This document shows, piece after piece, positions 1-64,000 of a stretch of DNA of 64,000 nucleotides. Origin of the DNA: Podarcis gaigeae (taxonomy: Eukaryota); assembly GCA_964106915.2 (NCBI GenBank), contig OZ066922.1. The stretch is one strand, 5' to 3'. The position numbers and the translations under genes are program-made. Each line of letters starts with the position of its first letter. Position 1 is the first letter of the stretch. Under the pieces are notes generated by a model. The model was not told the origin of the DNA. It was given only the letters and a program-made list of their open reading frames with translations, and searched no databases.

Positions 1-2058
1 TAATCCACCATCCCACTCCATTTCCTGGATGTAAATGATCCCCATGAAGCTACTATGAACCCTGCAGCAGAATTGTTTTTACAGGTATCTACATTGTACG
101 TGTATATTTTCCCACTGACGGATAATAACAGCATGGAAGGGGATTTGGATCTGGAAAATAGTATGGAGATATGTCTTACCCCACTCTCACAGACCTCTGC
201 CACACCAGTCAAAACTGGAGTTCTGTATCACTACTTAAAAGTGTTTTTTTAAAAGTTGGGGCAATTTGACTATTAATCTCTTGCATCATGCCTGTTTCAA
301 TGGTCAGGTGTTAAGAGAACCCCCTTTTCATTCTCAATCACAGAAAGCTTTGTTGCAATAAATAGGTGATATATATCCTGTATTGTTGCACAGAATCAGA
401 TTTAGTTAGGACTACGAAAGAAAGGCATTCCAAAGCTGGGAAACATTTAACCAGCAAGAACACTTCTCTCCCAGTATAATCTGATTTATGTCTGCTGTGA
501 AGGAAGTCCCATTTAATTCAGTGGAACTGACTCCTACAAAAGTGTCTCGGGACTGTGGCGCCTATGCATTTAGCCCAACTATAAAATGGTGATCTTCATC
601 TTTCCAAGGACACTGCCCTTCGTGAGCAACATCAAATGAACAAGACTATAAAAACAAGAAAACACCATACCCAGAGATTAAACTCTGCCGCCAAAGTATT
701 TGTTGCCAAGTTGTATCATCTGTATGTGATTTTATCAACAAAGTAAACCACAGGCGAGAGGCCATTTACAATTTGATCAGGTCTTCAGGAGATGCTACAA
801 AATTGTTGAGGAGAGCTCCCCCAACCGACACACTTGTGCTTCTTAGCCTTTCCTTTTGAGAAGCCACATCTCCAAATTCAAAGAGAATAAGAATAGAAAG
901 GCAAGCAAAAGGGAGAGGCGGGTGGAAAGAGAGGATATATATTGACCTTCTCCCCAGTGCAGTTAGAACTGTCTTTCCTATTTGTATCAACGGGAAATAG
1001 AGATTGGTGCTCTTATCTCTTGATCAGAATAAGATAAGAACTGGTTGGGGGAGAGGATTCAGAGCCAAGCTTGCGTTTCCCTTAGCAATAGCTGCTGCCT
1101 CTGTAAGCAGGCCAACATTGCCCTTTGAGAACAATGAAACAAGAGGAAGTCAAGATCTCTGGCTGGCGTGAATGGCAAACTTACACATCTTCCACAGATC
1201 AGGCAAAACACAAGAGGCGGGTCAACAGGGTAAATACCAGCTGACCTGAAGGTTATATTAGCACTCAGCTTCTTGTTCTGGCAGTGGTTTTTATAGTGTG
1301 GAAATTGCTGATGCACAAGGGGAGTGTGGGGGAGAAAGTGTGACATATTCCCACACTGCCAATTGGATGAAGCCAACGATATAATGTGATAGAGCTAAGA
1401 ACAGGCATCCTGTGATGATGTATAAACCATTTGCTTATTTTGGATGCTGATGGAAGTTGACAACTGTATCCAGCTTCAACTCACAATAATGTATAATACC
1501 TTAATCTCTTTGTATGAAACCCTTCTAGAAAGCTGCTATTACTATTTGCTTTATGTGATTTTTCTATTAGTACCGAGAATTTAGGCTTCATTGTTGTCTT
1601 TAATTCATGTGATAATTTACCGTGTCAATTTGGCTTATTGCTGTGTATAGTCAGACCTCCTGGGACTGTCCTGCTTCAGAATGCAGGGGTGGGGACCGCA
1701 ACAGAATGTCGCCCTGTGGAGCATCCCTTTGCTATGCCCCAAACAAACAGCCAGCCTTGCCCATCTTCATTGTGCTTCATTCCATTGCCCCTCCTTCCCA
1801 ATCAGGTAGCATTCTATGGCCACAGAGCACTCCCAGTCCTCATTGGACTGCTTTGAGGATTGTTCACTCCACAGGGCTTTTTCCTAAAGATTTGTATACT
1901 TCTGCAAACTCTGGCTCCCCTCCCTGTACCAGATTTTGGACTACAACTCTCATCAGACCCAGCCAGCACAACATACTCCTTTCCCCAGGAATGTAGTAGG
2001 ATTAAGTGGATGGTAGAAGCAAATGCATGCCCATGAATGTTAAAGTCTCATGTCATCT

Positions 2059-2407
2059 AAAGGTAAAAGGTAAAGGACCCCAGGACGGTTAAGTTCAGTC
2101 AAAGGCGACTATGGGGTTCCGGCGCTCATCTCACTTTCAGGCAGAGGGAGCCGGCGTTTGTCCACAGACAACTTTCCGGGTTGTGGCCAGCATGACTAAA
2201 CTGCTTCTGGAGCAACAGAACACTGTGATAGCAGCGCACGGAAACACCATTTACCTTCCCACTGCAGTGGTACCTATTTATCTACTTGCATTGGCATGCT
2301 TTCAAACTGCTAGGTTGGCAGGAGCTGGGACAGAACGGGAGCTCACCCTGTCGTGAGGATTCGAACCGCCAACCTTCTGATCGGCAAGCCCAAGAGGCTC
2401 AGTGGTC
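2059..2407 (-). mobile_element. Sauria SINE (Squam1 type), slightly 5'-truncated
   Basis: The + strand starts with an (AAAGGT)n-like run, the reverse of the (ACCTTT)n Sauria tail. B-box reverse GGATTCGAACC at ~2357. Body motifs 'tacctatttatctacttgca' and 'ctgctaggttggcagg' are shared with the other copies in the window. Confidence 0.85.
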
Positions 2408-3964
2408 ATAAGCTACAGCTCATGAGGTTTATTTTGAATTATCAATTAACCCAAATAATAAATACCACCTTGGTTTAAAAAAATCAGTGGTCAGGGGAGG
2501 AACAGAGACTTTACCAATATAGAATTGGTTGTGTATGCACTATACATTCTTTTCCTAAAATTTTTTAGGACACTTACATCAAGATCTTTTGGGAAAGTGA
2601 TGTGTGCGCGCACTTTCTCCTGTCTCTTGCAAGGAATAAACGTGGCCAGAGGTAGTGGCATCCTTGGCATTTGCTCAAATATCCAAATGTGCTCCTAAGT
2701 TTAAATAGGTTGGCAACCCCTGATCTTCTTGGTTCAATTAACATGCCAGTGCACTAGCTCCACCCCCCAGTTACTATCCATATCACTTCCATGAGTTGGA
2801 GGGTAACTGTCCACATTGGACAGTCTGTTCTACTCATGTAGGCTCACCGGATGATGTAGAATTCCAATTTTCCAGCCAAGCATCAACTCATAGAGTTATG
2901 GTGGTGGGATGCCTGAATAGGGCTCTGGACTTCAGCAGAGCTGAATTCCAGGTAAGTGTACATAGAACTGCAACCTTAGCTAAGAAATCTTGAGCCCAGA
3001 GGAGCAGGAAGTGAGAATGCTGAACAATAATTCAAATATAGTAATTCAAATGCAACAAAGACATCTAATCTACAGGCAGGCCCATTGCAGAATGTGTGGT
3101 AGGCTTATCTTATATAAATAGCACTGCCGATTCACAGCGGTATGTAAATTCATATAATAAGGAAGACATGAGTTTGATGACATGTATAATCCCTCTGTGA
3201 ATATACTATTCACCCAGTGAAGAACTGCAGCTATTTTTCAATTATACCAACATGCAGTGCATTCAGAAAAGGGAAGGGTGGTTGAATAAAAATACAATTA
3301 ACTCTGTGTCTGTCTTTGCTAATTTATACCAGCTGAACATATGGGCCTCTATTTCTTTGTCATGAGTGAGATCTCTGTAGAAAGAGACATTACTCTAAAT
3401 ATCCTATCTTTTTTCTCATTTTATGCCTTAATAAGATTACAAGCAGCTTGTGCTCTTTTGCACGTAAAAATATGTATTCTCCCAAATCAGTACATATGTC
3501 TATCATAAACATACTACCATACTATATGTTCCTTTTGGCCTGATCCTCAGAATGGCAATTTAAAAATAAATAAATAATTTATCTGCCCTGCTCCACACAT
3601 GAAATATCTCATAGCAAAAGTAATCATAGGTTACCTTGAAAATGAAAAGGGGGAGGTGCTCTGAAGAGAGCAGAGGAGGATTCTTACAACTCTTTTTTCC
3701 CACCAGGGGAGTGCAGAAATGGAATGGAATGGTGAGTAAAAACATGCAAAAGTGATATGGATTGGAAATCAATTTGTCTATTCCTTCTTCAAACACTGGT
3801 TATGTCTTATGTGGTCAAGGATTCAGTGGAATAACAAGGTAATTGTAGACTCTGTACTTAATGTTCTTATGTGGGTATCCTTTAGGCATCCATGTGTCAA
3901 CTACAGAACACACCACTAACATGTAATATGCCCAGCCAACTTCCCCCTGAGCATAAAATACTAG

Positions 3965-4300
3965 TACGGAACCTGTAACCCATCTGATGGTGCTGGACTA
4001 CAACTTAGAGCTGCCTTATGTCCAGATTTTCCTGGATGTTACTGGGATTTCAAAGCCGGAATTGATGTCCGGGGAGAATTTCCGAAAGGTGGCACTTTGT
4101 CCTGCATCTTAGGCAAGTCAATTGGAAAACAACTCTAAAATAGCTCCACGATTAAAAAGGCTCAACAACTTTCGGGGTGTCCTGGTTTTTACTTTTTTAA
4201 ATATGGCAACCCTACTACAACTCCCATCATTCTTGATGATTGGTCCTGCTGGCTGGGGCTGATGGGAGTTGGAGTCTAGTAAATCTGTAAGACTACAATA
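3965..4300. mobile_element. Old palindromic MITE-like repeat, interrupted by a hAT MITE
   Basis: 'ggactacaactcccatca...gatgggagttggagtc' forms an internal inverted repeat. Related pieces lie at ~1925-1995 and 63955-64000. Boundaries are approximate. Confidence 0.55.
4006..4214. mobile_element. Non-autonomous hAT-type DNA transposon (MITE)
   Basis: Imperfect TIRs TAGAGCTGCC / GGCAACCCTA. Exact 8-bp TSD CTACAACT at 3998-4005 and 4215-4222; an 8-bp TSD is the hAT hallmark. Confidence 0.8.
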
Positions 4301-4325
4301 ATTATTTTTTAAGGATACTGTTCTT

Positions 4326-4786
4326 TGTTGTTGTTTAGTCGTTTAGTCGTGTCCGACTCTTTGTGACCCCATGGACCAAAGCATGCCAGGCACTCCTGTC
4401 TTCCACTGCCTCCCACAGTTTGGTCAAACTCATGAGGGTGGCTTTGAGAACAATGTCCAACCATCTCGTCCTCTGTCGTCCCCTTCTCCTTATGCCCTCA
4501 ATCTTTCGCAACATCAGGGTCTTTTCCAGGGAGTCTTCTCTTCTCATGAGGTGGCCAAAGTATTAGAGCCTCAGCTTCAGGATCTGTCCTTCCAGTGAGC
4601 ACTCAGGGCTGATTTCCTTCAGAATGGAGAGGTTTGATCTTCTTGCAGTCCATGGGACTCTCAAGAGTCTCCTCCAGCACCATAATTCAAAAGCATCAAT
4701 TCTTCGACGATCAGCCTTCTTTATGGTCCAGCTCTCACTTCCATAGATCACTACTGGGAAAACCATAGCTTTAACTATACGGGCCT
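4326..4786 (-). mobile_element. Bov-B (RTE clade) LINE, 5'-truncated 3' end
   Basis: Minus-strand ORFs encode the RTE ORF C-terminus (KAMVFPVVIYGSESWTIKK...DAFELWCWRRLLRVPW...SLEKTLML.KIEG.RRRGRQR.RWLD). There is an in-frame stop near 4563 and a (CAA)n tail. Confidence 0.95.
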
Positions 4787-6232
4787 TAGACTGCAGCAAT
4801 CAGCATCAGCCCAGAAGCGACACTGGGGAGAGCTGTGCTCTGCAACTCTGTTCTTCGGCTTTAAGTCCAGCAGTAGCACTGAAAGGATTGTGCCCAATAG
4901 GACTAAAAGATTACATCTAGTAAGTGGTCCAAACTTGAAACATAACTAAACAGTGAAGATATTTTTTACATCCTGAAACTACTGAAAAACCCTCCAACAA
5001 GCTTAAAATAAGCCTTGCACTTCATATTTCTAAGTCATTGGCAGGAATAGTAATCTTACGCAGCTTAATGTACACTATTCAATATGAGTAATAAACATAT
5101 TGATCATTATACTTCTCTTAGCTGATGAGGCAACTTTGGTGGATGAAACCACAATGCCATATGGTTTCAATGTGCTTAATATAGTTCTCCAAATAACCAC
5201 CATAAATTCTAATTAAAAATTATACAGGGCATTTAATAGAGAATTCCAGCATATTCGTCTAAACTGCCATTACAATAATATTACTGCAGGTGAAATGCTG
5301 TTTAAAAGGGGGACAAAGAAGTATTTAAATGCTTACCAGCTAACTACAGTTTATAGGATTTGGAGTGACACTAATTTTAACCTTTATGTCTCACAATATA
5401 AAGCATGATTAATGAATGCTTTTCATTAATTGGAAATGACACCAAAATAAAATGAATCGTTTCTCTAACTGTGTTCAAATTAAACTAAAGCAGTGCAGTT
5501 TTTGTGTTGTGTGAGATCCAGCATCTTATTAGAATTTTAAATGGAAACATTCTTTTGACAACGAAAGCCCAGTTTTGGCAAAGGATGAGGTAATGGATGC
5601 TTATAACTTAAATTTAGAGGAATCTTAATCCCAAACTGCTGTTTGCCAAGGTAATGCTATATGCATTCATTTCCCAATGTTTATTTGTCAACAAGTTAAA
5701 TGATCCTGGTGACTCAGTCTTCAGAATGTATTGGCACTAAAACTAGTTTCTAAAAGAACACAAAATTATCTACTAAATACAAATAGTAATAAGTTAGTAG
5801 GTTAGAACAGATATACCTGATGTGGCAGAAAACTCAAGGTTTCTTTTAGAATCTGATGGGAATAAGTCAAGACACCAGCCAGACTTTCTGTAACCAATAG
5901 TTCAGCTCCTGGCTAAAATGACTCTACCTGTCTTTGTTCCAAGGTAAGATAATTGCTTAAAAGACATTAAAAAAGGATTTTTTTGTCCTCCTGGAAATCC
6001 AAGTGATCAGTAAAGGTTACTTTGCAATAAGAAGTTTCTATTCTACCTTTGGCCAAAATTCCAGTCCTCTTTCTTAATCATGAATTGAGCTTTGGACAGG
6101 CTGTCAACCTGGCATGTCTTTGAAATTCCATTTAATTCATATTGCCACTATCATTATCATTCACATATTTACACTGGCTGCCACAACCACATCTAGTGGC
6201 TTGATTGGCTCTTTGGGTGATTCTTGGCCATA

Positions 6233-6526
6233 GTGCTGGTGTGGTATAGTGGTTAAGGGTGGTAGACTTGTAATCTGGTGAACCGGGTTCGTGTCTCCAC
6301 TCCTCCACATGCAGCTGCTGGGTGACCTTGGGCTAGTCACACTTCTCTGAAGTCTCTCAGACTCACTCACCTCACAGAGTGTTTGTTGTGGGGGAGGAAG
6401 GGAAAGGAGAATGTTAGCCACTTTGAGACTCCTTAGGGTAGCGATAAAGTGGGATATCAAATCCAAACTCCTCCTCCTCCTCCTCCTCCTCCTCCTCCTC
6501 TTCTTCTTCAACTTCTTCTCTTCTTC
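6233..6526 (+). mobile_element. tRNA-derived SINE, Squam3-like, with (CTC)n(TTC)n tail
   Basis: A-box 'tggtatagtgg', B-box-like 'gggttcgtgtc', core-like 'gtgaccttgggctagtcac', LINE-like 3' end and a simple-repeat tail at ~6468-6526. Confidence 0.75.
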
Positions 6527-8659
6527 ATGCAGCATAGAGTTGAATTTGGAATTTGCTAGCACAAGATGTTGTAATCACCACCACCTTAGATGGCTTTTAA
6601 AAAGGGATTACACAGATTCACGGGGTGATATTGATCTTAGTCATATTCACTGAAATTAATGGACTTGTTAAACCAATTGATTTTAATGAGTCTTATAGGA
6701 GTATGACTAACATTGGATATCATCCCATGGAACGTAATGGCTGCTAATCATGTTCTTTCCTGGTATATGATTTCTATGAAACACAAGATAATGTATTGAA
6801 AGTCATCTAGCACAGAAAAAAATGAAATCCAGTATTTAAAATTCATGACATTCAAACCACACATGGTCAAAATTAATGTTTGCAAACCTTGCCCTCTCTA
6901 ATATTACAGTATTTGTTACACTGTGGAATTTAAAACAAGTTTATTGTCATGCTTGCCATGATCGTGTTTTGAGATCTGTGGTAGAAGATCTGGTGGGTAA
7001 TTTACGAAAATCCCTTTATGCTATATCTAAAGGACTGTGGGAGATTTGAAACACTTGAGGCTTGTTGCTTGGCAAACCTCTGGAAAATTACAATTTTTAC
7101 TGGCTGAATAATACTCAAACCCTTGTCTTCCAACCAAAACCAAATTTTACAGTATCCAGGAATCATGAGATCACACATTTTGCCTAATAGCACCTCTTAA
7201 AAATCAAGTATTAGGTTCCAGTTTTAAGCTTGTAAATTCATATATAAGATTCATAGACAGCATAAGGGCATTTGAACCTATAAAAATATAACACATGAAT
7301 AAATACATAATCACAACTTAAATGCAAGATGAGAAATCAAGATCCATTGGCTTAGATGTTGGAAGTCAAAATGATGCCATAGCTAGTAAACAACACCGAA
7401 CTACAGTGACACATAAAAATAAAAGATTAAGAGTGGTGTTCGAAGAAGGATGAAAAAAAATTACACCAGGACTGAAAATTTATTTCTTGGCATTGCAAAA
7501 TATAACTTTTTAAACATACCACAAAGTTTGGAACATTAAAATGCTAAATATGTGCTGAAATTTGATGGAGTCCTTTTGAGAGGAAATGGACTTCATCAAT
7601 GATTGGACGTCCATACAACATTGAATTGGTTTCATACAGCAGTGACATGTGAATACACACAGAAATAGGTTTGTGTCAGATCAAATGTGAAATGAAGGTT
7701 CCCTGCTATATGAATGATCCTGCATGATCCTCAGGCTTGCACACACACCCTTTTTATGCATACCAGAGGAAGAGATTCAAAGATCTCCAAGATGTCTGAA
7801 CATGAGGACCTGTGGTTTGGTTGAACTGTGATTACTGAGAAGAAGCCAGGATCATGGGGAACTGGTCCTTGAAATTCATAACAAAGCTACTAGAGACTGA
7901 GTGCACCTAGGTCCCCTAAATTCTGCTTTGTGCTTGATTTGTAGGGGGAAATGCAAACAGTCCTCCAGCCAAATTTCCAATATCACTCAGCCATCAGAGG
8001 ATTGTTAGAGCCAAATAGACCTGAAATAAAGGCATGCAGCTTTTACTTTTATTTATGTAGACAAATGCTGAGAAGCTACATTCAACTCATAGACCAGCTG
8101 TATTGCTGGATACTTACATAGCTTGCTAACTGCCTACTGTAAATTCATGCTGAGCAGTAATCCATCTATCATTACAGTTACAGGTGTTTGGTTCTTGCCT
8201 ATAGACAGGATCTGTAGTACTGTCGGCAGTCACCATATGGAATATCTTACATGTTGTTTGCAGTGGTAGCAAAACTGAATTGTTAATCACACTGTCATAA
8301 AACATAAAGCCATGGAAACCAAATAAAGCAATAGGGGTCCAGCTTTGAAAACTGAAATTGTGCAGGAGGTATGCTTTAAGATGTGCAGAAAATTCATTCC
8401 TTGATAGATTCACTGTGCCGAGTTTGATGGTGAATGAGCAACAGACCTTGGTTAATAGCTTGAGGGCTACAAATTATTATGATGTGACGGGAATAATCCA
8501 CAGAGCCTGAAGATAAGGTTTTCCTGAGCTGGTGCCCCAAAGTTGAAAACATTTCTGCTTGAATGTTGAATGTGCCTTATCTTCAGAGCACTCTTACCAT
8601 ACTTGTGCAAAAACATTTTATGCTTGTTGGGAAGAGGGATGAGCTCAGAGTATTTAGTT

Positions 8660-8711
8660 GGAGTTTTCAAACCACTAACTACAAAGGAGTTTTCAAACCA
8701 CTAACTACAAA
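8660..8711. repeat. Perfect 26-bp tandem duplication
   Basis: GGAGTTTTCAAACCACTAACTACAAA occurs twice, at 8660-8685 and 8686-8711. Confidence 0.95.
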
Positions 8712-8854
8712 CTCTCGACAGAGGATCAGCTGGAAACTATTTACTCTGAAACAAGTGTTTTGCAAAACACAACAATATCTTAGTTTTTCCTACATAAACC
8801 ATGAGACTCCTTATCAGCTTTCTCCAGATTGTTTGGGGACTGTGATATCAAAGC

Positions 8855-9150
8855 TCAGGATGTTTGACTGTTGTAACGTTTTTGTATGCGGCTGTCACTT
8901 TTTGGGATGTGATTTTCCCTGGCATAATGAATTTGTATGATATTTTCACTAACATATGCATTTATATGCACACTTTACACAAGTATATGATTTTTTGTAC
9001 ATGTTCCTTGTCTGGAGAACTGGACTGCAAAATTCAGAGAAGTGAATTTTGGAAGGATAATTGTGTTTCAGCGAGCATCTTGTTGTAGAAAGTGCAAATT
9101 AAGCAAGTTCTCTTTTAAATGGGAACTGTTTCATATTTCTCCTCCATCTC
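8855..9150 (+). mobile_element. Old AT-rich dispersed repeat (AGGGATG...CATCCCT-ended family), degraded
   Basis: Shares 'aaaattcagagaagtg(a/c)aatttt', 'atatgcattt' and 'ctccatc' with 13019-13810, 25446-25755, 46600-47320 and 51645-52010. Confidence 0.5.
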
Positions 9151-11136
9151 TACATATGAGTGGAACCCAGTCTTCTCCTGCTTGTCCGCATTTGCATATA
9201 TCTTTAACAGAAATACAGCATTTTTGCACAAATGCAAGCTTCGTACATGAAAAGTTGGGTCTAAGTGCTTTGTTTGTATTCACCTATGTGCAAAAATATG
9301 AAAAAGAGAAACCTGTTTCTCACATATTAACCCTCAAAAAGTGCAAAAATAAACAATAAAATACAATTAAAAATAAATATGAATATTTAATGCATACATG
9401 CCACTCACCACCTGAATGAAGCTCATGGACCACTGGTGGTACCCAAAACACAGTTTGTGAACCATTGCTCTTTGTGAAGGGATGTCTCATCTAAAGATAA
9501 AGATCTATATGGAGGAAGGGCCTTGAAGAAGAAGGGCGATGAATTTCCCATCAAATTTTCATAGTTGGACAGCAGGCTAAACAAGCACAGCTGGAGCGGG
9601 AAGGAGTGTTACCTGGTGACAATATATCCCAATATGGCCAGTTATATATATTATATTGTAATTTGTATCTCTACATATATTATTAGCATATGCAAACTTT
9701 ATGCAAATATGTGTCTGTATTTATTTTCTTTTTGAGCAATATATATCTTCTTTTCTGACGATAAGTGGCCACTCAAGTTTTCTAACATGAGCATACCCCA
9801 TGCTTAAATCTCTTCCACTTTCGCTTGCCTCAAATAAATAAAGTGATTGTGCAGGTTGGCAAACTCTACCTGCCTATAAGTTGAGGCAGATGTAGATTCA
9901 GCTGCTAAACTGTAGGATGATGTAAAGAAATATATGCTGTTCAATACTCCTTTTTAAATGGTTGAGTTTCTGCTGAGTCTAAGTATTCTTTGAACATATC
10001 AATAATTCAAAAGTTATTCTTAGAAAAGTCTGATTTTCATCTCTGTGCAAAGACTGCTTGTAGACTGCAGTGCTACTATTCAAGGCTTGTTACTGATAAA
10101 ATTAGAGAGAGAAAATGTCATAGCAAAAGATAGAGAGTGAAAAAGACAGAGCAAACAAAGTGTGCAAAGAAAGTTGGAAGTAATACTGGAGGAGTTTATT
10201 GGTAAGTGGCATTTGAGATTTCCCCCTGTTTATTTTTTCCGGGGGAAATTAAGTGTGTGTGTGTGTGTGAGCTACAATGCTATTTCCTAGGCAATTTTGA
10301 ATGTGAATATGCTTACACACAAATAAGCAATAACTAGTTTTGTTTGACTGGAGGAGACATGGTTGGCATTCCTGATCACTGCAGGAACTCATAGATTACA
10401 TCGGTGATGAAATTTGTGAACCCCACACTGAGCATTACAGCAGAAGCAGGGAATTAGATATGGAAGGCATTTTGCTTATGAGGTTCTTGCAAAACAATAC
10501 GAATCAGCCCTGAAAATTAGCAATATCAGAATTTTCTGCTGGATATTAAGAGTTGACTGTTAAGGACTTTTATTCCTCACTAGCTACACATAAGCAGTCT
10601 CATGCCTAGCATCTCTGAGAGCTAAGAAATTAAAGATCCTATTAACCCTTGAAGGAGGATTACTCTGAAACTGATGGAAACTTTGTACGCTAAAGCATTT
10701 TTGCAAAAAGGTATGGCGGTCTAGATCTGTGGTGGGAAGCCTCCATGTCCATGAACCAGATGCAACCCTCAGTCCCATCCACCTGACAGTGTCAGAAGTG
10801 GATTGGGTAGGTTTCCCCCCTTGTTTGCTTTTTGACAAGGACTTCCTTTGTGGTAGTGGCACAACTGCAGCAGAGGCTAGCTGGGAGCAGCTTCCCTCTT
10901 GCTTACTCCATCTGCAAAAATCTGGCTAGTCTCCTACTCTTGTATCCATAATTCCAGTGTTAGCTACAGTGATGAAGATGGAGGGAGCTGAGAAGAGGCA
11001 AGGCAATCAGCCAGACCCAGGACAGGAGGAGGAGCTGGTTGAGGTAGAGGTTAGCCAAGGATCTTCCTCTTATCCTTTCCCATCACTAACTCTGTGCTTT
11101 TGCCTTTCAGGATGAAGAGGAGGAGGGTTTTTTCCC

Positions 11137-11763
11137 ATCCATATCTTTCTGGTATAATTACTCTGTATATTCTTGCCACCTCTTCTTGATGTCTTCTGCT
11201 TCTGTTAGGTCCTAACCACTTTTGTCCTCTATTATGGTAATCTTTGTACGAAATGTTCCTTTCACATCTCCAATTTTCTTGAACAGATCTCTGGTTCTTC
11301 CCATTCTGTTGTTTTCCTCTATTTCTTTGCATTGCTCGTTTAAGAAGGCCTTCTTGTTTCTCCTTGCTATTTTTTGGAAATCTGCATTCAATTTCCTGTG
11401 TCTTTCACTATCTCCCTTACATTTTGCTTGCCTTCTCTTCCCTGCTATTTGTAAGGCCTCATTGGACAGCCACTTTGCTTTCTTGCATTTCCTTTTCATT
11501 GGGATGGTTTATGTTGCTGCCTCCTGTATAATGTTGTGAGCCTCCATCCATAGTTCTTCAGGCACTCTGTCCACCAAATCTAAATCCTTAAACCTGTTCC
11601 TCACTTCCACTGTGTATTCATAAGGGATTTGATTTAGAGTGTATCTTACCGGCCCAGTGGTTTTTCCTACTTTCTTCAGTTTAAGCTTGAGTTTTGCTAT
11701 AAGAAGCTGATGATCTGAGCCACAGTCAGCTTCAGGTCTTGTTTTTGCTGACTGTATAGAGCC
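11137..11763 (-). mobile_element. Bov-B LINE internal fragment (between endonuclease and RT domains), truncated at both ends
   Basis: ORF 11212-11499(-) KKAKWLSNEALQIA...KAFLNEQCKEIEENNRMGRTRDLFKKI is the characteristic Bov-B ORF segment. No 3' tail is present. Confidence 0.92.
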
Positions 11764-13018
11764 CCCATCTCTGCCCCCATCTACTTTCCAACATCTCTCT
11801 CAATTTCTCAGGTCAGAAAAAGAGGAGAGATTGCAGCAAGAGAAGAAGAGTGGCTTTGCCCATGATCTGCTCTGCTCAGTGTTGGCTCCTACCCTTGGTT
11901 TACAATCCCCATGGATAAACAAACCTTCATGGGGTGTGGGAAGCTGTCTGGTGCTAGTCTAGAAAGCCAGGCTTACAACTTCAAGAACTGAAGTTCATGA
12001 GCCCCATTTACATTATGAAATCTTTTTGTGGCCTTAGGGAAGTAATCATGTCAGGCCTCTGTTTTCATCGGTGCAACATGAATTATACTAGCCTGCCTCT
12101 ATAGGTTAGTTAAGGTGAACAAACATGAGAAGTTGAAATGACCAGTAGTCAAATTTAACATTTTGGCAAGACCGATTCAAGGCAGCCTGCTATCCATTAC
12201 CTTATTCCTGGAAAAAGAAAAGTGGCCGAGCCATTTGTTTAATGTTACCCATGTTTCAGCAATGGTTCCAAATGGTGAGTGTGTGTGAGATATGTAGTCA
12301 TTTCAACCTTCTTTTAGTAAGTTCCTCCCCACCCCTTCTGCACTTTTCTTTACCTCTGCCCCATCTCCCATTGCTCTCATATTTCCCCACAGCTTTACCT
12401 TATGTGGAAACCTCGTCCATGTTCATATGAATATGGAAACCTTCCAAAATAGCAGTGCTGAGATGTACTTGGATTACTCCCTAGAGCACCTGAAATGCCA
12501 GGAAAGAAAATCAGATATATTTGGCATCAGATCTGAAACACAAGGTCATTATATGGACTATTAAATTTTGATAATATAGGATAATAAAGATGTTGGTGGA
12601 ACTAGATCAGAGATCACATGTTTTAGAGAACTTATAAGATGTATTTCAGGTGACTTCATTCAGGCTGAAATAATAACCAGAGCTATTGTATGAAGGGCTG
12701 CTGAAGCACATATTTGGGACCAAAAAAAAGTGGATTCAGACCTGAAAAGAGGAACATGACTGTAATCATTCCACCTTCTTTTGTTATATCCAGACCCCTG
12801 CCATTAGCTGAGCATTCACATCAAAGCACCCTTACAAATATCCTTTTTTATTTTCACGGAACCCAACAGCTGCACAGTAATAAAGGTTTTCTTTGCATTG
12901 TACAGTCCCTCTCAAGGCCCTTGTAAACCTTGGTGCTGTTGGAGCTCTCCCGGGATTATTCTTGATCTAGACTGTGGGGTGGGTGCAGGAAATTGAAAGT
13001 ATGAATACTGTTTCATAT

Positions 13019-13810
13019 TAGGGATGGGGAGACATTTGGTTTGGTTTCCATTTTGAAGTGAATGCACCTAATTTGCATGAGCCAAACCAACATGCGGACT
13101 AAAGCACAGCTCTTTTTCGAAATCCATATACTGTATTCCAAATTTCTATGATGCAGTTCTTCAGCCAAATAATGCGTACAAGAATATGCATATTAGGGGG
13201 TATTGTGCTTTAAAATGTGTATATTGTGGACATGTTAAATAGCATTATATTATTGATTGATTTACCAGTCCTATATGTTGCCCTTTGGTGATAAGTATAC
13301 CTCAACAAAAACATAAAAGCAATACCATAAAATACAGGTAAAATATAATAAAAAAATCATAAATGTAAAACACAATAGGAAAAAGCAGTTTTGAATTATT
13401 TGACACTTCCAGACCAGTCCAATTGTATATCAACTAACAACTCTTCACCGTATCCCCCCCAAAAGTCTGCTAAAGCAGACACAGCTCAATCTGTTTCCTG
13501 AAAGAATAAAATGAAGAGGCCTCAGTGAGGTGGGAATTCACCACATGCAGACCCCTTCCTTTGCATTATATGTACCTCCCTCTATGAAGAAGGCCTTGTC
13601 TGCAGATCTCAAGTCATGGGCAGGTCTATATGGGAGCAGGCATTCTCTCAGACATTCGGGCCCCAGAGCTTTGAATGTAATGGTAAGCATTTTAGAGGAA
13701 ATTACTTGCAAAGATGTGCAGGTTAGGCAAAAGAACCTACAGTAATGTGTATATTAAGAGAAATGCACACTAAAGTGCTGACAGTTTTTTATGATGACTT
13801 TAAAAAAACC
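13019..13810 (-). mobile_element. Same old AGGGATG-ended repeat family, split by an L2-like fragment (~13250-13680)
   Basis: Begins TAGGGATGG and is reverse-similar to 8855-9150. The middle contains L2-like 'gcagatctcaag...tatatgggagcaggcattctctcagacat..gggcccc'. Boundaries are approximate. Confidence 0.45.
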
Positions 13811-13894
13811 TGATACCAAAGCATCAAACTCCACTTAACACAAGCCTGCTCTGAATCCCTTTTAGGACTCCATTAATCACTAACAAAATATATA

Positions 13895-14133
13895 CAGTGG
13901 TACCTTGGTTTACAACCATAATCTGTTCCGGAGGTCTGGTTGTAAACCAAAACAGGTTGTAACCCAAGGCGCGCTTTCGCCAATGAGGCTTCCCCCCCCT
14001 CCCAAGGATTGTAATAAAAAAGAAAAGAAAAAAGGGTTGTAATAAAAAAAAAGGGACACACACTTCCGGGTTTGACGTGGTTGTAATCCAAAATGGTTGT
14101 AATCCAAAATGGATGCAAACCAAGGTACCACTG
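13895..14133. mobile_element. Tc1/mariner-pogo (Tigger-like) MITE
   Basis: 17-bp perfect TIRs CAGTGGTACCTTGGTTT / AAACCAAGGTACCACTG, TA on both sides and subterminal GGTTGTAA repeats. Confidence 0.9.
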
Positions 14134-14367
14134 TACATTATTGAAATTAACAAGTATTAATTGCAAGTATTTTTTTATCTGTGTGGCAAAACATTTGGCT
14201 TCCATCTTCATCAGCTGCTCTGATAAAAATGGCACAATGTTGTTTCCAAGGTGGGAGTTATACAGATTTGAGAATGGGATGCTCAGAAAGGCTTTGTTTG
14301 CTGAATGCTCAGTCTTGATGTCAAAGTTGATGAGCACCATAATCACTTAGCATCAACTACCAACATA

Positions 14368-14732
14368 GGGATGCAGGTGGCGCTGTGGGTTAAAACCTCA
14401 GCGCCTAGGACTTGCCAATCGAAAGGTCGGCGGTTCGAATTCCTGCGGCGGGGTGCGCTCCCGCTGCTCGGTCCCAGCGCCTGCCAACCTAGCAGTTCGA
14501 AAGCACCTCCGGGTGCAAGTAGATAAATAGGGACCACTTACCAGCGGGAAGGTAAACGGTGTTTCCGTGTGCAGCTCTGGCTCGCCAGAGCAGCGATGTC
14601 ACACTGGCCACGTGACCCGGAAGGGTCTCCGGACAGCGCTGGCCCCTGGCCTCTTGAGTGAGATGGGCGCACAACCCCAGAGTCTGTCAAGACTGGCCCG
14701 TACGGGCAGGGGTACCTTTACCTTTACCTTTT
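14368..14732 (+). mobile_element. Full-length young Sauria SINE
   Basis: GGG start, A-box GGTGGCGCTGTGG, B-box GGTTCGAATTC (14432-14442) and (ACCTTT)n tail. Exact 10-bp TSD TACCAACATA at 14358-14367 and 14733-14742. Confidence 0.95.
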
Positions 14733-15611
14733 TACCAACATAAAAAATCTTCTGTTTTGTTCATCACAAATATTCATATATATGTATGAACATTAAGAGT
14801 TTATATGATGGTGGGAGGGGGTTCTTTCTTTCTTTTATTTATATTTTGACTTCTCACATACATAGCAGAGAGTTTTGCACCCATGGGAAACACACTCTGA
14901 GTTCAACTGAGTAGGGCAGGTGTTGCATATACTGGGATGCTGCATTTAACACTGTGATCCTGATTCTGAAAAGGTTGATGAGGTAATGAAATTCTGAATA
15001 TTAGCGAAACATAATGTATGTATTTTTAAAAGATAAGCCATTGAACAATAGAAGCAGATTCCTGGAAAATGTTGCAGATTACCTATCTCTGGAGATATCT
15101 TCTTAAAAAAGAATAAATGTGCATCTGTTAGGAATGGTGTAGCTACACTATCACCACCAAGGGATTGAACTAGAGGACCTTCAGCAATGTTTCCAAGTTT
15201 ATGATCCTGCATTTTTTCCCTTTATGAAGGAAGCCTGATTTCACCTTTTTGGGGATCCTTCCCATTTCTTCTCATGGACACTGTTTGTTTCTCTCCTGAA
15301 TGCTCAAAGTCCATATATCTTAAATGGTAGAGAATTAAGGTGGTATTTAAGGGGGGAATCTACCCTAATTCTTTAGCCATATATGATTTATAGATTATAG
15401 ATGGATATTTAGAAAATCTGTAAAAGAAAGACAACGTCTCACAGAAACAGGCATAATCCTTTGTTATGAAAATCAAAAAGAGTATTTTCCTCTTAATATT
15501 ATTTTCTTCAGATGGCAGATCATAATTGCTATACTAGGTGTGTCAGTATGCAAAAGTTTTCCCATATTGCATACATACAGTTCCATTGATAATATTCCAA
15601 ATTGATATATA

Positions 15612-15880
15612 GCAGGGCCTTCTGGTTATGGCACCCCAGTTATGGTACTCTCTTTCATTAGAGATACATTTGTCCTCTTGTTGATGCCTTTTTATTGCCT
15701 ATTAAAGTCATGTGGTTCATCCAGCTTTATGCCTCATGTGAGGCATCCTGCAGTGATTTACAATAGAATTTTATGGTTTTGTTGTTGATTTTATGTTACA
15801 TTTTACTCTATTTATGCATCCTGAGACCATCAGTTGAAGGGCAGTTTAAAATATTATTATTAATAATAATAAAATAATAC
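15612..15880 (+). mobile_element. L2-like LINE 3' end, degraded
   Basis: 'agggccttctggttatggcaccccagttatgg..ctct' resembles the RAFS..AP.LWNSLP motif. It is followed by a T-rich UTR, 'cctgagacc..gaagggcag' and a (TAA)-rich tail. Confidence 0.55.
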
Positions 15881-17848
15881 AGTACATAAATGCACACATC
15901 CTTAAGTGCATAATACAGAGAACATGGAGCTGAGCTAAGTACATTGGATTTTGAGAGGTGTTTTTTTTTTAACACATTACTTCTGAAAACTCTAATGAGC
16001 ATTTCATAAGCACTTGCTAATAGTGCCCAATTTTAAAAAATGAGTTATGTGTCAACATTTATTTTTGCACATGCCAAAATAGTAGTATCCCACTTGAATG
16101 TCTCTGTATTCTATTTTAACAAAATGCTCTGTTGTAAGAGAGAAGGGAGTTCAGAAAAGACAAATGAAATTGCTGAGCTTACTATGTGGCTTTTTATTTA
16201 CTTTTAATACCTCTGTATATAAATAATTCAGCTCTTCAGTTCCCCAGCTGTTTAGTTTTCATATCCAGCTACAGGAGCAAGTCATTTTTGCCTCTGCTTT
16301 TGTTATACAAACACTGTCAAGCACATACTCTGAGTTTCCTTTTAGTGAGCTACTAATTGCAATAATAGTAGTCTGAATGGTAAATACTTGCAATGTGATC
16401 CATCAATGTTTCGCAGAGCTCTGATAGTCCTATGGAGCTGCGCATGAACCTTAGGCCTGTCCCCTCCCAAACCCAATCCCCATTCACATGATTGTTGTGA
16501 AATCATCGGGTAATCCTTGCTGGTATGTTTATAGATAAGCAAGCAGAAGCCAGAAATAAGCTTGAACCTCTGAGTTGACTTTAAACAAAACCTTTCTTCA
16601 CCTTGAGATGTTTCACAATCATGTCTTTCTGCTACATAGTTCTTCTGTACTGTATCCTTAATGTTTAGATCTTGCACTCATATTTATTTATTTCTTATAG
16701 TTACAGTATATAAGATTGCCCAATTACATTGTTCACTAATTTTCAGGGTGACGTAACACAATACAATAACAATTAAAATACGAAAAGGTTGCGCCGTAAA
16801 AGGCAAATATAAAATAACACCTTGCAACCTAAACGTTTCCAGCCGATGGAATAAAACCAGATGACTAAATTACTCAGCATATAAACGGTGGTTCAAAACT
16901 GTAAAATCACAATTTGTTGTTGTTTTTTGGAGGCCCAAGAGAATGAACAAAAATTCACCTGGCACTAGAATGACCATAAAGAAGGTGCCAGATGAGCCTC
17001 ATAGCAAGGGGCACAAATGCCTACTCCAAAGAAGAAATGGAGCGTGGCAATTCTTTTACTTAATGGCCTTGCCACCCAGACTAAGAAAATAATAGAAATA
17101 AACACAGTTGAAGTCAGCAATGGCTCCCTGAACTAACAAAGTCAGTTCCAGTAGAAAGTCGTGATTTCATCCCGGTGGAAAATGGTCACATGAGCAGCGT
17201 ATTATATCACCCATTTCACTGCATGCCCATATTTACAATGACTTTTAAAATATCCTGTGGTCAAGTGGTTTCATTCATTTCTCCTATATTGAAGCCTCCA
17301 AAAGGTACCACAGCAGCCTGTGGTTCCAATTATGAATCCAATGTGATTGGCAATGCTCAACAAAATGTGGACATAATTTGAAGAAAGCTCGTGGCTTAAA
17401 ATGTACAATCCTTTGGTTCATGTTAAACATCATAAGGGACAAAGCAGTCTCTGAAGGTATTTGGGGATAAAGAGGCAGAGGAGATGAGAGCCAAGCTAGC
17501 AGGGTGGCCCAAGGAAGCTAGGTGGGCAGGCTTACAGATGGAGCTCCAAGTTGTGTTGGGTCAGATCTGTTACAAGTAGGCTGCCACCTGTACTTTAGCC
17601 ATCGCAGACACTTAAATTCTGGCAGCTCAGAAAACCAAGGAACTGCTTTTTTCCAAGCCAGTGGGCAAAGGTGGTAATCCCCTGGGTCAGTTTTCCATTC
17701 CACAGGCCAACTGGGACTTTCAACAGGGAGGCTTTGTGGGTCAGCTTGAGGCATTTGGGCTATTGGGTTGTTTTTATTTTTATTAGGTATTTTGTGGTTT
17801 TATATCTTGATTTTATTCTGTGAACTGCTATGAGACCCCCAGGTATAG

Positions 17849-17850
<2 letters not shown>

Positions 17851-17896
<46 letters not shown>
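17851..17896. repeat. (TAA)n microsatellite
   Basis: About 15 TAA units directly abutting the Bov-B tail. Confidence 0.95.
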
Positions 17897-17897
<1 letters not shown>

Positions 17898-18405
17898 TTG
17901 TTTAGTCGTTTAGTCATGTCCGACTCTTCGTGACCCCATGGACCAGAGCACGCCAGGCACTCCTGTCTTCCACTGCCTCCCACCATTTGGTCAAAATCAT
18001 GCTGGTAGCTTCGAGAACACTCTCCAACCATCTCGCCTCTGTCGTCCCCTTCTCCTTGTGCCCTCAATCTTTCCCAACATCAGGGTCTTTTCCAGTGAGT
18101 CTTCTCTTCTCATGAGGCAGCAAAGGATTGGAGCTTCAGCTTCACGGTCTGTCCTTCCAGTGAGCACTCAGGGTTGACTTCCTTCAGAATGGAGAGGCTT
18201 GATCTTCTGGCAGTCCATGGGACTCTCAAGAGTCTCCTCCAGCACCATAATTCAAACGCATCAATTCTTCTGTGATCAGCCTTCTTTATGGTCCAGCTCT
18301 CACTTCCATACATCACTACTGGGAAAACCATAGCTTTAACTATACGGACCTTTGTTGGCAAGGTGATGTCTCTGCTTTTTAAGATGCTGTCTAGGTTTGT
18401 CATTG
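17897..18405 (-). mobile_element. Bov-B LINE, 5'-truncated 3' end
   Basis: ORF 18110-18403(-) MTNLDSILKSRDITLPTKVRIVKAMVFPVVMYGSESWTIKK...; frameshifted downstream; same 3' UTR as the 4326 copy. Confidence 0.95.
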
Positions 18406-18436
<31 letters not shown>

Positions 18437-18485
18437 ATAATAATAATAATAAATAAATAAATAAATAAAATAAAATAAAATAAAA
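18406..18485. repeat. Compound microsatellite (ACT)n(AAT)n(AAAT)n(AAAAT)n
   Basis: Directly visible. Confidence 0.95.
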
Positions 18486-19093
18486 GCCAAAGGATCTGAC
18501 TGCCTCTCATTGGACCATCTTAATAAGTCCTCAAAGAAGGCACCAATAGCTCTTCCAATTACTTGCTCCATTCTTCAGGCACTGAGCACTGATGTGTGAC
18601 ATCAACAAGGAGCTCTGAAAATCCTTCCCATTTAATGTTTTTGTGTTTAATTGCATTGAGCTGTATGTAGCCTGTTCTGGGACTGCATGGTGAATGGTGG
18701 GCTATAAATGCCTATGAATGAACATATTAATAAATTGTGAATGGTTTCTGAATGAGAACTTAGGATTGCTTTGCAGAAAAATGGGCTGAATCACCAAGTC
18801 ATGAACCCCATTTACAAAGTCAGAATCAATCTTTCACCATCTCTTAAGCGAGGGTGGGGAGGAGAGATTTGGCTTCCTCCTGCAAGGCAAATACATGCAG
18901 ATATTTAGAATGGGCGATTTTAGAGCATTTCAGTCATACTGGTAACATTGTCCTTCAGCAGAACAGAGCAATGGTTTTCCCATTGTGTTCTTTATTATAA
19001 TGTGCATCCATTGTACTTGGCATGTAGATGGCTGCATCCTTTGAATAAATATAGGGAGAGCTAGCAAGAATATATGACATTTTGAATTGGTTA

Positions 19094-19100
19094 ATATATA

Positions 19101-19131
<31 letters not shown>
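19094..19131. repeat. (TA)n microsatellite, left flank of the Penelope-like insertion
   Basis: Directly visible, with one TGTG interruption. Confidence 0.95.
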
Positions 19132-19208
19132 GCTTTCGTAGATTTTCACGGGTACAGGAATGCAGGTTTTGGTGTCCTCGGGTGTCTTCCCGTGTAAAAG
19201 TTGGGGTG

Positions 19209-19256
19209 TCTAGGCGACGTTTCGACGAGGTCTCACTCGTCATCTTCAGGCTGGTG
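19209..19256 (-). ncRNA. Minimal type I hammerhead ribozyme motif (left arm)
   Basis: Reverse complement of the motif at 20221-20268; core at 19216-19249. Confidence 0.7.
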
Positions 19257-19818
19257 CTTTCGGCTTCTTGTTACTGGAACAGAGCGGGATCTCAATGTTT
19301 GAGTTCCTATAAATACTGTAGAGGGGGTGTGGTGTCTAGCCTCCAATGTTCTGGGCAGAGAGGAAGTTCCCAGGCTAGTGTGCCTTTTCTTCTTTTGTTC
19401 CTTAATTACTTGAGAGATACCTTGAGTGATTTCTTGAGTGATATCCTGAGTACCACTTAGGTGGGTCATTAGGTGTGGATTAGTTGCTAAAGTCTTTGTG
19501 TCTTGACCTCTTGAACTTTGTGAAGAGTTTTCCTGAGAAGATGGCTGTATTGCACTTAGTTGTGCTTTGGCTTGGCTTCGTGTATAGGGGCGAGCTGTGG
19601 TTTTGTGGCTTGTGTCAGCCAGATCTGTGTAGGGATTGCAGGGGGGTGCAGCATCCGGAGGTGCCACCATGGATTGGCTACTGGATGGTGTCAGTAATTC
19701 ATCTGTGGAGAGGGTCTGGGTTTGGGTCTGGTGTGGTTGATTGGTGTTGGCGTTCTGTGTGCCTCTGGATCTGGTGTCAGTTTTTGTGGGGAGGGCTAAT
19801 TTCCAGATGTCTGGCAAG
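19233..19818 (-). pseudogene. C-terminal fragment of the Penelope-like ORF (GIY-YIG end plus long S/T/Q/P-rich tail)
   Basis: Open frame from LPDIWKLAL to ...PEDDE* with no native start. The ATG at 19841 comes from the opposite arm. Confidence 0.6.
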
Positions 19819-20220
19819 CCGGATGCTGCACCCCCCTGCAATCCCTACACAGATCTGGCTGACACAAGCCACAAAACCACAGCTCGCCCCTATACACGAA
19901 GCCAAGCCAAAGCACAACTAAGTGCAATACAGCCATCTTCTCAGGAAAACTCTTCACAAAGTTCAAGAGGTCAAGACACAAAGACTTTAGCAACTAATCC
20001 ACACCTAATGACCCACCTAAGTGGTACTCAGGATATCACTCAAGAAATCACTCAAGGTATCTCTCAAGTAATTAAGGAACAAAAGAAGAAAAGGCACACT
20101 AGCCTGGGAACTTCCTCTCTGCCCAGAACATTGGAGGCTAGACACCACACCCCCTCTACAGTATTTATAGGAACTCAAACATTGAGATCCCGCTCTGTTC
20201 CAGTAACAAGAAGCCGAAAG

Positions 20221-20268
20221 CACCAGCCTGAAGATGACGAGTGAGACCTCGTCGAAACGTCGCCTAGA
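20221..20268 (+). ncRNA. Minimal type I hammerhead ribozyme motif (right arm)
   Basis: CTGAAGA (20228-20234), an extra T, helix II GACGAG/CTCGTC with loop TGAGAC, GAAAC, then a GTC cleavage triplet (20259-20261). Helix III is reduced to palindromic ACGT. Helix I is weak, with only 2 contiguous GC pairs. Confidence 0.7.
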
Positions 20269-20312
20269 CACCCCAACTTTTACACGGGAAGACACCCGAG
20301 GACACCAAAACC

Positions 20313-20315
<3 letters not shown>

Positions 20316-20355
<40 letters not shown>
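20316..20355. repeat. (TA)n microsatellite, right flank of the Penelope-like insertion
   Basis: About 20 AT units. Confidence 0.95.
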
Positions 20356-20358
<3 letters not shown>

Positions 20359-20397
20359 CATGAGAATTTTTTTGGGTGCTGTACCTGATCAGTCCAT

Positions 20398-20401
<4 letters not shown>

Positions 20402-20449
<48 letters not shown>

Positions 20450-20477
20450 CCTCCCTCCCTCCCTCCCTCCCTCCCTC
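20402..20477. repeat. (CT)n(CCCT)n polypyrimidine microsatellite
   Basis: Directly visible. Confidence 0.95.
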
Positions 20478-20864
20478 TTTACCACATGAAACAGGAAGGG
20501 CAAGTGACTGAACACTAACGGCTGAAACCTGATTACGGAATCCGAGGAAGCACTAAAATACTATCATTCTACATCTGTTTAATCCTTAGTGATTGACAAA
20601 ATAGCTATAACTCATGGCAGATTAGTACTGCCCAGTCTGGCACTGTAGGTCAGATAATTTCTTTCACGGATCTTTAAACTTCATTACAAGTCTGCTTCAG
20701 TAGATGATGTGAACTCTGTTGCACTGAAACTAGGTCAGTGGGTTACTGAGTAATAATGTCACATGGAATAATACTGTTGCAGGCTGGATTAATTATAATT
20801 ATGTGTGATTATTTTCCCCCAGTATATACAATCACATTTTCTTCTAGGAATTACCTATTATAGG

Positions 20865-21043
20865 AATAAAGGAAATTCCCTTGTACTGAGTCAGATCTAG
20901 CTCACTTTGGTCTACACTGACCGGCAGTAGCTGTCATGGGTTTCAGACAGGTCTCTCTCAGCCTAACACGTAGATGTTGGGGATTGAACCTGGGACCTTT
21001 TTCATGCAAACCATCTTCTCTGTGGCTGAGCTATGGTTCCTTT
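20865..21043 (-). mobile_element. tRNA-derived SINE with CR1-like tail (Squam2-like), old
   Basis: Reverse B-box 'ggggattgaacctgggacc' and reverse A-box 'ctgagctatgg'. Related copies lie at 23614-23740(+), 25780-25978(-) and 56843-56975(+). Confidence 0.65.
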
Positions 21044-23613
21044 CCTAAGAGTGTATGATGTTATAACAAGCTGACCTTCTTTCAATAGGAAAATGTCTTG
21101 TTAATAGACATGGGTGATTGATTTCCTCGGTAGGAACTAATGGTAAGTAAATACAGCTGGAGATTTGTCTCTAGTGTTTGAAACAGGAGATCCATCAGAC
21201 GTTGGAGAAGGTGACTCCCCTAGGCTCCCAGGTAAGAGTAGGGGCCAGGTGTGTAAGTAAGCACTAGTCAAAGAAAAAGACAACGGAGAGTGTTCAACAT
21301 TATTGTTGAACCTTATGGGGCAAAGGTATGCATTTTGTTGTTGTTGTTGTTCCATTGTGCTCATAAAGATTCTTTATTTGGTACATGATTTGTGTCTATT
21401 TTCCATAAAGTTTGATCTGTGACAGCAAATATGACTTGAGTAAAATTGTACTCAGTGTGTTTTTATTTGTTTCAGGTTCTTTTGTAGAATGAACAACTGC
21501 TGCCCAGTCAAGAAAAGGGGACATGCCATGTGATGTGTTTTGAGAGAACTAATTCACAAGGTGCTTTATCCATATAAAATATGGTAATAATTATATATAA
21601 TTCCATCTTTTGTTACTTGCATTTGAAAAAATGAAGATGACTTTTCATATATTCCAATACAGATATATTCACTATTAATTTAAGTTATTAAGTTATCCCA
21701 ACTGGGAAAGAAGACAATTTAATGCTATATACCTGAAGGCTGATAGATTTTTGAACCTTTAATTAATAGACATTCTGCCATAAACAGCAGTATGCACTCA
21801 ATGGTCATGTGTGTGTGTGGAATAAATAGACAAAACCAGAACAATCCCTTTTCCATAAAGAAATCATTGATCTGAAAAACAGATGGAGATAAAATGAAGA
21901 TGCATTCACAGAGAAAAACAATTACTTCAAGATGGACCACATAGGTTGATAAAAGAGATACTGGATAAATAATACTATAAATTACATATAGTCTGCTCCA
22001 GCCCAGAACTCTTGAGTGCTGTCTAGTAATCATAAGCCAATTCTTTAAAAACCAATCTATTGAATGTAGTCTTGATGTTGTCAGGTAAACGTTCTTATTT
22101 CTGGCTTTATTTCTTTCAGTTCCTGCTCAAAAGTGGGCCTATTGTCTTACAGCCAGATACTTAAGTTTAGGGATTCCTTGTGGATGAATGGGTTTGAATG
22201 CAGAACTTGAATTCTATTTGCTAGTGATTCTTTTCTATTCATTTCAATGGAGGAAGTAGAGATGCATATGAAGGCTTGCTTAAGTTGGCCTGGCCAACCT
22301 GGCTTGGCATGGACAACACTTTTGGTATGAGCAAAACTAGCCTGACATGGGAAAACCTTTGATTCTCAGTCTGTGTGGAGCTTTATGCTGTTAACCACAA
22401 TTTAAAGACAGGTGGACTATGCAAAGGTATGTCTGGACTGCAAAGCTGTCAAGCTGATGTTTGAACTAAATCAAGGAAGGCCATGCAGAGATGGCACGAT
22501 TTGGAAGCAGCAGAAAGGGAAGCGTGATGTGTGTGAGAGAGAGGAGAAAAGAACAAATAGGGAATATTCAGTCTGGATGATCAGAGGTACTAGAAAACAG
22601 CTGAAATACAATGGCTTTAGTTTACAAGTTAGGAATGGTTCCTCCTTCACCTGTATGCTTACAGAGACCATTTATGCAGTTATCACACCACATAGATAAC
22701 AGGTGAAGAAATAATGCAAGTGTACCATGAGGCCTTCAGCCAGTTTTTGCAAGCACAGGGGATGGAAGATTCTAGCATAAGGAGAAAACAAATGTTATAA
22801 AAAGGCAAGAGGGGAAAAAAACAGAAGGTAAGCAAACGAGAATATAGGATGCAATTAGTTCAAGTTGTGTCAACTGAAGAAGAGACTTTGAAGTAGAACT
22901 CAGTGGGTGACATAATGCAGGGTGGCCTGCCTGTTCCATAGATGACGACTTGTCCTGGACTGACAGGAGAAGGTTCAGAACCCACTTCTGCCTGAAGATC
23001 AGAGGACTGGTCATCCACCATTTGCTTTCAGTGAACCATCTCTGATTGGTAATTATTATCCCCTGTTGTGGTTGACGTCGCGTGGGCAGTTGCTTTGAAT
23101 TTTAGTATTGAAACATTGTGGGCATTTGCTTTGCATTGTATTTAGTAAAAGCCAGTCGTGCTTTTTTTCAAAGCTTGGATTTCTGTTCCTGTTTACATTG
23201 TCTGTAGGAACCTAGTAAACCCTCATGCTGACCTATGTTACATGCAGAGATGAGTGCTAGCTAATGCAGTGGTTCTTTAGGCAAAAGTAGAAGCTGCCCA
23301 CCATGGCAGTACAAATATCTTGTGGTGCTGAGAGGCATCAGCGGAGGTGTGAAGCTGGTGGGTGTGTACTGATATAATCAGGGCATCCACTCAGCAACCC
23401 TGCAGTCGTACCACCGCTACTGTCACCTCCCAGTACATAATGGAAGGACCCTCCTGCCACTATTGGTATGCTGTTGTGGCTGGTGGTTTTACCTGTTCCT
23501 TCCACTGAAATGAATCTGACATGTTGCGTGTACTATGAAGCCAAAGTGAAGCTTCTGGTCAATACAAGTGGATTAGATTCACTTGTCCCTATCCAGCAAA
23601 TGAGATCTAAGTA

Positions 23614-23740
23614 GTCATAGCTCAGCTGTGGAGCTCATCCTTCCAAGTTAAGTGCCTGGTATCTCTTGGTGAACTAGCCAGTATAGACAATACTCAGCTA
23701 GAGGGACCATTCAGTTTAAGGCAATTCCTTATGTTCTTCC
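23614..23740 (+). mobile_element. Squam2-like SINE, degraded
   Basis: 'catagctcag...tagacaatactcagctagagggacca...aaggcaattccttatgttct'. Confidence 0.5.
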
Positions 23741-24784
23741 TGTGTGTGCTTTATTAAAGCACCCCTGGGCTATGATAGACATCCAGGTTGGGGCATCATT
23801 TTCAGTTCTGTAATTTCATTTTTAATTTGATGGCAATCAATGCTATTACAATCCAATAACTGGAAGAAACGTAAGACAGAAAATTTATTTGCATTGCTAC
23901 CCAATTTAAACCTATGCAACTAAGTCAACTTACTACCATGGAAATCAATGTAACTAAATCAATACATGCCTATGCATGGTATTTTAAGTGATTTTTGGCT
24001 CCCCCTCATTTAGGTAATGGGTATTTAAAGGAAATATGCATGCTTCTAAAGGGAAAAGTGTTTTTGTTTTTATTTTAAATAAAAATGTTAAAAGGTTAAG
24101 GCTATTTTTAATTGGGGGGAGACATTTTCTGCTTATAACAGTAATCTGTAGATTAATGTTTCCTGTGTTTTTATGATGCATTCTATATAGCACCAGAAAA
24201 TAGTATAAAAAGGTATAATTACAGCCATTCTTAGACTGCTGGCATGTAATGACCTTCACTTCAACTCTGCAGGCTGGACTGAAATCTGTTCATATTTTTT
24301 AAAATAAAATTTATAGCTAGTGATTTGAAAAAGCATCAAGTACTTTTCATGTGCCCTGTGGACTGTTACAGAATGGAAAAATGAATAGTGGAGGTGGAGC
24401 AGATTTCTGTGGTTAGATATGAAGCTTCTTTTTAGTTGACTGTAAGAGTGTAGCACTAGCAGGCGCATTTAAATTTGAGCAGAGCCACTGCTTAAACAAG
24501 ACCCATGCCTCACCACTGGCTACTCTCTAAGGCATATTCCTTGAATTATGAAGGGAACATGATATCTGAGTTGGGCGCATTGTTGGTCAATGGTTCTTTT
24601 TTAAAAATTGTATCTTTGTGGTACCATATAAGTTATTTCTTCACTTCCATTACCAAAGCTCCTATGGTTCCAATGAAATTTTTGCTGTAATAACGCTAAA
24701 AATAAGAGGCAAAGAATTAAAAACAGTTGGCTAGTAAAAAAAAATTGGCTGTATTTCTGGAAGGTACCTGTAAAAGAATGAGTG

Positions 24785-24786
<2 letters not shown>

Positions 24787-24821
<35 letters not shown>
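24787..24821. repeat. (GT)n microsatellite
   Basis: Directly visible. Confidence 0.95.
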
Positions 24822-24825
<4 letters not shown>

Positions 24826-25445
24826 TCTGTCTCTCTGTGTGTACTGGTTATATAAGGATATACCAATTATTTTCTTCTGGCTTTATTTAGGCTTTGAAAA
24901 TTGGCTACATGCTCTTATTATTGCCAAAGTAAAATAAACCGAGAGTTTCTTTCACTACATCTTGCAGTCTTTATCAGCCCAATAAATGTACACGAGGAAA
25001 CCAATGAGTAACTATTGGTCGTCTTTCACTGCAAGAATGAAACAAAAACAGACATTTTTCTAGTTTATGAGAACACGTAAAGCGATAGTTTCCTGAAAAT
25101 GTCTCTAGTTGTAACTGAAAGATCAAAAAGTTCTGTTTGGGATATTTTACTAGTTAAATGCAAGCCACAAATTGCATTCATGGAACTGGGATCCACTTCA
25201 CACTTATCATTTGCTGAAGATACAGTGACTGAGGGGGGGAAACGTACACCGCACTGCTGGCATAGCAACGTTATGTCATTCATAACCAACAAAGTCAAGG
25301 AAAAGTCTCGCAGATGGATTGCTGTCCATTCCTTGTTCCTTTGAAAATCTCTTTCATACTTTTTGACATGTCAGCTATTTAATGCTTTGCAATGCTGACA
25401 CTGGATATTTTATGCAGAAAAGAAAATGAAACACCTGCTGGATAT

Positions 25446-25755
25446 TAGGGATGGTCAGATTTGTCAATTTTTGTTTCTCTTGGGTTTGTCATTTTGCCAA
25501 TCTTAAGGTCAGTTCCCCACATTTCTGCAACAGCTTGTGATTTTTATTTTATTTTAAAAAGTCCACAAATTGTTGTGTAAATTTATTTTAATGTACACAT
25601 ATTTGCATGCTATCATGCCTATTATAATGTCTTTTATGATATCTTCCCTATGCATTTTACACACATATATTTTCTTAATATACACCTGTTTGTGTACATT
25701 GTTTGGAAAAATAGACCATAAAATTCAGAGAAGTGCAAATTTCAAAAGATAGCTC
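25446..25755 (+). mobile_element. Old AGGGATG-ended dispersed repeat
   Basis: Starts TAGGGATGG and shares 'aaaattcagagaagtgcaaattt' with other copies. Confidence 0.5.
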
Positions 25756-25779
25756 CTTTTACATATTGAAAGTGGAACA

Positions 25780-25978
25780 TAATAGGAATACGTTATGCTC
25801 TTCAGCTTTATGTTATTGACCCGTGTAGCTCAGCTTTGTCTGTGTTGACTGGAAGCAGCTATCAGAGGTTTTTCAGGCAAGAGCTTATTTCCTAGTCCAA
25901 TCCTCTCTGAAGATGCCAAGGATTAAATGTTAGACCTTCTGCAAGCTATGTGCTCTACCACTGATCTATGGACCTTCC
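25780..25978 (-). mobile_element. Squam2-like SINE, degraded
   Basis: 'gatgccaaggattaaa..gaccttctgca...gctctaccactgatctatgg' is the reverse of a tRNA-like head. Confidence 0.5.
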
Positions 25979-28653
25979 ATTATTATTTTTTTAACCATTG
26001 AAATATTATTCCATTTTGTGGATATACCTTTTTTCTCCTTCAGTGGCGTCAGCAACATTGTCAATACATTATTGCATGCATGTTAATTTGGTTTAATAAT
26101 TTTGTGTGGGTTTCCTTTTTAAAAAAATATATTCCATCTCAGCTCAAACGTCCTTTCATTGCCTACATTTTCTTTTTAGCAGCTCATCTGACACTGAATG
26201 TCTGACCCCTGCTACCATAATAGCTGCTAATGGAAATTTCACCTCATGCAAAGATAAGATGGATTTTTGGCAGCTGTGGGAGATTATGAAGAGTAAGAAC
26301 AATCTTAGCTGGAATCACAAGAAAAAGAAGACATCTGTAGCTTGAGAGCTACTCATCTGGTTTTTATTATGCACCAAGCCTATATTTATTACAAGGAAGC
26401 TAGCCAAGAAACTGAAACCGATAGGCCTCTGCTCTTGGAGTGAGGAGACCAATATCAGACTGATAAATTCTGCCTTTTAGAGTCATGTGCGTACAAGCAC
26501 ATTATCTTGTAGATGCATGTCATGATGAGATCCATTTGATATAACTTCTTTAAAGATGGCATTTTCCCAGTTTGCTACTCTTCAAAGCCAGCCCAAGACA
26601 TCTTGCTGACTGAGGTGGAAGACAAAATGGCACCCTCCTTTTCCATGTACAGAAGCTATCTGGACTAACAGTTGAAGCTTCCTCTAGTACTGATAACTGG
26701 ATAGTGTCATCCACAGTATCAGGCTAGGTATGGGGGTGCAGAACCAGCCATAGGGCACACACAGTTCTGTCATTCAGCAAAAGGGTACAGCCAAGGGGTT
26801 CAGGAGGAACAGCCTCACACTGCCTAATTGTAGGACTGGCTGAGCTGGTCCTTGTTCTCATGGTACTGGATCTAAGTCAATGTTTTGTTGTTTTCAAATT
26901 AGCTTGTGTGCACATACAGTTATTCAGCCTTCCCTTTCATTGTGTTTTCATGTTCAGTTTTGGCCTTGTATATTCTCACTTCTGCCCCAGCTCACAGTCA
27001 TGCTTTATTGTGCATCCATCAACCTTGCTGTCTCACTATCCCTTGTTTCTTTGCTTTACATCTTATTTTGGTGGCCTGCTCCTATTTCCACCCAAACTTG
27101 ATGGGCACCTATGACTCACATGGCCACATTTGTGATACAATGATTAAATTGTAGCGATTGTTGAATACCTACAAGGGAAGGATGCATAGGTTGCACAAAT
27201 CTTAATTCATATATCCAAGACTGCCTTTTTGATTTAGCTTCCCAGTGTGAAGATAAATGCATGAGTGGTTGCAAATGGAAAAAGCAGAGATTTGGGACTA
27301 GAGTTGACTGTTGAAGTTCCTTAGATACATGTTTACCAGGAAGGATGATCATATTGCTCTCTTCAGATATTTATCTCTCCCCCCCCCCTTGCCATTTCTA
27401 AAAAAGCACTTGAGATACCAATGCTTTCATGCACTTTTAGGAATCTATAGTTAAGTGTATAATTCCTTCCCAGACTGCTCACAGTGTATTTGTTCTGTAA
27501 AATGTGTTAGCTTGTTGGATGTTAGCTACAAAAGCTCACCACCACCACCTCTATCATACCCCCTCATCCTAATTTGAGACAAAAAAGCACCAACTTCAGT
27601 GTTCCTCTTCAAATATAATTTCCTCATTTTGTGGCTTAGCTGAAAGTCTTCATAAATAAATGCCTGTCCATCAGTATGGTGAGTTTGGTCTATGAGGATG
27701 TTCAGACAGCTGGCTCATCAAAGCACTCAGGCAAGAGAATAAAGGAGAAATTCCTCCTCATCTAAGTTCAATTATTCCAGAGAAGGTGGACTAAAAATGA
27801 CACTTGGCCATGGTAGTCTGATTTGCAGGAAATCTCTTACAGACATCAAAGTTCTGTGCCTCAAACAGGACTTGGTTTTGCTCTTCTTACATCCTGATGA
27901 ATAGTGCCTGGAATTTAAAGGGAGTACTTTTGTTCTGCTTTCTTTGAAAGTAGTCAGAGTATTTTTAGAAGACCAGATAAAAGCTTTACTTGAGAATTTA
28001 CCGAATTAGGGGTTGCTGGACCAGATGCAAATCAAACAACAACAACAACTTGTAGGCAAAAGCATTAAAACAACAGTTCCTTGCTAAAATGGCTAAATAT
28101 ATTCCTCCCTAACATTAAAGACTGCTATGTTTGTGCGCAGCTAAGGTTTCCCATAAACCAGTAAACACACAGACTAAACAGTTATATGCATTCCTCCAAT
28201 GACTGTGGCCTTATCTTCTTCAGAGGAATTAACTAGATTGATTTAAATATAACCAATATATGTTAAACTGGGCTTTATAAAAACTTGATTTGCCATTAAT
28301 AAATGAATGACTGATCTTTGTGTGGTCAAGACTCCACAATCAGCTCACATTTCACAACAGAGACGTTCTGCATGCAGAACACCTGCTACACACATGGTCA
28401 GTCAATTGGATGCTGCAGCAGGTATGAAAAGAGACGATCCAGAGATCAACTCTCTGCAATCATCAACTGAGACTGCTGTACCAGTCAGGAAGCCAAGGGA
28501 AATCAGTATAGAATGGGATGCATATCTCTGTTTTTGCCTGCTATTTGAATGGTTGATTGCCTTTGAATTCCAAGCACCTATCTGTCTACTAAATATTACT
28601 ATACATTGTACTAGTAGGGCAAAATACATTTTTGTTGTTTACATTGTTGTTGT

Positions 28654-29062
28654 TTAGTCGTTTAGTCGTGTCCGACTCTTCGTGACCCCATGGACCAGAG
28701 CACGCCAGGCACTTCTGTCTTCCACTGCCTCTCACAGTTTGGTCAAACTCATGCTGGTAACTTCGAGAACACTGTCCAACCATCTCGTCCTCTGTCGTCC
28801 CCTTCTCCTTGTGCCCTCCATCTTTCCCAACACCAGGGTCTTTTCCAGGGAGTCTTCTCTTCTAATGAGGTGGCCAGAGTATTGGAGCCTCAGCTCCAGG
28901 ATCTGTCCTTCCAGTCAGCACTCAGGGCTGATTTCCTTAAGAATGGATAGGTTTGATCTTCTTGCAGTCCATGGGACTCTCAAGAGTCTCCTCCAGCACC
29001 ATAATTCAAAAGCATCAATTCCTCGGCAATCAGCCTTCTTTATGGTCCAGCTCTCACTTCTA
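28654..29062 (-). mobile_element. Bov-B LINE, 5'-truncated 3' end, with probable TSD
   Basis: Encodes SESWTIKKAD..IDAFELWCWRRLLRVPW. Flanked by TACATTGTTGTTGT (28640-28653) and TACATTGCTGTTGT (29063-29076), a 13/14 match. Confidence 0.95.
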
Positions 29063-29848
29063 TACATTGCTGTTGTAATCCAAAAGGGGGAACACACCTA
29101 GGTTCTGGTGGCAATTGAAGGAACTATGTATTTGGTGCCATTTAGACTCATGTGTGTGTGTGCGCGCGTCACTAAATCCACTCCAAACCAAAATAGACAA
29201 AAATCCCTCTGGGTAGTGCTAGGTCCTGAATCACCATACAACCATCTCTTGCCACCCTAATTCTTCCAACTTACCTAAATGAGTTTTCAGGGCAGCAGGA
29301 ATGGGAAAGCAAGGTTGATTTACACTAAATATTAACTCTGACTTTTAAACCTGCTTCTGACACTGCAACTCTCATCTGCAACCTTCTGGTGAAGGGTGAA
29401 TAATAATTACACAAACACAAGTTCTCTTCCTTAATTAAAATTATCTTATTACCAATTAACCAAGCTGCATATTGAAAGAAACATAAGAAGCAATATGTGA
29501 GGCAGGGCCAAATGGAGCTAAAATCAACATTTCCCCCCCAATTTGTTTATTCATTTCCAGACGTTCTTCATTTACTATCTTTGGAAACCAGAACACAATC
29601 TTAATGTTTTTTTCCCTCCCATCATTTTCTCAGTTGTTGGCAATGGTGTGTTGCCCCTTCCAAAGCCTGATAATTGACACTGTCTCTTGAATAATTTCAG
29701 AGCTTCCTTCACCATTAGCAGAATTACCTCTAGGCAACACACATTCCATACTTGTAAATCAATACTGTTCTTTCCTTTATTTGTTCTGCTGTGGGAGCAT
29801 CTAAATCATAATTAAAGCTGGACATATTCAGTTTTATGACATGTACTT

Positions 29849-30028
29849 CATAGCCTCCAACATTTCTCCAGTGAAAAGGGAGACATCTTACCATACCCTC
29901 CAACATTTTTCCAATGAAAATAAGGACATCCTAAGGAAAAATGGGACATTCTGGGATCAAATCAGAAACCAGGACAGCTTCTCTAAATCAGGGACATCTC
30001 TGGAAAATTGGAACACTTGGAAGGTCTG
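29849..30028. mobile_element. Non-autonomous DNA transposon (hAT-like) with GGGACA subterminal repeats
   Basis: Ends CATAGCCTCCAA / TTGGAAGGTCTG, a duplicated ~44-bp left end and repeated (g)ggaca motifs. A related end lies at ~41070-41145. The TSD is not clean. Confidence 0.6.
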
Positions 30029-30894
30029 GTACCGGTGCGGTAGAAATAGTGGGCCTATACACATATACCCCACATTTCCTCACAGTTATTTTTTATAAAA
30101 AGACAATTATGCTGCGAACTCCAAGCACAGAGTTAGATTGTAATGTATTTTTCTTTATTAACTAAATTTGCTACATGCCCAGTTACTCTCTGGGCATCAT
30201 ACAAACAGGAGAGGAAAGAAAATGAGAGTGAGGAAACAAAAACCCACATCAGCAAGTATGAAAGCAGGTTCAAAAGATTACAGAAAGAAGCTAAAAACCA
30301 AGTCAAATAGTAAAGACAACCTTAAATAGCCACAGAAGAAAAAACACATTAAAAACTATAGAAACAGTTAATTTAAAACAGGAAATTTTAAAGCAGTGGG
30401 TTTAAAAGCTTGGGAGGAGAAAAAAGGGAATTGTTAGTGTTGAAGCACTCCCTCAGGCAGCACATTCCAAAAACAAGGGGCCATCACCAAGAAGACTGTT
30501 TCTGTGGTATTTCTACTATACCTCAAGCTTGTAGGGGCACTAAGAGAAGGTCTTCTATGGTTGAACTCAGGGCATTATTATGTATTATTATTATTTAATT
30601 AAAATAATTCTTGGATTCCGACAACATATGGGGGGCATCACATTGGTGACTAACCTCTTTGCCTATACCTCCCAACAAACACTACTAAAGAGACAGGATC
30701 ACTGTAAAGAGTCTAGCTTGTCTGTTTATACAAAAAGTATTTCAGTCCCGCTTGGTGGAAAATGGCTCAAAAGGGACAGGTCTCAAAATAGTCTGATAGC
30801 AGGAATTATTATGTGGCTATTTCAAATGTTCCAGCACTTGGGCATCAGCTGTTCCTCTTCATTATCACTGATAATTTGATACTAGGATTGAGGC

Positions 30895-30938
<44 letters not shown>

Positions 30939-30958
30939 TGATGATGATGATGATGATG
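30895..30958. repeat. (AAT)n(GAT)n compound microsatellite
   Basis: Directly visible. Confidence 0.95.
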
Positions 30959-32221
30959 TAGTTAACACCATCTTCTCCTATAAGTTTAGAAGCGATTGTC
31001 AGAACAAAAGCAAAGGCGAATGTAGTACGCTTTTGCTGCTGTTTATGTGCATTTGATCGTTTGTGTGTCTCTTTGTATGGGTTTCTATCCATCATTTATC
31101 TGTCATCTGCTGGTCTGCCTATCCATCTGTCTAGATCTATTGTGGTAAAGGCCACGGGCATTAGGTCTAAAGACACTTCATTGAGCAGAAGCTGTTGGAT
31201 TATACATGAGACATTCTACCAAACAAAATGGAAGATGTTTAAAACCAGACTTTCCATTTAGCAAAAGCTGTGTAATTCTAGCCGTGATAAAAAAGCAGCA
31301 TTAAGTAGCTTTGGAAAAGATTGTAAACAGCTTTCAAAAGAGGAGTTTCCATTTGGCAAAGGGAGCTCTATTAATAAAAGAGTTTCCACTATATTATATA
31401 AATACAGCTTCTGACTCCTCTGTTCCATTCTACTACAAGTGACTGCTTACCGTATAAATTGTTAATGACATGGGGCACAATCCATCAGTGTAAGCCTCAT
31501 TGTAATGAATAGAAGCTGTGCAAGAGCATTTATCATATCCCCATCTTAGTCATTTTATTTATTTCTAAATTAAAATAACCCAGCTCTCCTTTTTTTAAAA
31601 CTTCATATAGATGAGGTTATATTTTCCTGATCGTTTTACAGACCACTATGCCAGCATATAATAGTCTTGATCCTATATACTTCTTGCCTCAGGCTGAATC
31701 AAGTACAGTGGAAGCAAGTCAGCATGCCAACACCAACAGCCATCCCACAGCGTTCCTGACAACTGTGCGACTAACAACTGATTAGAATGACAGTCACCAA
31801 TGTGTATCTGAGTCTGATACAGTAGCCTCTTGATTCAGCAGTCAGCGTCAGCTATTTGATGACCATTCTCCTTATTTGTATGCAGGAAGAAAAGTTGCTT
31901 TCAACAAATACTGTCCCACACTTTCTATCGCATGTCCTCATCATTTTCCTTACAACGAAACATCCAGTTTGGGGTCAGGGAATGGTTTTGTTGCCCAAGA
32001 ACTATCAGCTTCAATTGTGCAACTTGAATTTGTTGGAATATGACAGAATCCCACCTAAAATAGTGAATCTGAAAGCATCATCTGTATGTTTTCTAAAATC
32101 TTATTTATTGATTTTCCCCCAAAAGCATCCTCTGTATGCTTGTGTGGTGTGTGTGTGTTTGATAAGAGTTAATATGCATGTGTATATTTGTGATTGTGTG
32201 TATGATGATGATGAGAAGAAG

Positions 32222-32320
32222 AAGATTTTTTATTTATACCCTTCCCATCTGGCTGGGTTGCCCAAGCCACTCTGGGTGGCTTCCAACACATTAAAACATA
32301 ATAAAACACCAAACATTAAT
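32222..32320 (-). mobile_element. L2-like LINE 3' terminal fragment
   Basis: 'tttatttataccc..ccatctggctgggtt.ccc.agccactctgggtggcttccaaca' resembles a common lizard LINE tail. Confidence 0.55.
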
Positions 32321-32605
32321 AGTAACAACCTGATCCAATACTGTATAAAAGTCACAATAACTTAAAAATAAACAACTTATATCATATAAAGCAACAGTCA
32401 ACTATACATCGGAATCTAATAGTAAACAGTAAAATGAAACATCAGTAAATAATTAAACAGTTCACACTTATCAACCACAATAAAGAATTACCAATCTATA
32501 ATCAATAAAAATAGCAGCAAATCACAATGCACAAAATACCACAACACAAACAAAACCATGTAAAAGGGTCAAATTGAGAAACAAAAACACACAACTTATA
32601 AAACT

Positions 32606-32625
32606 TATATATGTGTGTATATATG

Positions 32626-32674
<49 letters not shown>
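32606..32674. repeat. (TA)n/(TG) microsatellite
   Basis: Directly visible. Confidence 0.95.
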
Positions 32675-32677
<3 letters not shown>

Positions 32678-34453
32678 CTTCTCTTCCCAGCTACTGCTGC
32701 TGTTCTCAAAGTCATCGACTGGGAAAAGCTGGGTGGGCCGAGACAGGTGGAAACACCATTGCCTGATTATGTGAAGTGTGTGTACGTCTATAAGGTGTGT
32801 GAGATTTTCTATGTGGTGAGTGTGAGATTCTATAAATTTCTGGCCTTGAGGATATTTGCGTCTGGCCTTGTCCACTATAGTAATGTGTCCCCCAACCACT
32901 TTCTCCTGATGTAATGTGGCCTTCAGCCCTCCAAAATGTTTCCCACTCCCAACCTAGTTGATTGGTGAGCAAAGTATGATTCCCTTCAGTTCTGCACTCC
33001 ACAGGCACCTGGCAATTGGAGTCAAGTTTTCTTGCTGGCTAGGATAGGGAAAGCATGCTCCCTTCAACTGCTCCTTATCTGGCTGATGGATGGGACCAGA
33101 TTTGTCTGCTCCTTGCCATGATTTTCTTCCTTAGATACAAGGAATGTAGCCTCCCAGTAGGTTCTATAGCTGATGGTAGAAACCAGAGAGTGAATCATTA
33201 TCTGGGTGGGTAGGTGTAAATGGACTAGGTGCATTCCTGTCTAAAATGCACTTCCAATAATCATTGGGTCTGAGAGAGTACCTATCTACTATTGCTGTGG
33301 CAGGCCACACTTGTAGTATTCCTAAATTAAAAGAGCAAAGCATTTCTGATGGATTGATCTTAGCAACTAAGATAAAAGTGGATTTTTAAAATACAGATAT
33401 ATACATTCAGTATAATAATTTTGCTCCATGTTATGATAGGGGCCTGATTTAGTGAATGTCCACTATATCTCATATATGCCACATAACGTTTTTAATTAAT
33501 GGTAATAATGATTGCATGCACCAGGACAGATATTGCATCAAAATATTGTAACTATTATTTGCTTTGTAATTATCATTTGTTTGCAATTTATTTTATCTTT
33601 AAAAAAAGTTTGGTCACATTATACAGAAAAAAATTAAGAGATAGTTTTAAAAATTGGTTCATGCGGTTTCATCTGGTATAATTTTAAACCCATAATGTAA
33701 TGCTAAACAATATGCATCTCCAAACCTTTTCCAAGGACATTAACTCAATTTTTAACCAGATGTTTGCTATTAATAATGGATTTAGGTAAATTTATGGAAT
33801 AGTAAGCTTTCTTTGAGAACTCAAGGTAGGTGGAGGGAAAAAATCATTGTTTGAAGAATTGGCCTTCATTCCAGCATAAAACCCTATAGCAATGAGTGAT
33901 CACATGGACTTGGGGCAGGGGACTTATCTCACTGAAGAGTGCATTTGGCTTGCTCTTTAAAAAAAAAAGTAGAACTGAAATTAAAGTAAAATTTAGATGA
34001 TCATTGCAGAAATTATCCCAAATAGAAAAGAATAGGAGATAAAAAGCTGATAGAGGATTAGGGTAATAAACATCAGAGAGCAAAAGGACAGATTTAAAAG
34101 GATAGAGTCAGCTGACCCAATATCATAAATGTTCCATTTAAACAATGAGAAAAAGCCCATGGATTTCTGTTCACTAATCCTTTTTTCCCCTTGCCAAACA
34201 TTTTGGCACAATTTTCTAGAAGAAAAGACAACTAAGTTTCCCCCACCCCATGAGTGGCTCTCACATGCTGAGGCTGTGGTGACTAGTGTTTATTGGGACT
34301 GGTAGGGCAGAAGCAGGGAGGCCAACAGTAGCTGGAGCAGAGTCAAAGGCAGGCAGACCCAAGTAATTCAATTTTTATCCACATCATGGATGTGGGTCCA
34401 CATCCACATCATGGGCTTGGTTCGCCACTCACTGCACCTCCACTGGAAAGAGC

Positions 34454-34643
34454 CAGGTGTACCAACTTGAATAAAATATTGCAGGGGCCCAGGTAAGCCC
34501 CACCCCACATAATCAATCACATGATGCAGTGCACACAGACCATTTGAATGGGAATGCCCATTAACTTTGTGGAGGCCTAGCCCTCTCAAATATTTTATTG
34601 CTGGGGCCGAAGCCCCCACGGTCCTTAGGCACTGGCTCCTATG
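34454..34643. mobile_element. Non-autonomous hAT-type element
   Basis: Exact 8-bp TSD GAAAGAGC at 34446-34453 and 34644-34651. CA...TG termini with degenerate TIRs. Confidence 0.65.
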
Positions 34644-34699
34644 GAAAGAGCCCATGGAAAGGGGCTTCAGATGATGAACACAGTGTCCAGCAGTGGCAG

Positions 34700-35067
34700 G
34701 TAAAGTAAAAGGACCGCTGGATGGTTAAGTCCAGCCAAAGGCAACTATGGGCTCATCTTGCTTTTCAGGCTGGGGGAGCCAGCGTTTGTCCACAGAGAGC
34801 CTTCTGGGTCATGTGGCCAGTATGACTAAACCACTTCTGGTGCAACAGAACACTGTAATGGAAGCCAGAGCACACAAAAATTCCGTTTAACTTCCTGCCA
34901 CAGCAGTACCTATTTATTTACTTGCACTGGTGTGCTTTCGAATATCTAGGTTGGCAGAAGCTGGGACAGAATGATTGGGGCTCACCCCATTGAACTGCCA
35001 ACTTTCTGATCAGCAAGCCCAAGAGGCCCAGTGGTTTAGACGACAGCACCACTAGCATCCACCACGT
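34700..35067 (-). mobile_element. Sauria SINE, older copy
   Basis: CpG-decayed Sauria body. 12-bp TSD CAGCAGTGGCAG at 34688-34699 and 35068-35079. Confidence 0.88.
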
Positions 35068-36089
35068 CAGCAGTGGCAGACCTTGGGGTCTCAAATTTCA
35101 GTAGTGCCCTATGCGACACAAAAATTCAATGTGCCCACCTCTTGCCTTCCATTCTACATCACAGTTGTATATCATCTTTGAGGCTCTGTACCCAGTGCAA
35201 CCGAACCAGTTGTGCTCCCCTAAATCTGCCTCTATGCCCAGATTTATTCATTTGGCAAAGGTGGTCTTTGAGATATTGAACCACATAAGGGTTGGCTTTT
35301 ACTACCAAAGGTTACATACAGTCTTGTTTTATTCTTACAAACTTGTACATAGAGCACATGTGTACACCCAAAGACTTGTTCTATTGTGCATAGTCTTTTT
35401 TCCCATCTGCAAATGCATATTCAATGCTTTTTTTATTAGAACTATGATTTATTGTAACATTCACAGGAAAACCACAGGAAAATTACCTAGAAGACCTCAC
35501 ATGAATTGCTTGCTTCTTGACTATATCATAGTTTTCCATTTCAGTCAAGATGATCTAAAAATACAAAGGTTTTGCCAAAGTGAAAAATGCATTTGGTGGA
35601 GGCAATAGATATTTTATTGAGAATATGCAGAATTTGTCATTTAAAATCTGATAGGGGCTTTAGCTCACAAATATCATAAAGCTTTATCTACAGGTACAAT
35701 ATTTTTTGCTTTTATAATGTATTAAATTGGTGCTAGCCACAGGTTAATTTTGAATAAACGTGAGAATCTTGTTATGCTGTTATAACACTTAATGAAATAC
35801 CAGCCATAGGCTAAATCAATAGAAGCCCCACCCTTAGTCATATGTCTGAAAAATATGTAACAAAATACTATTATATGCTTGCATTTCATGTTGGGTTATG
35901 AAAAGATGACCCATTTTGGAAGGTTGCCACCAGCAACAATATGGGTTTCTTTCTCTTTTATTTGTGCCTAAAATATTGTGGATACTGAGATGATTTAATA
36001 AGATATATTTTTCTTTTAAGGCAAAGGTATTAGTAATGTTGGTAATCTCAAAAAGCGGCACCACTCCGCAACATGGTAACTTTCAATTA

Positions 36090-36349
36090 CAGTGGTATCT
36101 CAGGATGCGAACAAGATCCGTTCCAGAGCCCCTTTCGCATCCTGAATGGAACATAAGACACGACGGCGCATCTGCATATGTGTGGGTCGTGTTTTGCCGC
36201 TTCCGCACATGCGCGTGACGTAATTTTGAGCGTCTGCGCATGCACGAGCGACGAAACCCAGAAGTAACGTGCTCCATTACTTCTGGGTTGCCACAGAGCG
36301 CAACCCGAAAGCACTTAACCTGAAGCACATTCAACTCAAGATATGACTG
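36090..36349. mobile_element. Tc1/mariner-pogo MITE
   Basis: TA|CAGTGGTATCTC...GATATGACTG|TA. Internal hairpin AACCCAGAAGTAA...TTACTTCTGGGTT. Related to 46214-46458. Confidence 0.8.
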
Positions 36350-36485
36350 TAGTGCTATTTTTCTAGAAAAAGAGGTGCTGGAACTCACCATGAACACCTC
36401 CCTTCTTCTCATAGAATGGCAATGGTGTCCACGCGAGAGGGGCCAGAACTGAGTTACAGTGAGTTCCGGCTGAACAAAAGCCCTG
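36350..36485. mobile_element. Short hAT-like MITE abutting the previous element
   Basis: Ends (T)AGTGCTATTTTT / AAAAGCCCTG and internal inverted 'ggaactcac...gtgagttcc'. Confidence 0.55.
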
Positions 36486-39034
36486 CTTTTAACAACTCAA
36501 ACTTCTGCATATCTCTTGTCAGTCTGTCTGTGGACTCCTCCCCCTTCACCATCATTTCTGATCATATAGCAGAAGCCAGCTGTGACCTTGGCTGACCATT
36601 GAGTCAAGACACCGCAGTCTCCACTGTGCCTCATTCCCAAAAGGAAACACGAACCCTGGAAAAGTGCCTGGAACCGCTGGAATCTCGCACTACTTGGAGG
36701 TAGGCGTGGTGTGCAACTACGTTTGCCTTTGCACTATTCACCTATTCATACATTTTGGGTCAAGTTGATTTTTAAAGCATGTATACATTTTTTTTAAAAA
36801 AAATTCCAACCAAACCTTCATTTGAAAACTTTTGGACATCCACCCTGAATGATGATGATGTGAAAAACTGCATATGTTTTTTTAATTAAAGCAAGATAGA
36901 ATAGCTGTAGCTGTGGTTCTGGCCATGCTACCAGACTTAATAAGCCTCAGTTGATCTAAGAGACCATCTTAACAATCTTTAATAGATGCAACTGGCCTGT
37001 CCCTGTTTTTCATCCAAAGTCAGCAGCCCTTATCTAGCATGAAAGGATTGCATGAGAAGGAGAGGCCCACCCAACGAGGAAGCATTGCCACTTTCTCTAC
37101 TTCTTGTCAACCTTTTCCCTATCCAAATCCTACCTTTCCAAGTCATTTTAGTTTGAGACTGAACAGAACAACAGCTAAAATATTTATGGCTAGGTAAGTC
37201 TCTTACTATGTGAATTCAGTCAGTGTCAGACCATTGGGAATATAAACCAAAGTCTAGATGAGTCTTTGGGTGAGTAGAATGGGATTATTAAGAGCAAACA
37301 GAGGAGCCAAAAACAACACTCTGTTTTACATTTATGTCCTAGTTTAGCCAGATTTCAGTCTTCAGACAGTGTTAAATTAATCTTCAGTAGCCATGCACAT
37401 TTTGTCTATCTCTTAAGTTTCAGCTTTTGGTACCAGTGTCCTGAATGTCCTAAATTTAAATATTGCTATCTCTCTGTCCCCCTCATCCCGCCCTGCATAC
37501 AATTTTCATCGAGGCACTTTCTATTCAGAGTCTTGGTATAATTTAACAATTTAATAATATTTATTCATAATTAGGAGTTATGGGTTTGCATATGGCACCT
37601 AATTATTTTGGATGCTTATATTCCAAGCAGACAGTGAATAGCACCATAAAGCTTTCTCATCCTAACTGTCTGAATGGACAACAAAATAGGCCACAGAATT
37701 CAATAAAAAAATAAGGAGAAAATAAGACACGTTTGTTTCTGGGTATGACTGTTGTGGGGTCTGAACTGGCATTTTTTAAAATTTTGGGGTCATAGTAAAA
37801 TAACTGCACAAGGACACACCTTCTGTTCTAGCAACTCACTGTTCCAACTGTTGCTTGTTTTGCTCCATTATGGTACTACTTCTGATGGATGCCAGCAATT
37901 ATCACAAGATCCAAACAAATATAGGGAAACAATTTTCTATAAATATCCTCAAGTCTGATTTATAATTTAACCTCATCTTATTTCCTCCATAGTAATGGGG
38001 TTGCAGTCTGAGCCAGAAGCCTTTCGGCCCTGGTAAGGTAACCTCTTCCAGCAGGGCTTGGGCACTGGAGTTGGAGCGTTTTCTCTCTATCTGCACATGT
38101 GTTAGAGATTTACAAAATTAAGCATAGTAAGAGTTTGAATGACCAAATTGCTATCCTATGCACAATGGAGTAAGTCAAACTAAACTTAATGGGACCATAC
38201 TAGAGAGGGGTGGGGAGAAAAAATAGAGATTTAAATAAAAGTATGAATTATATTTTCAGAGTGAATAAAGAAAATTTCAAAATATCAACAATATTTGATA
38301 TTGTATCCTGTGAAATTAATTAATAAAGCTTAAATGGAAATACTTTTTTCAACATACGGATTTTCTCTTTACATTTTTCTTCCTATTTGAAGCTTGTCCT
38401 ATCTGAAGCCTTTTCTCAGACTTCCCTATTATTTTGCCATTTGCAAATTTTAGGAGTGTGTTTCCTTTTTCTGGCCTTGAGGAAAGAGTTCTGTATGTAA
38501 TATATAAATATATATTGGAACCCACTGAAATTTACTGGATATTATATCAAGCCACTCATTATTCTTTAGTTATGAATTTTCAACCAGGTGTAGAGCCACA
38601 CATCTATTTGATTCACATTTTTTTAATGAATATGTTTTTCGTACTTTGTGTGGCTTCACAGATGCTGATGAGCTGCTAATTTGTGCTTTGTTTTCTGTAT
38701 GAATTTCACATGTTGTCACAAAATATTGTTCAAGCAAAGTGAATGTTCCCTCACCCCCACCTCCCATCTTTCTTTTAATAACTCTGCATGGACCCTGCTC
38801 AGTCTAACACAATGTGGCTTTGTTCTGAAAAAGACACACACCCCACCAATTACCACAAGTACTATGAATATACCATAAATACACCTTTAGTTTGCAGAAA
38901 ACTTTTAAAGGCTGGGAAAGAAAGGAACAAAAGAGAAAGAAAAACAACAATGAGGAAAATCAGTAACGATTAGCTGATGATTCCACTTCTGATTTTTATT
39001 TCAATTATATCATCTGCTAAGCATGGATTTGTCC

Positions 39035-39428
39035 CTCTCTCATAATACTAGAAATCAAGAACCATCTGAAGAAGCTGAACAGACAAAAGAAAGCAGTACT
39101 TCATGCTATACAGAGTTAAGCTATGAAATTCGCTCCCAGAAGATGTAGTGATGACCACCAAGTTGGTTGAGTTTAAATAAGGATTAGACAAATTCATGGA
39201 GAATAAAGCTTTCAATGGCTATTAGCCACAATGGCTAAGTTTTTTATCCCCACTTTTGGAGTATGTCACTGAATATCAGTTGCTGGTAATCACAAGTGGG
39301 AAGAACATTGTCATTCTTGGTTTCTCTTTGTGGGTTTCCCATAGACATCTGGTTGGCCACAGTGAGAAAAGAGAAGTGGACTAGATGGGATTGTGGCATA
39401 ATCCAGTATAGTTTGTCTTATGTTCCTA
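39035..39428 (+). mobile_element. CR1 LINE 3' end
   Basis: 'ggattagacaaattcatggag...tcaatggctattagcca...ggactagatggg...cttatgttc' is typical of a CR1 ORF2 end and 3' UTR. Confidence 0.75.
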
Positions 39429-42400
39429 AATAAAAAAACCTTTACCCTTCTATTTATCTTGGATTTCCAGAACGAAGCTTCACAGGAAGTAGGAATGAGC
39501 ATCGTTGTATCCAGCTGGTGGTTCCTTTGTCAACCAGATTACCGGTACTTGTCAGTAATCTGGGCCAGGACAGCCAGTTGATGTGTCATAGAAAGAGGTA
39601 ATGGTTAGAATATAATTGGAAATGTCTTATGCCACTTTTCTTTTTACATTCTTGAGCAAACCAGATATGATGTTAAATGTTTTTTGTTTGTTTTTTTACA
39701 TTGAATAGACATATTTTAAATACTGGAAATAGCAGCTGATTGTGTGTCTAATAAAAATTGGGATCACAGTAGGTAGGGAAGGAAAGCTTAACTTTCCTCC
39801 CCTGCTCGGATCCTGCTGAAAAATGCTTTTTTGAAGATGTTTTTTGCATTGGAAGGAAATTTTCCTTTGCAACATACAGATGCAACCCATTTTTAAACCT
39901 ATGTCATAAACCTATAAATACTTATTTCGGATTAAATCCCATTGAACAAAGAATGAATATTGATCTGTTTATTTTTTGATAATTATTAGCTACTCGTTTT
40001 TTTAATTCCTCCCTCTATATTTGCATACAATCTGGAGAGGATGAACATTTCCATTGTCTCAAAAATGACAGATTTTAGATAATGGGGATAGCTCATTTTG
40101 AAAACAGAAATCACAGATTCATAGTCTTTCTGCGTATAATTTCCACCAGGACTGGATTTAATAAGTAAACATTTAATAAGTTTATTGGGTAATAAACATG
40201 TAACATGTTTGTTTCTGTTACATTAAGGCTGGTAAAAATGCAATTCGCTTCTTAATATTTGAAAAGCGTTTTGAAAACCACATTTATACTACTAAGATGT
40301 CAATCACTTCTTAATTTATCCTGAGCAGAAATGTATGTGTAAATGACCATATATAAACATACAAATGTTCTTTAAAAATGTTCCTTACAGCATAAAACTG
40401 CCCACTGTTCTTTTCCTATTATTTCAAGATTATCCATAGAAACATCTTTTAGGAGGAAAAATAAATCAAAATTAAATTTATTTTGCAGGTTGGCTGCAAG
40501 TGATTTCTAAAACAAGATGAAATCCAGTGATAGTAAGCATATTAAATGCTGCCCAGTCAAAAAAAGAAAACCAATATCATACAGTGGAAGGGTTTTTTTA
40601 TTATTCTAATAATATACAAGTCAGACATTTCATTTTGAAGAAACCTCTCTTTGGGTTGCCGTATATTTTGATTAAATAAATTGGCAAGGAAGTATGTATA
40701 ATCGTATACAAAGTAGCTTAAGGGATAAGGCACAAAAGGAGCAGTCGTACTTTTCACCTGGGAGCAGTGGAGTTGCAAGGAGCACTTCACAGCAGGCAAA
40801 ACGGTTTCATTCCATGTTTTGCTTGTTCCAAACTGGAACAGCAGAAACTCTCAGATCAGTCCCATTGCTGGTAGCTGGGCCAGTTTATGATCCAGTGGAT
40901 CCTTGGCTCATAGCTGTCAACTTACAGATGTGAAAATAAAGGACCAGCAGCCTTGAAAATAAGGGATCAGAAGCCAAAATAAGGGATTTTCTGGGCACAG
41001 GTATGTTCAACTTCTGAGCCCCTCTGAGCCAAAGGCAGAAAGCCCAGCCAGTAGCCAAATGAAACCTCATCAATAAGGGACAGCAGCGGGACATGGCGCT
41101 GGGATAAGGGACTGTCCCGCCAAATAAGGGACACTTCACAGCTATGCCTTGGCTGCACCAGTTCCACTCATTCCTCACCCAAGAAATGCTCCATTTGGGG
41201 TGCTTCCCTTGGGCACTAGGGGAAGGAAACCACTGGTGGTAGCTTTCATCCACCTGTGCTTTCTGCATGTACAGCATGGACCTTTACCATGGTTGAGGCT
41301 GCCCCCCACAATGCCCTGTCAGAGCTCAGTAGAGCAGCCAACCCCCCTTTCAGCATGGCAGCATTGTTCTGTGAACTTTCACTCACAGACATGAATCTTT
41401 CTGGTACTGCCTGGAGCCCTAATCAGTTTGGCTCTGACTCTGATGCTAGCAAACATTTCTTGAAAGAAATACAAGAAATACACCACAAATCTTGGGACTG
41501 TTTTGATATCTAAATGAAACTGGAGTCAAGTCAATTCCTCTTTAATAAAAGCTGAAGTAGCTGAAGGTGAGAGAATGCACCTCTCCCAGAATTTTATTTT
41601 GATGCTAAACTTGGCTAGATATGGCTTTTTCTGAGCCACATTTTCGTATCATATGTAGCTTTTGTTCTTCTGTAATAATTTAATGTTTATTGTGATGGGC
41701 ACGACACAGAAGAAGTTACATAATATACTGTAGCCCCATTAAAATCAATTATTTCAGATTTCTTTTAATGAGACTTTAATATATTTGATCATTTTTTTTT
41801 TCTGGGTTGCACCCAAAATGTTCTTTAGGCTAAATCAGTTATCTCGGAGAATGAAATAATATATGGGACTACATTGAACATGTATGGCGGGAAAATCACT
41901 ATGCTGATTAATTATGCTATATACTAATTTGACTTTTAAAAAATCTAGTGCATTGCATAGCATCACTTTTTTAAAAAGAAAGAAAGTGCATGAAAATGAT
42001 AGTGATACGTGATGATAACTTGCTTTTGTAAGTAATGTGGGGGAAAGGCATGTCACCTTTGAAAACAAATAAAGAATGCTTTATGAAGATCGCTTATTGC
42101 TGGGCTGCTGAGTGACCTAAGATAAGGAGAAAACAAACCTCTTTCACAGGGTTGCTGTGATTAACGAAAGGTCCACCAGTTGGCAGCCTATCATCAATGG
42201 AAGCTGGCTTAATTCAAATAACCCTCTTGCTATTAGTACATTTTCTGTCTTGGTGGCTGGCACATTACTGAAGTGTGTGAGTGTGTTTACACATACACAC
42301 TCTCACACACACTGACTGTAGGCTTGAAATTTTCACCGCAGTAATAACAAGTGTACCAGTCCCTGTGGCAGGCATCAGATGGGCTGCTGCCAGGTCTTTG

Positions 42401-43249
42401 AACTACAAAAATAAATACAGAATAGAACAGCATTGTAGTGGCCAAGCCTGAGGCCTAGTCATCTGTCTTATAGCATGCTCTGGTAAGAGTGTTTGGCTTG
42501 GACTTTTTCCATCACATGTGGTAGCTGTGAGAGTCGAAAGGTGGGAGGGAGGGAGGAGGCAGGAGAGAACAATGTTAAGACAGTGCATTTTAAAGTGTGT
42601 TGCCTTTACAACCCTCAGGAAACACAATTCTCACAGGAGCCATAGCGCAGAAACTTCTTTTGTTGTACCTCTGCGTGTGCAAATGTATAGATCAGTTTGT
42701 GACATTCCCCCCTCCTCTTCCTCCCCGGTTCTGAAAGATTATGATGAACTGGTACGCATACTTGCACACTGTAACATGTGGTTATAGCTAGGCCAGGATT
42801 TGTGATGAGTTGTGTGTGCACAGTCTTCCTGGTAATTTTAACATTCTTGACTTATGGGGCTCTTTTCAGTGGAAAAGCTCAAAACCAGAGAATGTGGAAT
42901 GAGGGGTAGCTGGATGTTTGTTAGTTTTGGCTGAAACATATTCCCCTTCTCTTTCCTTCTGTGGACAGTATAGAACAAATTGAAGTGATATAGGGCCCTC
43001 TTTTCCTTTCTTTATATGTTTCTAATAAAAAAAGATCTCTCCCCAATCCCCTCTTATTTATATAATGCATGTGATTTCCCTCCTCCACAACACAGATAAT
43101 GTATGTGGAAAAAATATACCATAGTCATCAGCTGGCTGCCATGGTGAGAAAGCCCACCATTTTGCGCTGATGAATTTTCTTCTATTAGAGATTGCGTGGA
43201 GCAGCAGAAAAGTAATTTTTTTCAACACAGCAAAAAATATTTCTGCTAT

Positions 43250-43567
43250 AAAGGTAAAGGGTAAAGGGACCCCTGACCATTAGGTCCAGTTGTGGCCAAC
43301 TCTGGGGTTGCGGTGCTCATCTCGCTTTATTGGCCAAGGGAGCCGGCGTACAGCTTCCGGGTTATGTGGCCAGCATGACTAAGCTGCTTCTGGCGAACCA
43401 GAGCAGCACATGGAAACGCTGTTTACCTTCCTGCCAGAGCGGTACCTATTTATCTACTTGCACTTTGATGAGCAGGGACCAAGCAATGGGAGCTCACCCC
43501 ATCGCGGGGATTCGAACCGCCAACCTTCTGATCAGCAAGTCCTAGGCTCTGTGGTTTAACCGACAGC
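43250..43567 (-). mobile_element. Sauria SINE with internal deletion
   Basis: (AAAGGT)n reverse tail, reverse B-box GGATTCGAACC and a Sauria body. Confidence 0.9.
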
Positions 43568-43589
43568 TACATAATAACGAATATACATT

Positions 43590-44190
43590 GATTGTTCTGT
43601 TCTCACAGTGGCCAACCAGATGCCTGTGGGAGCCTGCGAGCAGCAGTCTGCCCAGCTGCTGATCCCAGCAATTGGTATCCAGAAGCATAATGTGTCATGT
43701 GCCAAGAGTCAGTTTCACCTGCTGAACAGCAGCCTGAAGGGGGAGAAGGTGAGTGTCTCCACCTGCAGCTGATCAGCCTTCAAGGACTCAGAGGAGAAGG
43801 CACTGATGAGAACCAGCTGGCTTCAGCCTTCTTAAGCAGAGCTTCCAGCAGCAGGCAAATGCTGGTGACAATACTTGTAGTTCCTGGCCCTACCTTGCTG
43901 CTTCCTGCTTGTCTTGACCCCATGGCCATTGGGTTCCCTGGACAATCTGACCCCACGGATTGCTGTTTGCTGGACCCTAGGACTAGACCTGATTTTGGAC
44001 CTGGACTCTGCTTCCAGGCAAGTACACCTCAGAGACTCTTCTGGTTGGCTGGGCTATTATTCCACGTTGTTGCTCGGCAATGAGACTATGACGTAATGTC
44101 TCTGACAGTGGAGGTATAACATAGTATCATGGCTAGTAGTCGTGCTCTCCATGAATTTGTCTTATCTTCTTTAAAGCCATTTAAGTGACA
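43590..44190 (-). mobile_element. CR1 3' UTR fragment, interrupted by a solo LTR
   Basis: 'ttctcacagtggccaaccagatgcctgtggg' and 'ctccatgaatttgtc' are the reverse complement of the 39035-39428 motifs. Confidence 0.7.
43693..44093. mobile_element. Solo LTR (Gypsy/ERV-like), 401 bp
   Basis: Termini TGTCAT...ATGACG (CA mutated to CG). Exact 5-bp TSD TAATG at 43688-43692 and 44094-44098. The host CR1 rejoins cleanly when the insert is removed. Confidence 0.75.
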
Positions 44191-44361
44191 CTCCTATTTT
44201 GGAAGGTTTATGGGTATTGCTGAACAGCTGCAGCACTGTTTGCAACTCTAGCCATGTCTATTAAGAAGTAATACCAATTGTATTCAATGGGGTTTATTCC
44301 CAGGTAAATAGGGTTAGTATTCCAGCTGAGTAAGGAGGAAACAAAGCTTGGGGAAGGTTCT

Positions 44362-44605
44362 TTTAAAATATTTATTATTAATAATTTCAACATATTTTAT
44401 TATTAAAAAAACATATCATCCTTAAATCCCCCTATTTCCCCCTCCCCCTCCCCCAAAACATAACCCCTCCCCCAGACTTCCCTCAGCTCCTCTTCCTAGT
44501 TTATCAACATATGTTATTTTCTGCATGTTACAAAACTGTACAGATCCTTAATTTATCTATCTAAATGTTATCAACAAGAAGTTTGTGAATGTTTATTCAA
44601 AAAAA
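44362..44605 (-). mobile_element. L1/Tx1-like LINE 3' end
   Basis: Exact 15-bp TSD CTTGGGGAAGGTTCT at 44347-44361 and 44606-44620. The minus strand has a G-rich tract, AATAAA and an A-rich end. Confidence 0.7.
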
Positions 44606-44865
44606 CTTGGGGAAGGTTCTGATGCTTTCCTAACTACACAACAGTCAGTCTGTTTGCAACATTTTCCCCCTCTGAAAGACCTGTTTACATGTCCCAGAAG
44701 AAAATAGCATTGCTGTAGTAAAAATAAAACATGATGGCAGATAATTTATATTTACAAATAATTTTGTAGAGGCCTGTCGGGAAGGAACAAAGGAATTGTG
44801 ATGGGAACAAATACAACCCTTTCTTTAACAAATACATGTTGGAATAGAAACTGGCAAAATGTAAC

Positions 44866-45256
44866 ATTGCTACTCGGAGTAGACCTGTTAAATTGGTTCT
44901 TCCGAGTGAGACCAGGTTGCGCTCAGGCCGCCAGGCCCCACCCCCACCCCTGCCTTAGCGTGGTGTGGGATAGCGTCCCGCGTCAAGCCATTTGCCAGGC
45001 GGCCAATCAGGGCTCTGCCGGGGAACATTTAAACCCACAGCACAACAGGAACCTGGGGGGAGATTGAGTTGATCCACATCGGTGGGGATCCCCATACTGG
45101 TGGTTTACGTTTCTAGACTTCCTGCAAGGTTGGCAGGAGTCAGATATAGTCTGTTGATGCCAATGCCTAAGCTCACATTCTGTTACCAATAAAGTTGTGG
45201 CCTAAATATTGCCCATTAACATTTACCTAAATGTGTCCTTGTGTCTTTATTCTCCT
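44866..45256 (+). mobile_element. LTR-like or tyrosine-recombinase (DIRS/Ngaro-like) terminal repeat fragment
   Basis: GC/CpG-rich island with ordered CCAAT (45003), TATA-like ATTTAAA (~45027) and AATAAA (45188). No TSD was found and the family is uncertain. Confidence 0.4.
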
Positions 45257-45389
45257 GGGGTGTCTTGGGTGTCTTGAAGCACAAGTAGACTTAAGTAACC
45301 TAAATCAATTGATCTATTATGAGTATGATTTTAGTTATTTGCTGCATTTATTTTCCCTCTTTAATTCCAAAGAACACAAGATGACAAAC

Positions 45390-45555
45390 ATGGTTCTTCT
45401 CCCTCCCCATCCAATCCACACTACGATTCTGTGAATTAGATTCGTTTGAGAGGCAGGGATTGGACCAAGGTCACCCTGTGTTCATCATGACTAAGTGATT
45501 ATTTTTATGCTGGTTTCCCAAGCCCTAGTCAGACAATGTAACTTTAACCACCCCA
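45390..45555 (-). mobile_element. MIR/CORE-like SINE, old
   Basis: Reverse core 'ccaaggtcacc'. A similar copy lies at 63810-63950. Confidence 0.5.
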
Positions 45556-46213
45556 CACTTTAATTGGATATCCTATATTGCGAGAATGTAATGTTTCTGG
45601 ACACTTTTCTGAGCCATGTGGTGATACCAACAGGCCTATATTAGCTTCTTTTCTTTTTACCTTTTCTTTTTAAAAAGATCTTATTCCCTGTAAAATTCTA
45701 TTGATTTCAGGTCATTGATGCTTATTTGGGACTTGGACCAAACTATTCTGGTTTTAATTTAACATTGTTTGACGTTGCATTCCCCACCCCCACTACAATC
45801 ATTTGCATGTTTAAAATTCCATCACGTAAGGAGAATTTAAATTACCTCCATGGATCTTTCCCCTACATTTTCATTAATGCATAAGGAATTAAGTATGTGC
45901 CAAAGGGTAGAGGAAATTTATTCTCTGTGTTGCTAAGTTCTTTTTCCCTTGCTTCTCCAGGGCAACACTCTTAATTAACTCTCTTTTAGGTGCAGCGAGG
46001 TCAATGAAACTATCACTGCATGTTGTGTAACATTATTATTACTATAAATAAATAAATAAATAAATGTATATTGCCCTTCATCTGAAGATCACAGAGTAGT
46101 TCACAACATAAAAGTACAAAATAGAATACAACTGAGCTAAAAACCATCTTTCCTAATTTTGTTTTTCTTAAGCTCTGCTAATGCATGCTATATCTACTCA
46201 CTATACTAATGTA

Positions 46214-46458
46214 CAGTGATACATTGGGCTACAGACGCTTCAGGTTGCGTTTTTTTTTGGTTGCGGACCGCCAAAACCCGGAAGTACCGGAACTGGTTAT
46301 TTCTGGGTTTTGGTGGTCGTGCATGTACAGAAGTGCTAAATAACACTTTGCGCATGCGCAGAAGCAGCAAATTGCAACCCGTGCGTGTGCAGTTGTGCCG
46401 CTGCGGGTTGCGAATATGCATTCCGCACAGATCACGTTCGCAACCCGAGCGTCCACTG
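46214..46458. mobile_element. Tc1/mariner-pogo MITE
   Basis: TA|CAGTGA...TCCACTG|TA with GGTTGCG/CGCAACC subterminal repeats. Related to 36090-36349 in opposite orientation. Confidence 0.8.
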
Positions 46459-46831
46459 TATCGTTTATGAGGGTCAATATTTGTTAATTTAGCCCAGTGA
46501 ACAACTGGAACTCCTGGCCCATACTCACATGAGCTTAAAGTTACCCATATGGAGGAGATTCATTGTACATGGGCAATTATTCAGTGGTATCTCTTAGGCT
46601 TTGTCTTTTTTAAAAAAAATTATGAAAATTCACCAGCATTTTAGAGCAAATTTCTTCTAATAAACATATTTTATACGTGGTTTTTATCAATGTACACATT
46701 TTTGCAAGAATTTTTCCCAAATTCAATCTTTTTTCCATGTTATATTTGATAATAGCTTCATTTTTATACACACATTTCTGTAATATATGCATTTCTGTAA
46801 ACATTGCCTGGAGAACATCATTGCAACATTT

Positions 46832-47195
46832 AAAGGTAAAGGTAAAGGTACCCCTGCCTGTATGGGCCAGTCTTGCCAGACTCTGGGGTTGTGCGCCCAT
46901 CTCACTCAAGAGGCCAGGGGCCAGCGCTGTCCGAAGACACTTCCGGGTCACGTGGCCAGCGTGACATCACTGCTCTGGCGAGCCAGAGCTGCACACGGAA
47001 ACGCCGTTTACCTTCCCGCTAGAAAGCGGTCCCTATTTATCTACTTGCACCCGAGGGTGCTTTCGAACTGCTAGGTTGGCAGGCACTGGGACCGAGCAAC
47101 GGGAGCGCACCCCGCTGCGGGGATTCGAACTGCCGACCTTTCGATCGGCAAGCCCTAGGCGCTGAGGCTTTTACCCACAGCGCCACCCGCGTCCC
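46832..47195 (-). mobile_element. Full-length young Sauria SINE nested in the old AGGGATG-family repeat (~46600-47320)
   Basis: Same subfamily as the 14368 copy. Exact 12-bp TSD ATTGCAACATTT at 46820-46831 and 47196-47207. Confidence 0.95.
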
Positions 47196-47341
47196 ATTGC
47201 AACATTTGGATAAGGATAATTTCGAAGGATAGCTGAGTTTATGTCTGCATTGTTTCAGAAAGTGCAATTTGGTGGATTTGGCTGCAGTGCATACTGAATC
47301 GATTTTCTCCTCCATCCCTATACGCCTAGTTATTTCCCAGC

Positions 47342-47464
47342 CAGGGCTGTAGCCAAGGAGGGAGAAGCAGGGGCGCAGCCGCCCCCTCAAATCAATACAA
47401 ACCTGAGGTTCTGCCCCCAACAAAAGCTTGCCCCCCTCCAACAAAAATCCTGGCTACTCACATG
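47342..47464. mobile_element. Short MITE with GTAGCCA/TGGCTAC inverted ends
   Basis: CAGGGCTGTAGCCA ... TGGCTACTCACATG, with GCCCCC internal repeats. Confidence 0.5.
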
Positions 47465-48532
47465 ATCTCAGTTCTGGATTTTGGAGGGTTCCTTTTCTCC
47501 TTAGAGACAAACACAGCTGTTTTTGCCTTTCAGTTGAAAGAGTACTCCACAGAGTAGATACCATCATGATCCCCAATCATCACTCAGCTCTCCCATCAGT
47601 TAAGTTTGGGACAGAGAACAGTATTTACCCACCAAACTGATGAATTGGAGAAGCAAATATGGGAAGAGGCAGCCACTAAGGAATGCATTCTTTAATTTTC
47701 TTTGTTGTTCACCCTACACACCCATTCCCAATGCGCTCCAATGACTTGGTCTAGTCAGCTTGTTTTCTTCAATACGGAAAGAATCATGTTTCAAAGAAAC
47801 AATTCCTTTTTTTTAAAAAAAAAATAGCTCACTATTTTTTGGCAATGATACCAGTAGGGAATTCTAGCTAAAATAGACCATATACTAATCTCTAAAGTAT
47901 GGTTGACTCAGGATTTTAACTGTGCCTAATAATGACAAAGCAGGAAGAAAAATGGTGAATGAGACAAGGGGAAGAATAATTTCAGCTGATTAGGCACAAA
48001 ATAGATAGTCAAAATGAAAGGGGGACCCTTTGCCAAATTAATTTGATGATAGAAGCAAAAGGAATGTTATGGGATTTATTGTCTTTTTGTTTTTTCTCAA
48101 GGTTCAGCACTTTTCTTCAGCACTGTGTATTCTCTGAAAAGAATGCCTGGCCATACAACAAAATGTCAGAGAATCCCAGAAGGTCAGCTGTAGCTTAGTA
48201 GCTATCAATATGGTGAAACTGTCATCAGACTGACAGAGAAGTGAAAAGTAATTAGATCTTGTTCCCTCCTCTCAGGGGGCATGGCCTTATCTTCATATTA
48301 ATGTCTAGGGTTCTTTTTTTAATTATTATTAACTTCAAAAGAAGCTATATCACACGCAGCTGCCATATAAAGAATCAGAACTTATCTAAAGCATGAGGAC
48401 ATTCATTAACTGGGCACCCAAATGTCTTAGATAGCTTTGATTCATATTATTTTCAACAGAAGATTAAAATTTGTATTAATCCTTTCATCCTAACCTTAAA
48501 CACATTACTTGGAAGCATGGCCCATTGACTTA

Positions 48533-48734
48533 CCATATTTTTTGCTCTATAAGACACACTTTTCCCCTCCTAAAAAGTAAGGTAAAATGTGTGCGCTTCT
48601 TATGGAGCAAATGCAGGCTGCGCAGCTATCCCAGAAGCCAGAACAGCAAGAGGGATTGAGAATTTTTTTTTTTTTTCCTCCAAAACCTAGGTGCGTCTTA
48701 TGGTCTGGTGCGTCTTATAGAGTGAAAAATATCG
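48533..48734. mobile_element. pogo-like MITE
   Basis: TA|CCATATTTTTTGCTCTATAAGACACAC ... GTGCGTCTTATAGAGTGAAAAATATCG|TA; imperfect ~27-bp TIRs. Confidence 0.8.
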
Positions 48735-51644
48735 TAAATAGCTTTTCCTCCTAGAACAAGGCAATCATTTCAATTCCAACAATTTATATTGAGTAGTTTT
48801 TGTTTGGGTAATCTTCCACTATAGAAGTGCTTGCAGGATCAATGTCATTTAGACGGATTATTAGGCCAATTGGTGTTCATGGGCTAGCCTGGAAATTCCT
48901 GTCTCGCAATCTGGCCCAATGTGTGGATGACAGATTTGCTCAGTTCCTCCTCATCCACCTAGTGTGCTCGTGCTGCCTCTACCAGCTCCACATGTGTGCG
49001 TAGGACTGAAACTTTGGAATTCAAGATTCCTAATCATGAAAGCAGCTGCTTCAGTCTTCCGCTGAGTCCCTACATCAGCTGTTAATTGGCTCCATGGAAA
49101 AATATACAAGCAATCTTTCTAAACATACCGTCTGCACCAGGTCTAAGTGGTTTAGTCCCATAGCTGGATGTGGTTTATTATAGCAGAAGCCACAACCCAG
49201 CCTTCTGTCCTGATGCTGACAGGAGAAAATTGAAAAACAAAACAAATAAATACTCTGAGAATACTGTCCGCTGTTATCTCTCAAGATGATTATTTGCTCA
49301 AGATTCCATTTTAAAAGGTGATGATAAAACTGGAGAAATGCAGCTTGAGACAACAATATTGAATGGTTTCTCAAGTTTTCAGTCATTTTGACTGAAAAAA
49401 ATGTAGCAGAAAGCACAGACTTTTCTCTATTCAAATAAACTTTTTGGTAATTCTGATTTATTTGGACTCTCCCCTCCCTTATGGACATAAGAAATAAAGC
49501 TGTATAAGCAGAAATTGCTTAATGTATTCCAGCAGCCTGATGGACCTACTTTATAGGTAGGAGATGGCAGACCTTTGCAGCTATATAATTTTAATTTTAT
49601 AAGCCAATCAATTTAATGACTACCTGTATTGTTTTAGATAATTTTTTTATGATTTAATATTGTACCTCACCCTGACAATTTAGGATATGGCAATACAGAA
49701 ATGCTTTAAATAAATAAATACAGGGGTCTCCCTGCTTCAGACATCCACCCTTGCCCTCTACCAACCATGTGCTTGAGGAACACTGGATCAAATTCCTGAA
49801 AGTGGGAGGGAGGGAGGGAGGGAGAAGGTTATAATGCCTTGAATAACCATTTTATATGAACTAGTTCAAGTCTGGTTATTATGGGTGAGCTCTTAATATT
49901 GCTGAACCCCTCTCCTAAGATTCTTTTCTCCTTCTCTGGTGTCCTGCTTCTTCTCCCAGGCCTCTGACTTCTTGCCTGACCTGTGAAGTTTTATATATAG
50001 GTTTCACTTATCAAATATAGACTGACTAGTTTTATTTTGAGAATGAAGAATATATAAACAAACCAAGCACCTCACAATGAAGACCCACCATTTACTAGGG
50101 GCAGCACACACATATGACTGCTATTAAGAAATTGACCCTTGGGAACTCAGCAACCTTTTAAAAAAATATACCTGCTCCATTGTTTGCCTCTTCTGAGCCG
50201 GGATGCTCTTGTTTGAACTGCTCTGCTGTTGCAGTGGGTGAGTACGACTCTTGCAAGTGACTCCTAAGGCAGGCACCTGCCTGGCACTGACCTTGCAAGC
50301 CTCTCTGTGACATCTGAGAGCCTGAGGGTGGCCGAAAGTGCCACAGCCCTCCAGGCTACCATTGGCACAGCTGCTCTGGTGTCACAGAGGGGCCAAGGGC
50401 CAAAGAGTGGGGAATGTAGAAACCTTAGAGCTTAGCGAGGACTCTGAGTGGCATTTGCTCAATTAAACTCCATAAGTATCACTGTATTTACACAATGAGC
50501 TTTCAAATAATACTTTGTTGGTGGAGATCAGTTGGAGCCATTCCCAGAAACAGACAGAAAACCATGTCTGTGAATGCATATAGCCCTGAACCTCAGGCTT
50601 TAGTCTCTCTATTTCCTATAATTCTCTATCAGTCCTTTCTTTGACTGCCTGAATGTCATGTGGTATTATGGGCTTATCCCTGTTTATCTGAGTATTACCT
50701 GGAGGCAGCTAGATCTAAGCCCTAAACCCCACCAAACTCTATATAAAGAGTCAGACGGGTTTTACACCAGACCACAGAAAGGAGTGGTTTTCTTTGTTGA
50801 GGGATCTAGGTTTAATGTCCAGATTATTCCCACTCTGAGATATAGAATATTTTTTATGAAGCTATTCTCCCTGGGCTGTATTACTTATAGACTAATATTG
50901 TGGGGATCAAATTGTTTCTCCACCTCCCCATTGGATAGGAATTCAGAGTGTCCTAGAATCGCTTTCATGACATGTGCTTACTTTATTGTTATATCTCATT
51001 ACATGAAGTAAATCAAGCTATACTTTAAAGGTGAATTTGCTGCACAAATAACAGCTGACACACGGCAAGTTGTTGTTTTTACAAATTCAACCAAGTGAGT
51101 TCCTGTTTCCAGGTCACTTTTTGATTCCCTCTCTTAACTCAAACATGGATAAGTGTAAACGGTACAGGAACTTTGCACTGTTCATGTGAGCAGACCACTT
51201 GCAGAAGGAGTAACGTCCAAGGGCAAGCCAGCTGCAGTAACATCTGCACCAACTTTGAATTATTGCTGTAATGTAATGTTAACGGAATAGAAGATTCATC
51301 TATCTAGAAGCCCCCCGCTGGCCTATTACACATTTTTAAGGGACAGACCCTATCACTTCCTGATCACTTTGAGAACACCCAGTATGCAATTGCCCATAGG
51401 ACACATGATTTGCAACTTATGTACAGCTGTGGCTCTCTTCCCCTGGACACTCTACAGTGAGCCTTTTTTTGAAATACTGCGAAGCCTTTATATTTGGCTC
51501 TGTTTTGGTGGCAAGTTCCAAAAAGGGCTTGTAATTCTAGCATATAATTTTATTATATGTGACTGTACTGTAACCTACATTCACTCTTGCTCTCTAACTA
51601 TGTTTGCTCAGGTCTATTGCTTCCATCACTTAAAAACTTGAAAA

Positions 51645-52010
51645 CAGGGGTGATCAAATCTGTCAATGCGAGTTTATCTCATTTCTTGTTTTTTCTAATA
51701 TTAACTTTTGTTTTCCACATTTAGAGATCACCTCCTTTTCCCTTTTTTCAAAAAAAAACCCCTCATGAAAATTTGTCAGCATTTTAGTGTAAATTTCTTC
51801 CAAAATACAGGACTGTATGCTAATATATTGGATTTTATCTTATTTTCACCAATATATGAATATATGTATACTCCTTTTTTCATGCATTACTTGGCATTGC
51901 AAAATTCAGAGAATTGTGAATTTTGGAGGATGAATTTTTTTGGTTCTCATATTTTTCTGGAAAGTGTGCATTAGGTAGGTTTATCTTTAAATGCAAAATG
52001 AATCTAGTTT
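51645..52010 (+). mobile_element. Old AGGGATG-family dispersed repeat
   Basis: Shares 'cagcattttagtgtaaatttc' and 'aaaattcagagaattgtgaatttt' with other copies. Confidence 0.5.
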
Positions 52011-53954
52011 CTATTTCAGAGCTAGATGGAAATTAAATAAATGAATGCAACTCTTATTTACTAACTCACTTGGAAGCCATTCTGTTTGAGAAATCCACTT
52101 TCGAGCTGGGGTTGCGGGCTTCACGCCCCTCCCCCACACTCACGGGGGCTGGCTCCTCGGCCGTGTCATACTCCGTGCCAGCCAATTGGCTGGTGTGGGG
52201 GGTGTGGCCTCGCCTATTTAGGCCTGGCGTGGCCAAGGACCGCCCTCTGAGGGCCATTTCTGTCTTTTGGCCATAGGTGAGATTAGGTAACTCGTGGGGG
52301 GTGGGGAATGCGAGAAACAGACTTCCCTGTAGTAGCACCATGACTGCCTCTCTCTTCTGGCTTCTCATTTGATGGATTTCTTAAACATTTAAATATGTGC
52401 TAACAATAACCTGTTTTTATGCCATTCTGAGACATTTTAGTACTGGCACTGTTGCCTCTTGGTGTATTACTTTTGATGTTTTGCTATAGATTTTCTTTTT
52501 ATAGTTCTCTTTTCATGACTAATTGAAGTAAATCCCTCTGATCTCAGATTTACTTCTGAGTAAACATTCATAGGATTCAGCTACAGTGTATGCTTAGGAT
52601 AGCAGCTACTGTCTAATTGTTGTAGACATTATTTGGTTGGCACAGATCTGGATTTTACAATAAAATACTATCATTATATTTAGAATAAATAGATCACCCT
52701 TTCCTGGAGTCACACACAGCTGCAACTGAAGGAAAGGAAACCTTTTATGGTTGAATTGATTTCTCCCCCCGCCATAAAGCAGAAATAAATGTGTAGTTAA
52801 TTGAGTTATATCATAGCATAATAATCCAAATTTATTGCAATAAAATTGATGGCAAGCAATATGCTTTTTAAAAGCCTCCTTAAATTAAATTTAACAACTA
52901 ACAAGGAGAAACCGTAGTTGAGAAAGAGCATCCAACTGCTAATAGTATAAAAATATGACCATGAGTATAGATTGTTTATGGTCAAGGGGCTGGGGTAATA
53001 AATAGCACTAAAGCATGGGAGAATGAGCTGCAGTCTTTCCCTTTTCTATGAATCTATTTTATTCCGTATTAAAGTTCAGTTCCCTGACCATCTGGGGAAG
53101 CTTTTCAGGGGTTTGGGTGTGAATAGGTGTGTCAATTTGAAACTTTTCTATGGTTTATTACTGTAGATCATGGCTTGAGTAAAAAGGTTGGCATGTGAAA
53201 AGAGATCCCCATTATGAACTTTCTTGACTCTGGTAGCATTCTTATCTCAAATGTGTCTTATCTCAAACAGGAGACACCCTGAGCTCCTAATAACTTGTGT
53301 AAAGGTCAGCATATGTAATCTAGTTACTAATTCCCAGTTACTAAAATCAAATCAACCACCAAGATAACTTTAAAACAGGGAACAAACAACCATAAACAGT
53401 TCAGTCATTGCTCACTACATTCATCCAACTTTTAATTAAGCAGAAGAAGTAAAATGAGAAATGACAGAAAACGCTAGGAAGAGACAGTAGAACAATAGAA
53501 ATATTGGAATTATATGAATTGCTCATCTCAAATCCCCCCTCCTGTCTCCATTAGAATGTTTTGGCTAAAATTAGAACAGCTGTATACCACTCCAGTCTCT
53601 GAGCTCTTCAAGATTCCAGGGTTACAAGTGCTTACCCTGGGTTTGTGTTTCCTCGTAATGAGAGACAGAGGAGACCGTGGTGTCTTTATGATATATGATT
53701 TATTCATGCATATATGCAACATGAGTCTATGATGGAGGGGTTCGCAGTATTAACACCTCCAGAAATCAGACATAGCTTTGTCTCCCAGCTGCACAGCCTG
53801 CCAGCTTCTAGCTCGCATAACTTGACCCTCAACTCTGGCTGTTGTCTTTCTAACAACCAGCGAGCTGAGGAAAGGGAGTCCACCCTACTTGTTTTCTGGC
53901 ACATAGTCACTTCTGCTGTTTTTACTGAGGCCCCTTTCTCTTCTGTTACAACCA

Positions 53955-54112
53955 GTGCTGGAGGTAGTACAAAGCCATCATGGCTAGTGACCATTGATAG
54001 CCTCATCCTCCATGAATTTCTCCAGAGCTATTTGAGTTGGTGGCCATTTTGTGGTAGAGAATTCCAAAGTTCAGCTATGTACTTTGTGAAGAAGTGCTTT
54101 CCTTTTCTTTAG
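53955..54112 (-). mobile_element. CR1 fragment
   Basis: 'ccatcatggctagtgaccattgatagcc..ctccatgaattt' is the reverse of the CR1 3' motifs. Confidence 0.65.
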
Positions 54113-54910
54113 TGCAAACCTTCCACACTGCTCTGTGTTCTTCATGATTGAGGCATACATTTTGGCTGAAAGGCAGATTAGAAACTATTAAATGACTAAA
54201 TAGAATTTTCATCAAGGTACTCAGGAAATAATGGAGGATGCAGAAGAAAATGGCACCTGCCAAAGGAGCTTTTCTGTATTTTTAACCTCTTTTCTTCTCT
54301 ACCTAGGCCAACGCAGAGTGGCTGGCAGTGAGTCACGGTTGGGAGAGAGTGGATGAAAGAATAAGGGAGCACTGAGAGTGTGTAAAATAATAATATGAAC
54401 ATTTCTACAATAAATTGCATTTAATTTATGGCTCTGGAGCATTAAAATTTATAGCTATATACTCAAGCCATACTACCTTTTCAAAACTCCAGTTTAATAT
54501 GTATCAAAGGTGTCCATTTTACTGCTCTAGTGCCTTATGTTTTTATATTTCCAGGTGCAGCTTGATTTGAAATCTCTCCCCCGCCCCCTTCAATTTTCAC
54601 TTTAATATTTAGGGACCAGTCCAAATGTTAGATGTATACTCCAGCATGTGAACCATGCTGCAAATTATTTGTGTGTTTTTGATGCTCTGAACCGTAAAGG
54701 GTACCACCTTAACCGGTGTTGCTGACTGTGGATGGAATTGCCAAAAATTGGGTTGATGTGCACACTACTAACTGAAGCTAATGTTTCTGCCTAATTTGTC
54801 ACAATTGCCCAATCCCATGCAGCTCGGGCTTCCTGGAGATATTTTCTATGGGCACTGGGAGCGGAAGTAGAACCTCTGTTGCATGAGCAGCCTTCTACTC
54901 ATGGCATTTT

Positions 54911-55250
54911 AAAGGTAAAGGGACCCCTGACCATTAGGTCCAGTCACGGACAACTCTGGGGTTGCGGTGCTCATTTCACTTTACTGGCCAAGGGAGCCGG
55001 CATACAGCTTCTGGGTCATGTGGCCAGCATGACAAAGCCGCTTCTGGCCATCCAGAGCAGCGCAGGGAAACGCCGTTTACCTTCCCACTGGAGCAGTACC
55101 TATTTCCTTGCACTTTGACGTGCTTTTGAACTGCTAGGTTGGCAGGAGCAGGGACTGAGCAACAGGAACTCACCCTGTCACAGGGATTCAAACCACCGAC
55201 CTTTTATTAGCAAGCCCAAGGCTCTGTGGTTTAGACCACAGCGCCACCCC
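54911..55250 (-). mobile_element. Sauria SINE
   Basis: AAAGGTAAAGGG reverse tail through to 'tagaccacagcgccacc' reverse head. Confidence 0.9.
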
Positions 55251-56415
55251 CACTTTAGATCCAGCTAATTGAATAAAAAGCATACATAATGAAACCACTG
55301 CCCATTTTCTCCCAGTCAAGACTGTTTGGGGAAAGAAATCTACATAAAACTGAGGCTGGCTTTTATCATATTTTAAGAGTTTGATGGCAAGAGCTTACAT
55401 CATTCTGTCATGTGGTTCTGTTCTGATTTTGTGCTCAACTTAGAACATGGTTCTGTAAGGCAGTATTGATTGTAGTGCAGTAATGAAAATCAGTCAGTTT
55501 TGGACCTTGTGTGGTTTCTTTGCAAATTACATTTTCTTTCCCCATTGCAGCAGTAATATTTATAAGTGTTATTTATTCACCAATCTTGGTATTACATTAA
55601 TTACATAGGTTTGGACAAAAGAGAGGCTCCCAGTTCTCTCTCCGTTGTAGTTGCTTGCAGTTCTTAGAATTCTCTTATTTAAAAATGAAATTATATATAT
55701 TATTTCTGTCTGCATAAAGCTGTTGCTTGCTTTACATGGTCTATTGCAAATTGTCCAAAATCTCTATCACTCACAGCATGCGTAACTGCCCAGCACAATT
55801 ACTATGGGGAAAAATCCCTCTGGGCATATTATCTTTGTCATTCCGTCAGCAAATTATTCCTTTAATGATGCCATGTTCCACAGCTGCCTCCTAATTGCAG
55901 ACAAGCCATATAAAAAGACAATAAAGAGGTCAAGCTGCTCTGATCTTAGACTTTAATCTTCGACCACATAAAGAGATTATCAACAAATATTCTGAACAAA
56001 TGTGGATCATGAGGGGGTGAAATGCTGGAAATTACCAGAATACAAAGAGCTAAAGCTCTCGTGCAAGTCAAATAATATAATTTCCATTTTCAATTTGCAA
56101 GAAAATTGTATCACAGTGGAACGAAAGCACGCTAAAAGTATATCTGCCGGTTTCTAAACCATACCATTCTTTGGAGGAAAGGTATATACAGAAAAATAGC
56201 AATACCCACAACAACAGCACTTCAATCTCATTACAAATGAGCAGGGAAAGGCTTACTTAAATGTAACATTAAGCATATAAACTGAGGGTCAAGCTAGACA
56301 TTGGGCTAATTGCATGGGTAGCAACCCTATCTGGGTGTGTGTTGTTGGTTTGTTTTTTTTTAAAAAAAAAAATGCTAGGCATGGAGGGCAATTTTCAATT
56401 GAGCTATTCCCCAAC

Positions 56416-56417
<2 letters not shown>

Positions 56418-56448
<31 letters not shown>
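56418..56448. repeat. (GA)n microsatellite
   Basis: Directly visible. Confidence 0.95.
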
Positions 56449-56452
<4 letters not shown>

Positions 56453-56465
56453 CACACAGAGAGAC

Positions 56466-56614
56466 AGAGCTTTTTTCCGGGGGGCCGCAGGGGTACGCAT
56501 ACCCCTAAACATTTTGTGAATCTTTGTACTTTTGTCCATTTAGTGTATTTCTTTTTCCCGATTTGAACTATAAAATGGTGATTTTCTTGAGTCAAAATGA
56601 GAGTACCCCTGAAA
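56466..56614. mobile_element. hAT-like MITE, cut by the assembly gap
   Basis: CAGAGCTTTTTT end. 'acccctaaacattttgtgaatc' and 'aaaatgagagtacccct' match 63166-63314 in reverse. Confidence 0.65.
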
Positions 56615-56819
56615 NNNNNNNNNNNNNNNNNNNNNNNNNNNNNNNNNNNNNNNNNNNNNNNNNNNNNNNNNNNNNNNNNNNNNNNNNNNNNNNNNNNNNN
56701 NNNNNNNNNNNNNNNNNNNNNNNNNNNNNNNNNNNNNNNNNNNNNNNNNNNNNNNNNNNNNNNNNNNNNNNNNNNNNNNNNNNNNNNNNNNNNNNNNNNN
56801 NNNNNNNNNNNNNNNNNNN
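56615..56819. other. Assembly gap
   Basis: Run of about 205 N. Confidence 0.99.
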
Positions 56820-57710
56820 TGAGGTTTCCAAAGTCACCTGACAGGGCCATATCTCCATGGCAGAGCATGTGCTTTTCATGCAGAAGACCTCAGATTCAAA
56901 CCATAGCATCTCCAACTGGGGCTGGGAAAAGACCCCTGTCAGAAACTCGAGTGCCAGTTCCAGTCATTGCAGACTAGGAGTTGCTAACCCTTAGGAGCTT
57001 ATGGACATATTTGCAAATAAAGAGAAAATGTCCTGGACACCACACGCATAGTGTAATCATGCACAAACTGCAGCCTATTGTAATGACTACAAGTTAATGC
57101 TTGTTCAAAATGACTCTGAGGGAACCAGGGAAGGCCTTTGCAGGCACATGTGTATCCACAGGTACCACATTGTAACCTGTGGACTACATAACATATAGGG
57201 AGCAAGTCTAGACACTCAGCCCCACCAGGGATTCCATTATCAGTCAATCCCCAGACCCTTCAAGATAAGGACTCTTTTGACATTTCTGCACATCCTCACA
57301 GAAAAATCATATCTCCCATGAGAATCCAGGCCTGGCTTTTATCTTAAAGGATTGATTCTCTTGCAAAGAAACTGGATTTACTTAGGGAAACAACATCATG
57401 AGGTTGGGAGAATGCAGCAATAACATCTACATGGCCAGAAAACATGCTGGGTTATTCAGATGGCTCCAAATGCTTCAGAGCACTTTCGCCCCTTGCACTG
57501 TAAATTCCCTGAAGTGCACTAATTTCTATGGAGAAATAGTAACTACTATTTTGGTAACATAACTGGTATTGGTTTATGAGCACACAAGACATAAAAGTGA
57601 AGCCCTGTATATCAATGGCATTGAACAAAGCTGCTTTTCATGAGATTTGTGTTGTGTTTTCCTTACCCCATTCCTTTTCCCATCCAGTGTTATTTTCCAA
57701 GAATTGAAAT

Positions 57711-57711
<1 letters not shown>

Positions 57712-57746
<35 letters not shown>
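57712..57746. repeat. (GT)n microsatellite
   Basis: Directly visible. Confidence 0.95.
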
Positions 57747-57750
<4 letters not shown>

Positions 57751-58209
57751 TTTAAATTTTCAGAGGGCTGGTGTGTGAGTCCCTTCATCTTTAGCAAATG
57801 GGCTAATATTGTTAAAAAATGAGAAATGTTTCAAAGTCCTGACTATTTCATTCAGACTCACAAGTTTTAAGTAGTTTGATTTACATCCTTCTTGTTTCAA
57901 TTTTGCAGAACTTTGTTACTAAATTTCTCAAATGTCTCAGTAGCTTCTTGTGGGTCTGCTAAATGGAAGAAAGGAGAAATCATGAAGTGTATACAAGGGG
58001 AACCAGGATAAGGTAATGGGAGGTGGCAAAGCTCAGAATGATTTTAGGCTTCCAAGAGGGGTTAAACACAATAAAAAGGTGTATTTGCCTATGTTTGAAG
58101 CAAGGGGAAGAGCAAGCAAGTAGCAGGCATTCTGTGTGGAGAAGATGAAGTGCTATTGGGGGAAAGCAGTGGCGATCTTTGGGCTCTCAAATTGTAGTGG
58201 TTCCCCCTG

Positions 58210-58462
58210 CCAATGGATTCAAGTTACAAGAAAGGAGATTCCGACGAAATTTCAGGAAGAACTTTCTGACTGTAAGAGCTGTTTGACAGTGGAAAGGTCT
58301 TCCTTGGGAGGTGGTGGACTCTTTTCCTGGAGGTTTTTAAGCAGAGGTTGGAGGGCCATCTGTCATGGATGCTTAATTGAGATTCTTGTATCATGCGGGG
58401 GGGGGGGGGGTTGAGCTAGGTAATAATCAGGACCCTTCTAACTCTACAATTCTATGTTTCTA
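58210..58462 (+). mobile_element. CR1 LINE 3' end
   Basis: Translates to NGFKLQERRFR.NFRKNFLTVRAV.QW.GLP.EVV, a CR1 ORF2 C-terminus. Ends with an ATTCTATG-type octamer tail. Confidence 0.85.
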
Positions 58463-61400
58463 TACTAGTTTGGTCCATCAACTGATATCATTTTAGTTAA
58501 GTCACACGATTGCCCAGAAGGTGACTTTTCACAGAACATAAACTCTATCTAGTCATAGAAAAAGTACACCAAGCCTTGGACATGGTGTGCAACGGGAGGG
58601 AAAAAGGAAGCAGAAGTCGCATTTTGCAAGCAGAGGTTGGTTACATTTGAACAATGTACAGTGATGAATCCAACACATTGTATTTTACTGTTCTGATACT
58701 GTATGGTGCTACTTATGACTGATACGGCCAGTGACATTGTAACTTCTTGTATTGTGTTCTCATGCCTTCATTTATTTCTACCCCACTTTCCCATGGTATG
58801 CCATGTTCCAAGTGGCTCCCAGGTTTACATGTGGCCAGTCACCAACAATTACAAAACACAATAGGATTAAAATTGTCATATAAACCATAGGCTACTGGAA
58901 AATATCACATTACTGAATGTTTATTAACAAAATAATAATAAACCACAGTGATCTCTGTGAATCGAATGGAACAGTGTGTTATGATTTCCCACAAAGGCCT
59001 CATTTGCTTCCTTATGGAAGCTGATGGAGGAGGCAGAAATGGGGGGAAACCTACTTGCTGACTTGATGCAAAATACTCCTTTGCGCTCTAGATGGGTTTT
59101 TAGTCTTGCAAGAATGCAATTCCGTCAATATTATAGCGAGTAACATTAGAAAGTCAAAGGAGAGCAATAACTTTATCTTCTGGAATTTTAATATCATTTA
59201 GATTCGGTACAATCCCCACGCCGTCAATATTAAAAGCAGAAGGATTCATTCCCCTTTTCCCACGTGCCCACTTGAGGCTGCCTGGGTGGCATTAATAAAA
59301 CATGCAGGAGGAATAAAAATAATCTGTGAGCCTATGGATCTTGCCTATGTCTAAGTGAAGAGTTACTGCCAGTTCTGAAGGAGAGGGATACTAATATTTA
59401 CAGTTTAACATTTCCTTCTGACTTGTGAAGGACCTGAGTGTTTCTTTCTTCAGTAGCTAATTTGTCTCAAGATGCACAAAGGGGTGGCGAAAGGTGTAAG
59501 ATTTTATCACCCGTGTGCCAATGCCAAGTAGTTCAACAGATGTATCAACACTTCAGAAAGAAAGGTGATTGATGGCCTCCAAAAAGCTGATGACGGTGTT
59601 AGGCAACAATGATTTTTTTTCCTCCCCATGGTATTCCCTTCCCCTCATTTTTCCTGAACTTTAATTCACTCTCTCTCTCTCTTTTCATTGACTGCTTGTT
59701 GATAATTTGGACTTGAATATTTTGTCTACAAAGTTTTTGAAAAAGAAAACATATTGGGGTGTGTGCATGTATTGGGAAATTTTCGCAAATGTGGATGGCG
59801 CATTCTGGGTTTTCTTTGGACAATTTCCCAGGCAGAGCTAGAAAATGATGTTTTTTAGCTTGAATTTAAATAAATTCAGCTTGGGTAGCACAGTGCATTC
59901 TTGAATATTCAGCCCAGCATGCTGTGATCACTGGTAGCCATTGGGACCGGTGGGCAGAAGGCAAAGAGGCCAACAGTATGTAGAACTAGAGTCACTGATG
60001 GGCACAGCTAACTAATCCTAGTTTTGTCTATATCCTCCTCTCTGTTGCATTATACAAGGGGCAACACTGAGAATAAGGAAGAGGCAGCTGGTAGCCACTG
60101 TCACCCCTTGGAAGGGGTATCAGTAAGAAGGCAGGTAGATGAGGTGGTAATGGCTGAGACAAACTGATGTTGGTTGGGCAGTGCCTCTGTTGCCCTAATT
60201 TCCCAGCCTCCACTGCCAGTGTAGCACAGCAGCAAAAAGCACTGGAGAGGAGCAAATGGGCTGTGAGCTTCTCCCCAGAAGCCTGCAGGTTCATGTAGAC
60301 TCACTAAGCCATAGCTTGGTTTCCTGTATCTTGCAAACTGGCCCGCTGTGAAAAATCTATCTCTCTTCAGTTGTTATCCTTAGCATAATGGTGCCATGGC
60401 TGTGCATTCTACTGACCCAGCACCAATGTCCACATATTCAGGGCAAAAACTGTAAGAGAAAGCCTATGCAGTAGTACCTACGTAGGCTTTTACACTTCCA
60501 GCAGCTGAGGTTGCATGATTTTTGGTCAACCATAGATAGATCTAAATACCAGAAGAAAACTCTGTAAGTCAGAAATTAGATCGTTTTAACAAAAGAACAA
60601 AAAATCTCTATGGAAAATCGCGTTTTAAAATTTCCTGCTCTCTGGTGCCATCTGATGTTGTATGTTTATGGCGCATTCAAATAGCTGTTTCTTTACTAAT
60701 GTAGCTTGAGTCCGTAGTTGGAACTTGGAATTACTTTACGTATTCATTGACTGGAACCAGCTAATGCAAGGTTGACAATTGAAAGGCATAGGTGGGAACA
60801 GTTTAGAAATACTCACAATACTGGGCCTCACAGGGCCTGGGCTTATTTGCCTTGTCTGAATAACAATGTGCATTTGAATAAGGTTTAAAAGTGGCTGGAT
60901 TAGTTACCTTCTACATGCTGCTATTATACAAATCTTAGCATAGACTGTCTTCTCCCACTGACACTCACGTTAGATATGCATCAAGCTACAGTCTTCTCTA
61001 TGAAAACTACTTCCACCCTGTCACTAAATAAAACAGACATTTTATTTCATAGCATGTTCACAAGACCTTGCTGTGGAAAAGGCTGCTTGCTTTCTAAGGA
61101 ATGCATTTTCAGTAACGTACTCCATTTTCATATATGTTTTCTGGGCATCTTTCTCACACACAAATAGACAAAGTATCACTGGAGAACCATTGGTGGTATC
61201 ACTGTTAAGCTCCCAATGGCTGCAAGAAAAATCAAGAGAAGCCCATGAAGACTCTTTTGACAAACCCAGTGTCAACTATTCCTCCCAAAAAGTGTTTGAA
61301 GGCTGGACCAAATTGGAAAGTGCAACGTATTGGGAGTGGTGTACAGATACGAACCCTTGCTTTTATGAACAGATCTGGTTCTTAGATAATGCTTCCTTGT

Positions 61401-62716
61401 AACTACTCCTGGTAATTTCTTTGTGGATAACTATTTGAAAGTTGCATTTCTTTAAAACGTGAGAAAATATTGGAACCTGAGCAATTGAATTGTCAGCATT
61501 AATAGCAGTTAATGTTGTTCTCCCCTTTTTTCCACAGAAAGGAATCATTTGTTTTGAACTTTTAAAACTAATGACCAGTCTTGAATCTGTGTTGTATATG
61601 CACCACTCACCCATGATTTATGTAGGTTAGAGCCTTATATTAAGTCATGGTTGAAAAGAGCTCCAAGGGTGGCTGACCAAATGGCTTTTCTTTGATTATT
61701 ACTGATCCTAAGCCAATAAAATGTATTTAATACAACCAATGAATGTGTTTAGATACAAAGGGGCTTTGTAATTGTTGGAGAATGCAATTTATAATTGAAA
61801 ACTTTTGGTCTGTATATAGTTAGAGATGCTTAATTGGTATCCTTTAAGGGAGAAAGGAGGGAGAAAAAAAGAAACATTTTCATATGCTTTCTGAGACTCC
61901 ACCAAGCTATTACTTGAAGTACTTTTAAGTGTACTACACTAAGGGGCTCCTCAGCACAGACTGTTGCAATTATTTTTTATTTCTTTCCAATTTTCACATA
62001 AGATGGAGTTCTTCCCCCGTTAAATGGCCTAGAGAAAGTTTTGTTCATCTTTTTAGGTTCAGTTTAGCTCTCCCATAAGGGCTGACTGAGAAATACATGT
62101 AGTAGTTTATTGGTGAGGTGATTTTAAGGTTCCCCAAGAATGGTGCACAGGGAATGGGGCACAGGATACATTTACACATCAAACCACAGTTGCCCTGCCT
62201 CAGGATATGTAAAATTTCCAAGTTTTACTAAAAATCCGTCATGGAGACTAGACTCTTCCAATGATAGAAACAACAAAAGGGGGTCCTGTGGGGTTTTAAA
62301 GACTGAGGCTGAAATATTAAGCGTACTTTCCTGACAGTAAGCACCATTGAACACAGATTCAGTTACCTCTAAGCATGTGCAACCAATAATTCTACACATG
62401 CTCAGTAAGAGAGTTAAAGGAGGGAGTGGCTACCACTTCAGGCAGTTAGCATGATGGCTGGTGATCATAGCTCTGTAAGGCTCTGAACGCCCACAAGATG
62501 TTAGTAGAGAATTTTTTTAAAAAGAAAATGGAATGAGTTATGTCGTTCTACAAAACCACAAGTTCCTTATCTGCTTATGCTCTTTTATGTTATAAAGAGC
62601 CCGTAAATTTCATTTTCCTGAGTTAGTGGCGCTGGTAACCATTTTGAGAAGACTGCTGGGGAGTCAAAGCGAATGAACCAATACAATGTTAGTTCTGTGC
62701 CAGGAGCAAGATCCAA

Positions 62717-62996
62717 GGGCTTATCCACACTTACATTTCTGCCACTCTTTTTATGCATGGTCCATACTTTAAAGCTTCCCCTATGTTCCAGAACTTTCCT
62801 GTGAAAACCTGCTTTTTAAGGCTCAACGGTTGCAAATGGCTTAAAACTCAAAATGACATTTGCTCTGAGTGCAAAAGAGCAAGTTATCGTGGGGAAAGCT
62901 CCTGGGCAAACAAAACAGCATGCAACATGCTTGAGCATGGAGCTTTTAAGAGTGTGCATTGAAAGAGCAGGACAAAAGGTAAGTGTGGATTTGCCC
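62717..62996. mobile_element. PIF/Harbinger-like MITE
   Basis: TIRs GGGCTTATCCACACTTAC / GTAAGTGTGGATTTGCCC (16/18). Flanks are CAA/CAG, a possible decayed 3-bp TSD. Confidence 0.65.
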
Positions 62997-63165
62997 CAGG
63001 CTTTAGGGAGAACAAGTGATAGTGACCAATTTCAGTGGTGACAGCTTTATAGGCAGAACTTTGGGAGGAGGGTGTTTTATTGTTTTGTGCCATTTATGTA
63101 AAATCTTCATATATTTATGTACACATGAAGACTGGTATCATTTAATGACTGATGTTATTTATAGC

Positions 63166-63314
63166 CAGTCCTTTTTTCTTCTAAAAAAATGTTTAGGGGT
63201 ACTCTCATTTTCCTACTCATATTGAAATACTGCCCCTCAATGAGGCCAAACTTAGATTCACAAAATGTTTAGGGGTATGTGTACCCCTGCGCCCCCCCAA
63301 GAAAGAAAGCACTG
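63166..63314. mobile_element. hAT-like MITE
   Basis: TIRs CAGTCCTTTT / AAAGCACTG. Flanks TTTATAGC / TTTGTATC match 6/8. Confidence 0.7.
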
Positions 63315-63809
63315 TTTGTATCCTTTACTTTTGCACAAGTCCTTTGCTATGAGCCTTCCCCCCAGACACCCCGAATAAAGAACTCTGAATACTTATAAAA
63401 TAATAAAATATGAAAAAGCTACATATACTGATTGCTGATACATGATATAAATATATTGTTGAATATATGCTACAAATATAGTTGGTTCATACTGGTGGAT
63501 CCAGGACACAGCGGACTAAGAGGGGGAGTCTCAGAAGGAGTCAAACCTATTGCTTATTGTATCAATATTAAAATACCAAAGAATATTTAAACTGGACTCA
63601 CAGTTGTGCTCCCAAATTCTCCACACTATCAATGGCCAGCAATGGGGAAGCCATATTGTCTAAATATTCTTGGGGAGAGGAATTGGATGGTGGCTGGAAA
63701 AAATAGATTTCTGGGAAATTTCAGCTTACCTTTAATCTCACAACCAGTTTTCAAGGACATTTTAACACACACATACTACATGGTCCTTCAAGAAATTTAG
63801 GGCAGGGCA

Positions 63810-63950
63810 TATGGTTCTCCCCTACCCATCATCACAAAAATCACAAGGAAGCTATTAGGCTGAGAAATACTGGCTGAGGCAAGGTCACACTGAGCTTCAT
63901 GGCTCACTAGTGATTTGAACCCAGATCCCCCAGTTCTGGTCCAACATTCT
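63810..63950 (-). mobile_element. MIR/CORE-like SINE, old
   Basis: 'caaggtcacactgagcttcatggct...gatttgaacccagatcccc' is a reverse core plus B-box. Confidence 0.55.
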
Positions 63951-64000
63951 AAGAGGGAATCTTGTGGCCCTTCAGAAGTTGCTGGACTTCAACCCCCATC

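Follow-up and report, generated by a model that had tools for sequence, protein, structure and literature searches.

Structure of the locus

Positions 19132-20317 of the window, by which we mean the whole 64-kb stretch of DNA that was analysed, hold two 5'-truncated 3' ends of one element, about 694 and 499 nt long, placed head to head. No further copy of the element occurs elsewhere in the 64-kb window. An inverted-repeat search and an exact string test show that the arms, at 19160-19658 and 19819-20317, are 100% complementary and are separated by 160 nt. The arms differ at 0 of 499 nt, which bounds their divergence at 0.6%. Exact string comparison thus bears out the perfect 499-bp inverted repeat with a 160-bp spacer described in the original prediction. 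The extent proposed there, 19160 to 20317, holds for the arms, but the insertion itself starts at 19132, with a 28-nt tail found at the left only.

From left to right, the structure begins at an (AT)n target tract (19094-19131) with one GTG interruption. The 28-nt tail of the left copy follows on the minus strand (19132-19159); counted from the ATG of the hammerhead core (position 20234 in arm 2), its far end lies at +112. Arm 1 (19160-19658, minus strand) is the 3' portion of the long copy, 499 nt that run to a tail-less end point at +84. The spacer (19659-19818, minus strand) is the upstream part of the long copy and not host DNA: the open reading frame continues through it, its depth is that of the element, and loose contig ends at 19819 and 19825 continue into element sequence. 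Its predicted length of 160 bp is correct, then, while what fills it is the element itself. Arm 2 (19819-20317, plus strand) is an inverted, 5'-truncated copy without a tail that ends at +84. Its first seven nucleotides, 19819-19825, form the inversion junction, a 7-nt overlap of the 5' ends of both copies in which 6 of 7 letters match the family sequence. A second (AT)n target tract (20318-20355) sets the right boundary of the insertion.

Each arm includes a 12-nt tandem repeat of about four copies that encodes a TQEI-like peptide (19405-19451, mirrored at 20026-20072). In this repeat, the family majority letters in organisms B and C depart from those in organism A at 19415 or 19420. The remaining inverted pairs between 14000 and 26000 (the 25 longest of 77) are (AT)n tracts, arms in shifted register, or AT-rich matches of at most 76-79%; those in shifted register derive from the 12-nt repeat internal to the arms. 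A candidate TATA-like 8-mer lies at 19308-19315 on the plus strand, pointing inward and antisense to the element, with its mirror at 20162-20169 on the minus strand.

The outer ends both fall in 38-nt (AT)n tracts, and the sequences beyond the tracts differ. Because both ends lie within (AT)n, a target-site duplication is unreadable. At position 19160 the element meets (TA)n in 25, 6, 9 and 19 contigs from sequencing runs X1, X3, X4 and X5, respectively; since this joint recurs in many copies and in all four of these runs, the tail-less end is a natural, family-wide end. The boundary of the tail contains ATT. The anatomy therefore comprises an inverted 5'-truncated copy, a tail at one side only, and an AT-rich target. 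In the typical arrangement described for Penelope-like elements (PLEs), an inverted 5'-truncated copy lies beside the 5' end and only one end bears a tail (PMC8557442); head-to-head is described as their most frequent form (PMC3846280).

Repeats of other kinds are also present in the window. Three repeat 3' ends, 92-94% alike, occur at 4325-4787, 17896-18352 and 28644-29067; their frames read like those of an RTE/BovB-type LINE, to which we presume they belong, and a longer, presumably RTE-like fragment lies at about 11050-11960. Six SINE-like copies of about 350 bp, 65-93% alike, occur at 2054-2420, 14368-14737, 34698-35060, 43244-43568, 46827-47195 and 54910-55249, and are probably Sauria SINE. 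In the left flank of the insertion, 18677-18728 shows raised depth, with loose ends at 18677 in three runs, which marks it as a fragment of another repeat.

Identity of the element

The minus-strand reading frame at 19233-19817 (LPDIWK...PEDDE and a stop) represents the C-terminal 194 codons of an element protein, open across the spacer and arm 1. The other two frames of this region have 11 stops each, so the 194-codon extension may be real coding sequence. A search with the peptide matched two proteins among 626 candidates. P0001 is identical at 194 of 194 residues, and P0002 shows 79% identity across 73% of the query; the two proteins are 89% identical to each other over the 316 aa compared. 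P0002 contains an RVT_1 domain at 152-330 (E 4e-16) and a GIY-YIG domain at 499-538 (E 0.001), the latter at 19.8 bits, below the Pfam cut-off of 22.6. This relative accordingly has a single ORF with reverse transcriptase (RT) followed by a C-terminal GIY-YIG endonuclease (EN), of which the locus keeps only the C-terminal 194 codons.

The CCHH motif, defined by two Cys placed between GIY and YIG (PMC8557442), is matched by P0001 and P0002, both of which have the Cys pair at this place and, further downstream, an HxxxxxH pair. A pattern search of P0001 and P0002 found no CX2-5CxxC zinc finger between RT and EN, a feature of Neptune and Nematis. Judged by domains and motifs, the family is placed in the Penelope/Poseidon clade of EN+ PLEs. 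The peptide matches and the RT and GIY-YIG domains of P0002 uphold the Penelope-like identity first proposed for the locus, which is very probably a head-to-head PLE insertion.

Two further features of the reading frame can be recorded. In the family (P0001, P0002; 19233-19817 here), the ORF runs 194 codons past the endonuclease through the entire 3' repeat and is S/T/Q-rich. Its stop sits in helix/loop II of the hammerhead, a few bases past the ATG of the next unit and in a different frame. A non-LTR retrozyme, which would consist of non-coding units in head-to-tail tandem, each with a hammerhead, was considered for the locus and rejected, since the two copies face each other head to head and include the terminal part of a PLE ORF.

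Hammerhead motifs

Each arm bears one CTGAAGA...GAAAC core, and the two face outward, at 20228 on the plus strand and 19249 on the minus strand. In arm 2 the minimal hammerhead spans 20228-20261 (plus strand). The core CUGAAGA occupies 20228-20234 and is followed by a bulged U before helix II, a 6-bp stem of 20236-20241 with 20248-20253 (pairing probability 0.99). GAA at 20254-20256 precedes the palindrome ACGU at 20257-20260, which makes up helix III without a loop, and the hammerhead model predicts a cut after C 20261. The start codon of the ORF, at 20234-20236, lies inside the core. The mirror motif in arm 1 spans 19216-19249 (minus strand), with its ATG at 19243-19241.

The prediction of one outward hammerhead per arm is supported by the core letters, by helix II and by the fit to the published minimal PLE hammerhead. 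The minimal type likewise agrees with features described for metazoan PLE hammerheads by Cervera and de la Pena (2014, PMC4209133), with which the motif shares the CUGAnGA core, the bulged base before helix II, the G10.1-C11.1 pair, the palindromic 15.2-16.2 segment and the lack of a loop 3. Helix I has only 2 bp (pairing probability 0.02), short of 4-5 bp, and the 2-bp state is that of the family majority in run X1. The same source gives 4-5 bp for Schistosoma and 2 bp for D. virilis Penelope, and the hammerhead here would be classed, from its sequence, among the short-helix I variants, as is that of D. virilis Penelope.

Folding places the cleavage triplet in a decoy hairpin with probability 0.90, and in a two-copy cofold the palindromic helix III is not the minimum-energy state. 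An Rfam search of the whole window at E<=1 returned seven matches, all below gathering score and none of them a hammerhead, and a loose regular expression for the core also matches at 5122 and 25214 elsewhere in the window. What carries the assignment is thus the core sequence, together with helix II and agreement with the minimal hammerhead published for PLEs. In our reading the hammerheads are passengers, present on every 3' end of the family.

Inversion junction and assembly support

Family contigs match the window up to 19825 and then pass into the part of the element further upstream, which codes for NMNKRDD of P0001, while other family contigs reach arm 2 at 19819 from its usual upstream sequence. 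From these departures at 19819 and 19825, the two copies overlap by 7 nt. The overlap corresponds to an internal inverted repeat of the element, 19652-19658 versus 19819-19825. The window encodes Gly at codon 19818-19820, where both proteins, P0001 and P0002, have Arg. Over 19786-19825 one letter differs in an X3 contig of high depth, and up to 19819 the contigs of X2 and X4 show no difference. From the two proteins and the contig ends we infer another family letter at 19820, where the letter present in the window is that of arm 2. A perfect 7-nt microhomology had been entertained and was dropped, as P0001, P0002 and the contig ends give the other family letter at 19820 and leave a match of 6/7. 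At least six of seven complementary letters are found for 398 of 462,400 element position pairs (0.09%).

The inversion junction at this locus is known from the window's assembly alone. No junction-spanning contig appears among the 32 listed of 225 pieces from runs X1, X2, X3 and X4, a list that retains the longest pieces; the longest aligned junction piece is 42 nt, and a spanning contig would give about 53. Junctions of other copies, at depth 40-350, are retained in contigs. The insertion may be absent from the sequenced individuals, it may have been filtered from the contigs, or the assembly may be wrong. The best sequencing run contains 0.89 of sampled words, so this run may derive from an animal other than the one assembled.

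Assembly or polishing might in principle have created, from a very high-copy repeat, the inversion itself or else just the complete identity of the two arms. Besides the lack of a listed spanning contig in four of four runs and the word share of 0.89 in the best run, the arm equals the X1 family majority at all positions (no other letter reaching 10%), as polishing with collapsed reads would yield, and a 205-N run elsewhere in the window (56615-56819) is an assembly gap. Such structures are also reported to trouble short-read assemblies (PMC8557442). A fold-back read, however, would mirror the tail and the left flank, and here the right flank is unique; arm 2 terminates at a genuine family end, equivalent junctions are present at other copies, and the contigs are filtered, so that a missing junction proves nothing. 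An overlap of 7 nt is moreover too short for an assembly-graph mis-join. We regard an artefact as quite improbable, although polishing could have increased the apparent likeness of the arms.

Abundance and age of the family

In X1 the depths summed over the element amount to about 4,000-12,600 times the flank depth; in X3, single contigs reach 3,000 times. Copy number is roughly in the thousands, a depth ratio being no copy number. In X1, 2802 of 4282 family contigs are alike at 99% or more. Head-to-head junctions of other copies make up four of the 15 listed joints (20 in total): 19443>19823 and 19449>19828 in X1, and 19607>19831 and 19665>19831 in X5. At all four the antisense arm passes into the 42-nt sense stub. 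A loose end at 19820 in X2 is the head-to-head junction of yet another copy. Head-to-tail joints occur in other copies as well (X4 19800>19160; X5 19672>19160 and 19536>19164; X1 19539>19294), three of the four through short AT-rich linkers; such partial tandems fit what would be expected if copies insert beside earlier copies.

The left flank differs from X1, X3, X4 and X5 at 0, 1, 5 and 7 of 490 sites, respectively, and X5 has in addition a 5-nt insertion; flank divergence is 1.0% from organism B and 1.4% from organism C. The copy bears the organism A majority letter at 3 and 4 positions where the B and C majorities, respectively, differ. The insertion therefore likely postdates the split of these three lineages. 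These organism A-specific letters support the very young age originally proposed for the insertion, and gene conversion, the other explanation offered for the identity of the arms, is not needed.

Origin of the head-to-head arrangement

A comparable element is Poseidon_Ac (PAc) from Anolis carolinensis (Frangieh et al. 2024, PMC11167929). The PAc ORF begins at helix II. Reverse transcription sets in 111-118 nt downstream of the ORF start, and two RT start sites delimit the tail. At AT-rich DNA the PAc protein, for which a dimer is predicted, both cleaves and extends the two strands, most often cutting at ATT. The end of the tail at the present locus, ATG+112, agrees with the PAc start at +111-118.

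We favour a head-to-head PLE insertion formed by twin priming, a joint reading that is on balance probable. The GIY-YIG endonuclease of the element would cut both strands of a TA tract. One 3' end would prime reverse transcription at the tail start (ATG+112) and produce about 694 nt, while the second would prime at the tail-less start (ATG+84) and produce 499 nt. Both reverse transcriptions would stop early, the 3' ends of the cDNAs would anneal through the short overlap, and fill-in would then generate a perfect inverted repeat, with the extra 160 nt left as spacer. Any RNA made by polymerase read-through would form a long hairpin, possibly edited or diced as a by-product. Twin priming is favoured because both outer ends are RT start sites and because the mismatch in the overlap was resolved to arm 2's letter. 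For L1, twin priming is itself still a proposed model awaiting validation (PMC10760644), and a literature search for Penelope together with twin priming returned no relevant paper.

The main rival, self-priming by fold-back, would produce the same element in a single insertion: a cDNA, or an antisense RNA template, folds onto its complement 160 nt away and copies itself, and the endonuclease then trims the product at the tail boundary. The complete identity of the arms suits copying from one template at least as well as it suits two primings, and the overlap is precisely the element-internal inverted repeat 19652-19658 / 19819-19825. Arkhipova et al. read palindromic junctions as self-priming on an antisense template (PMC3846280), the tail has been attributed to endonuclease resolution of an intermediate (PMC8557442), and ATT, the commonest PAc cut motif, is present at the tail boundary. 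A strand folding back from 19825 would be expected to retain the family letter, however, and the window has arm 2's letter at 19820 in place of the primer-held one, so that a later repair would be required; a private variant of the source copy at 19820 would remove this argument. Arm 2 also stops exactly at the family-wide end, a position that in PAc is an RT start site. We consider fold-back unlikely.

If a second, separate insertion had landed at the 5' end of an earlier one, the identity of the arms would be owed to the youth of the family or to gene conversion. With so many X1 family contigs at least 99% alike, separate young copies could match fully. The junction nevertheless contains neither (TA)n nor host DNA, and shows instead the 6/7 overlap and an exact head-to-head abutment, and the same geometry recurs at other copies and across PLEs. 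An origin in two insertions is extremely improbable. Twin priming remains the reading we prefer; in two of the papers cited here (PMC8557442, PMC11167929), how PLEs generate head-to-head repeats is treated as an unsettled question.

Possible read-through transcripts

A read-through RNA is predicted to form a fold of about -1,098 kcal/mol in which each of the 34 hammerhead positions is paired, in agreement with the expectation of a hairpin of about 500 bp that encloses the whole hammerhead. For RNAs with their start in the spacer or at the TATA-like box that points inward (19308), the prediction is a hammerhead outside the long stem. The original prediction took such transcripts to stay cleavage-competent and saw in the locus a possible built-in switch, in which read-through hides the ribozyme and could yield siRNA against the family. 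The two folding results count in favour of such a switch, and so do siRNA peaks that coincide with the inverted repeats of Penelope in transgenic Drosophila (PMC3681739, PMC3136932).

Cleavage of single-arm transcripts is nonetheless unlikely. Each transcript has a single sense hammerhead, with its 2-bp helix I and its decoy hairpin, and homologues are inactive alone: for a single minimal hammerhead cleavage was undetectable, and dimers cleaved little (PMC4209133). The PAc hammerhead is reported to cleave only with the element protein and to be dispensable for insertion in vitro, and no RNA-seq ends occur at the cut site in Anolis (PMC11167929). Among Xenopus retrozyme dimers, 1/9 cleaved (bioRxiv 10.64898/2026.07.22.740005). 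A free motif being unlikely to cut alone, the ribozyme switch is not supported. As for siRNA against the family, siRNAs matching inverted Penelope regions are reported in transgenic Drosophila and are judged unable to silence efficiently (PMC3681739; PMC3136932). The copy, in addition, is young, lacks RT and is one among thousands, and the insertion mechanism by itself accounts for the geometry. A selected regulatory switch is therefore very improbable.

Much the same holds for a broader proposal, that head-to-head stumps, of which this lizard family has many, jointly act as a brake on the element. Read-through hairpins of about 500 bp would be edited or diced against the family, and the choice of start site would switch the locus, the inward TATA-like box giving a shorter hairpin with one hammerhead exposed for protein-assisted or trans cleavage. 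The proposal is very improbable. Mammalian cells, and perhaps those of vertebrates in general, tend to edit long hairpins more than they dice them. A literature search on Penelope, hammerhead, ADAR and editing found no paper, and the editing angle for Penelope hairpins may be unpublished.

None of the listed sequencing runs is an RNA run containing the locus; six runs guessed to be RNA have sampled-word shares of 0.17-0.18. A crude splice-site scan for a host exon nearby gave 16 candidates, none convincing, and a Pfam scan of 145 of the 767 stop-free frames of at least 40 aa between 3 and 40 kb gave no match above curated cut-off. The 145 frames were picked by composition, and this null result is compatible with a long intron or a non-coding transcript. 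The locus probably represents one young insertion and probably has no function in its own right.

Comparison with known systems

PLEs surveyed by Craig et al. (2021, PMC8557442) and Adineta Pen2a (PMC3846280) resemble the locus in having a head-to-head copy at the 5' end and a one-sided tail. From the same two sources, EN+ PLE insertions share with it the palindrome or overlap at the junction and a microsatellite target, and their tails measure 30-40 bp, against 28 nt here. Unlike those insertions, the locus consists of two short remnants that lack RT and most of the endonuclease, and no target-site duplication can be read, both ends being in (TA)n.

PAc is a different lizard family of element, and the likeness to it is drawn from its published description. 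Its start codon is in the hammerhead at helix II, as here, its cut falls 26 nt past the start codon, compared with a predicted cut at about 25 nt here, and it shares the AT-rich target and the C-terminal GIY-YIG (PMC11167929). In the present element the ORF stays open for 194 codons beyond the endonuclease and stops in the hammerhead. Dual hammerhead motifs on opposite strands are described at 100-700 bp apart (PMC4209133), as against about 980 bp at the locus. Rearranged Drosophila Penelope copies have, as here, a long inverted repeat able to form dsRNA (PMC3681739, PMC3136932). For Drosophila Penelope siRNA has been reported, whereas here the host is a vertebrate and the dsRNA is a prediction.

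Twin priming in L1 inverts adjacent, non-overlapping segments. Unlike L1 inversions, both copies here begin at the 3' end of the element and overlap, which results in an inverted repeat. What the L1 5' inversion shares with the mechanism proposed here is two primings per target and cDNAs joined by microhomology (PMC10760644).

The locus is an ordinary young Penelope/Poseidon insertion, and its shape, which likely arises by accident as an element integrates, is the usual PLE footprint. The literature already describes inverted copies placed head to head, a tail on one side only, hammerheads on opposite strands, and siRNA derived from inverted Penelope repeats. A single locus carries little weight, and the modest value of this one is mechanistic, bearing on how PLEs form head-to-head structures. 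The copy uses both known RT start points, one per end, and the mismatch in the junction overlap, scored across many copies, can separate twin priming from fold-back. Such a sample could come from this young family, which numbers thousands of copies across several closely related lizard species. If it is true that read-through hairpins restrain the family in a vertebrate, this would extend the observation made in Drosophila.
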